Positions 1 to 64,000 of a stretch of DNA of 64,000 bases are shown one piece after another. Each line of letters opens with the position of its first letter. The stretch's first letter is position 1. The notes under the pieces are model-generated. The model saw only the letters and a program-made list of their open reading frames with translations, had not been told where the DNA came from and did no database searches. Source of the stretch: an uncultured Bacteroidales bacterium. GTDB lineage: Bacteria > Bacteroidota > Bacteroidia > Bacteroidales > P3. The DNA lies in assembly GCA_900314925.1 (NCBI GenBank), contig OMXC01000005.1, positions 34,346-98,345 on the forward strand. Reading direction: 5' to 3'. Both the position numbers and the translations under genes were made by a program.

Positions 1-32
1 TGAGACCCCGCAATGTTATTTTTCGGATATGT

Positions 33-3000
33 CTACTTGGCATTCTCGGCGCTCATGGCTGCGGCGCTGCCGACCACGAGATCCTGATACTCGCGCAGGC
101 CGGTGCCGGCGGGTATGAGGTGACCGACGATGACGTTCTCCTTCATACCCATCAGGGTGTCGCGCTTGGCGTTGATGGCGGCCTCGGTAAGCACCTTGGT
201 AGTCTCCTGGAAGGAGGCGGCGGAAATGAACGACTTGGTCTGCAGAGAGGCGCGGGTAATACCCTGGAGCACCTGTTTGCAGGTGGCCGGGCGTGCATCG
301 CGCACAGTGACAAGCTTCTTGTCCTGACGACGCAGAGCCGAGTTCTCGTCGCGCAGCTCGCGGGCCGTTACAATCTGACCCTCGAAGAGCTTGGTGCTGT
401 CACCCGGGTCTTCGACATACTTCATGCCAAAGATGCGGTCATTGACATCATTGAAGTCGAGACGGTTGACAAGATCGCCCTCAAGGAAACGGGTGTCGCC
501 CGGATCTTCAATCTCTACCTTGCGCATCATCTGACGCACAATGACCTCAAAGTGTTTGTCATTGATCTTAACACCTTGCAGACGGTAGACTTCCTGGACC
601 TCATTGACGATGTATTCCTGCACCTTCATCGGGCCCTTGATGGCGAGGATGTCGCTCGGCGTGATGGCGCCGTCGGAGAGCGGCGTACCAGCCTTGACAT
701 AGTCGCTGTCCTGAGCCAGAATCTGTTTGGAAGTGGGAATGAGGTACGAACGCTGCTCACCAGTCTTGGAAGTGAGGGTGACCTCACGGTTGCCACGTTT
801 GAGCTTCTTGGCGATAGACACCTCACCGTCAATCTCGGCGACGATGGCGGGATCGGACGGATTGCGTGCCTCAAAGAGCTCGGTGACACGGGGCAGACCG
901 CCGGTGATATCGCCAGCCTTGCCGAAGGAACGCGGTATCTTGACCATAATGTCACCAGCTTTCAGCTTCTGACCCTGGTCGACACCAATGTGGGCACCGA
1001 CCGGGAGGTCGTATACCTTCAGTATGTTGCCTTCACTGTCAACAATGTTGAGGGTCGGGTTCTTGGTACGCTGGCGGCTTTCAATGATCACCTTGTCCTG
1101 CAGACCCGTCTGGGCATCACTCTCGACACGGTAGGTAACGTTTTCAATGACGTTCTCGAACGACACTTTACCAGCAACATCCGAGATAATGACAGCGTTG
1201 TAAGGATCCCACTCTGCGATAAGGTCGCCCTTCTGCAACTGTTCGCCAGAAGCTTTGTAAAGCTTGGCACCATAAGGCAGGAGCGAAGAGAAGAGCGTGA
1301 CATCGGTACGATTGTCGACAATACGCATCTCGGCCGAGCGTCCCATGACAATGTGATAATTGTTGCCCTCATCGTCCTTGTAAGGTATGGAACGAAGCTC
1401 GTCAATGACAAGGCGGCCCTCATACTTAGCCTGCAGGCTTGAGGTAGTACCAATGTTGCCACCGGCCACGCCACCGACGTGGAATGTACGAAGCGTCAGC
1501 TGTGTACCGGGTTCACCGATAGCCTGTGCGGCAATGACACCGACAGCCTCGCCTTTCTGAACCATCTTGCCAGTGGCAAGGTTGCGGCCATAGCACTTGG
1601 CGCAGACGCCATGCTTGGATTCGCAGGTAAGCACGGAACGAATCTCGACTTCCTCGATGGGAGAGGCCTCAATAATCTTGCAGATTTCTTCGGTAAGCTC
1701 TTCACCGGCATGGGCGATGAGTTCACCGGTCTGGGGATGGTAAATATCGTGTACGGAGGTGCGGCCGAGAATCTTCTCGCCGAGGCTCTGGACAATATCC
1801 TCACCTTTCTTGAGTGCGGTTGTGGGCAGACCGCGCAGGGTGCCGCAGTCCTCCTCTGTGATGATGACATCGTGAGCCACATCAACAAGACGACGGGTAA
1901 GGTAACCAGCGTCAGCCGTCTTAAGAGCGGTATCGGCAAGACCCTTACGGGCACCATGGGTGGAGATGAAGTACTCAAGCACCGAGAGACCTTCCTTGAA
2001 GTTGGACACAATGGGGTTCTCAATAATCTCATTGCCAGCGCTGCCAGCCTTCTGAGGCTTGGCCATAAGGCCACGCATGCCGGAGAGCTGACGAATCTGC
2101 TCCTTGCTACCACGAGCACCCGAATCGTACATCATATAGATTGGGTTGAAGCCTTGGTTGTCGGCCTTGAGCTGTTTCATCAACGTCTCGGTGAGCTGGT
2201 TGTTTGTATTGGTCCAGATATCGATGACGTGATTGTAACGCTCGTTATTGGTGATAAGACCCATAGCATACTGCGCCATAACTTCTTCAACCTCCTCATT
2301 GGCTTTCTCAATGAGCTGCTCTTTCTCGGCAGGAATAATGACATCACCGAGGTTGAACGAGAGACCGCCACGGAATGCCTGGCGATAGCCCATATTCTTG
2401 ATATCATCAAGGAACGAGGCAGTGACAGCGTTACCACACTCAGTGAAGATATCACCGATGATGTCACGCAGGGATTTCTTACCCATGACCTGGTTGATGA
2501 AACCATACTGTTCAGGAACCACCTGGTTGAAGATGATACGACCAACAGTAGTACGCAGGCGATTTGTCTTGATATAATGACCATTGGCATCAACAATGAC
2601 ATTGCCCTCGCGGTCACGTTTCACCTCATATTCGGTGCGGCTGTGTTGCGCTGTCTCGGCAGGAGTGGCACAATCAATGTCTGTAAGAACATTGCCGTCC
2701 TTATCCTTGATGACCTCCATAAAGGTCTTGTCACTCTTAATATAGCTGTACTCGTCTTGGCCCTCGGGCAGCGGTATCTGAACACTGATGCAAGCATTCA
2801 GATCAACACGTTTCTCGTTGTAGGCTATAATAACCTCTTCAGGAGAATAGAAACGCTGGCCCTCACCTCGAACAATATCAGTAGCTGTGTTATGGCGCGG
2901 CTTGGTCATATAGTACAGACCGAGCACCATATCCTGCGACGGAACGGTGATAGGAGCACCGTTGGCAGGGTTGAGGATATTGTGGGTGGAGAGCATGAGC

Positions 3001-4508
3001 AACTGAGCTTCAAGAATAGCAGCATTGCCCATAGGGACATGTACTGCCATCTGGTCACCATCGAAGTCTGCATTGAAACCAGTACACACCAGCGGGTGCA
3101 GACGAATAGCCTTTCCCTCTACGAGCTTCGGTTGGAAAGCCTGTATACCAAGACGGTGGAGCGTAGGTGCACGGTTCAGCAGAATTGGATGTCCCTTTAA
3201 GATGTTCTCCAGTATTTCCCATACGACGGCCTCCTTACGGTCGACAATCTTCTTAGCGCTCTTGACGGTCTTCACCAGGCCACGCTCAAGAAGCTTACGA
3301 ATGATATACGGCTTAAAGAGTTCTGCGGCCATATCCTTGGGCAGACCGCATTCATGCATCTTCAACTCGGGGCCGACGACGATAACCGAACGACCGGAAT
3401 AGTCGACACGCTTACCAAGCAGGTTCTGACGGAAACGGCCTTGCTTACCCTTCAAGGCATCGGAGAGCGACTTGAGGGCACGGTTGCTTTCATTCTTTAC
3501 ACTGGAAACCTTACGGCTGTTATCAAACAGCGAGTCGACAGCTTCCTGCAACATACGCTTTTCATTACGCATGATGACCTCCGGAGCCTTAATCTCCACG
3601 AGACGTTTCAGACGATTGTTACGTATGATGACACGACGATACAACTCATTTATGTCAGATGTTGCAAAACGATTGCCGGCCAGCGGAACGAGCGGACGCA
3701 AATCGGGAGGGATGACAGGAATTATATTCATGATCATCCACTCAGGACGGTTGTCCATGCCGCGAGCCTGCATAGTACGCTGTGACTCTCTGAAAGATTC
3801 AATAACATTCAGGCGCTTCAATGCATCCTGTTTGCGAGCGACAGCTGTTGCATGAGAGGCTTCGGCGCGCAACTCATAGCTCAGTCTATCAAGATCGAGC
3901 TCAGAGAGCAACGTATACAAAGCCTCCGCTCCCATACCGGCAATAAACTTGTCGGGGTCGCTATCTGGCAACTGTGCATTATCGGCAGGCAGAGAATCCT
4001 GAATGAGATAATAATCCTCCTCACTGAGCAGGTCAAGTTTCTGTACCGGCATCTCATTGAGCATAGCCTTACCAGGCTGAAGCACAATGTATTTTTCATA
4101 GTATATAACCTGATCCAGCTTCTTGGAAGGAATGTTAAGCAGAGTTCCTATCTTGTTTGGCAAAGAGCGGAAGAACCAAATATGAGCAACGGGAACAACA
4201 AGCTCAATATGTCCCATACGTTCGCGACGTACTTTTTTCTCGGTCACTTCAACGCCGCAACGGTCACAAACTATCCCTTTATAACGGATACGTTTGTATT
4301 TACCGCAATGACATTCCCAGTCTCTGGTGGGACCGAAAATACGCTCGCAGAACAGGCCATCACGCTCTGGCTTAAATGTGCGATAGTTTATGGTTTCAGG
4401 CTTCGTCACCTCGCCATAGGAGCGGCGCTTGATTGATTCTGGCGACGCAAGGCTAATGGTGATAGCATTGAAATCGGTTTTTAACTGAGTTTCTTGTTTA
4501 AAAGCCAT
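33..4508 (-). CDS. rpoC: DNA-directed RNA polymerase subunit beta'
   Basis: 1491-aa ORF. It has the zinc-binding [23 protein letters not shown] segment and the catalytic NADFDGD motif, and lies directly downstream of rpoB. Confidence 0.98.
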
Positions 4509-4535
4509 GTTCTCTTTATTCTTATTTGGAACCTA

Positions 4536-7500
4536 TTAATCAAATGTTACCTCAAGACCAAGGCCACGGAGTTCGTGAACGAGGACATTGAAAGATTCGG
4601 GAATGCCAGGAACGGGCATGTTGTCACCCTTGACAATAGCCTCATATGCCTTGGCACGACCCATGACATCATCACTCTTCACCGTAAGCACCTCCTGAAG
4701 GACATGCGATGCACCATAAGCCTCGAGAGCCCATACCTCCATCTCACCAAAACGCTGACCACCAAAGTTGGCTTTACCACCGAGCGGCTGCTGCGTGATG
4801 AGTGAGTACGGACCAATGGAACGAGCGTGCATCTTGTCATCAATCATATGATGCAGCTTGAGGTAGTAGATATAGCCAACAGTAGCAGGCTGGTCAAAGC
4901 GCTCACCGGTCTCGCCGTCGTAGAGGTAGGTACGGCCATTCTCAGGCAGTCCTGCTTCACGCATGTAGCCATTGATCTGTTCCAGAGTGGCACCGTCGAA
5001 GATAGGCGTCTTAAAGCGTTTACCCAGTTTCTTACCTGCCCAGCCAAGGACTGTTTCGTATATCTGTCCAAGATTCATTCGCGAAGGCACACCAAGAGGA
5101 TTGAGGACAATGTCAACAGGTGTACCATCAGCCAAGAATGGCATATCCTCAGCACGTACAATCTTTGAAACAATACCCTTGTTACCATGACGACCAGCCA
5201 TTTTGTCACCTATGCGCAGCTTGCGTTTCATAGCGATATAAACCTTGGCCATCTGAACAATTCCGCTGGGCAGGTCATCACCGACGGTTAAGGCAAACTT
5301 ATTGCGCAGGAAACGACCGTTAATCTCACGGAATTTGATATTGTAATTGTTCAACAACTCTTTTATAAGAGCATTGGTCTCCTTATCAGTAGTCCATTTG
5401 TTGGGGCTCACCTCAGTGTAGTCAATAGCCTTGAGGGTTTTGGCTGTAAACTTGACCTTCTTGGGAATAAGTTCCTCACGATGATTTGTATAGACACCAT
5501 TGGAAACCTTACCGTTCAAAATCACCAACAACTGGGCGATAAGTTTTTCCTTCAACTCCTCGCACTCAAAACGGAACTCTTCCTCGGGCTTTGCCAACAA
5601 CTCTTTCTCTTTGGCACGAGCTTTACGGTCACGCACCACGCGAGCAAAAAGCTTCTTGTCGATAACTACACCATGCATTGAAGGCGGCACTTTGAGGGAT
5701 GCATCCTTGACATCTCCTGCTTTTTCACCAAAGATTGCACGCAGAAGTTTCTCTTCAGGCGTAGGATCAGACTCACCCTTCGGAGTTATCTTACCAATAA
5801 GGATGTCACCTTCCTTGACCTCAGCTCCAATACGGATTATACCGTTTTCATCAAGGTCCTTGGTAGCATCGTTGCCAACATTGGGAATGTCACGAGTGAG
5901 CTCTTCATTGCCACGCTTGGTCTCACGTACCTCAAGTGTGAACTCCTCAACATGGACCGATGTGTAGATATCCTCACGAACCACACGCTCGGAGATAACA
6001 ACAGCATCCTCAAAGTTATAACCCTTCCATGGCATGAATGCGACCATCATATTGCGACCCAAGGCAAGTTCACCTCCCTGTGTAGCATATCCTTCGCATA
6101 GTACCTGACCTTTTTTTACCTTGTCGCCCTTCTTCACAATAGGACGCAAGTTGATGGCGGTGGAGTGATTTGTACGCTGATATTTTGTCAGCTTATATTC
6201 TTTAATATCATCATCGAACGAGACTAAACGCTCTTTCTCGGTACGGTTGTGGCGGATAACGATCTTGGTGGAGTCGACATACTCGACAACACCGTCTGCT
6301 TCCGCATTAAGCAACACACGACTATCATGAGCCACAGCTTCCTCGATACCTGTTCCAACAATGGGTATTTCGGGGTTGAGCAGAGGCACAGCCTGACGCA
6401 TCATGTTCGAACCCATCAACGCACGGTTCGCGTCATCATGCTCAAGGAATGGGATGAGTGATGCAGCAATAGATGCAATCTGGTTTGATGCAATGTCAAT
6501 AAGGTCAATCTCCTCAGGCGCAACGATGGGGAAGTCTGCCTGACGACGTGCTTTGACACGCGGCACAGTGATATGTCCTTCTTCATCCTGCGGCGTGGTA
6601 GCTTGTGCCACAGTTTTGTTTTCCTCAGCTTCAGCCGACAGGTATACCGGTGGCTCGTTGAGCATTACCTGTCCGTTGACGACACGCTGATACGGAGTCT
6701 CTATAAATCCAAGCTCGTTAATCCTGGCATAGACACATAGTGAGGAGATAAGACCAATATTAGGACCTTCAGGTGTCTCAATGGTGCAGAGACGACCATA
6801 GTGAGTATAGTGGACATCACGAACCTCGAAGCCTGCACGCTCACGAGACAGACCGCCAGGACCAAGAGCAGAGATACGACGTTTATGCGTCAATTCTGCC
6901 AAAGGATTGGTCTGATCCATAAATTGGCTCAACTGGTTGGTGCCAAAGAATGAATTGATGACCGAAGACAACGTCTTGGCGTTGATAAGCTCTGTCGGCG
7001 AGAAAAGCTCGTTATCGCGCACATTCATACGCTCACGTATCGTACGACTCATTCGAGCGAGTCCAACGCCAAACTGGTTAGACAACTGCTCGCCTACAGT
7101 ACGAATACGACGGTTCGACAAGTGGTCAATATCGTCAACCTCTGCCTTTTGGTTGATGAGTTCAACCAAATATTTGATAATTGAGGTGATATCTTCTTTT
7201 GTAAGGACACGCACATTGTCGGGAACATCAAGCCCGAGTTTTGTGTTAATTCTATAACGTCCTACATCACCTAAATCATAACGTTTCTCAGAGAAGAATA
7301 ACTTCTCAATAATGCTACGTGCCGTCTCTTCATCTGGCGGCTCGGCATTACGCAACTGCCTATAAATGTACTCACAAGCTTCTTTAGCATTGTTGGCAGT
7401 ATCTTTTTTGAGGGTATTGTAGATTACTGAATAATCAATACCGTCCTTGTCCTCTGTCTTGATAAGAATTGACTTCACATCAAGCGAGAGAATCTTTTCT

Positions 7501-8339
7501 ATATGTTCCTCTGTAAGCTCTACATCGCGCTCAATGACAACTTCCGTACGCTCCATGGAAACGACCTCGCCGGTATCCTCATCCACAAAATCCTCGGTCC
7601 ATGCCTCAACCACACGAGCTGCGAGCTGCTTGCCAATAACTTTCTTGAGGTTATTGCGAGTAACCTTGACTTCCTCTGCTAACTCAAAGATATCAAGAAT
7701 ATCCTTGTCCGACTCATATCCAATGGCACGCAATAGCGTGGTTATCGGGAGTTTCTTCTTACGGTCGATATAAGCATACATCACATTGTTTATATCGGTC
7801 GTGAACTCCATCCAAGAACCCTTAAACGGAATGATACGCGCTGAATAGAGTTGAGTACCGTTCGAGTGGAACTGTGTACCAAAGAACACACCTGGAGAAC
7901 GGTGCAGCTGAGACACAACAACACGTTCAGCACCGTTGATGACGAAGGTACCCTTCGGTGTCATATACGGTATCATGCCCAAATAGACATGCTGTTCTTG
8001 TGCTACGAAATCTTCGTTCTCGGGATCTTTGCAGCTCAACTTCATCTTGGCCTTCAGTGGCACACTATATGTAAGGCCACGCTCAATGCACTCCTCTATG
8101 CTGTAACGAGGAGGATCGATGTAATAATCCAAGAATTCAAGTTCAAAATTATTTCGCGCATCAGTGATGGGGAAATTCTCTTTAAAGACCTTGAACAACC
8201 CTTCATCGAGGCGGTTGTCAGGGTTGGTCTCTATCTGGAAAAAGTCTTTGAACGACTTTACCTGAATGTCGAGAAAATCCGGGTAATCAAATTTGCGTAC
8301 CGACGCGAAATTTACTACTGTGGGGTCTTTCTTTGCCAA
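4536..8339 (-). CDS. rpoB: DNA-directed RNA polymerase subunit beta
   Basis: 1267-aa ORF with conserved segments such as [12 protein letters not shown] and [18 protein letters not shown]. Canonical rplL-rpoB-rpoC order. Confidence 0.98.
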
Positions 8340-8449
8340 GGGACTGAAATGATTAATCTTTTTCTATTACTTATCGCAGTTTAAGGAAGCGTACCCATTA
8401 TTAGGGCTCGGAGTGTTTCTATAGGTGGAAACTACATTCCACGGCAACA

Positions 8450-8489
8450 AGGAATAGGCACTCCGGTCGCAGCCGGAGGCCCTATTCCT
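8450..8489 (-). promoter_or_regulatory. Long stem-loop between rplL and rpoB (attenuator/terminator-like)
   Basis: Plus strand aggaataggcactccgg / tcgcag / ccggaggccctattcct forms an imperfect ~17-bp inverted repeat. The position matches the known rplL-rpoB attenuator location in other bacteria. There is no clear U-tract. Confidence 0.4.
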
Positions 8490-8514
8490 CGTATTTATGA
8501 GAAGGTGGGTAACC

Positions 8515-8898
8515 TTACTTGATCTCGACTTCGGCACCAGCCTCTTCGAGAGCTTTCTTCAGGCTCTCAGCCTCGTCCTTCGACACGCCTTCCTTAACAG
8601 GCTTGGGGGCGTTGTCAACCAGCTCCTTGGACTCTTTCAGACCGAGGGAGGCCATATCCTTAACAGCCTTCACAACACCAAGTTTCTTGGTCTGATCGGG
8701 AACACCCTTCAGGATAACGTCGAAGGAGGTCTTCTCCTCAGCGGCGGCGGCGCCAGCGGCGGCGGGGCCGGCGGCAACTGCGACAGCAGCGGCGGCGGGT
8801 TCAATGCCGTACTCCTCTTTCAGGACGTCAGCGAGTTCTTTAACTTCCTTAACGGTAAGGTTAACCAGTTCTTCAGCGATAGCTTTAATGTCTGCCAT
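8515..8898 (-). CDS. rplL: 50S ribosomal protein L7/L12
   Basis: 127 aa with an Ala-rich hinge ([22 protein letters not shown]) and a conserved C-terminal domain ending [10 protein letters not shown]. Confidence 0.97.
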
Positions 8899-8984
8899 GA
8901 CTATTTGTTTTTTAATGTTTTACTTTTTGTTTGTTATTAATTTGGCCTTATTTAAAGGCTGGCCGTAGCCTTCGCGCTGTGGCT

Positions 8985-9515
8985 TTATGCCTCGCGCTCC
9001 TCCAAAGTTTTCAGTACACCGGTAATGGTATTGCCACCCGACTGCAGCTGCGATATAACGTTCTTGATCGGCGACTGCAGCAGAGCCACGACATCGGCAA
9101 TGAGCTCGTTCTTGGACTTGATGTTGACCAAGGCATCGAGGTTCTCGTGACCGATATAGAAGCACTCTTCGACATACGCACCTTTGAGGATAGGCTTCTC
9201 AGCATTCTTCTCGGCGGCGCGGAAGCTCTTTATAAGCTTGGCGGGTGCATTGTTGGTGTTCGAAAGCATTATGGCGGTTTCACCCTTGATCACAGGGAAC
9301 AGCTCGGAATAGTCAAAACCTGACTTCTCGAGAGCCTTGATGAGAAGAGTGTTCTTTACAACCTCCAGCTTCACCTCGTTGCGGAAGGCGGCACGACGCA
9401 GCTTGCTGGTCTGCACCGAGTTCAAGCCTCCAATGTCTGCAATATAGAGACTGTGGTAGGCCTTAATCTCTTCGCACAGGGCGTCGATGTGCTGGTCTTT
9501 CAGTTCTTTTCTCAT
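8985..9515 (-). CDS. rplJ: 50S ribosomal protein L10
   Basis: 176 aa. It sits between rplA and rplL, and length and sequence are typical of L10. Confidence 0.93.
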   Translation of the reverse strand: MRKELKDQHIDALCEEIKAYHSLYIADIGGLNSVQTSKLRRAAFRNEVKLEVVKNTLLIKALEKSGFDYSELFPVIKGETAIMLSNTNNAPAKLIKSFRAAEKNAEKPILKGAYVEECFYIGHENLDALVNIKSKNELIADVVALLQSPIKNVISQLQSGGNTITGVLKTLEEREA

Positions 9516-9539
9516 AATGTTTCTTACGTTTTTAAAAGG

Positions 9540-10235
9540 TTACAGCGTAGCGGCTTTGGTGTCAACTTTCACGCCAGGGCTCATCGTGCTGCTGATGGCG
9601 ATGCTCTTCACATAAGTACCCTTGGCGGCACTCGGCTTAAGCTTCATAATCATCTGGAGCACTTCCTTGGCGTTTTCAACGATCTTCTGGTCGTCGAAGG
9701 AGCACTTGGCCACGGCGGTATGAATAATACCGAACTTGTCGACCTTGAAGTCGATCTTACCAGCCTTGGCTTCCTGGACAGCCTTGCCAACTTCCATCGT
9801 AACAGTGCCTGTCTTGGGGTTGGGCATCAGGCCACGGGGACCAAGGATGCGGCCGAGGGCACCAATCTTGGGCATGCAGCTGGGCATGGTGATGATGACA
9901 TCCACATCAGTCCAACCACCCTTGATCTTGGTGATGTACTCGTCCAAGCCATAGTAATCGGCACCGGCAGCCTTTGCCTCTTCCTCTTTGTCGGGTGTGC
10001 AGAGCACAAGGACACGAACAGTCTTACCCGTGCCGTGAGGCAGGGTGACGCTGCCGCGCACCATCTGGTTGGCCTTGCGGGGGTCAACACCGAGACGCAC
10101 ATCGATGTCGACAGAAGCGTCAAACTTGGTGAAGGTAATGTTCTTCACGATGCTGACAGCCTCTTCGAGGGAGTAGAATTTGCTGCCATCAAATTTGGCA
10201 ACAGCCTCTTTCTGTTTCTTGGTAAGTTTTGCCAT
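9540..10235 (-). CDS. rplA: 50S ribosomal protein L1
   Basis: 231 aa with L1-like sequence ([27 protein letters not shown]). Lies in the rplK-rplA-rplJ order. Confidence 0.96.
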
Positions 10236-10304
10236 TTCTTTCTGTTTTTGTGGTCACCGCACTTTCGCTCGCGCTACTTATGCTACCACTGTTACTAACT
10301 TCTT

Positions 10305-10748
10305 TTACTTCTTCAAGGGATTCTCACCCGTAACGGTGATACCCATGCTGCGGGCAGTGCCAGCCACCATGCTCATGGCGCTCTCAATCGTGAAGCAATT
10401 GAGGTCGGGCATTTTGGCCTCGGCAATCTGGCGCACCTGCTCCCAAGTGACGGAGGCGACCTTCACGCGGTTGGGCTCACCAGAGCCTTTCTGCGCCTTG
10501 GACATCTCCTTCAACTGGACAGCGACAGGAGGAGTCTTAAGAACAAAGTCAAAGGACTTGTCGGTATACACAGTGATGATAACAGGCACAATCTTACCGG
10601 CCTGATCCTGTGTACGGGCATTGAACTGCTTGCAGAACTCCATGATGTTCACACCCTTGGCACCCAGAGCGGGTCCCACGGGAGGAGCGGGGTTGGCAGC
10701 AGCGCCTTTGATTTGCAGCTTAATCAATCCTGCAACTTCTTTTGCCAT
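10305..10748 (-). CDS. rplK: 50S ribosomal protein L11
   Basis: 147 aa with [22 protein letters not shown], typical of L11. Confidence 0.96.
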
Positions 10749-10781
10749 TGATTTACTGTTTTAATAGGTTAGTTGATAGGG

Positions 10782-11327
10782 TTACTGATCTTTCTCAACC
10801 TGCGAGAAACTGAGCTCAAGGGGTGTCTTGCGACCGAAGATCTTGACAGTTACCTTCAATTTCTTCTTATCTTCGTTCACCTCCTCGACCACACCGACAA
10901 AACTGTTGAACGGTCCGTCGATGACTTTCACATTCTCGCCAACAATGAAACGGTCCATCATCTCGCTTCCGTCCACATTCTCGTCCATCTTGCCGAGAAT
11001 ACGGTTCACCTCGGCCTGGCGCATTGGTATCGGCTTACCCTCGCGTTCACGAAGGAAGTCGAGCACATTGGGCAGATTCTGGATGACGGGGATGATCTCA
11101 TCGCGAAGATCAGCCTCGATGATGACATAGCCCGGGAAGAAGTTACGTTCTTTGATAACCTTCTTGCCGTTGCGTATAGCCACCACTTGCTCGGTAGGAA
11201 TCAGCACAGTGGGCACATCGTTGCTCCAGCCACGTTTGGCCATTTCGCTTTCGATATACTCTTTGGCTTTCTTCTCCTTGCCGCTGATTGCCCTCACGAC
11301 ATACCATTTTTTCTCCTGCTGTTCCAT
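10782..11327 (-). CDS. nusG: Transcription termination/antitermination factor NusG
   Basis: 181 aa with N-terminal WYVVRAISGKE (NGN domain) and a C-terminal KOW motif (GENVKVIDGPFNSFVGVVEEV). Lies between secE and rplK. Confidence 0.95.
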   Translation of the reverse strand: MEQQEKKWYVVRAISGKEKKAKEYIESEMAKRGWSNDVPTVLIPTEQVVAIRNGKKVIKERNFFPGYVIIEADLRDEIIPVIQNLPNVLDFLREREGKPIPMRQAEVNRILGKMDENVDGSEMMDRFIVGENVKVIDGPFNSFVGVVEEVNEDKKKLKVTVKIFGRKTPLELSFSQVEKDQ

Positions 11328-11475
11328 TGCTGTTGGTTAATAAAGGACAGTGAAAATATACGTTTATCCACTTCTTTGTTACCACGCTCGCACATTCCCC
11401 GCGTCGACAGACTCAAAATAATGAGTTTTGGGAAGCAAGACTGTCGATGCTTTGGGATGGGGCATGACGCACGTC

Positions 11476-11691
11476 TTATCCAAAGAACGAATAGAAGTAT
11501 CCAAGTAAGCCTTTCCAGCCCCACGGCTGAACGCCGAAGACGACGTCCATGATGAGGACTACGACGGCGATGACAAGAGCTGCCACAGCAACCACAACGG
11601 CGCTGCTCTGCAGTTCCTTGAACGAAGGCCACGACACTTTGTGCACAAGTTCGTCGTAGCTCGACTTCACATATTCACCAAACTTTGACAT
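11476..11691 (-). CDS. secE: Preprotein translocase subunit SecE
   Basis: 71 aa with a single C-terminal TM helix. Canonical position between tRNA-Trp and nusG. Confidence 0.85.
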   Translation of the reverse strand: MSKFGEYVKSSYDELVHKVSWPSFKELQSSAVVVAVAALVIAVVVLIMDVVFGVQPWGWKGLLGYFYSFFG

Positions 11692-11735
11692 TGTATATTG
11701 TTACTAAACTAGTTTGTACTTTCTTTTTTCTTAGC

Positions 11736-11809
11736 TGGCAGGGGCAGAGAGAATCGAACTCCCAACCACGGTTTTGGAGACCGCCATTATACCATTTAAC
11801 TATGCCCCT
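11736..11809 (-). tRNA. tRNA-Trp (anticodon CCA)
   Basis: The reverse complement reads AGGGGCATAGTT...GGTCTCCAAAACC...GGTTCGATTC...TGCCCCTGCCA. This gives a 7-bp acceptor stem, a CUCCAAA anticodon loop, a T-loop and an encoded CCA. Confidence 0.93.
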
Positions 11810-11811
11810 GT

Positions 11812-11839
11812 AAAGCCGCACCGCTCTCGGTGCGGCTTT
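11812..11839 (-). terminator. Stem-loop downstream of tuf
   Basis: aaagccgcaccg / ctct / cggtgcggcttt is a perfect 12-bp inverted repeat between the tuf stop and tRNA-Trp. Confidence 0.5.
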
Positions 11840-11855
11840 TATAATAGACTATTGA

Positions 11856-13043
11856 TTATTCAATAATCTTGGTCACCTGACCGGAACCAACGGTGCGGCC
11901 ACCCTCGCGGATAGCGAAGCGCAGGTTCTCGTTCAGAGCGATGTCGGCGATAAGCTCGACGGTGATCGTCAGGTTGTCGCCAGGCATGACCATCTCGCGG
12001 CCATCGGGCAGGGTGATGGTGCCGGTCACGTCAGTGGTACGGAAGTAGAACTGCGGACGATAGTTGTTGTGGAACGGGGTGTGACGGCCGCCTTCCTCTT
12101 TCTTCAGGATATAGACAGCAGCCTCGAATTTGTGGTGAGGTTTCACCGAGCCGGGCTTGGCGATAACCATACCGCGACGGATCTCGTTCTTGTCGATACC
12201 GCGGAGCAGCAGACCCACATTGTCGCCAGCTTCACCCTCGTCGAGGATCTTGCGGAACATCTCGACGCCGGTGACGGTGCTCTTCAGCTTCTCGGCACCC
12301 ATACCGATGATGTCGACGGGGTCGCTGGTGTGGATAACACCAGTCTCGATACGACCGGTGGCAACGGTGCCACGGCCGGTGATGCTGAACACGTCCTCGA
12401 TGGGCATCAGGAAGTCTTTATCTTTCTGACGGACAGGTTCGGGAATCCAGTTGTCGACGGCATCCATCAGCTCTTCAACAGCCTTGACACCGCTAGGCTC
12501 ACCGTTAAGGGCGGCGAGGGCGGAACCACGGATGATGGGGATATTGTCGCCATCGAAATCATAGGAGCTCAGGAGCTCGCGGATTTCCATCTCAACGAGG
12601 TCGAGCAGCTCGGGATCGTCAACAAGGTCGCACTTGTTCAGGAACACAACGAGCTGGGGAACACCAACCTGACGGGCGAGCAGGATGTGCTCACGGGTCT
12701 GGGGCATGGGACCGTCGGTGGCGGCCACAACGAGGATAGCACCGTCCATCTGGGCAGCACCGGTAACCATGTTCTTCACATAGTCGGCGTGACCCGGGCA
12801 GTCGACGTGAGCGTAGTGACGCTTCTCGGTCTGATACTCAACGTGAGCGGTGTTGATGGTGATACCGCGCTCTTTCTCTTCGGGAGCGGAGTCGATGCTG
12901 TCGAAGCTCTTCACCTCAGAGAGGCCCTTCTCGGCGAGGACCTTGGTGATAGCGGCGGTGAGGGTGGTCTTACCGTGGTCAACGTGGCCAATGGTACCGA
13001 TGTTGACGTGCGGTTTGGAACGATCGAATTTTTCTTTTGCCAT
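11856..13043 (-). CDS. tuf: Elongation factor Tu
   Basis: 395 aa with GTPase motifs [17 protein letters not shown] and NKCD. Confidence 0.98.
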
Positions 13044-13159
13044 TTTAATACGTATTAAATGTTAACAAATACTATAATTTCACGTTTAACGAGGGCGTGC
13101 CCTACGGCTTGCGTCCTCTTGTTTTTCTTTCTCCCTTGCCGTTTCCGGCAAAAAAAGAG

Positions 13160-13231
13160 AGCCACAGACGAGAGTCGGACTCGTGACCTCTTCCTTACCA
13201 AGGAAGCGCTCTACCACTGAGCTACTGCGGC
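13160..13231 (-). tRNA. tRNA-Thr (anticodon GGT)
   Basis: Reverse complement GCCGCAGTAGCTCAGTGGTAGAGC..CCTTGGTAAGG..GGTCACGAGTCCGAC..CTGTGGC. Cloverleaf with anticodon loop UUGGUAA. Confidence 0.9.
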
Positions 13232-13316
13232 TTGCTGTTACTCACTCTCTCTTTTGAGTACCCTTTCTCTTTGAAAGCGGGGCTTTGTGTTCTCTTCTGT
13301 CTCACCGCTTTTGTTG

Positions 13317-13389
13317 AGCGGAAGACGGGGCTCGAACCCGCCACCTATAGCTTGGAAGGCTATCGCTCTACCAAATGAGCTACTTCCGC
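13317..13389 (-). tRNA. tRNA-Gly (anticodon TCC)
   Basis: Reverse complement GCGGAAGTAGCTCATTTGGTAGAGC..GCCTTCCAAGC..GGTTCGAGCCC..CTTCCGC. Confidence 0.9.
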
Positions 13390-13411
13390 TTTCTGAAGTA
13401 TTGGTATTTCG

Positions 13412-13493
13412 TGGGGGAGGGTGGACTCGAACCACCGAACTCTTCCGAGGACAGATTTACAGTCTGTTGCAATTGCCGCTATGCGACTCCCCC
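13412..13493 (-). tRNA. tRNA-Tyr (anticodon GTA)
   Basis: Reverse complement GGGGGAGTCGCATAGCGG..AGACTGTAAATCT.. followed by a long variable arm, then ..GGTTCGAGTCC..CTCCCCC. Confidence 0.9.
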
Positions 13494-13537
13494 TTTATGT
13501 TTGTCCGACTGCTCAGCATCGAGAGCGCCGGACCACG

Positions 13538-13610
13538 AGCCGATGAAGGGACTCGAACCCCCGACAGGCTGATTACAAATCAGCTACTCTACCAACTGAG
13601 TTACATCGGC
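13538..13610 (-). tRNA. tRNA-Thr (anticodon TGT)
   Basis: Reverse complement GCCGATGTAACTCAGTTGGTAGAG..CTGATTTGTAATCAG..GGTTCGAGTCC..CATCGGC. Confidence 0.9.
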
Positions 13611-13666
13611 TTCTATCACCTTTTCAATCCACTCTTCATCAGTCGTCACTTCGACTTTTGAGGCTG

Positions 13667-13674
13667 CAAAGATA
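13667..13674 (-). promoter_or_regulatory. Bacteroidota -7 promoter box (TATCTTTG) for the tRNA-tuf operon
   Basis: The minus strand reads gtagTATCTTTGcagcc about 57 nt upstream of the first tRNA-Thr. It matches the TAnnTTTG consensus. Confidence 0.6.
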
Positions 13675-13945
13675 CTACTTTTTCACATTCCAGCAAAGAA
13701 AAATTTACTTTTTTTTCAAACGAAAAACTCAAACCATTGATTTCCAACACTCTCTGTGTTGAAATTTTTCCGCATCCCAGCTCCTCTTCCCCACGCAAAA
13801 CACCTTTCATCCACTCCCGCAACACAATTTTGCACCACTCGACACCAACCAAAACCGCCACACCAACGCAACCGTCTGCCACACAGCATCATAGCCACAA
13901 TAAAACCACCCAAACCCTTGCCACACCTGCCACAACAGCACCTTA

Positions 13946-13978
13946 ACGGCTACTAAACGGCTACAAGACGGCTACAAG
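13946..13978 (+). repeat. 11-bp tandem array, three units ACGGCTAC(T/A)A(A/G)
   Basis: acggctactaa acggctacaag acggctacaag, read directly from the sequence. Confidence 0.9.
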
Positions 13979-14171
13979 ACAGCATGGACATCCCGCAAAA
14001 AAAACACACGCCAAACACCCTTAAACACCAAAATCATCCATTATCGGCACCAAAACTCCGCAATCGTCAGGCAGCCACGAAAAACCTCCGTACCTTTGCA
14101 CCGCAATTCCACGCAAGAGCCCCTTGACATACTGAGAAACCAATCAAATAACACACAACCCGCCGACGGCA

Positions 14172-14205
14172 GAGCAAAACAAGGGGCGCAGCAATCTGCG
14201 CCCCC
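14172..14205 (-). terminator. Rho-independent terminator of hpf
   Basis: The minus strand has GGGGCGCAG-attg-CTGCGCCCC followed by TTGTTTTG, about 40 nt after the hpf stop. Confidence 0.75.
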
Positions 14206-14241
14206 TGTCTGCTTCTGCCTTCTTGACGCACACGTCGCGCC

Positions 14242-14529
14242 TCAGGCATTCTTGTACTTCTCAATCTGCACCTTCATCGCATCCACACAGTCGGCCACAG
14301 CCTGCTCAAAGGTGTCGGCCTGTTTGGCTATGAAGAGGTCGTTGCCAGGCACACAGAGGCGCAACTCGGCAATCTTGTTGTTGTGACTCTCGGGCTTGTC
14401 GACCTTGAGGGTCACCTCGCAACGCACGGCGTTGTCTATCATGCGGTCCAACTTCGAGACCTTCTCGTTGATGAATTTCTCCAGTTTCTCGTCGGCCGTA
14501 AACTTCGCGGCATTGATGATTGTGTTCAT
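14242..14529 (-). CDS. hpf: Ribosome hibernation/ribosome-associated inhibitor (HPF/RaiA family, short form)
   Basis: 95 aa. The sequence is sigma-54-modulation/HPF-like (KFINEKVSKLDRM...VTLKVDK...AELRL.VPG..LFA). Its position next to the tRNA-tuf cluster is typical of Bacteroidales. Confidence 0.85.
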   Translation of the reverse strand: MNTIINAAKFTADEKLEKFINEKVSKLDRMIDNAVRCEVTLKVDKPESHNNKIAELRLCVPGNDLFIAKQADTFEQAVADCVDAMKVQIEKYKNA

Positions 14530-14580
14530 AATATCCTCCTTTTTATTATATGATGGTTTGTATTATAAGTGTTCAGCATC

Positions 14581-14636
14581 TATTCACTATCCACTATCCA
14601 CTATTCACTATCCACTATCCACTTCTCACTTCCTCC
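14581..14636. repeat. 7-bp tandem array (TATCCAC/TATTCAC, ~8 units; 21-bp super-unit x2)
   Basis: tattcac tatccac tatccac tattcac tatccac tatccac ttctcac ttcctcc. The array abuts and overlaps the recombinase stop codon. Confidence 0.9.
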
Positions 14637-15522
14637 TGCTCCTCGGGTGCGCATGCTTGTACTCCTCTTTCAGGTGCTCGCGCGTGACGTGGGTGTACAC
14701 CTCCGTGGTGGCGAGGTTCTCGTGCCCCAGCAGCTCCTTGATGGCCTGTATGTTGCCTCCCTCGGCCAGGATATGCGTGGCGAACGAGTGGCGGAACACA
14801 TGCGGCGACACGCGGTCGGCGTTGCTCAGGCCTGCCATGTACTTGCGCACGATGTTGTACACCATCGCCGCGCTCACCGGCTTCCCCTTGGCGTTGACGA
14901 AGAGCCGTTCGGTCTCACCCACCGTCTGCCTCTTTAACGCAATATAGTCGGAAATATTGTGTGCCAACTCAATTTCTATCGGCACCACCCTCTCTTTGTT
15001 GCGTTTGCCGAGCACCTTTATCGTCAGCGCCCCCAGGTCCACGGAGCCCTCGCGGAGGGCTGCCAGCTCGCTGCGCCGCATGCCTGTCTCGTAGAGCATG
15101 CGCAGCATCAGGGCGTCGCGACGCCCCGTGAAGTCGGTGCCGAAGAGGCCTTCGTCGTACAGGTGCTCCGTCTCGCTCTCCTTGAAGAACACCGGCAGGT
15201 GCTTGGGCTGGCGCGGAGGCGACACCTTGGCCATAAGGTCGGCCTCCAGGAACCCGCTGCGGCGCAGCCACCGCAGCCAGCTGCTCACCGACGACAGGCG
15301 GCGGCGCACCGTCCCAGCGGCCTCGCCGGCACCGAGGTGCTCCATCTGCCAGCCCCGGATGTCGCGTGCCGACAGGTCGTCCAGCTCCGTCACCTCCAAC
15401 GGCAGCAGGTAAGCCTGCAGGTCGCGCAGGTCACCCTCGTAGTTGCGCACCGTCCCAGCCGCCATGCGGCGCTCAACGGCGATATAATCAACAAAACGGT
15501 CTATGGCTTCAGCTATTTTCAT
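14626..15522 (-). CDS. Tyrosine site-specific recombinase (XerC/XerD-like)
   Basis: The C-terminal catalytic region contains HVFRHSFATHIL and LGHENLATTEVYTHV (R..H-x-x-R..Y). I place the start at MKIAEAID (15522) because the longer ORF start at 15564 would overlap the upstream ATPase gene. Confidence 0.85.
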   Translation of the reverse strand: MKIAEAIDRFVDYIAVERRMAAGTVRNYEGDLRDLQAYLLPLEVTELDDLSARDIRGWQMEHLGAGEAAGTVRRRLSSVSSWLRWLRRSGFLEADLMAKVSPPRQPKHLPVFFKESETEHLYDEGLFGTDFTGRRDALMLRMLYETGMRRSELAALREGSVDLGALTIKVLGKRNKERVVPIEIELAHNISDYIALKRQTVGETERLFVNAKGKPVSAAMVYNIVRKYMAGLSNADRVSPHVFRHSFATHILAEGGNIQAIKELLGHENLATTEVYTHVTREHLKEEYKHAHPRSRRK

Positions 15523-15526
15523 GTCC

Positions 15527-16654
15527 TTAAAGCCGCTTGAGCCACAAGTCCATAAAACGGTCATATACTATGTAACCGTCGTTCAGCCTATACACAAGTT
15601 CCTTGTCGAGAAGTGTCTCAAGCGCAGCTTTAACACTACTTGCTCCCATAAGCCTGTATTTCCCCAGAAACGCCTTACCCGTCAACTCTTTGGCAACGCC
15701 CTCCTTTGCGATAGCTTTGAGCAGCGCAAACTGATTGGCGCTCAGGAACTGCGTCAGGCTCTCATACTGCGGAGCCTTCCCCGCCGTCACCGACATCACT
15801 GTGTCGCGCAGCTGTTCCATGGCGTCCACTCTTTTGTACCCTTCATACAACCTGTTCAATACTGACTGTACATACCATGTATATCCGTCAAATAATGTAT
15901 ACAACTCATGGAACACACACTCGTCAAGTCCGCCACCCCTAGCCTCAAAGAATCCTTTGGCAAACAAGTAGTATGTCTCTTCATCCAGTGGTCCTAAGCT
16001 CAGTATGTCAGTACTTTGGTAGAACGGTCGCTGTGGCGACAGGAACATCTCCGACATCATGTGTTGCTTGCTGCCTGAGAATATAAAATGAATGTTCCTC
16101 ATGAACTGTATGTGAGACCTGAGCAGCGCTTCTGTTCCTGTTTCTGGATAATATGCTATCTGCTGGAACTCATCTATGGCCACAAAAACCTCTTTTCCCA
16201 GACGGTTCAACTGTGTGAGAATGCCTTTCAGCGACATCTCTGACTGTGCCGGGTCGATATTCACCGTCACATTGGGCATACCTGTTATGCTGTCTATGCC
16301 CACCACCGGCCTTAAGGCTCCGAAAACATCCAACATCCTTTTCCCCAACGTTCTGCCTTTCGATAGCGCATCACTCAACACCGCCGAGCCGAGCATATTG
16401 ACCAGTTCATGCTGATTTTTGGTCGGGAAAATATCTATATATATGCATATAGCATCTTTATTCTCACTTTTAATCTTGTGGAAAACATTCCAAATAAGCC
16501 CCGTTTTACCCAATCTTCTAGGTGAAATAAGTGTAATATTTCGTCCGTTATACAGCGTTGACATTACTGTTTTAGTCTCTTCCTCACGGCCGCAAAAGAA
16601 TTCTGGGCTTTCGTAACCCTGACAAATAAAGGGATTTATAATCTTTTTTTTCAT
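15527..16654 (-). CDS. AAA-type ATP-binding protein (archaeal-ATPase/DUF234-like)
   Basis: 375 aa. Walker A is SPRRLGKTGL and Walker B-like is FVAIDEFQ. The architecture is typical of the widespread Bacteroidales ATP-binding protein family. Confidence 0.7.
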   Translation of the reverse strand: MKKKIINPFICQGYESPEFFCGREEETKTVMSTLYNGRNITLISPRRLGKTGLIWNVFHKIKSENKDAICIYIDIFPTKNQHELVNMLGSAVLSDALSKGRTLGKRMLDVFGALRPVVGIDSITGMPNVTVNIDPAQSEMSLKGILTQLNRLGKEVFVAIDEFQQIAYYPETGTEALLRSHIQFMRNIHFIFSGSKQHMMSEMFLSPQRPFYQSTDILSLGPLDEETYYLFAKGFFEARGGGLDECVFHELYTLFDGYTWYVQSVLNRLYEGYKRVDAMEQLRDTVMSVTAGKAPQYESLTQFLSANQFALLKAIAKEGVAKELTGKAFLGKYRLMGASSVKAALETLLDKELVYRLNDGYIVYDRFMDLWLKRL

Positions 16655-16718
16655 ATCTCGGTCTTTTATAGTTGCTTATGCTGCATTACGTAAATCTTGT
16701 AACGTAAATTATGTAATG

Positions 16719-16726
16719 CAAAGATA
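16719..16726 (-). promoter_or_regulatory. -7 promoter box (TATCTTTG) upstream of the ATPase gene
   Basis: The minus strand reads gttgTATCTTTGcat about 65 nt upstream of the start at 16654. Confidence 0.55.
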
Positions 16727-16780
16727 CAACTTTTTTCCCACATAACGCAAAAAATGTGCCACCCACATTGTGAACCACAC

Positions 16781-16821
16781 AAAAAACAGCGGCGGGAGGC
16801 TCACCAAAAAACCTCCCGCCG
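16781..16821 (-). terminator. Rho-independent terminator after the lipoprotein/S8 operon
   Basis: The minus strand has CGGCGGGAGG..loop..CCTCCCGCCG followed by CTGTTTTTTG. Confidence 0.75.
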
Positions 16822-16846
16822 ACAAAATTTACACGCCTACGATAGT

Positions 16847-17539
16847 CTACTTATATTCATGAATGTGACGCACAAAACCCGGGGTGATAAAAACAGTATC
16901 CAACACTCTTCTTTCCTTTATAATATTACATGCAGCCACAGCACTTACTAAGGGATGATTACCAACATACAATCTATAGGAAGGAATACTATGTTGAAGA
17001 CTATATCCCAACGAATTGGCAATACTTTCAATTATTCTTTCCTCTTCTTCATGACCTGGTGAAACCATTACTTGAACTCCGGGACCATAGAGCTCCAGAC
17101 TTCCTCCATTTCTATATACCGGCTCTATTGCCAAGATACCTTCTACTCGCTTTAATTCTTCAATAGCAGTAACCCTATTTCTATTCTCAAACAAAACAAC
17201 CATTCCTTTCAGAGAGTCTGTCTGGCTAACAGGAAAACTCACAGGCAATACTGGACAATAACCACTTGGAAGATTATTGAGAGGATTCTCACCATAATGA
17301 TAATAAACACATAACATACTATCAATACGATTGAGGTCTCTTCGCTCATCAACATCATACAAATAGGTGTCATCACCCCTCGTGAGGGCGCCCTCCGGCC
17401 AGCCGTTGTTAGTCTGCGTGACAACTCTTGGGGTGTCCTTTACTGCATTTGCATCGTCCTTGCTGCAAGCCGACACCGCAACACTTACAATGATGGCAAG
17501 TACCGCCATGCTTAAAACTGTCTTTTTCATAATATTCAT
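16847..17539 (-). CDS. Hypothetical lipoprotein
   Basis: 230 aa with a signal peptide and lipobox (AVSAC). No recognisable family. Confidence 0.6.
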   Translation of the reverse strand: MNIMKKTVLSMAVLAIIVSVAVSACSKDDANAVKDTPRVVTQTNNGWPEGALTRGDDTYLYDVDERRDLNRIDSMLCVYYHYGENPLNNLPSGYCPVLPVSFPVSQTDSLKGMVVLFENRNRVTAIEELKRVEGILAIEPVYRNGGSLELYGPGVQVMVSPGHEEEERIIESIANSLGYSLQHSIPSYRLYVGNHPLVSAVAACNIIKERRVLDTVFITPGFVRHIHEYK

Positions 17540-17563
17540 GTTTTATGGTTAAACATCGGTGTT

Positions 17564-19969
17564 TCAGTACACCACTATTTTGTTCATCCCTATCATCTTG
17601 TCGCCAGCGTTGACGAAGACATAGTAATTGCCAGCCGGTCTTTCGCTAAGGTCCACCTCCTGGCTGGTGCCACGTAGCATCTCACGCACCACTACATTGC
17701 CATACATGTCGGTAATCACAAGCATTGCGTTCTGGGGCAATTCGTCAATGTCTATTCCTATGGTCGTATGGCCGTCCGTCGGGTTAGGTGTTGCATTTAT
17801 GCCCGGATGCGGTGGAAGTTCAGGGTCAATTATTACGTGAGGCTCCTCATAGTTTATATAGGTCTTCCCCGCTACCAGGCGGTTCCCCTCAACGAACATA
17901 TCAAAAGGAATGTTGTAACCATTATAATCGTGTATCTCGTTAGGATCATCACCTATCACAGCGGCGAAGGTGATATACCATGTCCCTGTCTGATTGGCAG
18001 GAAATATATTCCTCAAGTCAAGGGTGATGACAAACGTCTGACTGCCACCATTGCCGGCTATCGTCACCGGCGTCGTCGATGACGGCGTCAGATAGGTGCC
18101 GTAGGGGAACGACTGCGGCCATGTCAGCTGTTCTGTAGAATAGGTGTGGTAATACAGCTTCACGTCAGCCGGATCTATTGTGACGCTTGACGACCCGTAG
18201 TTGTGAAGCGTGACGTTCACATTGTACAACGAACCATACGACACCCTATCCACCTCATAGGTGTTCGTGGCATCTTTAGCTACAATGCTGGGGCTATTGA
18301 ACGTCGTGCTGTACGCCGTGGGCTCCACGCCATTGTCGCCACCGTTGTCCTTGACGACCAATCCAGGGGTGAGAGAAATGTCGCGTGCCATCTCAACAGC
18401 ACGAGCAGAATTTATCTCGCCATACCCAAGCTCAACATTCCATGTGCCATCGGGATGGTTGGCATAATTACCAAACGTATAGTCTGGCGACTTATACGCT
18501 GTGTGCTTCAATATCCAATCAACCTGTTCGCGAGTAAGGTCCGGGTTTGCAGAAAGCATCAATGCCACAACACCTGCCACATGTGCAGAAGCCACTCCTA
18601 CGACCCCCGATAGATTGCTGATAAAATAGTAATCGTATGAAGGGTATGAATCTGTTGTAAGTATATTTTCACCTGGTGCAACAATATCCAATTTACTTCC
18701 GTAACACGAATAATAACTTAAATCATGATCATCCCGTGTCGCTCCAACCACAATAAATCTATCGTCATAGTATGCTGGGTATACGATAGAATCGGACTGT
18801 CCTTTTCCTCCTGCCGAGAAAACAAAAATTGTTCCCTTACCATTTCTGCCATTGTTCAAAACATAATCGAGGGTATTATCCATTAAATAATTCTGATATT
18901 CAACACTCTCGCTAATTTCCGTATAATCCCATGGGCACAAAATAATGTCAACATTGCTGTTGGACAAAGCATAAGATACCGCGGTTACAAACATACTTAC
19001 AAAATCCTCATCCAACGTAATACCGCCGCCATAATATGTGCTGAAGAAACTAATATCAAACAAACTTGCCTTGGGGGCTATACCGGCAATGTCATTATTG
19101 CTATGATCCGAGAAAATAACTCCCGCCATTTGCGTTCCATGATGGCCATATATTTCTGACGGCATGGATATCAAGCCTGAATAAATATCAATAGAAGTAT
19201 GGGAGAGAGAATCAAACTCATAATGATTTGTATCCACACCATCATCAATCAGGGCAATCTTTACTCCATTACCGCGGATTCCTTCAGCCCATATATCATA
19301 CAAATCGGTTATTGACCATTGGTTCGATATCAGGTTGTCCGATGGCCCGGGGCTGTTGCTACGCTGCTGTGAATTGATATGGATGGTGTATACAATATTG
19401 GGAGCAACTCCTTTGAAAAGCCCTGTTTCACCATACACGATAGACATCTGAAGAGCATCACCTGCGTTTTTGTTTGTAGAAAGCCCATACCAATAGAAAT
19501 CATGTTCGACATCCTTCCAAAGCACACCATCGTATGTCACCATGGTCTGTTCTGCCAAGTTCTTTAGAATACTCGTATCTGACAACGAATTAAGTTGTAC
19601 AAAAAATCTATTAGATATAAGCGTACTCCCTCTTTCTCCGATTACTGGCTCTACGTCAAAGACATATGGTAATCTCTTAAGGTCGGCAATAAATGTCTCA
19701 TAATTGTTATTTCCGGTGCTTATTACAAAGGCATACAGCGAATCAGCTTTCTGCTCATTCATACGCATCTCCTTTTCAACAGTGTATATGCGATTTATTT
19801 CATCTAAGCTAATCTGGGCCTTATTGAAATACACAAGCAAAGCAGTTGTATTGACCGAGATTTCCTTTCGTGCACCATCATAGAAGTAATATCCTGTTTT
19901 GGTGCTCTGTGCATGTGCGCATAATGCGCATAATGCAACAAATGTAAATAAAAGCAATGTCTTTTTCAT
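17564..19969 (-). CDS. Subtilisin-like (S8 family) protein with T9SS C-terminal sorting domain; catalytic Ser and oxyanion Asn motifs degenerate
   Basis: 801 aa with a signal peptide. The Asp motif is IALIDDGVD and the His motif is HGTQMAGVI. AAGN is replaced by SAGG, and GTSMAxPHVAG by VVGVASAHVAG. The C-terminus (LVITDMYGNVVV...NYYVFVNAGDKMIGMNKIVVY) resembles a Por secretion tail. Confidence 0.75.
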   Translation of the reverse strand: MKKTLLLFTFVALCALCAHAQSTKTGYYFYDGARKEISVNTTALLVYFNKAQISLDEINRIYTVEKEMRMNEQKADSLYAFVISTGNNNYETFIADLKRLPYVFDVEPVIGERGSTLISNRFFVQLNSLSDTSILKNLAEQTMVTYDGVLWKDVEHDFYWYGLSTNKNAGDALQMSIVYGETGLFKGVAPNIVYTIHINSQQRSNSPGPSDNLISNQWSITDLYDIWAEGIRGNGVKIALIDDGVDTNHYEFDSLSHTSIDIYSGLISMPSEIYGHHGTQMAGVIFSDHSNNDIAGIAPKASLFDISFFSTYYGGGITLDEDFVSMFVTAVSYALSNSNVDIILCPWDYTEISESVEYQNYLMDNTLDYVLNNGRNGKGTIFVFSAGGKGQSDSIVYPAYYDDRFIVVGATRDDHDLSYYSCYGSKLDIVAPGENILTTDSYPSYDYYFISNLSGVVGVASAHVAGVVALMLSANPDLTREQVDWILKHTAYKSPDYTFGNYANHPDGTWNVELGYGEINSARAVEMARDISLTPGLVVKDNGGDNGVEPTAYSTTFNSPSIVAKDATNTYEVDRVSYGSLYNVNVTLHNYGSSSVTIDPADVKLYYHTYSTEQLTWPQSFPYGTYLTPSSTTPVTIAGNGGSQTFVITLDLRNIFPANQTGTWYITFAAVIGDDPNEIHDYNGYNIPFDMFVEGNRLVAGKTYINYEEPHVIIDPELPPHPGINATPNPTDGHTTIGIDIDELPQNAMLVITDMYGNVVVREMLRGTSQEVDLSERPAGNYYVFVNAGDKMIGMNKIVVY

Positions 19970-19975
19970 AGTTAC

Positions 19976-20809
19976 TTAGTTTCTGGTATATATATAGGGC
20001 ATAATATTATAACCATTATAGTGGAATACCAACATTGTATCCTGGCTCCACTCATATGCACGGAACTTCAAACTTTTATAAACATTCGGTTCATATACTG
20101 AGAAGAACATGTCTGATACAATCTCATACGGGATAGTTTCGTTTGGGGTAGTATTGTTTACTATTGTTATAGTATCACTCGTTATTCGCAACATAGGACT
20201 GCCACTATTTAATGGTGTACCCGGCTCTATCTTATAGAAGTCGTATATCTGTTCCCATGTCATTGTCAGGATACCGTACTGGGGGTCGAGATCCACTCCG
20301 GCCGCCCCGGGAGCCAGAGTGACAACACGGTCCATGCTCTTCGTCCATTCGCCTGGAAGATATTGCTGCAGCGGTTGATAGACAAAGCCGTTGGGCGCGA
20401 CGCCTGTCGGCGGTGCCAGCTTGCTGGCGACGCAGATGTACTTGCTTTCCTCTTCGTCGTACCACATCGTGACGTCATAGCCTTCGTTGAAGCGGGCGTC
20501 GACCCAAGCCATGGCGGCGTCGCGGCTCTCGGTGGCGTACATCTGGCGCTCCTTGGCGTAGTTGGTGCCGCTGCCGTGGGCTATGTTGACGAGGTGTCCC
20601 TCGGCGGCGCGGTCCAGGCACTCGCCGAGCAGCGCCTGCCACTCCGCCGTGCCCTCGACGGTGACATGCTGACGGGTGTTGTCGATGCTGTATTCCACCG
20701 CGCGCACGCTGTTCACCGGCGCCACACGTGTGGCCTCTTCCTTCTGGCATCCTGCCGCCAGCACCATCATCGCGGCGGCCAGGACCATTGCTATTGTTCT
20801 CTTTTTCAT
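19976..20809 (-). CDS. Hypothetical lipoprotein
   Basis: 277 aa with a signal peptide and lipobox (LAAGC). Lies 6 nt upstream of the S8 gene. Confidence 0.6.
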   Translation of the reverse strand: MKKRTIAMVLAAAMMVLAAGCQKEEATRVAPVNSVRAVEYSIDNTRQHVTVEGTAEWQALLGECLDRAAEGHLVNIAHGSGTNYAKERQMYATESRDAAMAWVDARFNEGYDVTMWYDEEESKYICVASKLAPPTGVAPNGFVYQPLQQYLPGEWTKSMDRVVTLAPGAAGVDLDPQYGILTMTWEQIYDFYKIEPGTPLNSGSPMLRITSDTITIVNNTTPNETIPYEIVSDMFFSVYEPNVYKSLKFRAYEWSQDTMLVFHYNGYNIMPYIYTRN

Positions 20810-20837
20810 ATCTGTGCTGTTTTTAGTGTTTGCTGTC

Positions 20838-21314
20838 TTACTTGATGTTGTTCTCCATGTTGCGGTGCAGCACCGTGTGCATGTCGGCCTCCGAGGCGGC
20901 GTGGATGATGCTCACCGTGCGGTTGAGGTAGGAGACCACCTTCATGTCGTTGGCCTCGTCGCCACCCGCACCGCGGTAGCGGCCCACGGTGACGATGTCC
21001 TCGCCGGCGTCGATCTTGCGCTGCATGGCCTCCACGGGCTGCGGGGCGCGGAAGTCGTCCTGCAGGCGCTGCCAGGCCTCGCCGTCGGTGGCCGTAAGCA
21101 TGAGCATGTCGACATAGACGCTGTCGCCCTGTGCCGGGCCGCAGAAGACGCCCTTGTCGCGCAGCAGGGCCACCTGCAGGCCCTCCTGCGAGGCATAGCT
21201 GTCGTAGAGCCCGTCGAGGGCTCCCGCGGTGCCGCGCTGCATGCAGGCCTGCGCTATGGCGGTCACCGCCAGCACCGCCACGGCGGTGCGCATGATGTTA
21301 AGTATCTTCCTCAT
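20838..21314 (-). CDS. Hypothetical secreted protein of the ECF operon
   Basis: 158 aa with an N-terminal signal sequence. Its start overlaps the upstream gene stop by 4 nt. Confidence 0.55.
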   Translation of the reverse strand: MRKILNIMRTAVAVLAVTAIAQACMQRGTAGALDGLYDSYASQEGLQVALLRDKGVFCGPAQGDSVYVDMLMLTATDGEAWQRLQDDFRAPQPVEAMQRKIDAGEDIVTVGRYRGAGGDEANDMKVVSYLNRTVSIIHAASEADMHTVLHRNMENNIK

Positions 21315-21619
21315 ATCATTGTGTTTTGGCGGCAGCTGGCTATCACGCCGTCGGCCGCGGTTAATAACTCTTGTGTGTTGCAGGCGCTGTTGCAGCGGAG
21401 GTTCTGCTCCTGCCTGGCCGCGAGGGCCACGTTGACGCCGCCCACAGCCATGAGCATCGTCGCCAGCGCCGCCAGCGCGAGGCGGTAGTAGCGACGGCGG
21501 TCCGCGGCGTGTGCCGCCAGACGCCCGTCGAGCTCGTCGCAGCGCTCTGCCACGCTGCGCCGCAGCGCCCCCTGGCGCCCGGCGTCGGCGAGCAACCGGT
21601 CTATATAATCTTCTTTCAT
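21311..21619 (-). CDS. Putative single-pass membrane protein (anti-sigma-factor position)
   Basis: 102 aa with one TM helix (YYRLALAALATMLMAVGGVNVALAA). Overlaps the sigma gene stop by 4 nt. Confidence 0.5.
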   Translation of the reverse strand: MKEDYIDRLLADAGRQGALRRSVAERCDELDGRLAAHAADRRRYYRLALAALATMLMAVGGVNVALAARQEQNLRCNSACNTQELLTAADGVIASCRQNTMI

Positions 21620-22143
21620 GACGTTTGTATATTTGTATTATCCTGTATCTTGCCCAGGGCCTCGGCGCGGCGGCGCAGCTGCTCCACCAGGCGCTGGCGG
21701 CGCGACTTGACGGTGGCCAACGGCTCGCCGCAGCGTTCCGCTATCTCGGCCACGCTGTAGCCCTCGCGCAGCTGCCGCAGCAGGTCGGCGTAGAGCTCCG
21801 GCAGCCCCTCGGCCAGCTCGTCAACGAGCTCCGTGGCGGCATCGTCGCCGGCGGCGATGGTCTCCACCATGTGCTCGCTGAGCCTCACAAGCTCCGCCCG
21901 CTGCATGCGCCTGCGGCGCGACGTCACGGTGCGCGTCTGCCAGTAGACCCACAGCGCCTCGGGCCACATCCCCAGGTTGCCGCCGCACGCCAGGTAGCGC
22001 TCCCAGAGCCCTATGCGCACCTCCTGCGCCAGGTCCTTGAGGAGCTCGGCGTCGTCGGTCTGGCGCAGACACAGCGTGCGTATCATCCGCTCGTGCCTCA
22101 GCACCAGCTCGCTGTATCGGGTAAATAGTTCGCTGCGGTCCAT
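21616..22143 (-). CDS. RNA polymerase sigma-70 family ECF sigma factor
   Basis: 175 aa. Region 2-like sequence is DLAQEVRIGLWERY, and region 4 HTH is YSVAEIAERCGEPLATVKSRRQRL. Confidence 0.85.
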   Translation of the reverse strand: MDRSELFTRYSELVLRHERMIRTLCLRQTDDAELLKDLAQEVRIGLWERYLACGGNLGMWPEALWVYWQTRTVTSRRRRMQRAELVRLSEHMVETIAAGDDAATELVDELAEGLPELYADLLRQLREGYSVAEIAERCGEPLATVKSRRQRLVEQLRRRAEALGKIQDNTNIQTS

Positions 22144-22273
22144 AGTGATGCCCTTTCGCCTATAATAAGGGCATTTTCGACCTCAAAAGGATGCACAGCC
22201 CTATGGATTTAACATTATTTAAGACACTATGAGGGCTACCGGTATATATGTAACAATGATTGGCGCGTGGCGT

Positions 22274-22588
22274 TCAGAGCTGTTCCTTGAGCTCGACGAG
22301 GAACGAGCGCAGCTCGCCGAGGTTCCTGACCACCTGCATCTTGGGGTCCTCCTCGGGGTGTGAGCGCAGCTGGTCGCGGGCACCCTCGAGGGTGTAGCCG
22401 CAGTCGCGTGTGAGGTAGTGTATGCGCTGCAGCAGCTCCACGTCGCGGCGCGTGTAGGAGCGCACGCCGCGGCGGTTCTTGACGGGGTGCAGCTGGTCGA
22501 ACTCCGTCTCCCAGAAGCGCAACACCGAGGGCGCCACACCGAGCATGCCCGCCACCTCGCCAATAGAATAATATAATTTGTCTTCCAT
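22274..22588 (-). CDS. MerR family transcriptional regulator
   Basis: 104 aa with the N-terminal HTH YSIGEVAGMLGVAPSVLRFWETEF. Confidence 0.85.
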   Translation of the reverse strand: MEDKLYYSIGEVAGMLGVAPSVLRFWETEFDQLHPVKNRRGVRSYTRRDVELLQRIHYLTRDCGYTLEGARDQLRSHPEEDPKMQVVRNLGELRSFLVELKEQL

Positions 22589-22740
22589 AAAATAATTATC
22601 TTAACTCAAAACTCAAAACTCATAACTCATAACACCGAGGGCGCCACGCCGAGCATGCCCGCCACCTCGCCTATAGAATAGTATAATTTGTCTTCCATAA
22701 AATAATTATCTTAACTCAAAACTCATAACTCATAACTCAT
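22521..22740. repeat. 110-bp tandem duplication (2 copies, 4 mismatches) covering the merR 5' end plus upstream DNA
   Basis: 22521-22630 and 22631-22740 align base for base with 106/110 identical. Both copies end in AACTCAT/AACTCAA heptamer runs. Confidence 0.95.
22627..22698 (-). pseudogene. Duplicated, truncated merR 5' fragment (23 codons, MEDKLYYSIGEVAGMLGVAPSVL*)
   Basis: The second copy of the duplication retains the ATG and the first 22 codons of merR, then runs into the heptamer array and stops at TGA. Confidence 0.8.
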
Positions 22741-22764
22741 AACTCATAACTCTTAACTCCTAAC

Positions 22765-25467
22765 TCAATAAGAATAGTACCCCTGGTTCTCGAGGTAGCT
22801 CTCGCGCTTCTCGTACTTCACGTCGCGCAGGGCGTCGGCCTTGATGTTGATCTGGAACGACCAGCTGCGGTAGTAGCCGAAGGGCACCCAGGAGAAGCGC
22901 ATCTCCCAGCAGTGCAGGTCGCGGTAGATGTCGACGGTGGTGTACGACATGCCGTGGTTGACGAAGTCGTAGCCCGTGGTCATGGCGAGCTTCCAGTTGG
23001 GTGTCAGGCTCACGTTGCCGCTGATGCTGATGCTCTGTATGGTCTCGTGCTTGAGGTTCATCTCGCGGGCCACATAGTTGCCCACATGGCTGAAGGAGTA
23101 GCTTACGCTGATGTTCCACGGCACCGAGAAGTCGACATAGCCGCCCATCATCACCGTGGGGCTGTAGTTGTAGGGTGTCTGCAGGAGCGAGTAGACGGGG
23201 TGTCCCTGGCCCTTCTCCCCGTCGCCCTTGAAGGTGTTGTTGTTGAGGTTAAAGGAGAGCTGTGCGCTCCAGGTGGAGTTCTGTGTGCGGAAGAGGCGCC
23301 GTTCGGCGGTCCAGAGGAACTGGTTGCGCAGGTTGCCGAAGGAGTCGACGACGTAGGGGCAGAAGGAGCCGCTGTAGTTGAGCACGAGGGAGCGGAAGAG
23401 CGTGGTGCGGCCGGTGACGGAGAGGTTGCTGAGGTTGAGGGAGTCCTTGGCAAGGTCGTAGTAGCCGCTGAAGGTGAGGTTCTCGAGGAGTGTGACCTTC
23501 TTGACCTCGGCGGCGGTGTCGAAGGGGTTCTGCACCTTGACTTCGAGGTTGTTGCCCAGCGCGAAGCGGAGCTGGCCGCTGCGGCCGTCGGGCGGGCCGC
23601 CGTAGAGGCTCTGCTGGAAGACGGAGTAGCGGTGCACGTAGCCCGTGTTGTCGGTATACTCCTTCCAGTAGCCGAGCTTGTCGCTGCCGAAGTCGGGGCG
23701 GTAGGTGAAGCTCAGCGAGGGGTTGATGACGTGGCGCAGAGCCTTCAGGGGGCCGTGCTTGAACTGGAACATGCCGTAGATGCGCGTGGAGAGCGACGAG
23801 GAGAAGCTGAAGTCGCGGTTGGCGCGGAAGCCGCGTATGGTGTCGGTGTGGAGGGTGTTGGTGGCGTTGTCGAAGGTGTGCTCTATGGTGCTCCAGTGCC
23901 AGCGCTCGTGGTAGGTGAGCGCGTTGGTCCAGTTGAAGAACTTGAGCACCTTGACGCTGCTGCTGACGGGTATGGTGTGCTGCACGCCGTACTGCATGCG
24001 GTCTAAGGTGGTCTGCCTGAAGAGGTCCGAGTCCTGCGCCGTGATGTTGTCCTCGGCGTTGAGGACGTAGGAGAGGGAGATGTTCTCATACCAGCGGTAG
24101 CCGCCCACGGGCTTCTTGCGCCGCAGGGGATAGATGGTCACCGACGAGAGGCTTACCGACGGCAGCTTGATGTTGATGACGCCGGTCTGCGCGTTGAACG
24201 ACTCGCGCGCCGTGGCGGCGAGGTTGAAGTAGGAGCCCAGCTTGGCGTTGTAGCTGATGCTGGAGGTGGTGGTGCTGTTGAAGTAGTCGCCGCGGTTGGT
24301 GGTGTTGCGGTTGTAGTTGCGGCTCTGCAGGTTGACGTTGGCCGAGAAGCGGCTGTAGGGGTTGGCCTTGGCGTCCTGGTCGTGGCGCCAGGTGAGCTTG
24401 AAGTCGTTGTAGGCGCTGAAGGTGTTGGGGTCGCCGCGGATGCCCGTGAAGGTGCGCCCGAAGCGGGCGTCGAAGAAGCCCTTGTAGCGGTAGCGCCGGT
24501 AGTAGTTGGACTGCACCTCGCCGGCCCACGAGAGGTTGGTGTAGACCTCGGCGAGGAGCGAGAGGTCGAGGTTGTCGTTGACGGCCCAGTAGTAGCCGCC
24601 GTCCTTGAGGTAGTAGCCGCGGTAGTTCATCCATCCGTAGGAGGGTATGAGGATGCCCGACGCGCGGTCGTGGGTGATGGGGAAGAAGGCGAAGGGCAGC
24701 GCTATGGGCGTCGGCGAGTCCTCGACGGTGAGCCACGCCGGACCGGTGACGATCTTGTCGCCGGTGATGAGCTTCGACTTGGTGAAGTTGATGGCGAAAT
24801 GGGGGTGCGCGTAGTTGCAGGTGGTGTAGCTGCCGCCGCTGAGGTACATCACCGAGTCGTTGAGCTTCTTCACCTTCTCGCCGTGCAGGTAGCCCTCGCC
24901 CTCCTGCGTGATAACGCTCTGGATGATACCCTTCTGCGAGTTGTAGTTGTAGGTTATCGTGTCGGCGTGGTACTCGTCATCGTCCTGCTTGAAGAAGGGG
25001 CGGCCTACGACCTCGCCGGCGGTGTCGGTGGTGCCGTAGGCGTGGAGGGTCTGCTTGCCGAAGTCCACCTCCACGCGGTCGGCCTCGAGCTTCATATCGC
25101 CGTAGTCTATCTTGCCCTCGCTGTAGAGGAAAGCGCGCCGCGACTGGAGGTCCATCGCCACCGAGTCGCGCGCCTTGTACTTCACCAGCTCGTCGACGGC
25201 GTTGGGCGAGATGCGCATCAGCGTGTCCACATCGGTCTGAGCCACAGCGTCATAGCTGCAGAGGCACATCATAACCATCACAAAGACAGCCTTTAAGGCG
25301 AGTCCCTTCGGCCCCCCTTCGGCCCCCCTTCGGCCTTCCTTCGGCCGCGACACGGCCAAGGGCCGACAAAATGCGATAGAAAGGCCATAGAAAAGGCGTA
25401 GCATCGCCGTAGCAGAGCCGAACGGCCGCAGAACGAGGCTGGTGATATGTCTTTTAGAGACCGGCAA
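22765..25467 (-). CDS. LPS-assembly protein LptD-like outer-membrane protein (OstA family); start uncertain
   Basis: 900-aa ORF. It has an OstA-like N-terminal domain (LYSEGKIDYGDMKLEADRVEVDF), a long beta-barrel-like region rich in aromatic/alternating residues, and ends ...NQGYYSY. The first ~55 codons cross a GC-rich repeat element, so the true start may be internal (around MVMMCLC). Confidence 0.6.
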   Translation of the reverse strand: MPVSKRHITSLVLRPFGSATAMLRLFYGLSIAFCRPLAVSRPKEGRRGAEGGPKGLALKAVFVMVMMCLCSYDAVAQTDVDTLMRISPNAVDELVKYKARDSVAMDLQSRRAFLYSEGKIDYGDMKLEADRVEVDFGKQTLHAYGTTDTAGEVVGRPFFKQDDDEYHADTITYNYNSQKGIIQSVITQEGEGYLHGEKVKKLNDSVMYLSGGSYTTCNYAHPHFAINFTKSKLITGDKIVTGPAWLTVEDSPTPIALPFAFFPITHDRASGILIPSYGWMNYRGYYLKDGGYYWAVNDNLDLSLLAEVYTNLSWAGEVQSNYYRRYRYKGFFDARFGRTFTGIRGDPNTFSAYNDFKLTWRHDQDAKANPYSRFSANVNLQSRNYNRNTTNRGDYFNSTTTSSISYNAKLGSYFNLAATARESFNAQTGVINIKLPSVSLSSVTIYPLRRKKPVGGYRWYENISLSYVLNAEDNITAQDSDLFRQTTLDRMQYGVQHTIPVSSSVKVLKFFNWTNALTYHERWHWSTIEHTFDNATNTLHTDTIRGFRANRDFSFSSSLSTRIYGMFQFKHGPLKALRHVINPSLSFTYRPDFGSDKLGYWKEYTDNTGYVHRYSVFQQSLYGGPPDGRSGQLRFALGNNLEVKVQNPFDTAAEVKKVTLLENLTFSGYYDLAKDSLNLSNLSVTGRTTLFRSLVLNYSGSFCPYVVDSFGNLRNQFLWTAERRLFRTQNSTWSAQLSFNLNNNTFKGDGEKGQGHPVYSLLQTPYNYSPTVMMGGYVDFSVPWNISVSYSFSHVGNYVAREMNLKHETIQSISISGNVSLTPNWKLAMTTGYDFVNHGMSYTTVDIYRDLHCWEMRFSWVPFGYYRSWSFQINIKADALRDVKYEKRESYLENQGYYSY
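25301..25347 (-). repeat. GC-rich palindromic repeat element, copy C (inverted relative to copy A)
   Basis: gagtcccttcggccccccttcggccccccttcggccttccttcgg shares ggccgaaggggggccgaagggactc with the element at 53296-53392 on the opposite strand. Confidence 0.75.
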
Positions 25468-25500
25468 AACAATTAATTTTCAACATTCAAAAAATGTTCG

Positions 25501-25528
25501 TATCTTTGCATTTTGGATTGCAAAGATA
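25501..25528. promoter_or_regulatory. Back-to-back -7 promoter boxes arranged as an inverted repeat
   Basis: TATCTTTGCA ttttggat TGCAAAGATA. One TAnnTTTG box faces the amidase gene (+) and the other faces the LptD-like gene (-). Confidence 0.6.
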
Positions 25529-25573
25529 AAACTATTTCTGCAAACTGAAAAACAAAAATATATTGTTGTGGAT

Positions 25574-27471
25574 ATGAAACGTTTATTAGTCATATTTCTC
25601 GTAATGGGCCTTGTGGGCGGCAGTGCTTTTTCGCAAAAAAAGGAGGCCTACCGGGTGCGCACGGTGGTGATCGACCCGGGTCACGGCGGCGCCAAACCCG
25701 GAGCCCAGGGCAGCCGCTCGTGGGAGAAAAACATCACGCTCTCCGTGGCCAAGAAGTTCGGCAAGCTGATACAGGACAACTACCCCGACGTGAAGGTCAT
25801 CTTCACCCGCACCACCGACGTCGACATCTCGCTCGCCGAGCGCGCCCGCATCGCCAACCGCAACAAGGCCGACCTCTTCATCAGCATACACGCCAACTCG
25901 CACCCCACCAGCACGCCCACCGGCGTGGAGACCTTCGTCATGGGCCTCTCCGAGAGTCGCGCCAACCTCGAGGTGGCCAAGAAGGAGAACGCCGACATAC
26001 TGCTCGAGGCCGACTACAAGACCAACAAGGACTACGCCGGCTTCGACCCCAACTCCGAAGAGAGCTACATCATCTTCACCCTCACACAGAACGCCTACAT
26101 GGAGAAGAGCCTCAACTTCGCGCAGGCCATTCAGACACAGTACAAGAACAACCTCCGCACCATCAACCGCGGCGTGAAGCAGGCCGAGCTCTTCGTGCTC
26201 TACAAGACCGCCATGCCGTCGGTGCTCACCGAGATAGGCTTCATCAGCAACCCCGGCGAGGAGTCCTTTATGCTCAGCGACGAAGGGCAGGCCAAGATAG
26301 CCCTGAGCCTCTTCAACGCCTTCATGAACTTCAAGGCCGCCGAGGAAGGCAGCAACCGCATCGCCAACCCCGTGATAAACATCAAGGGCTACACCCCGCC
26401 GGCCACCGCCAAGAAACCGGCCGCCGAGGCGCAGCATGTGGCACAGGCACAGCCCAAAGACGAGCCCAAAGCGGAGGTAAAACCCGAGCCCAAGGCGGAG
26501 CCGAAGCCTGAACCCAAGGCAGAACCCACGCCGGAGCCCGCGCCGGAGCCCAAGGCCGCTCCCGCCACGGAGCCCAAGCCCGAACCAAAGGCCGCGCCGA
26601 AGCCCGAAGAGACGCCCGCCGTGGCCCCCAAGACACCGCAGGAGAAACCCCTGCCGCCCACGGCGCTGCCCCAGCAGACGGTGGTGAAAACCGAGCCCGC
26701 AGCCGCTCCGCAGCCCGCACCGCAGCCCGCTCCGCAGCAAGCCCACAAAGAGGAGCCGAAAGCGGAAGCCGCACCCGCACAGCAGGCGGCGCCAGCCGCC
26801 GCGCCAGCGCCGGCGGAGAAAGAGACCCTGCAAGACCCGCAGAACACCGCAGCGGACGACGCCACGACATACTACACCGTGCAGTTCCTCACCGCCCCCA
26901 ATGAATATGCAGCAGGCGCCGCGGAGCTGAACGGCGTGCGCGACTTCAAAATCACCAAGCAGGGCAAGCGCTACGCCTACAACACGGGCCGCTTCAACAC
27001 CCTCGACGAGGCCAGGGCCTACTGCAAACACCTGAAGAGCACCACGCCGTTCAAAGACGCCTGGGCCCACATCTTTCAGGAACCCGGCGCCAAGCCCGCA
27101 GCGGCGCAGGCCGAAGCCCAGAAGCCCGCCAAGGCCGCCGAGCAGCAACCCAAGGCCACGGAGCCGCAGTACAAGGCCATGGCTCCGATGAAAGGGCTCA
27201 CCTACCGCGTGCAGTTCTGCACCACGAAAAAGCAGATGAAGGCCGGCGACCCCGACCTGCAGGGCATCAAGGACGTGCGCTCGGCACAGTCGGGACAATA
27301 CTTCATACACACCACAGGCAACTACGCCTCGCCCGACGAGGCCGAGAAGCGCTGCAACACCATCAAGCGCACCACCGGATTCAAGGACGCCTTCGTGATA
27401 GCCATCTACAACGGCGAACGCATAAGCTTGGAGCAGGCCATAGCCCTGCAACAAAAGAACACAAAAAGAAA

Positions 27472-27475
<4 letters not shown>
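25574..27475 (+). CDS. N-acetylmuramoyl-L-alanine amidase (Amidase_3) with Pro/Ala/Lys/Glu-rich linker and two C-terminal SPOR-like domains
   Basis: I place the start at MKRLLVIF (signal peptide). The amidase core contains VVIDPGHGG and SIHAN. The low-complexity region is PKAEPKPEPKAEP... Two repeats resemble SPOR domains (YYTVQF... and YRVQF...). Confidence 0.85.
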
Positions 27476-28164
<689 letters not shown>

Positions 28165-28169
28165 GAGAT

Positions 28170-28991
28170 ATGACACGCAAAGAGTTAATAGACCTCATCC
28201 GCGAGCGCCGCTCGTTCCTCTGCGTCGGCCTCGACACCGACCCCGCCAAGATGCCCGAGCACCTGCGCAACGAGAAGGACGGCATCTTCCTGTTCAACCG
28301 CGCCATCATAGACGCCACGATAGACCACTGCGTGGCCTACAAGCCCAACCTGGCCTTCTACGAAGCCCTCGGCATCGAAGGGCTGCGGCAGCTGAAGCTC
28401 ACCATGGACTACATCCACGGCATGGGCAAGGCCGTCTTCACCATCGCCGACGCCAAACGCGGCGACATAGGCAACACCAGCGAACGCTACGCCAAGGCGT
28501 TCCTCGACCCCAAGGGGGACTTCAACTTCGACGCCATCACCGTGGCCCCCTACATGGGTGCCGACTCGGTACAGCCCTTCACCGTCTACGACGGCAAGTG
28601 GGTCATACTGCTGGCGCTGACCTCCAACAAAGGGGCCTTCGACTTCCAGCTGACCGAGGACAAAGATGGCACGCCGCTCTACCAGCGCGTGCTGGAGACC
28701 TCGAAGCAGTGGGGCAGCGAGGAGAACATGATGTATGTGGTAGGCGCCACCAAAGCCGAGATGCTTACTGACGTGCGCCGCATAGTGCCCGGCAGCTTCC
28801 TGCTGGTGCCCGGCGTGGGCGCCCAGGGCGGCAGCCTCGAAGAGGTGTGCAAGTACGGCCTCACCAAGGACTGCGGTCTGCTGGTCAACTCGTCGCGCGG
28901 CATCATCTATGCCTCTAACGGAACCGACTTCGCCGAGGCCGCCGCACGCGAGGCAAAGAAGCTGCAACAACAAATGGCTGCAGTGCTATGA
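28170..28991 (+). CDS. pyrF: Orotidine 5'-phosphate decarboxylase (type 2)
   Basis: I place the start at [10 protein letters not shown]. The sequence has LCVGLDTD and [10 protein letters not shown] motifs. The longer ORF start at 28056 overlaps the ABC gene and was rejected. Confidence 0.88.
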
Positions 28992-29458
28992 ACAACAACC
29001 GCGTGCTGCTGCACATACTGCTGGTGATCACCTTCCTGTCGGCAGGCCTGTCGGCCATGGTGTACATGACCATGGGGGTCATGCTGCCCACGGTGCAGAG
29101 CTACTATGCCGCCAACCCGGAGGTGCTGCCGGAGCAGTTCACCACCTACATGGAACGCATGATGGAAGTGCCACAGACCTACTATATAGGCTGCGGCATC
29201 CTCTATGCTGTCGAGGTGCTGGGCGCTGCGCTGATGTGGAACATACGCCCCACAGGCTTCCACTGCTACACCCTGGCGCGCCTGCTGCTGATAATCATGC
29301 CACTGCTCTTCCTCGGACGCGGCTTTGTGGGCATCGGCGACATCATGTTCGCCCTGCTCTTCATCTTCATCTACTGGACGCTGATGCGCCAGCTGGGAGC
29401 CTTCGGCAAGAAAGACGGGGAAGACACCGCAGCCACTGACAACACCGCAGAAGAGTGA
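28988..29458 (+). CDS. Hypothetical membrane protein
   Basis: 156 aa with about four hydrophobic helices. Overlaps its neighbours by 4 nt on both sides. Confidence 0.55.
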
Positions 29459-30429
29459 ACGCACCGTTCCTGCCGCAGAAAGACTGCATCGTCGGCCTCT
29501 CGCCCATGGACGACATCACCGACATGCCTTTCCGCCAGCTCTGCAAGGAGATGGGGGCCGACCTGCTGATTACCGAGTTCATAGCCAGCGAAGCCCTCAA
29601 CCGCGACGCCGAGAAGAGCCTGCGCAAGATGCGCTTCACGGCAGGACAGCGCCCCATAGGCATACAGATATTCGGCGCCAACGAGGAGGAGCTGCTGCGC
29701 TGCCTCGACGTGGTGGAGCAGGCCGAGCCCGACTTCATCGACATCAACTGGGGCTGTCCGGTGCGCAAGGTGGCCGGCAAAGGGGCCGGCTCAGGCATAC
29801 TGCAGGATATACCACGGATGCTCGCCATCACGGCAGCCATGGTGAAGCGCAGCCGTCTGCCGGTGACGGTGAAGACACGCTTGGGCTACAGTCATGATTC
29901 CATGATGATTACAGACTTCTGCGAAGCCCTGCAGGACACCGGCATAGCAGCCCTCAGCATCCACGGACGCACCAAAGTGCAGATGTACAGCGGCGTGGCC
30001 GACTGGACGATGATAGGGGCCGTGAAGAACAACCCCCGCATGCACATACCCATCTTCGGCAACGGCGACATCACCACTGCAGCACAAGCCGTTGAGAACA
30101 AGCAGCGTTATGGCGTCGACGGCATCCTCATTGGGCGTGCCGCCATCGGCAACCCCTGGATCTTCGAGCAGTGCCAGAGAGCCTTTGCCGGACTGCCCGA
30201 GCGGGAGATAACAGTGGCGGAACGCGTGGCCGTGTGCCGGCGCCACCTGCAGGCAGCCATTGACTTCAAGGGTGAGCGCACCGCCATCTTCGAGATGCGC
30301 AAGCACTATGGCAACTATTTCAAGGGATTGCATAACTTCAAACCCTACCGGCTGGCTCTTGTGGCCACCCCCACGGCCGAGGCCACCTTTGCCACCCTCG
30401 ACAGGATAGAAGAAAATTACCGCGATTGA
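29455..30429 (+). CDS. tRNA-dihydrouridine synthase
   Basis: 324 aa with Dus family features (LSPMDDITD, IDINWGCP, HGRT). Confidence 0.9.
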   Translation: MNAPFLPQKDCIVGLSPMDDITDMPFRQLCKEMGADLLITEFIASEALNRDAEKSLRKMRFTAGQRPIGIQIFGANEEELLRCLDVVEQAEPDFIDINWGCPVRKVAGKGAGSGILQDIPRMLAITAAMVKRSRLPVTVKTRLGYSHDSMMITDFCEALQDTGIAALSIHGRTKVQMYSGVADWTMIGAVKNNPRMHIPIFGNGDITTAAQAVENKQRYGVDGILIGRAAIGNPWIFEQCQRAFAGLPEREITVAERVAVCRRHLQAAIDFKGERTAIFEMRKHYGNYFKGLHNFKPYRLALVATPTAEATFATLDRIEENYRD

Positions 30430-30585
30430 CGGCCTCTTCCCCCGATTTCCACGCAACAGTTGCGTCTCGGAAACGTTAAAAAAGTGTTAATGTCCCAAGG
30501 ACAAACAGCGATTTTGGCGCAAAGGTTACCTGATGGTAACTGACTTCCGCCAGGGTGCCTTCTTGCCGGAACGGAGGAATGGTTG

Positions 30586-30593
30586 TACTTTTG
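30586..30593 (+). promoter_or_regulatory. -7 promoter box (TACTTTTG) upstream of the cupin gene
   Basis: gttgTACTTTTGcagcc lies 70 nt upstream of the ATG at 30663. Confidence 0.55.
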
Positions 30594-30614
30594 CAGCCGA
30601 AATCGAAATCAATA

Positions 30615-30662
30615 CATCAACGTATCAACATATCAACGTATCAACATATAAACATTAACACA
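30615..30662 (+). repeat. 8-bp tandem array (TATCAACN x6) filling the cupin gene leader
   Basis: catcaacg tatcaaca tatcaacg tatcaaca tataaaca ttaacaca, followed directly by ATG. Confidence 0.9.
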
Positions 30663-31115
30663 ATGAGAACAATCGAAACAATCAAGAGTGGCCGCAACTA
30701 CAAGGCCGTCAGCGTCGGAAACATCAACCAGATTATCGAGCACGAGCTGCCGATGGGCCCCAACGTCATCAAGGGCAAGGTCTTCGTGGGCCAGGCCGTG
30801 GGCGCCACGGGCAGCGAGCTGTCGTTCCAGACACTCGTCCCCGGCCAGGACAGCGGCTTCCTCCACACCCACAAGACGCACGAGGAGCTGTACATCATCC
30901 TGCGTGGCGAAGGCACCTACCAGGTGGACGGCGAGCAGTTCCCCGTCAGCGAAGGCACCATCGTCCGCGTCAGCCCCGACGGCCGCCGCGCCCTGAAGAA
31001 CACCGGCCGCGAGAACCTGACGATGCTCTGCATCCAGTACCGCGCCAACAACTTCACCGAGGCCGACAGCCCCATGACCGACGGCAATATCCTCGCCGAC
31101 CCGCTGGTATGGTAA
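30663..31115 (+). CDS. Cupin domain protein
   Basis: I place the start at MRTIETIK. The cupin-like motifs are GFLHTHKTHEELYIILRGEG and VRVSPDGRRALKN. Confidence 0.75.
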   Translation: MRTIETIKSGRNYKAVSVGNINQIIEHELPMGPNVIKGKVFVGQAVGATGSELSFQTLVPGQDSGFLHTHKTHEELYIILRGEGTYQVDGEQFPVSEGTIVRVSPDGRRALKNTGRENLTMLCIQYRANNFTEADSPMTDGNILADPLVW

Positions 31116-31138
31116 TCAGCCCGCAACATCATGTCGAG

Positions 31139-31173
31139 ACAGGCAGGTCGTAGAATTGCGCCTGCCTGTTTTC
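31139..31173 (+). terminator. Rho-independent terminator after the cupin gene
   Basis: ACAGGCAGG-13 nt loop-CCTGCCTGT followed by TTTC. Confidence 0.65.
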
Positions 31174-31184
31174 AAAAAAAGTCG

Positions 31185-31192
31185 TATCTTTG
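31185..31192 (+). promoter_or_regulatory. -7 promoter box (TATCTTTG) upstream of hxlR-family gene
   Basis: gtcgTATCTTTGcatcg lies 37 nt upstream of the ATG at 31229. Confidence 0.6.
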
Positions 31193-31200
31193 CATCGTCA

Positions 31201-31224
31201 TATCAACTTATCAACCTATCAACA
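31201..31224 (+). repeat. 8-bp tandem array (TATCAACN x3) in the hxlR-family gene leader
   Basis: tatcaact tatcaacc tatcaaca. Confidence 0.9.
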
Positions 31225-31228
31225 ACTG

Positions 31229-31603
31229 ATGTCCAAAGATTTCATACAAGACCCCGTCTTTCCGGAGTGTCCCATCCGCAACGTGCTGGTGCGCCTCAGC
31301 AGCAAATGGGCGCTGGCCGTAATCTACACCCTCAGCGGCGGTGACACTCCTATGCGTTTCCGCGACCTGGCGGAGAAGAACCCCGACTGTTCGCAGAAGA
31401 TGCTCACCAGCACCCTGCGGGGGTTGGAGGCCGACGGACTCGTCAGCCGCAAGGTCTACCCCGAGGTGCCGCCGCGCGTGGAGTACGCCCTCACCGACCG
31501 CGGCCGCAGCTTCATGCCCGTCATGCAGCAGCTCATGGACTGGGCCTACAACAACCTGCACGATATCGTGACCGACCGCGAAAGATACTATGGACAGGAT
31601 TGA
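31229..31603 (+). CDS. HxlR family transcriptional regulator
   Basis: I place the start at MSKDFIQDP. CPIRNVLVRLSSKWALAVIYTL...RFRDL...LTSTLRGLEADGLVSRKVYPEVPPRVEYALT is the characteristic HxlR wHTH. Confidence 0.88.
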   Translation: MSKDFIQDPVFPECPIRNVLVRLSSKWALAVIYTLSGGDTPMRFRDLAEKNPDCSQKMLTSTLRGLEADGLVSRKVYPEVPPRVEYALTDRGRSFMPVMQQLMDWAYNNLHDIVTDRERYYGQD

Positions 31604-31868
31604 AAACATCGACTTCTGCATCCGCTACCTGCTGGAAATTGAAAAATCAAAATTGAAAATTGAAACAGGTATACCCAGCAAGTACAGCAAATAAACAAAG
31701 ATAACTTTCTGTTGTCACGCAGGTTGTTGCGTCAGCAGATAATTTATAAGATTTATAGATTTCTGCCCGCAGGGCAAGGCGTTTTGAAGCAGCCCATTGT
31801 AGTATTCCCTCCGAAAGCGGAATAATCTACCAGATTTACAAGATCTCGCAATACACGCAGTGCGAGCA

Positions 31869-32360
31869 TTATAAGATTTTCAGCGCTATCGCCGCGCAGG
31901 CCTCGGCGTCGGCCAGAGCGTGGTGGTGGTTCTCCAGACAGTAGCCGCAGGCTTCGCTGACGGTGTGCAGCTGGTGGTTGGGCAGGCCTTTGAGCTTGCG
32001 GCGCGAGGCCCGCAGGGTGTCGTAGAAGACATACCCCGGCCAGTCCATTCGGTACACCTGCATCACCGCCCGCAGGCAGCCCTCGTCGAACATGGCGTTG
32101 TGGGCCACCAGCGGCAGCCCCTCTATGAGCGGTTCTATCTTGTGCCACACCGTCGGGAACACCTCGGCGCCGTCGGTGTCATCGTGGCAGAGCCCGTGCA
32201 CCCGCTGGCAGAACCAGGCGTAGTAGTTCGGCTCCGGCTGAATGAGGCTGTAGAACGTATCCACCACCTCGCCCCCGCGCACCACGACCACCCCCACGCT
32301 GCACACACTGGAGCGCTCCCCGTTGGCCGTCTCAAAGTCTATCGCCGCAAAGTCCTGCAT
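31869..32360 (-). CDS. DnaQ-like DEDDh 3'-5' exonuclease (DNA pol III epsilon family)
   Basis: Exo I is AAIDFET, Exo II is HNAMFDEGCL and Exo III is HHALADAEA. I place the start at MQDFAAIDFE. The tracked ORF start at 32393 is a TTG lying inside the -7 promoter box. Confidence 0.85.
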   Translation of the reverse strand: MQDFAAIDFETANGERSSVCSVGVVVVRGGEVVDTFYSLIQPEPNYYAWFCQRVHGLCHDDTDGAEVFPTVWHKIEPLIEGLPLVAHNAMFDEGCLRAVMQVYRMDWPGYVFYDTLRASRRKLKGLPNHQLHTVSEACGYCLENHHHALADAEACAAIALKIL

Positions 32361-32390
32361 ACTACCTTTATTCTTGTCTGCTTTTCCTTG

Positions 32391-32398
32391 CAAAGATA
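32391..32398 (-). promoter_or_regulatory. -7 promoter box (TATCTTTG) of the exonuclease gene
   Basis: The minus strand reads gttcgTATCTTTGcaagg about 30 nt upstream of the ATG at 32360. Confidence 0.6.
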
Positions 32399-32510
32399 CG
32401 AACTTTTTCTCATATTATGCAAATAAATTATGCAAATTGAATAATGTAATTTGCATAATTATTATATACACATGTTATTCAAAAGTTTAAACCTTTCACA
32501 TGGTCGCCAT

Positions 32511-32561
32511 TTAAAGATATTTACTCATTATCTCCTGTATCTCGCCATGCATGTCGGCACG
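32511..32561 (-). pseudogene. Orphan 3'-end fragment of a WYL-regulator gene
   Basis: 32516-32561 matches 33524-33569 at 39/46 nt. It translates ...RADMHGEIQEIMSKYL*, compared with ...RSDMRGEIQEMMNKYQDDNE* in the intact WYL gene. No similarity is seen upstream of the fragment. Confidence 0.75.
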
Positions 32562-33506
32562 ATTGGGTGTGGCATTTGCATAATTTGCACATATGACCTT
32601 ATAGTGGTTGTCGCAAAATATGCGACAACCACTAATCCTCCTCATGTGAACATTCCAGCAACCGTTGCATTTTTTTCGACACATCCAACCTGCCTCATAT
32701 AATAACTTGTGCATTTTTGCACAGGTTGCATGACAAATAACACGCAAATAATGTGTGTTATTCTAACCATCAAGTTCTCTTTGACATACAAGCTGTTAGT
32801 GGCAGACTTATTTTATTGGTATTTCTGTAACTCAATATTGCATGGTTTTCCGGCCATTCCACTTCATCTACCATATTATTAGCATTTTATTATCGCGAAA
32901 ATATTCGTAATAATTTTTTTTCGTTAGATATAATTAGCCATAATTTCGCGTATTCGAAATTTGCTGTAAAATTACACAATTTTTTGAATATGGTAAAATA
33001 TTTTTCACAGAATCACGGAGTTTTCGCTGCCAGATCCACGCATTCTATCAGACTTCATAAGAGGCACGGCCTACGACTAACGTGAAGCAAACGCATTTCA
33101 TAAACCTGCTTTCTTCGTGACTTCTTCGTGGGTTCTTTGTGCCTTCTTTGCAAGCAAAGCAATTACACTGGAAATCAACCAGATGACACCTGCACCAACA
33201 CTAACACACAAACAATTCATTTTCAGCACAATCAGGCCATGACCTTTCGGCGATCCTTCGGCGGTCTCTTTACATTTTGTCAAACCACGTATCATTTTTC
33301 TCTCTATTGACAAAAATTTGTGTATCTTTACAGTCGAAATTCGCGTCACAAATGACATAAAAATCGAATAAGATGCAGATAGAAAGAAGCTGTGATTTGC
33401 TGATTTAGGTTGTCACTTTTGCGTCCTGCGACTGGATCAAGTTGACGGGTTAGTGATTACCGACCGTTTTTTGTTGTCATCCGTGAACTTCTTACCATAA
33501 ACACAA

Positions 33507-34409
33507 TTATTCATTGTCATCCTGATATTTGTTCATCATCTCCTGTATCTCGCCGCGCATGTCTGAACGTAGACTTTCGGGTTGGAGCACCTCGACGGTG
33601 CGGCCAAGGGAGAGGAGTTTCTGTTTGAAATCGTAGGTGGGACGCACACGCAGAGAGAAAATGGAATACTCCTCGGTGCGCTTCAGTTCGTGCTGACTGC
33701 TATGCAGGGGCAACGAACGCAGGTAGTTGGCCTGATAGGCGTTGACCTTCAGTCGTATGGACTCTACAGGCGTATCATCCACAATGATGCCGTAGACACC
33801 CTCGAACATCTTCCTCAGGACGAACTTCGGGTCGCGTTTATAGGTCTCATCTTGCAACTCCACCTTCGTCATGCGGTCGAGGGCGAAGATACGGTACTCG
33901 CCGTCGCGTCGGGCGATGAGGTACCAGCGGCGCTCGAACATCTTTAGAGCATACGGCTGCACGCCGCTGTAGCTGTAGGGCGACTCGCTCCAGTAGGGTT
34001 GATACGTGAAGTTAAGCGTGCGCAGCTCTTTCAACGCCTCCAGCAGCATCGGCAGCATCCTGCTGTCCGTAGGTTCCACCAGGACATATTGCGCTGCCTC
34101 GCGGCTGTCGGCGACGACATGGTTCACCGCTATTGAGTCCATCATCCACTTGCGGAAATACTCCCTGCCGCCATCGTCGGCCAAACGGTAGCGGTACTGA
34201 CCGCCATCCACGTAGCACTCAATCTCGATGCCGAAAAAGTCCATAATCTCGATGCGGTAACGGTGGAAGGAGCGGCGCGCGAAAGCGCCCTCCTCATGCA
34301 GCTCCTCCGTAGCGTTCCAGCGGTCGCCAATCTGCTCAAGCGTCAAGCCCCTATCGCCCGCCCGCATCAGCGTCCCCACCAGCCAGGTATATTTCTTCAG
34401 TACGTTCAT
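33507..34409 (-). CDS. WYL domain-containing transcriptional regulator (N-terminal HTH + WYL)
   Basis: 300 aa. The N-terminal wHTH-like region is LTLEQIGDRWN, and the central WYL motif is MFERRWYLIARRDGEYRIFALDRM. Lies 7 nt downstream of the zinc-ribbon gene. Confidence 0.8.
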   Translation of the reverse strand: MNVLKKYTWLVGTLMRAGDRGLTLEQIGDRWNATEELHEEGAFARRSFHRYRIEIMDFFGIEIECYVDGGQYRYRLADDGGREYFRKWMMDSIAVNHVVADSREAAQYVLVEPTDSRMLPMLLEALKELRTLNFTYQPYWSESPYSYSGVQPYALKMFERRWYLIARRDGEYRIFALDRMTKVELQDETYKRDPKFVLRKMFEGVYGIIVDDTPVESIRLKVNAYQANYLRSLPLHSSQHELKRTEEYSIFSLRVRPTYDFKQKLLSLGRTVEVLQPESLRSDMRGEIQEMMNKYQDDNE

Positions 34410-34416
34410 AAAAACA

Positions 34417-34680
34417 TTATTCCCAAAATGAAGTATCTGTTATGCTTTGCCTAACATTTTCGATTTCAACCCCACAAATCGGACAAATAATTGGCACTTC
34501 TTTGTCGAAGTACCCGCCACATTCACATTTGACATTGCAGTATTCAAGAAATCTGTCCGTTGTCAGCAATTCTTTGCCACACTTGTCGCAATGTAATACA
34601 TCAACCTCTTTTCCAGAGCCATCACGCCATTCAAATTTATCGTTACAGTGAGGGCATTCCACATTGTAACAAATCCCCAT
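34417..34680 (-). CDS. Small double zinc-ribbon protein
   Basis: 87 aa with four Cys pairs: CPHC, CDKC, CEC and CPIC. Its ATG overlaps the upstream stop (TAATG). Confidence 0.7.
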   Translation of the reverse strand: MGICYNVECPHCNDKFEWRDGSGKEVDVLHCDKCGKELLTTDRFLEYCNVKCECGGYFDKEVPIICPICGVEIENVRQSITDTSFWE

Positions 34681-35288
34681 TATTTCTCAACAAGTATTTT
34701 TACCCACCCTGCATCGCCACAGAGTTTATTTTCATCAATGCCAACATTATTTTGAGGATAACCTCGGAATGTCTGTGCACCTTGAACCAATCCCTTGCCC
34801 GTAATCCAACAGAGAGGAAGACCGACTGGCTGCGCATCTCCTTTGGCCTTCCCTACATTGTTCCAGTACCACCTATTGCTATCTTCAATTAGTTTTATCA
34901 CCTCTTCTTTTGTGAGCATGTATAAATCATATTTTATTTCTTCACCATCTGTTTTAATATGTACAAACACCCAAGGGCCAACAAACCTACTTTTCCACTC
35001 GTTATCTTTTACCCACTGTTTGTTTTTCCTGACTATTATGTTTCCTTTGGTGTCCGAGATAAGACCTATTGGGAAATTGGGCTCGTCCGAAGCACTGGAT
35101 TTGACTTGTATAAACTTCGGTTCAAGAGTCTTGGGATTTACTGCAAGAACATCCACACCTTTATAATTGGGGTTGGTGGCATTAAGATTGAAAGCATCCC
35201 ACCCCATTTCTGTTAGTTTCAGTATTACAGCAGTTTCGCCGAGTTTTCCAACTCTGGACTTGTCTCCTTTAAGTTCTTTATAGTCCAT
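34680..35288 (-). CDS. PD-(D/E)xK (Hjc/restriction-endonuclease-like) nuclease-fold protein with uncharacterised C-terminal domain
   Basis: 202 aa. The N-terminal ~65 aa, GKLGETAVILKLTEMGWDAF...YKGVDVLAV...FIQVKS, follow the E...D...(E/Q)xK pattern of Hjc-like nucleases. I do not recognise the C-terminal half. Assignment is by eye only. Confidence 0.5.
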   Translation of the reverse strand: MDYKELKGDKSRVGKLGETAVILKLTEMGWDAFNLNATNPNYKGVDVLAVNPKTLEPKFIQVKSSASDEPNFPIGLISDTKGNIIVRKNKQWVKDNEWKSRFVGPWVFVHIKTDGEEIKYDLYMLTKEEVIKLIEDSNRWYWNNVGKAKGDAQPVGLPLCWITGKGLVQGAQTFRGYPQNNVGIDENKLCGDAGWVKILVEK

Positions 35289-35355
35289 TTTATATTATAT
35301 TGTTACTCTAATTTCCAATAATATAACGACAAAACAAGTTTATTATTATTGTGTT

Positions 35356-35919
35356 TTAAAACAGGCAATTCTTACGTTCCCAGCGTTTTGCTTTGTTCCA
35401 ATAAAGAGTAATAGGTTCGTCGGGATTGGAACGCCAATGTTTGCGCTCAATCTTATCAAGTGCGGTGTCATCATACTGATACTCGTCTGACACAATCCAA
35501 CATGTGTATATTTCGTGTTCTCCAAAACGATTATACCGGGTATTACATGTTTGTTTTACACATTTCTTCAGTTCCTCGGATAGGAGCCTGATTAACTCAT
35601 CATTATCGAGGCACTTTATTCTGCTTGACATTGGGTTGAAGTTGTTCATTGGTTCATCACCCATTATCATCCGCCAAATATAGCGGAATATAACCCAGTG
35701 GATACGACTGCGGTAAATCTCACTTCGGTCCTCGGCGTAGCGTTTAATAACCCGCTTTAGGCTTCCTCCCCTTTGTACAAAACCACCAAGAATCACTAAT
35801 TTTTCATCCAATGTTTTATAATTCCACTCATGGCCACAGTCGTCCCAGAAATCGCGTGTGGCAAGACATGCTTCATAATGTTTTAGATCGCAGTCAAAAG
35901 GTTTCATGTTATCTCTCAT
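35356..35919 (-). CDS. Hypothetical protein (Trp/Cys/Arg-rich, no recognisable family), first gene of the WYL-linked operon
   Basis: 187-aa ORF, AT-rich, preceded by a -7 promoter box. Confidence 0.55.
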   Translation of the reverse strand: MRDNMKPFDCDLKHYEACLATRDFWDDCGHEWNYKTLDEKLVILGGFVQRGGSLKRVIKRYAEDRSEIYRSRIHWVIFRYIWRMIMGDEPMNNFNPMSSRIKCLDNDELIRLLSEELKKCVKQTCNTRYNRFGEHEIYTCWIVSDEYQYDDTALDKIERKHWRSNPDEPITLYWNKAKRWERKNCLF

Positions 35920-35945
35920 GATGTTTATCTATTAGTTTCCGACTG

Positions 35946-35953
35946 CAAAAATA
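35946..35953 (-). promoter_or_regulatory. -7 promoter box (TATTTTTG) of the four-gene operon
   Basis: The minus strand reads gttgTATTTTTGcagtcgg about 27 nt upstream of the ATG at 35919. Confidence 0.55.
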
Positions 35954-36024
35954 CAACAAAGGTATGCCACATCGTGACACACCACAACTATCGTCATCCT
36001 GAGCCTCTCCGACTCCGGTACGTA

Positions 36025-36095
36025 CCCTCTCCGTACTCCCTCCGACAAAAAAACCGTTAAACAACCGGTGAACAGTCGGAGCGGGTACGGAGAAG
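36025..36095 (-). terminator. Inverted repeat/terminator region downstream of the DUF1295-like gene
   Basis: Imperfect 21-bp arms cctctccgtactccctccgac / gtcggagcgggtacggagaag flank a loop. On the minus strand the loop contains ccggttgtttaacgg followed by TTTTTTT. Confidence 0.45.
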
Positions 36096-36116
36096 CTGCG
36101 TGGCTAAAAGGTGCCG

Positions 36117-37064
36117 TCAGCCCTCATACCTCTTTCCGGGGAAGAAGCGGGGCACGCTCTGGCAATAGCGCTTATACTCAGGGTATTTGCCGGCACTTAT
36201 CTCTTCGGCCAGCGACGAGCTGCCCTGGAACAGGACCAACAGCAGCAGCGCACCTATCACACTCCAGTTGAATACGCCCATGCCGGCACCTATGGAGAAA
36301 AGGTAGAAGCACACCCAGATGGCCTGCTCGGCAAAGTAGTTGGGGTGACGGCTGCGGCCCCAAAGGCCTGTGGTGTTGAAGCCTTTGTTGTAGGGCGCCG
36401 GCAGTTCCTCCAGCTTCCTGCCTTCGCCTATCATGGCCCATTTGCGCGTCTGGAAACGCCACTGCTGCTCGTCGGCGACGGTTTCCCAGACGATAAAGCC
36501 CAGCATCAGCACGGCGGCGACGACGTCCATGGCTCCGAAGGGGGCGTCGGAGCGCATGGCCACCAGCGCCGGGAAGGCTGTCATGAGCACCAGGGCATTC
36601 TGGTAGATGGAGATGAAGCCGAGGTCGAAAGCCGCCCACGCCCAACGGTGCTTGAAGGCGGGACCCGAGCGCACCACGGCCCAACGGTAGTCCTCGACGC
36701 CCTCCCAGAACTTGAGGCTGTAGGCACCCTTGCGGGCGAAGTTGACGGTGAGGCGTATGCCCCAGAGCGTGGCCAGCAAGGCCATCACCACTAGACGCGG
36801 GTTCATGCCGCCCTTGACGGCGATGACCCACGTGTAGGCTATGGGCAGCAGGCTCCAGAGCTTGTCCATCTGGCTGTTGTTGCCGGTGGCCTCGCCCACG
36901 ATGAAGCAGAAGGCAGCGCTGCAGGCCGCAATGACAGCCAGCAGCTTGAGGGTCTCAAGCTGGACGGCGTCGAGCGTAGGCCCGACGGCGAAATAAAGTA
37001 CAGGGCAAACGATGATGGACAGCGCCAGTAACGCCGCCATCAAGGGGATATTCATCTTTTTCAT
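36117..37064 (-). CDS. DUF1295/steroid 5-alpha-reductase-like membrane protein
   Basis: 315 aa and multi-pass. The characteristic C-terminal motif is GLWGRSRHPNYFAEQAIW. Confidence 0.75.
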   Translation of the reverse strand: MKKMNIPLMAALLALSIIVCPVLYFAVGPTLDAVQLETLKLLAVIAACSAAFCFIVGEATGNNSQMDKLWSLLPIAYTWVIAVKGGMNPRLVVMALLATLWGIRLTVNFARKGAYSLKFWEGVEDYRWAVVRSGPAFKHRWAWAAFDLGFISIYQNALVLMTAFPALVAMRSDAPFGAMDVVAAVLMLGFIVWETVADEQQWRFQTRKWAMIGEGRKLEELPAPYNKGFNTTGLWGRSRHPNYFAEQAIWVCFYLFSIGAGMGVFNWSVIGALLLLVLFQGSSSLAEEISAGKYPEYKRYCQSVPRFFPGKRYEG

Positions 37065-37088
37065 GGCTGATATAACGGTGAAGATATG

Positions 37089-38192
37089 TTATTCGCTATA
37101 GTTGTGGTCGACCACCACCACTATCTGCATGTCGGCAGCCAACGGTTGCAGCTCGGCCGTAAGGGTGCTGACGAGGGCAGCATCGTCGTGGACGCTGATA
37201 TCGGGCACCACGTCGACCGACAGCATACCTTCCTGCTCCGAATAGTAGAAGCCGTGCACCTGCACTATCTCCTTGTGCGCCGAGAGACGTCTCATGACGG
37301 CACTCTGCAACTCGGCCACAGGACCGCTGCCCGTAACGTTGGCGTAGATGCCTACCGTCATGATGATGCCGTAACGCTCGAACATCAGGGTGGCGATGCG
37401 GCGCGTAAGGCCGTGAATGTCATGGGCGCTCATCGTGTCGTCAACGCTTATGTGCAGCGAGCCTATCATCACGTCGGGCCCATAGTTGTGCAGTATGATG
37501 TCGAAAACCCCATGCACCCCCTTCTGCTCGGTTATGTCGTGCTTGATCTGGCGTATCAGCTCGGGCGACACCTTCTTGCCCAACAGCTCGTTGATGGGCG
37601 AGATAAGCATCTCGAAGCCGGCCTTGACGATGAGCAGCGAGATGGCGGCGCCGAGCCAGCCGTCGATGGAGACATTCCACAGCAGCATGATGCCCGCGGA
37701 AACCAGCGTCGCCAGCGTGATGATGGCGTCGAACAGGGCGTCGCTCCCCGACGCCACCAGCGCGTCGCTCTTCAGCTGCTCGCCTTTGTGCTTCACATAG
37801 CGGCCGAGCAACAGCTTGACGGCGATGGCGACGATGATAACCACCAACGTGACAGTGGTATAGGTGGGCGTCGTCGGAACGAAAATCTTCCTCACCGACT
37901 CGACGAGCGACGTGACGCCGGCGGCCAGCACGATAAGGGCTATGATGATGGCGCTGAAATACTCCACACGGCCGAAGCCGAAGGGGTGTTCACGGTCGGC
38001 GGGGCGCACGGAGAGCTTGGCGCCCAGGATGGTGATGACGCTCGACAGAGCATCGCTGAGGTTGTTGACGGCATCCATCACGATGGCCACGCTGCCCGCC
38101 ACAAGGCCCACCACAGCCTTGAAAGCAGCCAGAAGGACGTTGGCACCGATACCGACCCAGCTGGTGCGGATGATTTGAGATTGACGATCCAT
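37089..38192 (-). CDS. Cation diffusion facilitator (CDF) family transporter
   Basis: 367 aa with a six-TM N-terminal domain containing SVAIVMDAVNNLSDA and HPFGFGRVEY, plus a C-terminal cytoplasmic domain. Confidence 0.88.
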   Translation of the reverse strand: MDRQSQIIRTSWVGIGANVLLAAFKAVVGLVAGSVAIVMDAVNNLSDALSSVITILGAKLSVRPADREHPFGFGRVEYFSAIIIALIVLAAGVTSLVESVRKIFVPTTPTYTTVTLVVIIVAIAVKLLLGRYVKHKGEQLKSDALVASGSDALFDAIITLATLVSAGIMLLWNVSIDGWLGAAISLLIVKAGFEMLISPINELLGKKVSPELIRQIKHDITEQKGVHGVFDIILHNYGPDVMIGSLHISVDDTMSAHDIHGLTRRIATLMFERYGIIMTVGIYANVTGSGPVAELQSAVMRRLSAHKEIVQVHGFYYSEQEGMLSVDVVPDISVHDDAALVSTLTAELQPLAADMQIVVVVDHNYSE

Positions 38193-38321
38193 AGTCTTTT
38201 TCTTTTGAAACGCAGCTCAGCACATTTTATTGTTCCACATGCCGACATACCGCACAATATTTCTTTCATTATCACGTTAATTGGGCCGAAGGCGAAAGAA
38301 CAAAAGAACAGTAATCAAACC

Positions 38322-39227
38322 ATGCTCAAGATACAGGAAATAGAAGTGAAGTCGGTGATGTCGAAATCGAACTTGCCGGTGGCCGACTTCTCGGTGAACC
38401 CCTACGTGGGCTGTGTGCACGCCTGCAAGTACTGCTACGCGTCGTTTATGAAGCGTTTCACGGACCATCCCGAGCCGTGGGGCGAGTTCCTCGACGTGAA
38501 GAACTGGCCCGCCATCAAGGATCGCGGCCAGTTCCGCGGCAAGGAGGCCTTCTTCAGCTCCGTCACCGACCCCTACCAGCCGCACGAGGCCAAGTATGAA
38601 CGTACTCGCCGCGTGCTGGAACAGCTACAGGGCACGGGCATCCGCATCAGTATCTCGACCAAGAGCGACCTCATCCTGCGCGACCTCGACCTGATACGTT
38701 CCTTCCCCGGCTCGCGCGTCAGCTGGAGCATCAACACCCTCGACGAGGACTTCCGCAAAGAGATGGACCTCGGCGTGAGCATCGAGCGCCGCCTGGAGGC
38801 CATGCGCCAGTTCTACGAGGCGGGCATTGACACCACCTGCTTCATCTCGCCCATCTTCCCCGGCATCACCGACGTGGAGGCCATCATCAGCCGCGCCAAG
38901 GGCCAATGCAACCTCGTGTGGCTGGAGAACCTCAACCTGCGCGGCGACTACCGCGGCCGCATCCTGACGTGGATCCACGAGCACCACCCCGAGCTGGACA
39001 CCCTCTACCGCGACATCTACACCCGCAAGGACCGCACCTATTGGGGCGAGCTCGACGCCGATATGCGCCACTTCTGCGCCGACGAGGGTCTGCGCTACGT
39101 CCGCAACGACGACAGCGTCCGTGCCCGCCACGGCGAGCCGCCCGTGGTGGTCAACTACTTCTATCACGAGGAAATCATCCCCTCGGCCCGCAAAGAGCAG
39201 CTGCGGCAGACAAGGACTTGCTGCTGA
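38322..39227 (+). CDS. Radical SAM protein (SplB/COG1533-like)
   Basis: I place the start at MLKIQEIEVK. The CxxxCxxC cluster motif is CVHACKYC. The upstream 412 codons of the tracked 713-aa ORF are antisense to the CDF gene and were discarded. Confidence 0.8.
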   Translation: MLKIQEIEVKSVMSKSNLPVADFSVNPYVGCVHACKYCYASFMKRFTDHPEPWGEFLDVKNWPAIKDRGQFRGKEAFFSSVTDPYQPHEAKYERTRRVLEQLQGTGIRISISTKSDLILRDLDLIRSFPGSRVSWSINTLDEDFRKEMDLGVSIERRLEAMRQFYEAGIDTTCFISPIFPGITDVEAIISRAKGQCNLVWLENLNLRGDYRGRILTWIHEHHPELDTLYRDIYTRKDRTYWGELDADMRHFCADEGLRYVRNDDSVRARHGEPPVVVNYFYHEEIIPSARKEQLRQTRTCC

Positions 39228-39239
39228 CGCCCTCCACGC

Positions 39240-39572
39240 CTACCGCCACAGGCACCGCAGCCAGTCGAAGGCCATGGTGCGCCAACGCAGGTCGCTACGC
39301 CCTTCGAGGCGGTAGGCGGAGCGCTCAAAGGGGATATTGCGGTAGGCCCGGTCGTGATTGCGGTAGCGCAACAGGCCCACCAGCCAGAATAGCAGATACA
39401 GCACATAGAACGGCACCACCAACAGGAAGAGCTGCTGGTAGAGGTGCACGGTCTCGTGGCGCAAGGCATGGCCGGAGAGCGTGTCATCATTGTGGAACAC
39501 AAAGGGAAACAGCGTTATAGCGCTGTAGTCCCGTGGCGGGAAATGCCGAGTATGTACGAGCAGGGGCTTCAT
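39240..39572 (-). CDS. Small hypothetical membrane protein with HExxH motif
   Basis: 110 aa from MKPLLVH. It contains HETVH followed by a TM helix. A -7 box (TATCTTTG, 39586-39593) lies just upstream. The longer tracked ORF is antisense to smpB. Confidence 0.5.
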   Translation of the reverse strand: MKPLLVHTRHFPPRDYSAITLFPFVFHNDDTLSGHALRHETVHLYQQLFLLVVPFYVLYLLFWLVGLLRYRNHDRAYRNIPFERSAYRLEGRSDLRWRTMAFDWLRCLWR

Positions 39573-39644
39573 CGTTTTCCGACTGCAAAGATACGCATTT
39601 TTTTGTTGCGCGCAATATTTTGCGTCGCTTCTCGTTGTAAAGGC

Positions 39645-40097
39645 ATGGAAGAGAAGAATATCATCGAGATAAAGAACAAGCGCGCCGCCTACGAGTACTT
39701 CCTGATGGACGAGTACCAGGCAGGACTCGTGCTGATGGGCAGCGAAATAAAAAGCATCCGCGAGGGCAAGGCCAACCTCAGCGACGCCTGGTGCACTTTC
39801 ATCGGCAACGAACTCTTTGTAAGGGATATGCACATCTCGGAGTACAAGTTCGGCAGCTACTGGGGCCACCAAGCCAAGCGCGACCGCAAGCTGCTGCTCA
39901 CACGCCGCGAGCTGCGCAAGCTGCAGAACAAGATCAAGGAGCGCGGCTACACCATAGTGCCCGAGCTGCTGTATGTCGACTCCCGCGGCTACGCCAAGCT
40001 CACCATCGCCCTGGCCAAGGGCAAACACCACTACGACAAACGCGAGAGCATCAAGGCCAAAGACTCGCGTCGCGACATGGAACGCGAACTGGCGTGA
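39645..40097 (+). CDS. smpB: SsrA-binding protein SmpB
   Basis: 150 aa from MEEKNIIEIKNKRAAYEYF. GSEIKSIR and the basic C-terminal tail are typical of SmpB. Confidence 0.93.
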   Translation: MEEKNIIEIKNKRAAYEYFLMDEYQAGLVLMGSEIKSIREGKANLSDAWCTFIGNELFVRDMHISEYKFGSYWGHQAKRDRKLLLTRRELRKLQNKIKERGYTIVPELLYVDSRGYAKLTIALAKGKHHYDKRESIKAKDSRRDMERELA

Positions 40098-40100
40098 TAA

Positions 40101-40157
40101 GGGTTAAAGTTTAAGGGTTAAGGTTTAAAGTTTAAGGTTTAAGGGGGTAAGGTCAAA
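40101..40157. repeat. 7-8-bp tandem array (GGTTTAAG-like, ~8 units) immediately after the smpB stop
   Basis: gggttaaa gtttaag ggttaag gtttaaa gtttaag gtttaag ggggtaag gtcaaag. Confidence 0.9.
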
Positions 40158-40185
40158 GCGTGATAAATGTGAAAAAAAGAACTCA

Positions 40186-41451
40186 ATGAAAGTATTTAAG
40201 TTCGGCGGCGCGTCGGTGAACAGCGCCGAAGCCGTGCGCAACATGGCGCACATTGTGCAAACACACATGGAACCAGAGCCTTTGGTGGTCGTTGTGTCGG
40301 CCATGGGCAAGACCACCAACCTGCTGGAGAAGCTGGTGCCCGGTGCACCAACCGACGACACCGCAGCCTTGCGCCGGCAGCTGGAAGACTACCACATGGG
40401 CATAGCCAACATCCTGATACCAAACGACAAGGAACTCGCCGCCAAGGTGCAGGACCTTCTGCGGCAGCTCGACTGTACCATAGACTCCCTCTCCCCCACC
40501 CCCGAGAGCTACAGCTACAACTACGACCAGGTGGTCTCCTACGGCGAGCTCATCTCCACAACCATCCTGGCGCACTACCTCAACCACCTTGGAACAAAGA
40601 CCTTATGGGCCGACGCCCGTCAGCTGATATGCACAGACAACCACTACCGCGAGGGGCGTGTGGATTGGGCAGCCACCGGGGAGAGAACCCGGGGCCTCGT
40701 CGCGTCGACAGACAAATCCTGCCAGGTCATCCTGACGCAGGGCTTCATCGGCGGCACCCCCGACGGCCACACCACCACCCTGGGGCGCGAGGGCTCCGAC
40801 TACTCGGCCAGCATCCTTGCCTACTGCCTTGGCGCCGAAAGCATCACCATCTGGAAAGACGTGCCGGGCTTCCTCAACGCCGACCCCAAGTTCTTCAGCG
40901 ACACGGTGAAGATCAACGAGATACCCTATGACGAGGCAATAGAGCTTGCCTACTACGGCGCCTCGGTCATCCATCCCAAGACCGTCAAGCCCATACAGAA
41001 CATGGGCATACCGCTCTACATACGCTCGTTCATCACCCCCGACGCAGCAGGCTCCTCCATAGGCAACTACCATACTATCAGCCCGGAGACCCCCCTCTAC
41101 ATCTTCCGCAACAACCAGATACTCCTCTCCATATATCCGCGCGACTACTCCTTCATCGCCGAAGACAACCTGCAGGTCATCTTCGGGATGCTCAACGACC
41201 TTGGTATCAGGGTGAACCTCATGCAGAACTCGGCCCTGAGCTTCTCCATCTGCGTAGACAACAACCCGCAGCTCACCAGCCGCCTCATCGAGCGCTTAAA
41301 AGACATGTTCCGTGTACGTTACAACGACAACCTGCAGCTCATCACCATCCGCTACTACACGCAGCCTGTCATCGACAGCATCGTCGCCGGCCGCCCCATA
41401 CTCCTCGAGCAGCGCAGCCGCCTGACGGAGCAGCTTATCGTGCCAGCTTGA
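40186..41451 (+). CDS. lysC: Aspartate kinase
   Basis: 421 aa with N-terminal KFGGASV and VVVSAMGKTT, and C-terminal ACT-like repeats. Confidence 0.9.
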   Translation: MKVFKFGGASVNSAEAVRNMAHIVQTHMEPEPLVVVVSAMGKTTNLLEKLVPGAPTDDTAALRRQLEDYHMGIANILIPNDKELAAKVQDLLRQLDCTIDSLSPTPESYSYNYDQVVSYGELISTTILAHYLNHLGTKTLWADARQLICTDNHYREGRVDWAATGERTRGLVASTDKSCQVILTQGFIGGTPDGHTTTLGREGSDYSASILAYCLGAESITIWKDVPGFLNADPKFFSDTVKINEIPYDEAIELAYYGASVIHPKTVKPIQNMGIPLYIRSFITPDAAGSSIGNYHTISPETPLYIFRNNQILLSIYPRDYSFIAEDNLQVIFGMLNDLGIRVNLMQNSALSFSICVDNNPQLTSRLIERLKDMFRVRYNDNLQLITIRYYTQPVIDSIVAGRPILLEQRSRLTEQLIVPA

Positions 41452-42472
41452 GGAACGCGTCGCGTACCTCGTTGTCGCCGACCGTGACGTCGATGACCGC
41501 GGCACCAAGCTCCTTCATCAATACACACCGCAGCCCCTCTGCGGTGTTTTTCTTGTCCTGGTGCATCAAGGGCAGCATCTGCTCTATGTCCTTCAATCCA
41601 TAAGCGGGCATCTGACGGCCGATGGCGGAAAGCTGAGCTTTAAGCCACTGGGAATATGCGTTGTATATCCCCTCCGACAGACCTATTTTCTGCACCGAGA
41701 GATACATGGCCACCTTCATCCCGATGCCGACCGCGACCCCGTGGGGCAGGTCGGAAAACAGCTCGACGGCGTGGCCGAAGGTATGTCCGAAGTTCAGTAT
41801 ACGTCTGATTCCATGGTCGTAAGGGTCGGCTTTGACGACACGTGCCTTCAGCTGCGCCACCGCCATGATGTCATCCTTGCCGATTGTATTGTCCGCCATC
41901 AGGCGAGCGTACAGCTGCGCATCGCAGACGGCGGCGGTCTTGACCATCTCCATCAGCCCGTTGACAAGCTCCGGCTGCGGGAGCGTGGAGAGGAACGAAG
42001 GCTCGATGACCGTGAGCTCGGCGGGATAGAAATGGCCGATGCTGTTCTTCACGCCGCCGAAGTCTATGGCCGTCTTGCCACCGATGGCGGCATCGACCAT
42101 GGCGAGGAGCGACGTAGGCACGTTGATATGGCGGATGCCGCGCTTGTAGCCGGCGGCCACGAAGCCGCCGAGGTCGCACACCGCGCCGCCGCCGAGGCAC
42201 ACCAGCACCGCCTGCCGGTCGGAACCCGACTCGAGCAGCGTCTGCCACACCTGCGCGGCCACCTCGAGGCTCTTGCACTCCTCGCCCACCGGTACCTCGA
42301 CAAAATCGGCCTCCTGGAACGCATCGACTTTCGACACGAGTGTCGGCAGGCAGTTTTCAAAAGTGTTCTCGTCGAGCAAGACAGTGTAGCGCGCATCGTG
42401 CCACGCTTCTCTACGCAGCATGCGGTTCAGCGACACAAGTCCGCCAAAAAATAATTTCCCTTGTTTCATCAT
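41435..42472 (-). CDS. aroB: 3-dehydroquinate synthase
   Basis: 345 aa with GGGAVCDLGGFVAA..KRGI..INVPTSLLAMVDAAIGGKT and the metal-binding HTFGHA. Convergent 17-nt overlap with lysC. Confidence 0.9.
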   Translation of the reverse strand: MMKQGKLFFGGLVSLNRMLRREAWHDARYTVLLDENTFENCLPTLVSKVDAFQEADFVEVPVGEECKSLEVAAQVWQTLLESGSDRQAVLVCLGGGAVCDLGGFVAAGYKRGIRHINVPTSLLAMVDAAIGGKTAIDFGGVKNSIGHFYPAELTVIEPSFLSTLPQPELVNGLMEMVKTAAVCDAQLYARLMADNTIGKDDIMAVAQLKARVVKADPYDHGIRRILNFGHTFGHAVELFSDLPHGVAVGIGMKVAMYLSVQKIGLSEGIYNAYSQWLKAQLSAIGRQMPAYGLKDIEQMLPLMHQDKKNTAEGLRCVLMKELGAAVIDVTVGDNEVRDAFLKLAR

Positions 42473-42910
42473 GCCATCAATAACGCAGATTCGTAACTTT
42501 TATTGCGGACCTGCGTCCCTCCCGGAGAAGCACCCCCACGGCAGATCAAGCGGCAACCGCCCCACGCCAACTTGACGCAAAATGGAATTATCAAATTATT
42601 TCGACCTGCATTACAATTTACTTTCTCTTACAAAAAAAAGTATATATAAAGCGAAAGTAAACAGCGAATAAAGTGATAATAAAGTGCAAGTAAGAAGATA
42701 GAGTATATAAAGGGCTGATAAACTGCGGATTGTTGGAGGTGTAAAAGTGCGGTTTTTCGGAAACAGGAAAGAGCGGTTGAGGTGTAATTCCGCCAAGAGG
42801 CAAGGGGGTGCTACGGAGAGTGTTAGAGGCTCTATCTTCTTCCATTGCTCTTCTTTCTGTCTTCAATAAAAATTTATGTGTTGACACAATATAAGACGCA
42901 GGGGCGCGTT

Positions 42911-43738
42911 ATGGGGGAAAAGGAAAAAGAGACCGGTATGGGCAAAGTTTACCAAGGAGTGCTGGGTGGATTCAGCGGAAAACTGGGCATGGTGGTCGGC
43001 TACACATGGCGCGGACGCCCCTGCATCCGCGTCTACCGGCACGCCATAAACTACCCGAACACGGAGCTGCAGCAGAAGCAGCGCGACTGGTTCGTGAGCA
43101 TGGTGCGCTTCGCGGCGCAAGCCAACGGGGCCCTGCGGCTGGGCTTCCGCCAGCAATCGCTCGACGCGCAGATGACCGAAGGCAACTACTTCGTGATGAA
43201 GAACAAGCAGCACTTCCACCGCGAGGAGGGAGTGGTGCGGGTCGACTATGGGCAGCTGAAAATAGCCGCCGGCTCGGCCGCCGATGTATACTTCAAGCAG
43301 CCACGCTTCGAGCAGGACGAGACGGTGAGGGTTGGTTTCGAGAAGAATAGCATGTCGCTACATGCTTCCGGCGACGACAGCGTGTACCTTTATATATATG
43401 CACCCGGCCTCGGCGCCGGCATCCTGTCGGCGGCGGCGACCCGACGCAGCAAGCAGGTGGCCCTGCGGCTCCCCACGGCATGGGCGGGCCACGAGGTTCA
43501 CATCTACGGCTTTGTCGTCGACAAAGAGGGGCGGGCGTCGAACTCGACGTACATCGGTATGGGACGCGTGAGCCACTATGAGGAGCGCGGTCGCTACATG
43601 CCCGTCGACAGCCAATGGCAGGAGTTTGTAGACCTCGCCGAGAGCAGCAACAAGACGCCGGAGCCGAAAGCCGCGACGACGACCGCCGACGGCGGCGGCA
43701 GGGCGAAAGAAGGTGACGACCCGCCGGGAATTCCGTGA
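42911..43738 (+). CDS. Conserved hypothetical protein (possibly DUF6266-like)
   Basis: ORF starting at MGEKEKE (alternative start MGKVYQG at 38). The N-terminal GVLGGFSGKLGMVVGYTWRGRP resembles a Bacteroidota family I only partly recall, so the family name is tentative. Confidence 0.5.
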   Translation: MGEKEKETGMGKVYQGVLGGFSGKLGMVVGYTWRGRPCIRVYRHAINYPNTELQQKQRDWFVSMVRFAAQANGALRLGFRQQSLDAQMTEGNYFVMKNKQHFHREEGVVRVDYGQLKIAAGSAADVYFKQPRFEQDETVRVGFEKNSMSLHASGDDSVYLYIYAPGLGAGILSAAATRRSKQVALRLPTAWAGHEVHIYGFVVDKEGRASNSTYIGMGRVSHYEERGRYMPVDSQWQEFVDLAESSNKTPEPKAATTTADGGGRAKEGDDPPGIP

Positions 43739-43886
43739 CCGGAGGGGTCAAAAAAGGCCCGACAGACGGCAGTTTTTTACTAAAAGAGGGCGCAACCAAT
43801 CGTTGGCGGCACGCAGAATCGATGTCGCTATAGTGCTGTATACCTGACTGATGCGTGCCGCGCAAGAAACTTTTTTTATATTTTTC

Positions 43887-43917
43887 TTTGCCGTATTGGA
43901 AAAAAGTAGTACTTTTG
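43887..43917 (+). promoter_or_regulatory. Bacteroidota promoter (-33 TTTG / -7 TACTTTTG) upstream of tRNA-Lys
   Basis: TTTG lies at 43887-43890 and TACTTTTG at 43910-43917, with a 19-nt spacer. The tRNA starts about 39 nt downstream. Confidence 0.6.
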
Positions 43918-43955
43918 CAAACTCTTTCAAAGGGAGAGAACAGTGTCGAAAGACT

Positions 43956-44031
43956 GACTCAGTAGCTCAGCAGGTAGAGCACAACACTTTTAATGTTGGG
44001 GTCCTGGGTTCGAGCCCCAGCTGGGTCACCA
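43956..44031 (+). tRNA. tRNA-Lys (anticodon TTT)
   Basis: GACTCAGTAGCTCAGCAGGTAGAGC..CAACACTTTTAATGTTG..GGTTCGAGCCCC..CTGGGTCACCA. Cloverleaf with encoded CCA. Confidence 0.92.
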
Positions 44032-44040
44032 AACAACAAG

Positions 44041-44067
44041 AACCGGATGCAAGATTCCGGTTTTTTT
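44041..44067 (+). terminator. Rho-independent terminator after tRNA-Lys
   Basis: AACCGGA-tgcaaga-TTCCGGTT followed by TTTTT. It ends 3 nt before the next ATG. Confidence 0.75.
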
Positions 44068-44069
44068 GT

Positions 44070-45893
44070 ATGAAAAAACACCGTATAATACTGGTAGCAT
44101 GTTTGTTGGCATCATGCATGGGTGCCCCGCGCGCCGTTGCCCAGGAAAGCCAGGAGCAGACGGCGGCCTACTACTACGACCACGGAGAATACGAGCAGGC
44201 GGCGCAGCTCTACGAGAGCCTGTACAAGCGCACATCGCAGAAATACTACTATCAGCGGCTGCTGTCAACGTACATGGAATTAGGGGAATACCGCGATGCC
44301 CTGAAACTTGTGGAGCGCAGGCAGAAAAACAACCCCAAGGACCTTTACCTGTATGTTGACGAGGGCAGCGTGCACCTGAAGCAGAAAGAGGAGAAGAAGG
44401 CGCAGAAATGCTTCGACAAGGCCATCGAGAAGCTCACGTCCAACCTACAACCCGTAGCCGACCTGGCCATGGCCTTCGTCAATGCCGGACGGCCCGACTA
44501 TGCGGCACGCACATACCTGAAAGCGAGGGAGAAGACTGGCAACAGGATGCTGTACTTCAACGAACTGGTAGGCGTATACCAGACCATGGGCGACTACGGC
44601 GCGATGACGGCCGAATACTTTGACCTGCTGGATCACCAGCCGGGGATGATGAACTCGGTTCAGGTGTCGATGCAACGGACATTGAGCGAAGCCCCCGACG
44701 GCAAGCTGGCGGCAGGTGTAAAACGCGAGTTGGTGAACCGCGTTCGCGAACATCCCGACAACAGGACGTACCTTGAGATGATGATATGGTTTGCGCTGCA
44801 GCAGAAGGATTTCGCCTTCGCGCTGGAGCAGGCCGAGGCTGTGGACGCACGTTTCCCCGACAAGGGGGGGCAGCAGACGCTGCGGGTGGCCAAGATAGCG
44901 CAAAGCAACGGTGCCCTCGAGGTCGCTGCCGAAGGGTACCGCCAGATACAGACACTCGGCAAAGAGAGCGCCCACTACTTCGAAGCACGCGTGGGCGAGC
45001 TGGAGGTGGAGTTCGCAAGGATCAACCACAACTACCGTATCGAAGAGCGGGAGATGGCGGCGCTACGCCAGAAATACACAACGGCTTTTGAAGAACTTGG
45101 CAAGAACGAGAGGACCGTCACCCTGATGCGCAACTACGCCACCCTGACAGGTTACCATGGCGGCGACGCCCAGGCGGCCGCCGACATCCTGGACGATATA
45201 CTTGAGATGCCGCGGCTGAAGAAGCAGGTGCGCGACGAAGTGAAGCTCGAACTGGGCGACCTGCTGCTCTTCGCCGGCGAGGTATGGGACGCTTCGCTGC
45301 TTTACATGCAGGTGGAGAAAGCCAACACCAACGACGTGCTCGGCGCCATGGCCAAATACAAAAACGCCAAGCTGTCCTATTACAACCACGACTTCAAATG
45401 GGCCAACTCGCAGCTCAAGGTGCTGAGGGCGTCGACAAGCAAGCTTGTGGCCAACGACGCCATGGAGCTGTCGCTGCTGATCTCGGACAACATGGAGGAC
45501 GACAGCACCTACTCGACCTTGGAGACCTTCGCCGACGCCGACCTGCTGCTCTACCGCGGCATGCTTGACTCGGCATGGGCCGGCTACACCGACATAGAGA
45601 CACACAACCTGTCGCATCCGCTGCTCGACGAGGTGCTGATGAGGAAAGCACAGATACGGATGAAACAAGCCCGCTACGCGGAGGCCGACTCGCTGCTGCA
45701 GAAGGTGGTGGACTTCTACCCTTACGACATCACGGCCGACGACGCGCTGATGATGATGGCCGAACTGAACGAGGATAAACTGGACAACAAGGCAAAAGCA
45801 GTTGAATGCTATGAAAAACTGCTGCTCGACTACCCCAACAGCCTATATGCCGACAACGCACGCAAAAGATATAACGCACTGAAGACAAGATGA
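44070..45893 (+). CDS. Tetratricopeptide-repeat (TPR) protein, secreted/lipoprotein
   Basis: I place the start at MKKHRIILVACLLASC (lipobox-like). Repeated TPR-like helices (YEQAAQLYESLY, YRDALKLVE etc.) follow. The upstream part of the tracked ORF reads through the tRNA and was discarded. Confidence 0.75.
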   Translation: MKKHRIILVACLLASCMGAPRAVAQESQEQTAAYYYDHGEYEQAAQLYESLYKRTSQKYYYQRLLSTYMELGEYRDALKLVERRQKNNPKDLYLYVDEGSVHLKQKEEKKAQKCFDKAIEKLTSNLQPVADLAMAFVNAGRPDYAARTYLKAREKTGNRMLYFNELVGVYQTMGDYGAMTAEYFDLLDHQPGMMNSVQVSMQRTLSEAPDGKLAAGVKRELVNRVREHPDNRTYLEMMIWFALQQKDFAFALEQAEAVDARFPDKGGQQTLRVAKIAQSNGALEVAAEGYRQIQTLGKESAHYFEARVGELEVEFARINHNYRIEEREMAALRQKYTTAFEELGKNERTVTLMRNYATLTGYHGGDAQAAADILDDILEMPRLKKQVRDEVKLELGDLLLFAGEVWDASLLYMQVEKANTNDVLGAMAKYKNAKLSYYNHDFKWANSQLKVLRASTSKLVANDAMELSLLISDNMEDDSTYSTLETFADADLLLYRGMLDSAWAGYTDIETHNLSHPLLDEVLMRKAQIRMKQARYAEADSLLQKVVDFYPYDITADDALMMMAELNEDKLDNKAKAVECYEKLLLDYPNSLYADNARKRYNALKTR

Positions 45894-46657
45894 CTGAAGT
45901 AAAAGCGAAGAAGTTCCTCGGGCAACATTTCCTCACCGACGAGAGGATAGCCGAGCGGATTGTGGAAAGCCTTTCGACAGAGACCAACCACGTACTGGAA
46001 ATAGGTCCCGGGATGGGCGTACTGACGAAGTATCTGATAAAAAAAGACGAACTTGACTTCCATGTGGTTGAGATCGACCGCGAGAGCGTGGCATACCTGC
46101 ACGACCACTACCCCACCCTCGACGTGATTGAGGGCGACTTCCTTCAATATGACCTTACGTCCTTGTTCCATGATACTTTCAGCATCATTGGCAACTTCCC
46201 CTACAACATTTCCTCACAAATACTGTTCAAGGTGTTTGACAACCGCGACAGAGTGAGCGAGGTGGTGGGGATGTTCCAGAAAGAAGTGGCGGAACGCGTG
46301 GCTGCAGGTCCCGGAAGCAAGACATACGGCATCCTTTCTGTCTTGCTATCAGCATTCTACAACACAAAATATCTATTTACGGTAAATGAGAACGTCTTTA
46401 ACCCACCTCCTAAAGTGAAATCGGCCGTGATAAGGCTAAGGCGCAATGACGTAAAGAGCTTGGAATGTGATGAGAAGCTGTTTGTCCAGGTTGTGAAAGC
46501 CGGATTCAACCAACGCCGCAAGACCCTGCGCAACGCACTGAGACAGCTTAATCTGCCGCTCGACAGAATAAGTGAAGAAACACTGGCGAAACGCGCTGAA
46601 CAGCTTTCAGTAGCGCAATTCATTGAAATCACAAAAACCATAGAATCATGTCTATAG
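45890..46657 (+). CDS. rsmA: 16S rRNA (adenine1518/1519-N6)-dimethyltransferase
   Basis: 255 aa with KKFLGQHFL, EIGPGMG and the NFPYNISS motif. Confidence 0.93.
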   Translation: MTEVKAKKFLGQHFLTDERIAERIVESLSTETNHVLEIGPGMGVLTKYLIKKDELDFHVVEIDRESVAYLHDHYPTLDVIEGDFLQYDLTSLFHDTFSIIGNFPYNISSQILFKVFDNRDRVSEVVGMFQKEVAERVAAGPGSKTYGILSVLLSAFYNTKYLFTVNENVFNPPPKVKSAVIRLRRNDVKSLECDEKLFVQVVKAGFNQRRKTLRNALRQLNLPLDRISEETLAKRAEQLSVAQFIEITKTIESCL

Positions 46658-47226
46658 CAACATACATCGTTCTCTCTATCGCCTTCGCCATCGCCACAAT
46701 GCTTCTTATGCGCCGATGCGCCGAGACGACGCCCGTCAAACTGACGAAAGGCATTGCAATCATGTTGGTTACGGCACTCATCTACGTCATACTGTTTGTC
46801 ATAGGCATGTCATTGGGCGACATGCTACGCTTCGAGGGCGCCGACGCGCCGGAACTGTATGCGCGCACTAATGCGTACATCTTTCTCGGTCTGACGCTCT
46901 TCGTGGCTTTGAGAATGCTTCTGCCATACCTGAAACGCAATCCACAGTTGCCGATATTTGACCTGCGGAAATGGGGCGGTGTGGCAGCAATGTCTGTTGC
47001 CAGCGGCATAAATGTGATGCTTGTCGGGCTCGGGCTCGGTTTTGTGACGCCACTCACCGGACATATACATTGGGCAATCTGGCCTCTGTTCATCAGCACA
47101 ACTCTAATGGGCTACATGGGCATAATGTTCGGACGCCAAAAAGTGACGATGCGTCCTCGCCGCTGGATGATAATAGCATGCATCCTGCTGCTGGGCTGCG
47201 GCATCGCCGCGGTGGTCAATTCATGA
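46648..47226 (+). CDS. Hypothetical multi-pass membrane protein
   Basis: 192 aa with about 6 hydrophobic segments. Overlaps the rsmA stop. Confidence 0.55.
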   Translation: MSIATYIVLSIAFAIATMLLMRRCAETTPVKLTKGIAIMLVTALIYVILFVIGMSLGDMLRFEGADAPELYARTNAYIFLGLTLFVALRMLLPYLKRNPQLPIFDLRKWGGVAAMSVASGINVMLVGLGLGFVTPLTGHIHWAIWPLFISTTLMGYMGIMFGRQKVTMRPRRWMIIACILLLGCGIAAVVNS

Positions 47227-47242
47227 CCGATAAACCATACTT

Positions 47243-49066
47243 TCAGTCAATTGCGTAGATACGCATAAGACATTCCGAACAGTCGAATTCAAGACGGAAA
47301 CGATGGTCGTTGTTGCGTAAAACCAAGGAATCAGAGGCTTTTAGCGAGACTTTGGGCTTACCCTTGCACTTACCCTTCAGACAACAGCCTAATTCATAAC
47401 GAAGGCAGTACTTTGTTGTCATCAAGGCTTTGCCCGTGTAATCCAACGTTTGTTCGACTCCACGCTCTATTTTCTTTACTCCATGATGTTTATAGAATGT
47501 CTCAGCCTTCGCGTTAACCACATTGGCTCTATAGTCAAGAGACTCTTCATAATACGTCGCATCACCGCGAATCAACGGGCAATCTGCCGGGCGGAAATAG
47601 CTCATTCTGCGCTCAGAGAGAGCCACTAAAGCATCTCTGCGCAACTGATTGAGCGACGACGCATGAACAAAGAATGCACCATCCGTCTTGTCAATAACAT
47701 CAGAAACGGAGAACGGAGTGTCCCCCGTCTTGGACAACTGCTTTACTATAAGGGCTTTCGCCTTTACCGAATCGTTAGATGGCGTATGCTCGCATGCAAG
47801 GAAGGACGATGCCGAAAGGCCGTCAGCATCCTTGACGTCTAATGCGAAACCACCATCCGTGCTTATAAAACACATATTGACAGGGATTTTACGCTCTGCC
47901 GTCTTCCCTTGAAGAATCTTTTCAAAGCGTTGGTCGTTGTTACGCCAAAGTATGGTGCCCGCACTGATATCCAGCATCTTGTTGGGAATGACAAACTGGC
48001 CATTCACAGCATTGACCAAGAACCCCTGCATTCGGCCGTCAGCACCGATGAAACAGAGTCCGTCTCCATTGGCGAAGACCTCGCTGCCGTCAATCTCCAA
48101 AGCATTACCACGAACAGATTTAACCTTGCCAACATACTTGCCACGAGACTTCTGCGTCTCGAACGAAGCCATTGGCTTTCTGCCGGTAAGAAAATAATCG
48201 GTATACCCACGATTAAATGTGCGATCAAGGTCGGGCGTGAAAAAGAAAGTGCATCGCCCAGAAGAAGATGCCTCATGGCCATTCATCATACTATCAAGCA
48301 ACTGCCTATAAAAGGCCGTCACATTCTTCACATACGACAGATCTTTAAGCCTTCCCTCTATCTTGAACGAGTTGACACCAGCATCTATCATAGAACAAAG
48401 GTGTTGTGAAGCATTGAAATCACGTAACGAGAGCAAATGGCGGTCTTTTATCAATAGACGGCCGGAACCGTCACAGAGGTCGTATGACGAACGACAAGGC
48501 TGAGAACAGCAACCCCTGTTGCCGCTGCGCCCATTAAGGTACTGGCTCATATAGCATTGCCCACTATAACTGACACAGAGGGCGCCATGCACAAAAGCCT
48601 CGAGGTCGACGGAGGTGGCAGCACGAACCTGCCGCATCTGCTCCAGAGACGTCTCTCGAGCCAGAACAACACGACTGAAACCAACTTGTTCCAAGAACTT
48701 TATACGCTCGACACCGGCATTGTGACATTGCGTGCTGGCGTGCAACTCAATAGGCGGGAGGTTGCATTCCAGAAGCCCCAAATCCTGGATGATCAAGGCG
48801 TCAACGCCTATGTCGTAAAGGCGGTATATCATCTTTACGGCATCATCCAACTCATTATCGAACAAGATGGTGTTTACTGTAGCAAATACCTTTGCGCCAT
48901 ATAAATGGGCATACTTTACCAACTCATCCAAATCCTCAACGGTATTTGTTGCGGCGGCACGCGCACCAAAAGCCGGTGCACCAACATACAGCGCATCGGC
49001 GCCATGATTGACGGCCTCTTTGCCAAACGCAGCATTCTTTGCCGGAGCCAGAAGTTCGAGCCTCAT
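47243..49066 (-). CDS. Peptidase U32 family protein
   Basis: I place the start at MRLELLAPAKN. ADALYVG...FGARA...VNTILFD..L and IIQDLG are typical of the U32 family. Earlier in-frame ATGs up to 49156 are possible. Confidence 0.8.
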   Translation of the reverse strand: MRLELLAPAKNAAFGKEAVNHGADALYVGAPAFGARAAATNTVEDLDELVKYAHLYGAKVFATVNTILFDNELDDAVKMIYRLYDIGVDALIIQDLGLLECNLPPIELHASTQCHNAGVERIKFLEQVGFSRVVLARETSLEQMRQVRAATSVDLEAFVHGALCVSYSGQCYMSQYLNGRSGNRGCCSQPCRSSYDLCDGSGRLLIKDRHLLSLRDFNASQHLCSMIDAGVNSFKIEGRLKDLSYVKNVTAFYRQLLDSMMNGHEASSSGRCTFFFTPDLDRTFNRGYTDYFLTGRKPMASFETQKSRGKYVGKVKSVRGNALEIDGSEVFANGDGLCFIGADGRMQGFLVNAVNGQFVIPNKMLDISAGTILWRNNDQRFEKILQGKTAERKIPVNMCFISTDGGFALDVKDADGLSASSFLACEHTPSNDSVKAKALIVKQLSKTGDTPFSVSDVIDKTDGAFFVHASSLNQLRRDALVALSERRMSYFRPADCPLIRGDATYYEESLDYRANVVNAKAETFYKHHGVKKIERGVEQTLDYTGKALMTTKYCLRYELGCCLKGKCKGKPKVSLKASDSLVLRNNDHRFRLEFDCSECLMRIYAID

Positions 49067-49134
49067 AACAAGTTGTCGTTTTGCATAATAACGCATAAAA
49101 GACATAAATATTTTGCCGTATATGTTTTTATTTG

Positions 49135-49142
49135 TATCTTTG
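49135..49142 (+). promoter_or_regulatory. -7 promoter box (TATCTTTG)
   Basis: ttgTATCTTTGcaca lies 20 nt upstream of the ATG at 49162. Confidence 0.55.
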
Positions 49143-49161
49143 CACATAAAACACACACACT

Positions 49162-49575
49162 ATGAATCTGACAATAAACATCAAACAGGGCCTCGGTGAC
49201 GTACGGTTCAACATGCCCGTCGAAGAGGTTGTGGCGCTTCTTGGTAACGCCGACGAGGTGGAGAACATCGACAATGCCGCCGACGAACCAACCACAGTAT
49301 TACGATACAACAACCATGGAATCACGCTCTTCTTTGAAGGAGAGAACCCTGTTCTTGCATGCATAGATGTTAGCAACGAAGAATGCACACTCTTCGACAA
49401 ACGCATCTTCAACATGAACGAGAGGCAGCTGGTAGAGCTCATGGTTGCCAACAAATACTTGGAGCAAGATGTGGACGAGGAAGAATGGGGCGAGCGTCGC
49501 GTCAGTTTCCCCGAAGGCAATATAGACTTCTTCTTCGACGAAGGCGAACTTGTATCAATCATTATAGGACAATGA
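49162..49575 (+). CDS. Hypothetical protein
   Basis: 137-aa acidic ORF with a -7 box upstream. Its stop overlaps the next start (ATGA). Confidence 0.55.
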   Translation: MNLTINIKQGLGDVRFNMPVEEVVALLGNADEVENIDNAADEPTTVLRYNNHGITLFFEGENPVLACIDVSNEECTLFDKRIFNMNERQLVELMVANKYLEQDVDEEEWGERRVSFPEGNIDFFFDEGELVSIIIGQ

Positions 49576-50180
49576 AAGCCCTGTTCAGCGCAGCTTATTT
49601 CCCACCGATTGCCTGGATAGCAGCAGCTCGCCGGTATGACACAATAATCATAGAAGCCAAAGAGACCTATCCCAAACAGACCTACCGCAACCGAACGGAG
49701 ATAATGACCGCAGGGGGCATCCGCGAGCTGACAGTACCAGTTATACGAAACAACCACAGCCGAACCGATGAGGTACGCATCGACTACCGTGACCGATGGA
49801 GCACCATTCACATGCGGACACTTACTGCCGCCTATAGCGCATCACCATATTTCCAATACTATAGCGACGAGATAGAGCATATACTTGGCAGCAAATACGC
49901 AACGCTGTTAGAGCTGGACATCGCCACGATACAATGGCTATTGAAAAAATACAAAATAAAATGCAGGGTAGAACTCACGTCCGACTGGGCTGCACCAGCG
50001 AGCGAACAGCATGACTTCAGATATACGTTTACGCCCAAACGCCCCTACCCTACCGATAGCTTCAAGCCATACTACCAAGTGTTCAGCGACCGCATCCCCT
50101 TCACACCAAACCTCAGCGCCATCGATTTGCTCATGAACCTTGGCCCAGAGGCGAAAGACTACATTGAAAGTATAGCTTAA
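49572..50180 (+). CDS. WbqC-like family protein
   Basis: I place the start at MKALFSAAYFPPIAWIAAA. ETYPKQTYRNRTEI is the characteristic WbqC motif. Confidence 0.75.
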   Translation: MKALFSAAYFPPIAWIAAARRYDTIIIEAKETYPKQTYRNRTEIMTAGGIRELTVPVIRNNHSRTDEVRIDYRDRWSTIHMRTLTAAYSASPYFQYYSDEIEHILGSKYATLLELDIATIQWLLKKYKIKCRVELTSDWAAPASEQHDFRYTFTPKRPYPTDSFKPYYQVFSDRIPFTPNLSAIDLLMNLGPEAKDYIESIA

Positions 50181-50243
50181 GCGCAGAATAAACCGAGGAA
50201 CAGCCCTCCCGTTTCACGCGAAACGGAAGGGCTACTTCGTTTA

Positions 50244-52109
50244 TTATCTGGCAAATGTGAGAAGCAAAACAGAGATGTCTGCAGGAGACACCCCACTAAT
50301 GCGCGACGCCTGACCGATGGAGACAGGATGGTAACGCCGCAGCTTCTCGCGGGCCTCATAACTGAGCGCCTCGAGCGAGAAGTAATCGAAATCGGGAGGC
50401 AAAGCAATCTCTTCGAACTTCAAAATACGATTGGCCACCTCCTGCTCCTTTTCGATATAACGCTGATACTTTATCGACGTCTCTACCTCCTGCACCACTT
50501 CGGCAGGCAAGGCAGCAACAGCAGTGGCCACTTCGGGAGACAAGACAGAAAGATCACGCAGAGACAACTCGGGGCGAAGCAACAGCGAAGAGAGCTTCAC
50601 GCGCTGAGCCAAGGGAGCCGATGAACGTTCTTCCAACCAAGCATTAGCATCTGACGGAACAACATTAGCCCCTTCGACCAAAGATTCAAGCTCACGAATC
50701 TGACACACCTTCTTCTCAACACGACGCATGCGTTCATCGTCGGCGAGACCGATGGCATGCGCAAGCGGAGTGAGACGCTGGTCGGCATTATCCTGCCTGA
50801 GAAGGATGCGGTATTCGGCACGCGAAGTAAACATACGATAGGGCTCGTCGACACCTTTCGTAACCAAATCATCTATGAGCACACCTATATATGCCTGCGA
50901 CCGACTGAGGACAAAAGGCTTCATTCCATACAGTTTAAGCACCGCATTTACCCCTGCCATCAACCCCTGGCAAGCAGCCTCCTCATACCCCGTTGTGCCA
51001 TTAACCTGCCCTGCGAAGTAAAGATTCTCAACACTCTTGGTTTCAAGGGTATAGGTCAATTGCGTGGGAGGAAAGTAGTCATATTCTATCGCGTAGCCTG
51101 GTTTAAAGATGCTTGCATGCTCTAAACCCCTGATAGTATGGAGCGCAGCAAGCTGAACGTCCAATGGCAAAGAGGAAGAAAAGCCGTTGAGATACCAGCT
51201 CTGGGAGTGCCAACCTTCGGGCTCGACGAACAGCTGATGGTGGTCTTTATCCGAGAAACGCTCAATCTTGTCTTCGATAGAAGGACAATAGCGAGGTCCA
51301 CGCCCCTGAATACGGCCGGTGAACATCGGCGACCGAGAGAATCCGGTACGAAGTATGTCGTGGGTCTTGAGGTTGGTATTAGCCAGATAGCATGACTTTT
51401 GCTCAGTCAAAGGCTTGGTGTCGGAGAAAGAAAACTTGGCTGGACAATCATCGCCAGGCTGCTCCACAAGCTGTGAGAAATCAATCGTACGGCCATCGAT
51501 ACGCACCGGCGTACCAGTCTTGAGACGCTGCACTTCGAAGCCAAGGTCGCGCAACTGGTCGCTCAACCCGACAGCGGGAGCCTCCCCTACCCTACCACCT
51601 TGCCACGAATCCTCGCCAATATAAATTCTGCCATTGAGGAATGTGCCACTGGTGAGCACTACGGCCTTGGCCGGTATCGAGTGCCCCATGCGTGTGGTGA
51701 CACCGGCCACGGCGCCACCGTCTAACAGCAGACCCACAACCTCATCCTGCCACAACGACAAACATGGTATAGACTCAAGCACTTGGCGCCAATTCTGAGA
51801 GAAAAGCATTCGGTCGCATTGAGCACGCGGACTCCACATGGCCGGGCCTTTGGAGAGGTTGAGCATACGGAACTGAAGGGCCGACCGGTCGGTCACTATG
51901 CCCGACCAACCGCCAAGGGCATCAATCTCACGCACTATTTGACCTTTTGCCACACCACCCATAGCCGGGTTGCACGACATCTGGCAGATAGTGTCAAGCA
52001 TCTGCGTCACCAGTAGCACGCGCGCCCCGAGGCGTGCAGCAGCTGCCGCCGCCTCAGCACCAGCGTGACCGGCGCCAACAACAACTATATCATACTGCTC
52101 AAACGTCAT
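50244..52109 (-). CDS. mnmG: tRNA uridine 5-carboxymethylaminomethyl modification enzyme MnmG (GidA)
   Basis: 621 aa with the FAD motif DIVVVGAGHAGAEAA and a conserved GidA core (GPRYCPSIEDK). Confidence 0.96.
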   Translation of the reverse strand: MTFEQYDIVVVGAGHAGAEAAAAAARLGARVLLVTQMLDTICQMSCNPAMGGVAKGQIVREIDALGGWSGIVTDRSALQFRMLNLSKGPAMWSPRAQCDRMLFSQNWRQVLESIPCLSLWQDEVVGLLLDGGAVAGVTTRMGHSIPAKAVVLTSGTFLNGRIYIGEDSWQGGRVGEAPAVGLSDQLRDLGFEVQRLKTGTPVRIDGRTIDFSQLVEQPGDDCPAKFSFSDTKPLTEQKSCYLANTNLKTHDILRTGFSRSPMFTGRIQGRGPRYCPSIEDKIERFSDKDHHQLFVEPEGWHSQSWYLNGFSSSLPLDVQLAALHTIRGLEHASIFKPGYAIEYDYFPPTQLTYTLETKSVENLYFAGQVNGTTGYEEAACQGLMAGVNAVLKLYGMKPFVLSRSQAYIGVLIDDLVTKGVDEPYRMFTSRAEYRILLRQDNADQRLTPLAHAIGLADDERMRRVEKKVCQIRELESLVEGANVVPSDANAWLEERSSAPLAQRVKLSSLLLRPELSLRDLSVLSPEVATAVAALPAEVVQEVETSIKYQRYIEKEQEVANRILKFEEIALPPDFDYFSLEALSYEAREKLRRYHPVSIGQASRISGVSPADISVLLLTFAR

Positions 52110-52121
52110 GGTCTAAGGTAT

Positions 52122-52565
52122 TTATGCTTTATGTTCCTCGTGAAACAAGTCGTTCCACAAGCCAAGGGCCGCCTCTTCCTGCCGCCGCATCTCGCGAGCC
52201 TCACTGTCACTCTTGTCACCCAGCCCAAGGAGATGCAGCACGCCATGGATTATGACACGGTGCAACTCATCAACAAACGGCACGCCGAATTTTTCAGCAT
52301 TATCCCCCACCCTCTCGACACTAATCATAATGTCGCCTGAAATCAAACCACCGGCCACATAGTCGAAAGTGATAATATCAGTGTAGGTGTCATGATCAAG
52401 ATACTGTCGGTTGACCTGAAGAAGGTACGCGTCGTCACAAAAAAGATAGTTGATGTTGCCAACCTGCCTGTCGCGACGTTTTACCACTTCGGCAATCCAT
52501 TTTTGCACTTTTTGCGACTCCGGCACCTCAAAATCTCCAGATTGTGTAGCAAAACGAATAGACAT
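52122..52565 (-). CDS. ybeY: rRNA maturation RNase YbeY
   Basis: 147 aa with the zinc motif HGVLHLLG. Confidence 0.9.
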   Translation of the reverse strand: MSIRFATQSGDFEVPESQKVQKWIAEVVKRRDRQVGNINYLFCDDAYLLQVNRQYLDHDTYTDIITFDYVAGGLISGDIMISVERVGDNAEKFGVPFVDELHRVIIHGVLHLLGLGDKSDSEAREMRRQEEAALGLWNDLFHEEHKA

Positions 52566-52698
52566 ATTACGAGTGTTAATTAGATGATTTTCTGTGAATT
52601 AATGCATATTTAGGCCATTTTATTCCCCTTTTTCCCTGCGTTATTCAGGCGCCTGGACGACAGATGTACCGATTTGGCACCGCAAAACGAGGAATGCG

Positions 52699-53154
52699 TC
52701 AGGCAAGAACCATGGCACGACTGTTCTGAAGGACGGCTATCCGCTGAAGGGCGTCTGTCGGGTCGATACCGGCCACCTCGAACTCCAACCGTACCTGCCG
52801 ACCACCTTCGGAGAAGGTCATTCTGTCGGCGAGCTGTTTCATGATGAAAATACCCTCGCCCTGCACCTCGTCGTTAGCCGGCAAAGTTCCGAACTTCTCA
52901 TAGTCGAAGCCACACCCCTCGTCTGCCACCTCGACATAGATGCCACCGCGACAAAGGCCGAGGGTGACAGCGACTCGTTTGCTGGCATCGCCCTGGTTGC
53001 CATGCACGATGGCGTTTTCCACCGCCTGCATGGTTGCCACCGAGATCGCCGAACAGTAGTTGCCTACATTACACTGGCGACAAAAATGGAACAATCGCTC
53101 CTCCACCTCGGGCATATTAACCATATCGGACTGTATAACAAACGATTCCTTCAT
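52699..53154 (-). CDS. Anti-sigma regulatory factor-type Ser/Thr kinase (RsbW/SpoIIAB-like HATPase)
   Basis: I place the start at MKESFVIQS. The N-box is AVENAIVHGN and the G1 box is VADEGCGFD. A -7 box (TATATTTG) lies at 53179-53186. Confidence 0.7.
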   Translation of the reverse strand: MKESFVIQSDMVNMPEVEERLFHFCRQCNVGNYCSAISVATMQAVENAIVHGNQGDASKRVAVTLGLCRGGIYVEVADEGCGFDYEKFGTLPANDEVQGEGIFIMKQLADRMTFSEGGRQVRLEFEVAGIDPTDALQRIAVLQNSRAMVLA

Positions 53155-53295
53155 GACGTGTATCTTCTTATCCAAATGCAAATATACACAATATTTGTCA
53201 ATGGGTGGCACATTATTTACAAACAGCACACAACCGCTTGTCAACCAGCACAAACCATGTTTCTGTCCCGGATATGGGCAAACCCGTCCCGCAAT

Positions 53296-53392
53296 GGAGT
53301 CCCTTCGGACCCCCTACGGACCCCCTTCGGCATTTCTTCAGTGGAAGGCCGTAGAAAGGCCGAAGGGGGGCCGAAGGGACTCCGTAGGGGCG
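53296..53392. repeat. GC-rich palindromic repeat element, copy A
   Basis: ggagtcccttcgg...ccgaagggactcc gives perfect 13-bp outer arms. A 57-nt core (53306-53362) is identical to 62433-62489. Confidence 0.9.
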
Positions 53393-53403
53393 GCGAATAA
53401 AAA

Positions 53404-56400
53404 TTAATGGAAGAAATAGTCGTTCACCTTCTGCCGGTAATAAGGCTGCAGGGTGGGGGGGACGGTGCGCAGCTGGTCGTCGGCCGGACGTGTTTGCCGG
53501 TTGTATTTTTCAATCTCCTCGGGCGAGGGCTGGCTGTAGAGCTCCTCGGCTTCGCGGCTTTCGCGTCGCTCTTCACGTTCACGCTGCATCTCGGCCTTTT
53601 CGTGCTCGAGCAGGCGTGTCATTATCTGCTGCTGGCGGGCTATGGTCTGCTTGGTGATGGTACGGTTGACAAGGTCTGTCTCCGTCTGTTCCATCTGGCG
53701 CATCATCTGGTCAATCTCGCGCGCCAGCTTGCCGTTGGCGGCATCGCCTTCCTTGAGCTCCTGTCCGTATTCCTGCATCATGCGACGTATCATCTCCTGC
53801 TGTGCCGCCATTTTGGCGAACTCTTCGCTGACAGACTGCCCCTGGCCTATCTGGTGGCGTCCGCCGGGCTTCTTGCCCTGCTTGTCGAGCTGTTTCTTCA
53901 GGGCTTCCATCTGACGGTTAAGCTCCTGCTGCATCTGACGCATGGATTTGGGCGAAGGTTTACTGCCGGGATTGTTGCATTGCTGGCTCGTCTTGCCCGT
54001 TTTTTTGCACTGCCCGCTGCGCATCCTCTGGTTGTTCTGGCGCATCTCGTTTTGCATCTGGTCGAGGCTTTCGGCCAGCACGAGGGCGAGGTTGTTGAGC
54101 GACGTCATGCTGTATTGCATAGAAGTGGCGGCCGCCGTGTTGCGGTAATTGCCATAGAAACTCTGATTCATGTCGAGCAAACCGTTGAGGGAGCGGCTGA
54201 TGCCATTGTTCACCTCTGCGAGATCCTTGCTTATTGCCGAGGCAACACTCACTTGGCGACGGACCATGGAGCGCAACGAATCCTCAACGCCGCGGAAATC
54301 GTCCTTGATGCGGTTCTGGCGCGAAATAATAGTCTGGTATCGTGGGTCTTGTATATATATTGTGCCAATATCTGTGATGAGTTCCTCCTGGTTGAACGAG
54401 AGACGCACAAGATTCTTAAGCAGCTGGCGCACCTGCTCGGCATCCTCGGCCAGATCCTGCTGCTCAGCGTCCACTTCGGCTTCGGCCAAGGCCTCGCTTA
54501 GCTTCTCCATGCTCTCGGCGGCATCGCGCTGTTTCTGAGCAGCATCCTTGTTCTTGCCCTTTTGCAGACTCTGACGGGCTTCTTTCTGCTGTTGCTCCAC
54601 CTGCTGTTCGAGGTCCTGCGGCACACGAAACTCGGTGCTCGGATCAAGGTTCCTGTAGTCTTGTTTTATCTGGTCAATATCCTTCTTTAGCTGTTGAAAC
54701 TTCTCATCCACAGCCTGTTGCTTCTTCAGCAAATCTTCACGCTCCTTGCCTCGCGCCTGCTCCGTTTCACGCGAAACATCGCGTTGTTCCTGTGCCAGCT
54801 TGTCCATGCGCTGGATGGTCTGCTCCACCTTCTTCTCTATTTCAAGACGCTTCATCAGTTCGATGTTCTGGTCGAGCTGCTTCTCAAGCTCCGCGTTGTC
54901 CATCTTGAGCTGCTCCAGCTGCTGTTGCATCTGCTTCTTGTCGAGCTCTTTCATCATACGCTCAATCTCCGCCATGGTCTCCTTCATCTTCTCGTCCATC
55001 ACCTCGTTCATGAGGCGGTCCAGCTCGCGCTGCTTCTCCATGAGCTGCTCGCTCTGTTCGCGGTATTTCTGCTCCAGGCGGTTGTTCTCCTTGATCTGCT
55101 GTTGCATCTGCTGCATCATCTGGCGCACCTGCTTCTGCTTCTCGGCCAACTGCTCCAAGTCCTTCTTTTCCTGCCAGCCAAGCTCCTTTTTATCCACCAG
55201 TTTGCGCATCATCTCGTTTATCTCCTCCTGCAGTTTTTTAAGCTCGGACATCTGGCTTTCTGCGCTTTGACGCACGTCCGTCGAGCTTTGTTCCAACAGA
55301 CTGTCGAGCTCGTCGGCTGTAGGCACCTTGATTTCAAACACCTGCGAGCGCGACGTCTTCGGGCCGTGGATAGCGTCGTTGTCCGACACCTCGAACCAGT
55401 AGGAGAGGACGTCGCCGGGGCCCAAGGGGAGCTCGGCGGCATTGAAAGAGAAGTAGAACTCCTGCGACGCACCCTCGCCAAGGGCAATTTCAGCCTCGCT
55501 GACGGCCTTTCGGGACGTGTCCGAAGGATTGTCGGTCTTGTGTACAAACACGAGCCTGGAGAAGCCGTAATCGTCTTTTATGCGCCCGCGGAACAGAGAG
55601 CGGTCGGGGTGGAGCGTATCCGTAAGCTCGTCGACCGCAATCTGCGGCATAGCATCGGCAATGGCGGAGAGGGTATAGCGAAGAGTGTCGGAGGTGGTGT
55701 GTGTGCTGCTGGCACAAAAAGCGTAGGCCGTTGTCTGCATGATGCGACGCCCGACCTCGGCGCGCCCGTTGGCGTCGGTGCCGACACGGGCTTCCGCACC
55801 GTCGCAGACAAACGAGAGGCTGTCGGCATCCTGTGTCTGGAAGAGCCAGCGCACCTGCGTGCCCTCCGGCACCGCAGCGTCGCCGAGGTTGAGCACCGTC
55901 TCGGCCTCACGGCCTGTGTAAGATGGGTAGGTGAGAAGCATGCGGAAGGAAAGCACGCTGGGGTTGGGGAGCATGGTGAGAGTGTACTGCGGAGAGACGA
56001 CGCCACCGCCTTCGAGGCTGAACGTCTGCGACCGGGCTACATGGCGGAATGTGTACTCGAAGAGGGTGGGGGAGATGCGTTCCATCCTGTAGCGGCGCCC
56101 GTCGATGTTGATATACGCTTCAGCAGGCAGTGCCTCGCCGTCCACGCTGACGGAGAGCTGATAATCATGGCCAGGCCACACGACGAGGGACTCGTTCTCA
56201 ACGGTGAAGCGGAACGGTGCCGGACGCTCGTAGGCTGTACTGTAGTTCACAATACGCTTGGATGGTTCGGTGACCGTCTGCGGAGCAGCAATCAGAAGTG
56301 TGGCTATCACGACAAGCGGCGGCAGGGCATACTTGAGGTAGCGGCGGTTGGCGCGGAGGTTGATGGCGTTGAGCATAGGCACCGGCTTGAGCTGGGCTGT

Positions 56401-56796
56401 CTTCTGCTCAACAGCAGCCAAAAGGAGTGCGCTGTCACCGCCTCCCTCCCGCATGAGTTGCAGGAGGTTGAGAAGCTTGTCGCTGACCTCTGGGAAATGG
56501 CGTCCTATGATGACGGCAGCCTGCTCGTGGGTGATACGCTTGCCGAGGCCGTACATCTTGAGCAGAGGCCTCGCCACAAACCACGCCAACGTAGTTATCA
56601 CGGCCGCCAAACCTATCCAAAAAACAAGACCGCGGCCAAGGGAAGACATCCAGCCGAAATACTCGAGCAGCACCGCGACAAGGAAGATGATGGCCACAAG
56701 GCCTACAGCAGACAGCAGACCCTTTATCAGGAGGTTCTTGTAGTACTTCCTGATGAAAGCGTCGAGGGCGGATATTATGTCCTGCTGCGGCTTCAT
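53404..56796 (-). CDS. Large membrane-anchored coiled-coil protein (possibly DUF4175-like)
   Basis: 1130 aa with two N-terminal TM helices, a central beta-rich region and a C-terminal half dominated by Q/E/K/M heptad-like coiled coil. The family name is tentative. Confidence 0.6.
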   Translation of the reverse strand: MKPQQDIISALDAFIRKYYKNLLIKGLLSAVGLVAIIFLVAVLLEYFGWMSSLGRGLVFWIGLAAVITTLAWFVARPLLKMYGLGKRITHEQAAVIIGRHFPEVSDKLLNLLQLMREGGGDSALLLAAVEQKTAQLKPVPMLNAINLRANRRYLKYALPPLVVIATLLIAAPQTVTEPSKRIVNYSTAYERPAPFRFTVENESLVVWPGHDYQLSVSVDGEALPAEAYINIDGRRYRMERISPTLFEYTFRHVARSQTFSLEGGGVVSPQYTLTMLPNPSVLSFRMLLTYPSYTGREAETVLNLGDAAVPEGTQVRWLFQTQDADSLSFVCDGAEARVGTDANGRAEVGRRIMQTTAYAFCASSTHTTSDTLRYTLSAIADAMPQIAVDELTDTLHPDRSLFRGRIKDDYGFSRLVFVHKTDNPSDTSRKAVSEAEIALGEGASQEFYFSFNAAELPLGPGDVLSYWFEVSDNDAIHGPKTSRSQVFEIKVPTADELDSLLEQSSTDVRQSAESQMSELKKLQEEINEMMRKLVDKKELGWQEKKDLEQLAEKQKQVRQMMQQMQQQIKENNRLEQKYREQSEQLMEKQRELDRLMNEVMDEKMKETMAEIERMMKELDKKQMQQQLEQLKMDNAELEKQLDQNIELMKRLEIEKKVEQTIQRMDKLAQEQRDVSRETEQARGKEREDLLKKQQAVDEKFQQLKKDIDQIKQDYRNLDPSTEFRVPQDLEQQVEQQQKEARQSLQKGKNKDAAQKQRDAAESMEKLSEALAEAEVDAEQQDLAEDAEQVRQLLKNLVRLSFNQEELITDIGTIYIQDPRYQTIISRQNRIKDDFRGVEDSLRSMVRRQVSVASAISKDLAEVNNGISRSLNGLLDMNQSFYGNYRNTAAATSMQYSMTSLNNLALVLAESLDQMQNEMRQNNQRMRSGQCKKTGKTSQQCNNPGSKPSPKSMRQMQQELNRQMEALKKQLDKQGKKPGGRHQIGQGQSVSEEFAKMAAQQEMIRRMMQEYGQELKEGDAANGKLAREIDQMMRQMEQTETDLVNRTITKQTIARQQQIMTRLLEHEKAEMQREREERRESREAEELYSQPSPEEIEKYNRQTRPADDQLRTVPPTLQPYYRQKVNDYFFH

Positions 56797-56854
56797 CTGC
56801 TTGCTTTTGGGTGTGCAAAAATACGAATAATTTTACAACCTATAAAATAATTCG

Positions 56855-56862
56855 TATCTTTG
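56855..56862 (+). promoter_or_regulatory. -7 promoter box (TATCTTTG) of the SDR gene; a divergent TATTTTTG box lies at 56816-56823 (-)
   Basis: ttcgTATCTTTGcaaaa lies 20 nt upstream of the ATG at 56882. On the minus strand, TATTTTTG lies 20 nt upstream of the start at 56796. Confidence 0.55.
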
Positions 56863-56881
56863 CAAAAATTTTCAAGCAGTT

Positions 56882-57685
56882 ATGGAGCAACAGGTAATCA
56901 TCATCACAGGTGCATCGTCGGGCTTTGGCAAAGCCACCGCGGAGATACTTTCAGCCAAGGGACATATAGTCTACGGTCTCTGCCGCCGCGAGATGCAGGA
57001 CAGCGATATCCGCTACCGGCAGTGCGACGTGCGCAACCGCGAGCAGATTGCCACAGTGGTGGCGGAAATAGTGAAAGAGCAGGGCAGGGTGGACGTCCTC
57101 ATCAACAACGCCGGCATGGGCATCGGCGGCGCGCTGGAGCTGGCCACCGACGAGGAGATAGACCTGCAGATGGGCACCAACTTCATGGGCTGCGTGAACA
57201 TGTGCCAGGCAGTATTGCCCTACATGCGCAAAGCACGGCGCGGCAAGATAATAAACCTCAGTTCTATAGGCGGCGTGATGGGATTGCCTTACCAAGGCTT
57301 CTACTCCGCCTCCAAGTTCGCCATCGAAGGCTTCACCGAGGCCCTTGCCGCCGAAGTCACAGGCTTCGGCATACGCGTCTGCATGGTTGAGCCTGGAGAC
57401 TTCGCCACAGGCTTCACCGGCAGCCGCAAGAACAGCCAGGCCACCATGGACGACCCTGACTACGGCCCCATCTTCAAACGTAGCCTCGCCATCATTGAGA
57501 AAGAGGAGAATGGCGGCTTACAGCCTGAGGTGCTGGCTCGCCGCATAGTGAAACTTGTGGAGAAAAAGAAACCGCCGCTGCGCAACGTCGTGGCTAACCT
57601 CGAGCAGTGGCTCTCCACCGTCATCAAACGCGTGCTGACGGGCAACCAAATGGTAGGAATACTGAGGGATTACTACAAGAGCTAA
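56882..57685 (+). CDS. SDR family oxidoreductase
   Basis: 267 aa with TGASSGFG, NNAG and the YSASK catalytic motif. Confidence 0.9.
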   Translation: MEQQVIIITGASSGFGKATAEILSAKGHIVYGLCRREMQDSDIRYRQCDVRNREQIATVVAEIVKEQGRVDVLINNAGMGIGGALELATDEEIDLQMGTNFMGCVNMCQAVLPYMRKARRGKIINLSSIGGVMGLPYQGFYSASKFAIEGFTEALAAEVTGFGIRVCMVEPGDFATGFTGSRKNSQATMDDPDYGPIFKRSLAIIEKEENGGLQPEVLARRIVKLVEKKKPPLRNVVANLEQWLSTVIKRVLTGNQMVGILRDYYKS

Positions 57686-57754
57686 TCAGCATTGTTGCCC
57701 AGCAGTACCATCTTGTACAGCATATTTTAGCCTACATTAAGGACGGGCTACAGA

Positions 57755-57798
57755 CCGTCTACTAGCCGTTTACTAGCCGTTTACTAGCCGTCTAGAGG
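57755..57798 (-). repeat. 11-bp tandem array (4 units), reverse complement related to the array at 13946-13978
   Basis: The plus strand reads ccgtctactag ccgtttactag ccgtttactag ccgtctagagg. The reverse-complement unit ACGGCTAGTAA compares with ACGGCTACTAA at the other locus. Confidence 0.9.
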
Positions 57799-57901
57799 CT
57801 GTTTTGTCAATGAATATGCGGTAAAGAATGGTCATTCTCTTTAGTAAGGGCTGTAGGACAGTGTGTTATGGTTATGGGGAGTTTGGGGAAGGTTGTTTGA
57901 A

Positions 57902-58036
57902 GGGGGACAGAGGACAGTTGGGACAGTTCAAAATATAGCTTACCAAACCAAAAATAATTTCTATATCTAGATATAGATGTATAATTACGTGGTGTATGGC
58001 TTAAAAACTAACTGTCCCAACTGTCCCCTGTCCCCC
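57902..58036. repeat. 27-bp inverted repeats (26/27) flanking an 81-bp AT-rich segment
   Basis: gggggacagaggacagttgggacagtt ... aactgtcccaactgtcccctgtccccc. The loop contains the perfect 18-bp palindrome tctatatctagatataga (57960-57977). Confidence 0.9.
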
Positions 58037-58087
58037 ATAAGTCCTCGACCACGTAGCACCGCAGAGTGAAAAATATTACCAAAAGAG

Positions 58088-58765
58088 CTAAAACTTAATG
58101 CCCAATATCCATATCTTGTAATCAACCGCAGTGCTATCGGATGCAGGGTGGTATACCTCGGGGTATATCAACTCGAAGGGGGAAGTGATGTTGTAGCCCA
58201 TCGCCTTGAGCTTATAGAAGAGTTTGTAACGGCTGAACCAAAAACTTATATCGGGATTCCTTACTGGATCCATCTGTCCGCTGAGGTTCCACAGGCGCTC
58301 ATCGTCAGGGTCGGTGATGAGCAGACCCATCTTGGCCAATAAGGAATGTCTGTGCGAATAAATCAGCACCGGTCGAAGATACTTTATCTTTCCATCGGCA
58401 TATTGCGGCAACGCATCATTATTGCCATCGTCGGACGGCGGCAGCACTACCGAGCGTACCCAAGTGTCCCTCTCTATATGCAACCCTTTGTAGTGCATCA
58501 ACGTGTCGCCAAACTGCAGCACAAGAACAGAATAGGTACCAGCGGCAATCGGCGGCAGAGTATAGTTGCCGGCATAGTCGGTCACCGCCATCGCCCGACT
58601 CCGCCCGTCCTGCATCAGGTGCACGAAGCAGAAGGGTAGGGGGTTGCCGTCGGCACCGTTGATCACAACACCCGTCACCGTAAGCCAGCCGCCCACATCC
58701 TGTGCTTTGGCTACAGGAAGCACCGCCAAGGCTATCAACAGCATTATATGTCTCATGGTCAGCAT
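58088..58765 (-). CDS. Secreted carboxypeptidase-regulatory-like domain protein
   Basis: 225 aa with a signal peptide. LTVTGVVINGADGNPLPF..V.L...G......TD..G.YTLP..AGTY is a CarboxypepD_reg-like pattern. Lies 3 nt downstream of the sigma-fusion gene. Confidence 0.6.
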   Translation of the reverse strand: MLTMRHIMLLIALAVLPVAKAQDVGGWLTVTGVVINGADGNPLPFCFVHLMQDGRSRAMAVTDYAGNYTLPPIAAGTYSVLVLQFGDTLMHYKGLHIERDTWVRSVVLPPSDDGNNDALPQYADGKIKYLRPVLIYSHRHSLLAKMGLLITDPDDERLWNLSGQMDPVRNPDISFWFSRYKLFYKLKAMGYNITSPFELIYPEVYHPASDSTAVDYKIWILGIKF

Positions 58766-58768
58766 GCT

Positions 58769-59752
58769 TTACAGAGATATAGTCACTGCCGGACGGCGGC
58801 CGACATGTATGCGATAATCCATGTTGCAGCGAGGGAAAAGGTCGATCACACAGAAGCCGTGGCACACCTGCGACGACACAAGCACGCCGCTCTTTTGGTA
58901 CACGCTCACCGTCTCGCCGTAGACACCCGTGACAATAAGCTTGTTGCCGCTGACCCATATTGTTGGTTCCGGCGGCAAAGAGGTCAACACCGACGGCATG
59001 GTGTCGCTTTCTTCGTTGATGACTGAGAGGATGGTCAGCGCGTCGGCATCAGGCATGCGTTCCTCTGCCAACGACCGCAAAGCAGCAGGCTCGACAACAG
59101 GCGCCACGTCCGCATCCTCCACGTTTGGCGGCATGACATTCCCCTTGGCAGGCTCCTCACGCGACGGAACAGACTCTTCCTCGTGATTCTCTGCTCCGCC
59201 GAATACAGTACTGCGCCACTGCGGCACAACGGCAACGGCCAACCCCGAAGCCAGAAGCACCAACAAGAGCAGCAACACAAACCGGCGGGCCTTGGCGATG
59301 GCGCGGTGCAGCCTCTGATAGACGGCATCGCGGCTGAGGCTCATTATGGCGGCAATCTCGTCGGCATGGTAGCCATCGAGGTACAGACGCACAAGCCGCT
59401 GGTCGTCGGCCGTGAGGAAGGCCATCAGATGCTCTATTTCCTCCTTCTGCTGCGACGGATTGTCGTCGGCGAGGGTTTCCTCCATCAAGGCAGTCAAAGG
59501 CAGCAGGGAGGGCTTCTGGCGACGTCGCAGCAGGTCGAGCGACGAACGGCACTGCCAATACACCCACGAACGCTCCTCGCCGGGAGAGGCATCGGCACGC
59601 AACGCATCCATGCGCAGCCACAACACTATAGAGACTTCCTGCACCAAGTCGTTGCAGCGAGACCTGTCGCCCCTGGCGGCAACCCAGCACATGCGCCACA
59701 CCATGGCATGATGGCGTTGTAGCAGCTCCGTGTATGCACACTGACGGTTCAT
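58769..59752 (-). CDS. ECF sigma-70 domain fused to a TM helix and extracytoplasmic C-terminal domain (paralogue 1)
   Basis: I place the start at MNRQCAYTELL (alternative MFMNRQ at 59758). Region 2 is DLVQEVSIVLWLR, the region 4 HTH is ADEIAAIMSLSRDAVYQRLHRA, and the TM helix is FVLLLLLVLLASGLAVAVV. About 150 further aa follow. Confidence 0.75.
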   Translation of the reverse strand: MNRQCAYTELLQRHHAMVWRMCWVAARGDRSRCNDLVQEVSIVLWLRMDALRADASPGEERSWVYWQCRSSLDLLRRRQKPSLLPLTALMEETLADDNPSQQKEEIEHLMAFLTADDQRLVRLYLDGYHADEIAAIMSLSRDAVYQRLHRAIAKARRFVLLLLLVLLASGLAVAVVPQWRSTVFGGAENHEEESVPSREEPAKGNVMPPNVEDADVAPVVEPAALRSLAEERMPDADALTILSVINEESDTMPSVLTSLPPEPTIWVSGNKLIVTGVYGETVSVYQKSGVLVSSQVCHGFCVIDLFPRCNMDYRIHVGRRPAVTISL

Positions 59753-59756
59753 AAAC

Positions 59757-59789
59757 ATATAATACACCATCGGTGGCCAAAATCTGACA
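59757..59789 (-). promoter_or_regulatory. Conserved 33-nt upstream motif, copy a (sigma-fusion paralogue 1)
   Basis: The minus strand reads tgtcagattttggccaccgatggtgtattatat. A TATTTTTG -7 box lies just upstream at 59798-59805. Confidence 0.7.
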
Positions 59790-59833
59790 CCCGGGTGCAA
59801 AAATACTGATTTTTTTGCTTTTTATGCCTTTTA

Positions 59834-59866
59834 TGTCAGATTTTGCCCACCAAATGGGTATTATAT
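59834..59866 (+). promoter_or_regulatory. Conserved 33-nt upstream motif, copy b (lipoprotein gene)
   Basis: tgtcagattttgcccaccaaatgggtattatat lies 32 nt upstream of the ATG at 59898. Confidence 0.7.
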
Positions 59867-59897
59867 TGGTAGAACACCAACACAAAAAAACAACATT

Positions 59898-60314
59898 ATG
59901 AAAAAAACACATTTATTTATTACGGTGGCCATAGTCACCATGGCGTTGGCTTTTGCGGCCTGCGAAAAAGAAAAAGTGGTTGAACCCACACCTACACCTG
60001 CGGGCTACACCAACCCCCTCGTCGGTACCAAATGGCTCTATCACCACGACACCAACATAATGGGCATCCGTGTGGTACAGGAGCTGCGCCTTGCCTTCCA
60101 TTCCGACACCACAGGAGAAAGCTACATCGGCAGCGAGGACACCTACTCGCCATGGTGGGACACCACATACTCATTCCGTTACGTCTTTCATTCAGAGCTC
60201 AACGGCATTGAGTTATACGAGGATGAGTCGCCTTATCCAGCCTATTTCCGATACCACCCCGAAACCCAGACAATAACACAGCGAGAAACAGTGTTTCATT
60301 TGGATGAACAATAA
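59898..60314 (+). CDS. Hypothetical lipoprotein (paralogue A)
   Basis: 138 aa with lipobox LAFAAC. It shares NPLxGTxW and overall pattern with the next ORF. Confidence 0.65.
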   Translation: MKKTHLFITVAIVTMALAFAACEKEKVVEPTPTPAGYTNPLVGTKWLYHHDTNIMGIRVVQELRLAFHSDTTGESYIGSEDTYSPWWDTTYSFRYVFHSELNGIELYEDESPYPAYFRYHPETQTITQRETVFHLDEQ

Positions 60315-60332
60315 AAGAATGGAGATAATAAC

Positions 60333-60764
60333 ATGAAAAACACACGTTTATTTACAATGGCAGCCCTGATGGGCGTCCTGGTCTTCTCTGCCTGCAAAAA
60401 AGAAGAGAACACCCCCACTCCGGAAGTCCAACCCTATAACCCGCTGAAAGGAACCGTATGGGAATCCGAGCGGTATGAAACACCTGGCGGGGAGTTTCGC
60501 TCGTACACCGACCGCCTGCTGTTCAAGACCGGCACAACAGGCGAGATAGTATCCATCTTCAGCACCGTGTACTACAACGGTGACAACCCCGGCACCACAT
60601 GGGACACCACCGTTGCAATGACCTACGAGCTCGACACAGTGAACCATGAACTGTACATTCACTCCGACTACGCAGGAAATCCCAGCCGCCTGACATACAA
60701 CCTCGACGAAGAGACCATGACAGTGGTCGGAGGCGAGCAGAAGGTCTATATACGCGTAATGTAG
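60333..60764 (+). CDS. Hypothetical lipoprotein (paralogue B)
   Basis: 143 aa with lipobox LVFSAC. Paralogous to 59898-60314. Confidence 0.65.
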   Translation: MKNTRLFTMAALMGVLVFSACKKEENTPTPEVQPYNPLKGTVWESERYETPGGEFRSYTDRLLFKTGTTGEIVSIFSTVYYNGDNPGTTWDTTVAMTYELDTVNHELYIHSDYAGNPSRLTYNLDEETMTVVGGEQKVYIRVM

Positions 60765-60768
60765 ACCG

Positions 60769-62247
60769 TCAGAAGGAGAGATCCAGGTCGCGGTAGTTTA
60801 TAAAGATGTTGTTGCTGGCGGGAATGTGTTTTGCCCCAAGCGATACACGCCTGAGCGGCCTGGATCCCACCTTCACCCAAAAGGATCCTGTCGCCGATTT
60901 GCTGAAGGTGCGGTCGCCGATGTGATCTGTGTTTATCGGCAACGAACAGCGCCCCTTGCACTGTGCGGTAGCCACAAGGCGGCCCTGGGCATCGTAGACT
61001 TCTACCGGCTCGTCGTCTGCACCTTCGACCACAATGGTATTGCCCTTGACGATTATTGTCACCTCGGGCAGCGGGACGTGCTGCGGTTCGCAGGGGTCTA
61101 CAACATACTCAAAACCATCCCACTGCGGTGCATTGCGATAGGCTGACGAGGTGCCGCAGGGCACCAGCAGACGCACCGTGTCGGCCATACCGAAAAAGCA
61201 CCATTCGCCAGCCACAACTGGGGGCTCCGTGGCAAGAACCTCCAATGTGTCGATACCGGCGCACAGGGAGAAAGCATCTCTGCCCACGCTGGCCAGCGAG
61301 GCTGGCAACCTCACGCTGCGGATAGACGAGAGCGAGAAGAACGCACTGTCTGCCAGCGCCGTGACGGCATAGCTATGCCCGTCACGCTCCACCGTCTCAG
61401 GTACAATAACGTGCGCTCCGGCTGCGATACAAGACACCGCCACACCGCGCCCGTCATCCGAGAGGAAGCAGGCCAGCGTGTCGCCTGCTGCACCAAAGCA
61501 AAGAAAATCGTATTTCTGCCGCGGCTGCTGTGTTGGCACCTCGGCAGAGGGAGCCGGTTCCGTCTCCGTCGGTGACGCCTGTGGAGCGTGTACGGCCTGA
61601 ACGGTGTCGGCGGAAGACTCCGGAACCGACTTTGGCTCGTCGGTGGGCGTTTTTTTCTGCGCAGGTTCCTTTTTTTGATTATGACGCACTTTCTCCACCA
61701 CCGTCTTGCGCCACTGCGGCACCACGGCAATGGCCAGCGTGGTGGTGAACACCAGCAGAAGCAACACCCCCAACAGGCGTCGCAGCTTCACCGCAATGCG
61801 GTGAATGCGCTGGTAGACGGCGTCGTTGCTCAGCCCCATGATGGAAGCAATCTCGTTCGCCCTGAAACCTTCCATCCGCAGCCGCATGATGCGCTGTTCG
61901 TCGTGGCTGAGCGACGCCATCATGTCTTCTATGTCTTCCCTCTGCGCCTGCCCGTCCTCGGCGGCTATGCTCTCCTCGTGCATCGGCGTGAGCGGCAGCG
62001 TCTCCACGCGTCGTTTGCGCGTCTGGTGGTCCAGCGTGCTGCGTGTCACCCAACGCACCCACGCGCGTTCTTCGGCGGGCGTGACGCCGGGGCGCAACTC
62101 TTCGAAGTGCATCCACAACGCCACCGACACCTCCTGCACCAAGTCGCGACACCGTTCCCAATCGCCGCGCGCCTTCAGCCAGCACATGCGCCACACCGTG
62201 GCGCGGTGGCGGCGAAGCAATTCTGCGTATGCAATCTGACGCTCCAT
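60769..62247 (-). CDS. ECF sigma-70 domain fused to a TM helix and BspA-type leucine-rich-repeat extracytoplasmic domain (paralogue 2)
   Basis: I place the start at MERQIAYAELL. Region 2 is DLVQEVSVALWMH, the region 4 HTH is ANEIASIMGLSNDAVYQRIHRI, and the TM helix is LLGVLLLLVFTTTLAIAVV. These are followed by a Pro/Thr/Glu linker, LRR-like repeats (VTALADSAFFSLSSIRSVRLPASLASVGRDAFSLCAGIDTLEV) and a C-terminal module shared with paralogue 1. Confidence 0.75.
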   Translation of the reverse strand: MERQIAYAELLRRHRATVWRMCWLKARGDWERCRDLVQEVSVALWMHFEELRPGVTPAEERAWVRWVTRSTLDHQTRKRRVETLPLTPMHEESIAAEDGQAQREDIEDMMASLSHDEQRIMRLRMEGFRANEIASIMGLSNDAVYQRIHRIAVKLRRLLGVLLLLVFTTTLAIAVVPQWRKTVVEKVRHNQKKEPAQKKTPTDEPKSVPESSADTVQAVHAPQASPTETEPAPSAEVPTQQPRQKYDFLCFGAAGDTLACFLSDDGRGVAVSCIAAGAHVIVPETVERDGHSYAVTALADSAFFSLSSIRSVRLPASLASVGRDAFSLCAGIDTLEVLATEPPVVAGEWCFFGMADTVRLLVPCGTSSAYRNAPQWDGFEYVVDPCEPQHVPLPEVTIIVKGNTIVVEGADDEPVEVYDAQGRLVATAQCKGRCSLPINTDHIGDRTFSKSATGSFWVKVGSRPLRRVSLGAKHIPASNNIFINYRDLDLSF

Positions 62248-62252
62248 ATATA

Positions 62253-62285
62253 ATATAATACCCAACCGGCGGCCGAAATCTGACA
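62253..62285 (-). promoter_or_regulatory. Conserved 33-nt upstream motif, copy c (sigma-fusion paralogue 2)
   Basis: The minus strand reads tgtcagatttcggccgccggttgggtattatat. A TATTTTTG -7 box lies at 62294-62301. Confidence 0.7.
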
Positions 62286-62421
62286 CCGGGGTGCAAAAAT
62301 ACCGATAAAATTTTGCATTTTTGCACCTGCTGTCGGCAAAAAACCCTGCAATATCACCCTATATGCTGCTAATCAGCGCATAACAGGCTTTTTGGCAGTC
62401 GTGCGCAAAACCGTTTCTCCA

Positions 62422-62523
62422 CGGAGCCGGTACGGACCCCCTACGGACCCCCTTCGGCATTTCTTCAGTGGAAGGCCGTAGAAAGGCCGTACCGGGGCCG
62501 TAGAGACTCCGTAGGGGGGCCGG
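62422..62523. repeat. GC-rich palindromic repeat element, copy B
   Basis: Contains the 57-nt core identical to copy A (62433-62489), with flanking ccggtacgg / ccgtaccgg and cccctacgga / tccgtagggg inverted pairs. Confidence 0.9.
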
Positions 62524-62576
62524 GCTTATGCCACACAGATATGGTACAAGTGGCTAAAAAACAGGACTGTTCCCTT

Positions 62577-63338
62577 CTATAGTATCTTGTAGAACACCCC
62601 CATGGTGCCGTATATTGGGTAGAGGGCCTGCTCCACGGTCTTGAAGTCGGACTTGAAGATGCCTGTGAAGCCGACAGCGAGGTCGAGCGAGAAGCCCAGC
62701 CGTGGCAGCGGCATCCAGTCGACGCCCACCGCAGCGCCGGCCTGCAGCTTGCGCAGGTCGTCGGAGAAGTCGTATGTGGCCTGGGTCTCAGGAGTGTCAC
62801 CGATGATTATTTTGGGGCCCGTCGGGTCGCCACGGCGTATGTAACCGTCAGAAGCTGTGCCGGAGAACTTTCCGCTCAACAGCAGCGAACCGTAGACACC
62901 GGCACGGAGGTTGACAGCGGGACTCACGGAGAAGGTGGCGCACACCGGCAGTGTCAGCACCAGCATGGATATCTGCTGGCTTACATGGCCGGTAAAGACG
63001 CCATCCAGGCCCTCCGCCCCCTGCCTCATCTCCATCCGGTAGCACTTGGTCCTCACAGCGACATCCATGGCCTTGTTTTCCACAAACAAGCCGACAGACA
63101 CTCCCAATTGATTGCCCACCAGCTTTGTAGCATCAACGCCCGCACGGAACGACGGAGTGAGGCGGAAGGCGTCAATGCCAAGGATCTCAGCAGGCATGCC
63201 GTAGGGTGACGATGCACCGACGCTGTAGCCCGCGCGGGCTCTGACCGACAAGCCATCGCCGAACCCCTCGGCCCTGACGCTCGCCGACGATGCCGTCACG
63301 ACGAGAACCAATATGCTTAATACTATCTTTTTCATCAT
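62577..63338 (-). CDS. Outer-membrane beta-barrel (porin-family) protein
   Basis: 253 aa with a signal peptide, alternating hydrophobic beta-strand pattern and an aromatic C-terminus (GVFYKIL). Confidence 0.65.
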   Translation of the reverse strand: MMKKIVLSILVLVVTASSASVRAEGFGDGLSVRARAGYSVGASSPYGMPAEILGIDAFRLTPSFRAGVDATKLVGNQLGVSVGLFVENKAMDVAVRTKCYRMEMRQGAEGLDGVFTGHVSQQISMLVLTLPVCATFSVSPAVNLRAGVYGSLLLSGKFSGTASDGYIRRGDPTGPKIIIGDTPETQATYDFSDDLRKLQAGAAVGVDWMPLPRLGFSLDLAVGFTGIFKSDFKTVEQALYPIYGTMGVFYKIL

Positions 63339-64000
63339 CTTGCAGCTTTACTTATGTTGTAGGTAACCTCCACTTCGTCGACATAGAGCGTGCTTCCGAT
63401 AGCACCCTCGAAGTTGTCGCCGCCCTTGCTCGAAGAGAAGACGAGCGTCATGCTGTAGCCGAAAGCCGCCAGCACCTCAGGGTCTACGGCCCCTTCGTCG
63501 AAGGTCATCTCAAAGGGCGTCCACTCGCTGGTGGCTGGCAGCGAGGCCACCTGCGCCCTGCTGACGACATAGGGGCTGGTGAGCACGTTGTCGCCATAGA
63601 GGTTCACGCGCTCGCCGGCGCTGTTCTGGTTGCGGAAGAACACCGCATAGATGTTGGCCTCGTCGGTACGCCCTTCCACGACATCCATATTGGCATCAGT
63701 ATATTCGGCGCCGGGCTGGTACTTGTAATAACCAGTCACCTTGACAGGCTGCCTGTTCACAGGGATGCCGAACACCGTGCATTTGAGCGGGTTGCTGAGG
63801 ACCTGACCGGCATCAAAGGAGCCAATGAACAGGTTGCCGGCGGCTATCGGCTTGTGTATCATGCGCCCCAAGACACCAGCATCAATGGTTTTCAGGCAGA
63901 CGCCTTTGCCCTGATAGCCGCTGGCGGTCGAGCTTGTGGGGTACTGCTCAGGCGTGAAGTCGCTGTGTACCATGGCCACACCTGCGTTGCCCGACGCCCA
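63335..64000 (-). CDS. PCMD (putative carbohydrate metabolism) domain protein, 5' end outside window
   Basis: The ORF is open to the window edge. KVTGYYKYQPG...ANIYAVFF...SSSKGGDNFEGAIGSTLYVDEVEV resembles the PCMD domain. Its stop overlaps the next start by 4 nt. Confidence 0.6.
   Translation of the reverse strand, partial: WASGNAGVAMVHSDFTPEQYPTSSTASGYQGKGVCLKTIDAGVLGRMIHKPIAAGNLFIGSFDAGQVLSNPLKCTVFGIPVNRQPVKVTGYYKYQPGAEYTDANMDVVEGRTDEANIYAVFFRNQNSAGERVNLYGDNVLTSPYVVSRAQVASLPATSEWTPFEMTFDEGAVDPEVLAAFGYSMTLVFSSSKGGDNFEGAIGSTLYVDEVEVTYNISKAAR

Follow-up and report, generated by a model that had tools for sequence, protein, structure and literature searches.

Four ORFs, here called A, B, C and WYL, occupy positions 33507-35919 of the window (the whole stretch of DNA that was analysed, 64 kb), and all four lie on the minus strand. 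The locus has the following features.

31869-32360, minus strand: DEDDh (DnaQ/RNase T-like) 3'-5' exonuclease, from Pfam and NCBIfam
32389-33506, no strand: remains of an older array, non-coding and low in GC, from sequence pieces shared with relatives
32391-32398: the exonuclease's own -7 box, TATCTTTG
33507-34409, minus strand: WYL-WCX regulator, 300 aa, probable N-terminal winged HTH
34417-34680, minus strand: gene C, 87-aa double zinc ribbon with four Cys pairs
34680-35288, minus strand: gene B, 202-aa PD-(D/E)xK nuclease by predicted fold, an optional cassette
35356-35919, minus strand: gene A, 187 aa, conserved first gene, no fold match
35946-35953, minus strand: Bacteroidetes-type -7 box, TATTTTTG, by direct reading
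35961-35983, minus strand: 23-bp palindrome, GGTGTGTCAC-GAT-GTGGCATACC, from alignment of the conserved units

A preliminary description of this DNA had the layout right. Its coordinates, strand, protein lengths (187, 202, 87 and 300 aa), TAATG overlap (in which the B stop and the C start share one base), 7-nt gap between the C stop and the WYL start, and TATTTTTG box were all verified, and the motifs that it quoted are present in the translations: GKLGETAV, GWDAF, YKGVDVLAV and FIQVKS in B; CPHC, CDKC, CEC and CPIC in C; RRWYLIARR in WYL. Its G+C counts for sampled 60-nt lines (18, 23, 35 and 37) were reproduced exactly. Over whole genes, G+C is 0.41, 0.41 and 0.40 for A, B and C, and 0.56, 0.64 and 0.61 for WYL, the exonuclease and the flanking DUF1295 gene; the corresponding GC3 values are 0.43, 0.37 and 0.38 versus 0.75, 0.88 and 0.83. 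The proposal of acquired cargo beside a host-like regulator is upheld: A, B and C are foreign in composition and exchanged horizontally (see below), and WYL has host-like G+C. The remark that there is no integrase is true of the locus itself, where the ORF list and domain search revealed no integrase, phage structural or replication genes; 18 kb away, at 14626-15564, there is an ORF for a tyrosine recombinase. Two features had been missed, the palindrome at 35961-35983 and the 1.1 kb of low-GC DNA at 32389-33506.

Gene A leads every WYL locus examined. It received no assignment from Pfam, NCBIfam, PADLOC or PHROGs, and with its AF2 model (pLDDT 85) Foldseek found nothing at E<=0.001 in PDB and BFVD, bearing out the earlier statement that the 187-aa protein could not be assigned to any family. 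Some weak winged-helix-like Foldseek matches, none at E<=0.001, were set aside. Only 85 relatives were found among 1.84 billion representatives; Pfam revealed no informative fusion partners in the longer proteins that have an A-like domain, and a cluster look-up found no named protein among the A homologues held by NCBI. Residues 122-140 form a hypervariable hairpin.

By its predicted fold, B is a PD-(D/E)xK nuclease with predicted activity, in agreement with the E-D-(E/Q)xK layout first read from its sequence. The AF2 model (pLDDT 88.5, pTM 0.87) has the core alpha-beta-beta-beta-alpha-beta fold of the superfamily, and Foldseek matched it to I-Ssp6803I (E 2.7e-4), plus the SPARDA nuclease, EcoRV and Hjc, with modest TM-scores of 0.3-0.48. 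The catalytic residues are well placed, with E18 in helix 10-27 (helix 1), D46 just before strand 47-50 (strand 2) and Q61-V-K63 within strand 57-65 (strand 3), and they are invariant in 14 B homologues. B thus shares its predicted core and active-site layout with minimal nucleases such as Hjc, YraN/UPF0102, I-Ssp6803I and the SPARDA nuclease domain, but unlike them falls under every sequence-family cut-off (against YraN/UPF0102, 22.8 bits vs 109 in NCBIfam and 13.3 vs 23.6 in Pfam), extends into an additional conserved C-terminal region (WYW, W161, YP), and has a double zinc ribbon as separate partner or fused domain. A B profile had no match among PDB sequences. That ribbon protein, C, has the two zinc ribbons originally ascribed to it, with four Cys pairs in the conserved motifs CPxC, LHCDxCG, CxCGG and ICPxC. 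Like A and B, it scored above no cut-off in Pfam, NCBIfam or PHROGs. Against PADLOC-DB 2.0, B and C gave chance-level matches only (E 0.0085-0.16), and no PADLOC system matches A, B or C, in line with the first impression that no named system has this gene content.

The fourth protein has a WYL domain (Pfam PF13280, E 2.6e-14, 53.4 bits vs a cut-off of 21.8; PADLOC WYL model, E 2.5e-32) followed by a WCX domain (PF25583, E 2.7e-12, 47.3 bits vs 23.9). Of the HTH+WYL assignment made previously, the WYL part stands; the HTH is predicted only, from a pattern seen by eye in residues 1-110, which are highly conserved and have no Pfam or PDB sequence match. W162-Y163 is invariant among WYL homologues, and L164 nearly so. 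Regulators of the wHTH-WYL-WCX type are ssDNA sensors that bind ~20-bp palindromes (PMC11662680, PMC10853764), and RWHVR in the WYL domain marks the CapW/BrxR repressor subgroup (PMC11662680). Our protein lacks RWHVR, having RRWYLIA(R/G) instead; its closest solved relatives are DriD (E 2e-11) and then PafBC (E 2e-8), and its similarity to CapW (E 0.1) and BrxR (E 0.17) is marginal. The protein is closer to the DNA-damage activators DriD and PafBC than to BrxR and CapW, with which the preliminary description drew its analogy.

The adjacent exonuclease (Pfam RNase_T, 5.2e-16; NCBIfam DnaQ-type exonuclease domain, 4.9e-41) shows the DxE, D and Hx4D motifs in its translation as DFET, FDEG and HHALADAE. 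It had been taken for a dnaQ-like housekeeping flank, but it is actually the gene that normally accompanies WYL on its 3' side: in 11 loci it comes directly after WYL in the same orientation, in 2 an insertion separates the two, and in 2 they converge; it is missing at two of the three chromosomal sites. In relatives the two genes often overlap by ~8 nt; in the window 1.1 kb parts them. This low-GC segment, not present in most relatives, in which the two genes overlap, contains 46 nt of a WYL 3' end (32516-32561), a 34-nt piece of a RhuM/Fic gene (32600-32633), and intergenic pieces shared with L029 and L033. A literature search on pairs of WYL and DEDDh exonuclease found nothing specific.

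We compared about 60 related loci, all from uncultured rumen or gut Bacteroidales and all represented by MAGs or metagenomes. Their frame runs in the order palindrome, 7-nt spacer, -7 box, A, swappable slot, C, cargo, WYL and usually the exonuclease. The slot after A is filled by B here, and elsewhere by a GIY-YIG protein, a Brig1-like protein (the match to the Brig1 glycosylase is weak) or nothing; an AAA_14 ATPase, a RhuM-Fic protein or other additional cargo can precede WYL. Many of the cargo genes encode nucleases (PD-(D/E)xK, GIY-YIG, PLD, DUF4268). Genes without an obvious defence role (PAD_porph, WG repeats) also occur in it. Wherever a locus is long enough to include the two, A and WYL belong to one array, and this holds at three or more sites in the chromosome; the content between them varies widely, down to minimal loci (L025, L077) of A, WYL and exonuclease only. 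Most A-WYL loci have C, whether or not they have B, which is carried by about 6 of about 20 distinct ones. With B in about a third of the related loci and so much variation from A to WYL, the locus is not the compact four-gene system first proposed; co-occurrence holds for A with WYL, and B is optional.

Judged from sequence identities, the A-B-C cargo is a mosaic that is exchanged horizontally. The window's A-B-C DNA is 80-82% identical to that of loci with WYL genes only 61-64% identical, and in same-site relatives WYL is 88-89% and the exonuclease 96-99% identical, yet A only 55-58%. No recombinase gene was found in or beside any array examined, unlike in integron-like cassette arrays, which have an adjacent integrase and attC-type sites.

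The palindrome lies directly upstream of the -7 box, with a 7-nt spacer, and has a single match in the window. Among 28 distinct units its TGYCAY-N3-RTGRCA core is invariant, as is TA..TTTG (28/28 aligned units), and the spacing from the palindrome to TAnnTTTG is fixed at 7 nt. The half-site geometry TGYC-N7-GRCA has the spacing of the DriD box, CGxC-N7-GxCG, which was defined by experiment; in L008, a B-C operon stands behind a palindrome that fits CGxC-N7-GxCG exactly, again with the 7-nt spacing. A -33 TTTG at the right distance is absent from the promoter, in keeping with what an activator-dependent promoter should look like; matches from a sigma-70 promoter scan were disregarded because that scan does not apply to Bacteroidetes promoters. 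In relatives an identical palindrome-promoter unit heads McrB/McrC-like, DUF262/HEC-06-like and PDC-S26 operons near the arrays, which makes plausible the earlier idea of a WYL switch in a defence-type context. When metagenomes were scanned without bias for the palindrome-promoter pattern, 44 sites on 36 contigs came up; A is the first gene at 19 of these sites, and all seven arrays on contigs reaching an end terminate in WYL. In the loci examined, too, the palindrome was found in arrays of the A-WYL type, with WYL present wherever the contig reaches the array end. The palindrome, a predicted site of the ~20-bp class in the promoter of WYL's own transcription unit, is probably the WYL operator, and may double as a terminator or insulator hairpin. 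Its binder may be either WYL or A, since their co-occurrence fits both. The variant palindromes of L022 and L024 were considered as covariation with divergent WYL proteins; this is weak, the variants grading into the main type (ATG vs GTG preceding the invariant core).

The reading that we favour, with the balance of probability modestly on its side, is that the locus is one version of a WYL-switched, variable, horizontally exchanged array of uncultured rumen and gut Bacteroidales. From its sequence features, the array probably acts as an inducible anti-phage/DNA-damage island with a predicted defence phenotype. A dimeric DriD-like WYL protein would bind the palindrome here and the identical units before neighbouring operons, making transcription dependent on ssDNA fragments that arise from phage attack or DNA damage. 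After induction, B would cut DNA, with C as its partner or fused DNA-binding module. A, with its hypervariable hairpin and as the only cargo gene never missing, might be the primary output or a specificity component, and the co-transcribed exonuclease could trim the ssDNA signal and so reset the switch. A bolder and distinctly unlikely version would make A the sensor or specificity subunit of a modular immune system not described before, with an effector slot that takes a PD-(D/E)xK nuclease plus zinc ribbon, a GIY-YIG nuclease or, in other loci, a glycosylase of Brig1 type; the island, including McrBC-/GmrSD-type restriction, would be switched on by the DriD-like WYL activator and reset by the co-transcribed DEDDh exonuclease, and the hairpin-promoter units would double as joints for swapping cassettes between genomes without a dedicated integrase.

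Known WYL regulators control single defence systems (BREX, CBASS) or DNA-damage regulons. In this case an entire island of rapidly exchanged genes appears to be governed by a DriD-like WYL protein through a repeated palindrome-promoter unit, and this in Bacteroidales, where neither inducible defence control nor the DNA-damage response is well understood. The island brings with it three uncharacterised families: A without a detectable fold relative, B as a new minimal nuclease, and C as its zinc-ribbon partner. If the operator prediction is true, the palindrome-promoter motif becomes a search handle for new defence genes in rumen and gut metagenomes.

Three kinds of known system invite comparison. 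First, DriD of Caulobacter crescentus and PafBC of Actinobacteria are wHTH-WYL-WCX activators of SOS-independent damage regulons. The locus shares with them the canonical WYL motif, a site before the regulator's own transcription unit and nuclease genes under predicted control, and with DriD a palindromic site of ~21 bp with 4-bp half-site cores and AT-rich 7-nt spacing. Unlike theirs, its regulator gene is last rather than first in the operon, the genes under its predicted control differ from locus to locus, have low GC and move horizontally, with restriction-type systems among them, and promoters in its Bacteroidales host are of the -7/-33 type; the regulator's binding to DNA and ssDNA is predicted only, and the outermost half-site bases differ from those of the DriD box. 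Second, the CapW/BrxR systems (CBASS, BREX and other islands) likewise place a WYL-family regulator by defence-type genes with a promoter-overlapping palindromic site, and DNA damage or ssDNA would be the expected inducer; the CapW-linked upec-117 CBASS even has a 3'-5' exonuclease, Cap18, as our WYL gene usually has its DEDDh partner. Beyond the differing WYL motif, our locus departs from these in having no CBASS or BREX core genes and in a regulator gene that is 3'-terminal and co-directional, not divergent or upstream. Third, P2/P4 hotspots are variable defence hotspots framed by conserved genes (PMC9122126). There as here, conserved genes enclose swappable, low-GC, nuclease-rich cargo, with discordant identities of frame and cargo. 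The present arrays are instead chromosomal, not phage or satellite; each of their cassette groups has a separate copy of the palindrome-promoter unit of a single regulator, and the frame genes A and WYL appear to be functional parts, not mere anchors.

Among the objections to the favoured reading are the cargo without an obvious defence role, the absence of the exonuclease at two chromosomal sites, its distance from WYL and its own -7 box in the window, and the fact that the closest characterised WYL relatives govern DNA-damage responses, not defence. The locus might instead be a DriD-like SOS-independent damage regulon in which damage induces the exonuclease together with A, B and C, and all of them act in repair, tolerance or growth arrest rather than against phage; this overlaps our interpretation and differs in biological role only. 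We regard it as rather unlikely, and as the strongest of the alternatives. It draws on the kinship of the WYL-WCX region with DriD and PafBC, whose regulons include nucleases such as BapE, on RRWYLIA in place of RWHVR, on the activator-dependent type of promoter, on the DnaQ-like exonuclease as usual partner, on the minimal A-WYL-exonuclease loci, and on a Y-family polymerase gene that lies directly upstream in L017. A housekeeping regulon would not be expected to be so variable, low in GC and horizontally exchanged, however, nor to have A, B and C families that are tiny and confined to one clade, and the palindrome-promoter unit also drives McrBC-like and DUF262-like restriction genes, along with a PADLOC candidate. 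A literature search on Bacteroides WYL damage regulators found nothing specific.

It is very unlikely, in our estimation, that the palindrome is a mere intrinsic terminator or insulator hairpin at the cassette boundaries of an accessory hotspot, with WYL as a passenger or regulating something else. A terminator scan does flag it (10-bp stem, 3-nt loop, T-rich tail), every site is preceded by a co-directional gene, and stem pairs 3-21 and 4-20 co-vary, with 86% of cells pairing vs 78% in shuffles; such symmetric covariation of outer stem positions would be explained by a hairpin too. Selection for a hairpin alone does not suffice, however, for five core pairs that are invariant in sequence although the neighbouring proteins of the loci are only 50-60% identical, and the outer stem positions are often non-complementary (in the window, L026b and L036a). 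The DriD-box geometry, the single occurrence in 64 kb and, in the loci examined, the tie to WYL-carrying arrays also speak against it.

That B and C are a toxin-antitoxin pair (nuclease toxin, zinc-ribbon antitoxin) hitch-hiking in the array is scarcely plausible. Their genes overlap by one base, L007 and L008 have the pair without the A/WYL frame around it, and B adjoins a HigB-like toxin gene in L012. Yet the two do not always co-occur, as the genes of a type II pair should (C is without B in most loci, and B without C in L012), and an in-frame B::C fusion of 292 aa, found in L035 and L037-L040 and recurring in more than 22 contigs, would be unusual for a toxin and its antidote in a widespread lineage.

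Finally, the low GC and mosaic structure, one weak B-like match (32% identity) in the phage database, to an unannotated 5.5-kb 'Bacteriophage sp.' record, and the IS200-type transposase and ORF6N genes that adjoin B-C in L008 might suggest that the genes are left over from a prophage or integrative element, a reading to which we attach very little probability, given that phage-type genes are lacking at the locus, that 50,697 phage records contain no A and IMG/VR no match to the palindrome-promoter pattern, and that the same internal frame is retained at conserved chromosomal sites.

The four minus-strand genes lie exactly where the preliminary description had placed them, and re-reading the sequence returned the same B/C overlap (TAATG), the same 7-nt gap between C and WYL and the same -7 box, TATTTTTG at 35946-35953. 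The features discussed here, in window coordinates, are:

35961-35983, 23-bp palindrome, GGTGTGTCAC-GAT-GTGGCATACC
35356-35919, minus strand, gene A, 187 aa
34680-35288, minus strand, gene B, 202 aa, predicted PD-(D/E)xK nuclease
34417-34680, minus strand, gene C, 87 aa, double zinc ribbon
33507-34409, minus strand, gene WYL, 300 aa, WYL-WCX regulator
32389-33506, low-GC segment of 1.1 kb between WYL and the exonuclease gene, non-coding
31869-32360, minus strand, DEDDh (DnaQ/RNase T-like) exonuclease gene

The WYL and WCX domains both exceed Pfam cut-offs, and Pfam identifies the downstream gene as a DEDDh exonuclease and the upstream one as DUF1295. Four earlier G+C counts over 60-nt lines were matched to the base on recount; at third codon positions, G+C amounts to 0.37-0.43 for A, B and C, against 0.75 for WYL, 0.88 for the exonuclease gene and 0.83 for DUF1295. 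The statement that no named system fits agrees with a run of the PADLOC models, none of which matched A, B or C.

We collected neighbourhoods of B, A and WYL homologues, together with those from a scan of GTDB species genomes for A (18 loci, every one in an uncultured rumen or gut Bacteroidales MAG), and compared them by a uniform ORF and BLAST survey. A gene order is kept among these related loci (L numbers below): A, (B), (F4/F11, 225-267 aa), C, variable cargo, WYL and usually the DEDDh exonuclease. Among the cargo are an AAA_14/DUF4143 ATPase, paired ~115-aa proteins and WG-repeat proteins; a RhuM-Fic protein is very frequent. Co-occurrence of the genes stood for A and WYL, found together in every complete array, and not for B, present in only ~6 of ~20 distinct arrays; C is absent from three. 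The smallest arrays consist of A-WYL-exonuclease (L025) and A-WYL (L077, where the contig stops shortly past WYL). In arrays lacking B, the slot after A can be taken by a 274-aa protein weakly matching GIY-YIG (L013, L024, L034, L048, L066) or by F4, whose match to Brig1, an anti-phage glycosylase, is short and weak. At L031 17832-19230 another, divergent A-like gene (40% identity) has a palindrome-promoter unit of its own and precedes the DEDDh exonuclease gene, in an operon that runs convergently to the main A-to-WYL array.

Alignment of the DNA upstream of A revealed a conserved palindrome, then exactly 7 nt, then TAnnTTTG. The palindrome pattern has a single match in the 64 kb (0.13 expected), and a relaxed pattern gave 33 units in the window and the related loci, of which all except one share the A-to-WYL operon's strand. 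Across 28 distinct units the TGYCA/TGRCA core never changes; the outer positions do. The A promoter lacks a properly spaced -33 TTTG, its place being filled by the palindrome. The unit is repeated ahead of other genes: an McrB-like and McrC pair (L027, L059), a zinc-ribbon gene with two DUF262/HEC-06-like genes (L036), a PDDEXK_4 protein matching the PADLOC candidate PDC-S26 (L017), and several unknown genes. Scanning 241 million metagenome records for the exact pattern gave 44 sites on 36 contigs; at 19 of these sites the first gene downstream is A, and WYL is the last gene in all seven arrays that reach their end (7/7). The same pattern had no match in IMG/VR. Right after the -7 box (35919-35945), around the expected transcription start, GCAGTCGAAAA is kept in most units, also in those whose leader has otherwise diverged. 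At L017 a Y-family (IMS/DinB-type) polymerase gene (3713-4900) lies directly upstream of the A promoter, with further palindrome copies at 1534, 3123 and 3376 and with McrBC and PDDEXK_4 genes in the same island. The palindrome may additionally or alternatively act as a hairpin terminator or insulator, since with its T-rich tail it is also called terminator-like and two of its outer stem pairs co-vary symmetrically.

Which protein would bind this palindrome? WYL regulators divide into activators that are activated by ssDNA (DriD, PafBC) and repressors that ssDNA releases (CapW, BrxR), the latter carrying an RWHVR motif (PMC11662680). The WYL-WCX part of our protein is closest to DriD (E 2e-11, family profile) and PafBC, its similarity to CapW (0.1) and BrxR (0.17) is only marginal, and it has RRWYLIA, not RWHVR. 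The DriD site is a ~21-bp palindrome, CGxC-N7-GxCG, with an AT-rich centre, also found ahead of driD's own gene (PMC10853764); the array palindrome, TGYC-N7-GRCA, has equal geometry. No profile confirms a wHTH in the WYL protein. We consider that WYL probably binds the palindrome, and lean slightly towards activation over de-repression; that A is the binder instead is possible and would be compatible with co-occurrence taken alone. Ahead of a B-C operon outside the A/WYL frame, at L008 1400-1470, stand CTACGACAAGTTTTGACGTATG, 7 nt and TAGATTTG, an exact fit to the experimentally defined DriD box CGxC-N7-GxCG. This suggests that WYL operators form a family whose half-sites differ and whose promoter architecture is shared.

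Protein A could not be assigned to a family earlier, and the searches bear this out: it has none in Pfam, NCBIfam, PHROGs or PADLOC, and Foldseek of its confident model (pLDDT 85; chiefly helical with a single beta hairpin) found nothing in PDB or BFVD at E<=0.001. When 1.84 billion representative proteins were searched exhaustively with a profile, only 85 relatives turned up, the longer of which carry no known domain. The hairpin (residues 122-140) is hypervariable, with a column entropy of 2.29 bits versus 1.01 elsewhere.

The PD-(D/E)xK nuclease fold proposed for B is supported by alignment, an AlphaFold2 model and Foldseek hits. Homologues form only 15 clusters, metagenome-derived throughout, and in an alignment of 14 of them E18, D31, D46 and Q61-V62-K63 are invariant, as are W140-Y-W142, W161 and Y177-P178 towards the C-terminus. 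In the model (pLDDT 88.5) the first long helix carries E18, a strand opens with D46 and the following strand has Q61-x-K63; the model's top PDB hits are solely PD-(D/E)xK nucleases, among them I-Ssp6803I (E 2.7e-4), the SPARDA nuclease domain, EcoRV and Hjc. The top match among sequence families, YraN/UPF0102, is sub-threshold, and membership is not supported. The two zinc ribbons read in C have all four Cys pairs conserved. B and C are fused in frame into a 292-aa protein at L035 and L037-L040, with every catalytic residue and cysteine kept; the fusion was seen in >22 contigs and argues for B and C acting as a single unit. Outside the A/WYL frame, B-C pairs are found in L007 and L008, and L012 has B without C, adjoining HigB-like genes.

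The exonuclease gene, previously taken for a housekeeping flank, instead lies directly 3' of WYL, co-directional with it, in 11 loci; the two genes usually overlap by ~8 nt. The link is frequent and not obligatory, because the gene is absent where the A-to-WYL block sits at two other chromosomal sites, HAD/yidD-rnpA and oxaloacetate-decarboxylase/nitroreductase. In the window the exonuclease gene has its own -7 box, TATCTTTG at 32391-32398, and just upstream (32411-32587) the motif ATTATGCAAAT occurs four times, two direct and two inverted. These repeats may be an operator for another regulator; the motif bears a loose likeness to the ATTATGCC...GGCATAAT palindromes of L022 and L024.

We infer that the arrays serve defence, for three reasons. 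First, the palindrome-promoter unit also drives restriction-type operons. Second, nucleases abound in the cargo (PD-(D/E)xK, GIY-YIG, PLD, DUF4268, and McrBC-like and DUF262-like genes). Third, the cargo varies between arrays and is compositionally foreign. Under this interpretation, ssDNA fragments arising from phage attack or DNA damage would bind the WYL domain, and the WYL dimer on the palindrome would then turn on the A promoter and its sister promoters. B together with C would cleave DNA, and the DEDDh exonuclease would clear the ssDNA signal. A could be the primary output or specificity component, since it is the sole cargo gene never missing and has the hypervariable hairpin. The main competing explanation is a DriD-like DNA-damage regulon using the same switch; it is consistent with the regulator's likeness to DriD, and is compatible with a defence role.

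WYL-gated defence systems and WYL-driven damage regulons are already known. In the libraries and papers searched we found no description of a variable array with a DriD-like regulator at its 3' end, of that regulator's operator-promoter unit repeated ahead of several cassettes, of a constant unknown first gene such as A, of the B-C nuclease/zinc-ribbon unit, or of a frequent DEDDh partner of a WYL array. The array sequences come from uncultured organisms throughout, and the functions proposed are read from sequence.

The block has been exchanged horizontally. The window's A-B-C DNA (35983 to ~34481) is 80-82% identical to that of L001, L002 and L035, which occupy other chromosomal sites and whose WYL proteins are only 61-64% identical to the window's. 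Conversely, the same-site relatives L029, L030 and L033 have 88-89% identical WYL and 96-99% identical exonuclease, but A of only 55-58% identity and no B. In five comparisons homology starts at 35981-35984, the outer edge of the palindrome. Within the low-GC segment are 46 nt from the very end of a WYL gene (32516-32561; 87-91% identity to relatives), 34 nt derived from a RhuM/Fic gene and intergenic pieces occurring inside other arrays, including L029/L033 intergenic DNA; the segment looks like the fossil of an earlier array displaced by the present A-B-C-WYL block. Given these mosaic identities and the fossil segment, the earlier reading of recently acquired cargo next to a host-like regulator is essentially right. 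The segment also contains a RhuM/Fic-derived perfect 14-bp hairpin (32602-32634). At L001 6619-7803 and L002 6059-7234, the opening 30-50 nt of C are duplicated and F4 sits inserted between the copies, a hint of a specific mode of cassette insertion. Next to a tRNA cluster (13159-13610) the window has a second low-GC stretch (14626-20000, G+C ~0.43), possibly a separate island, with ORFs resembling a tyrosine recombinase (14626-15564), an ATPase (375 aa) and a subtilase (801 aa).
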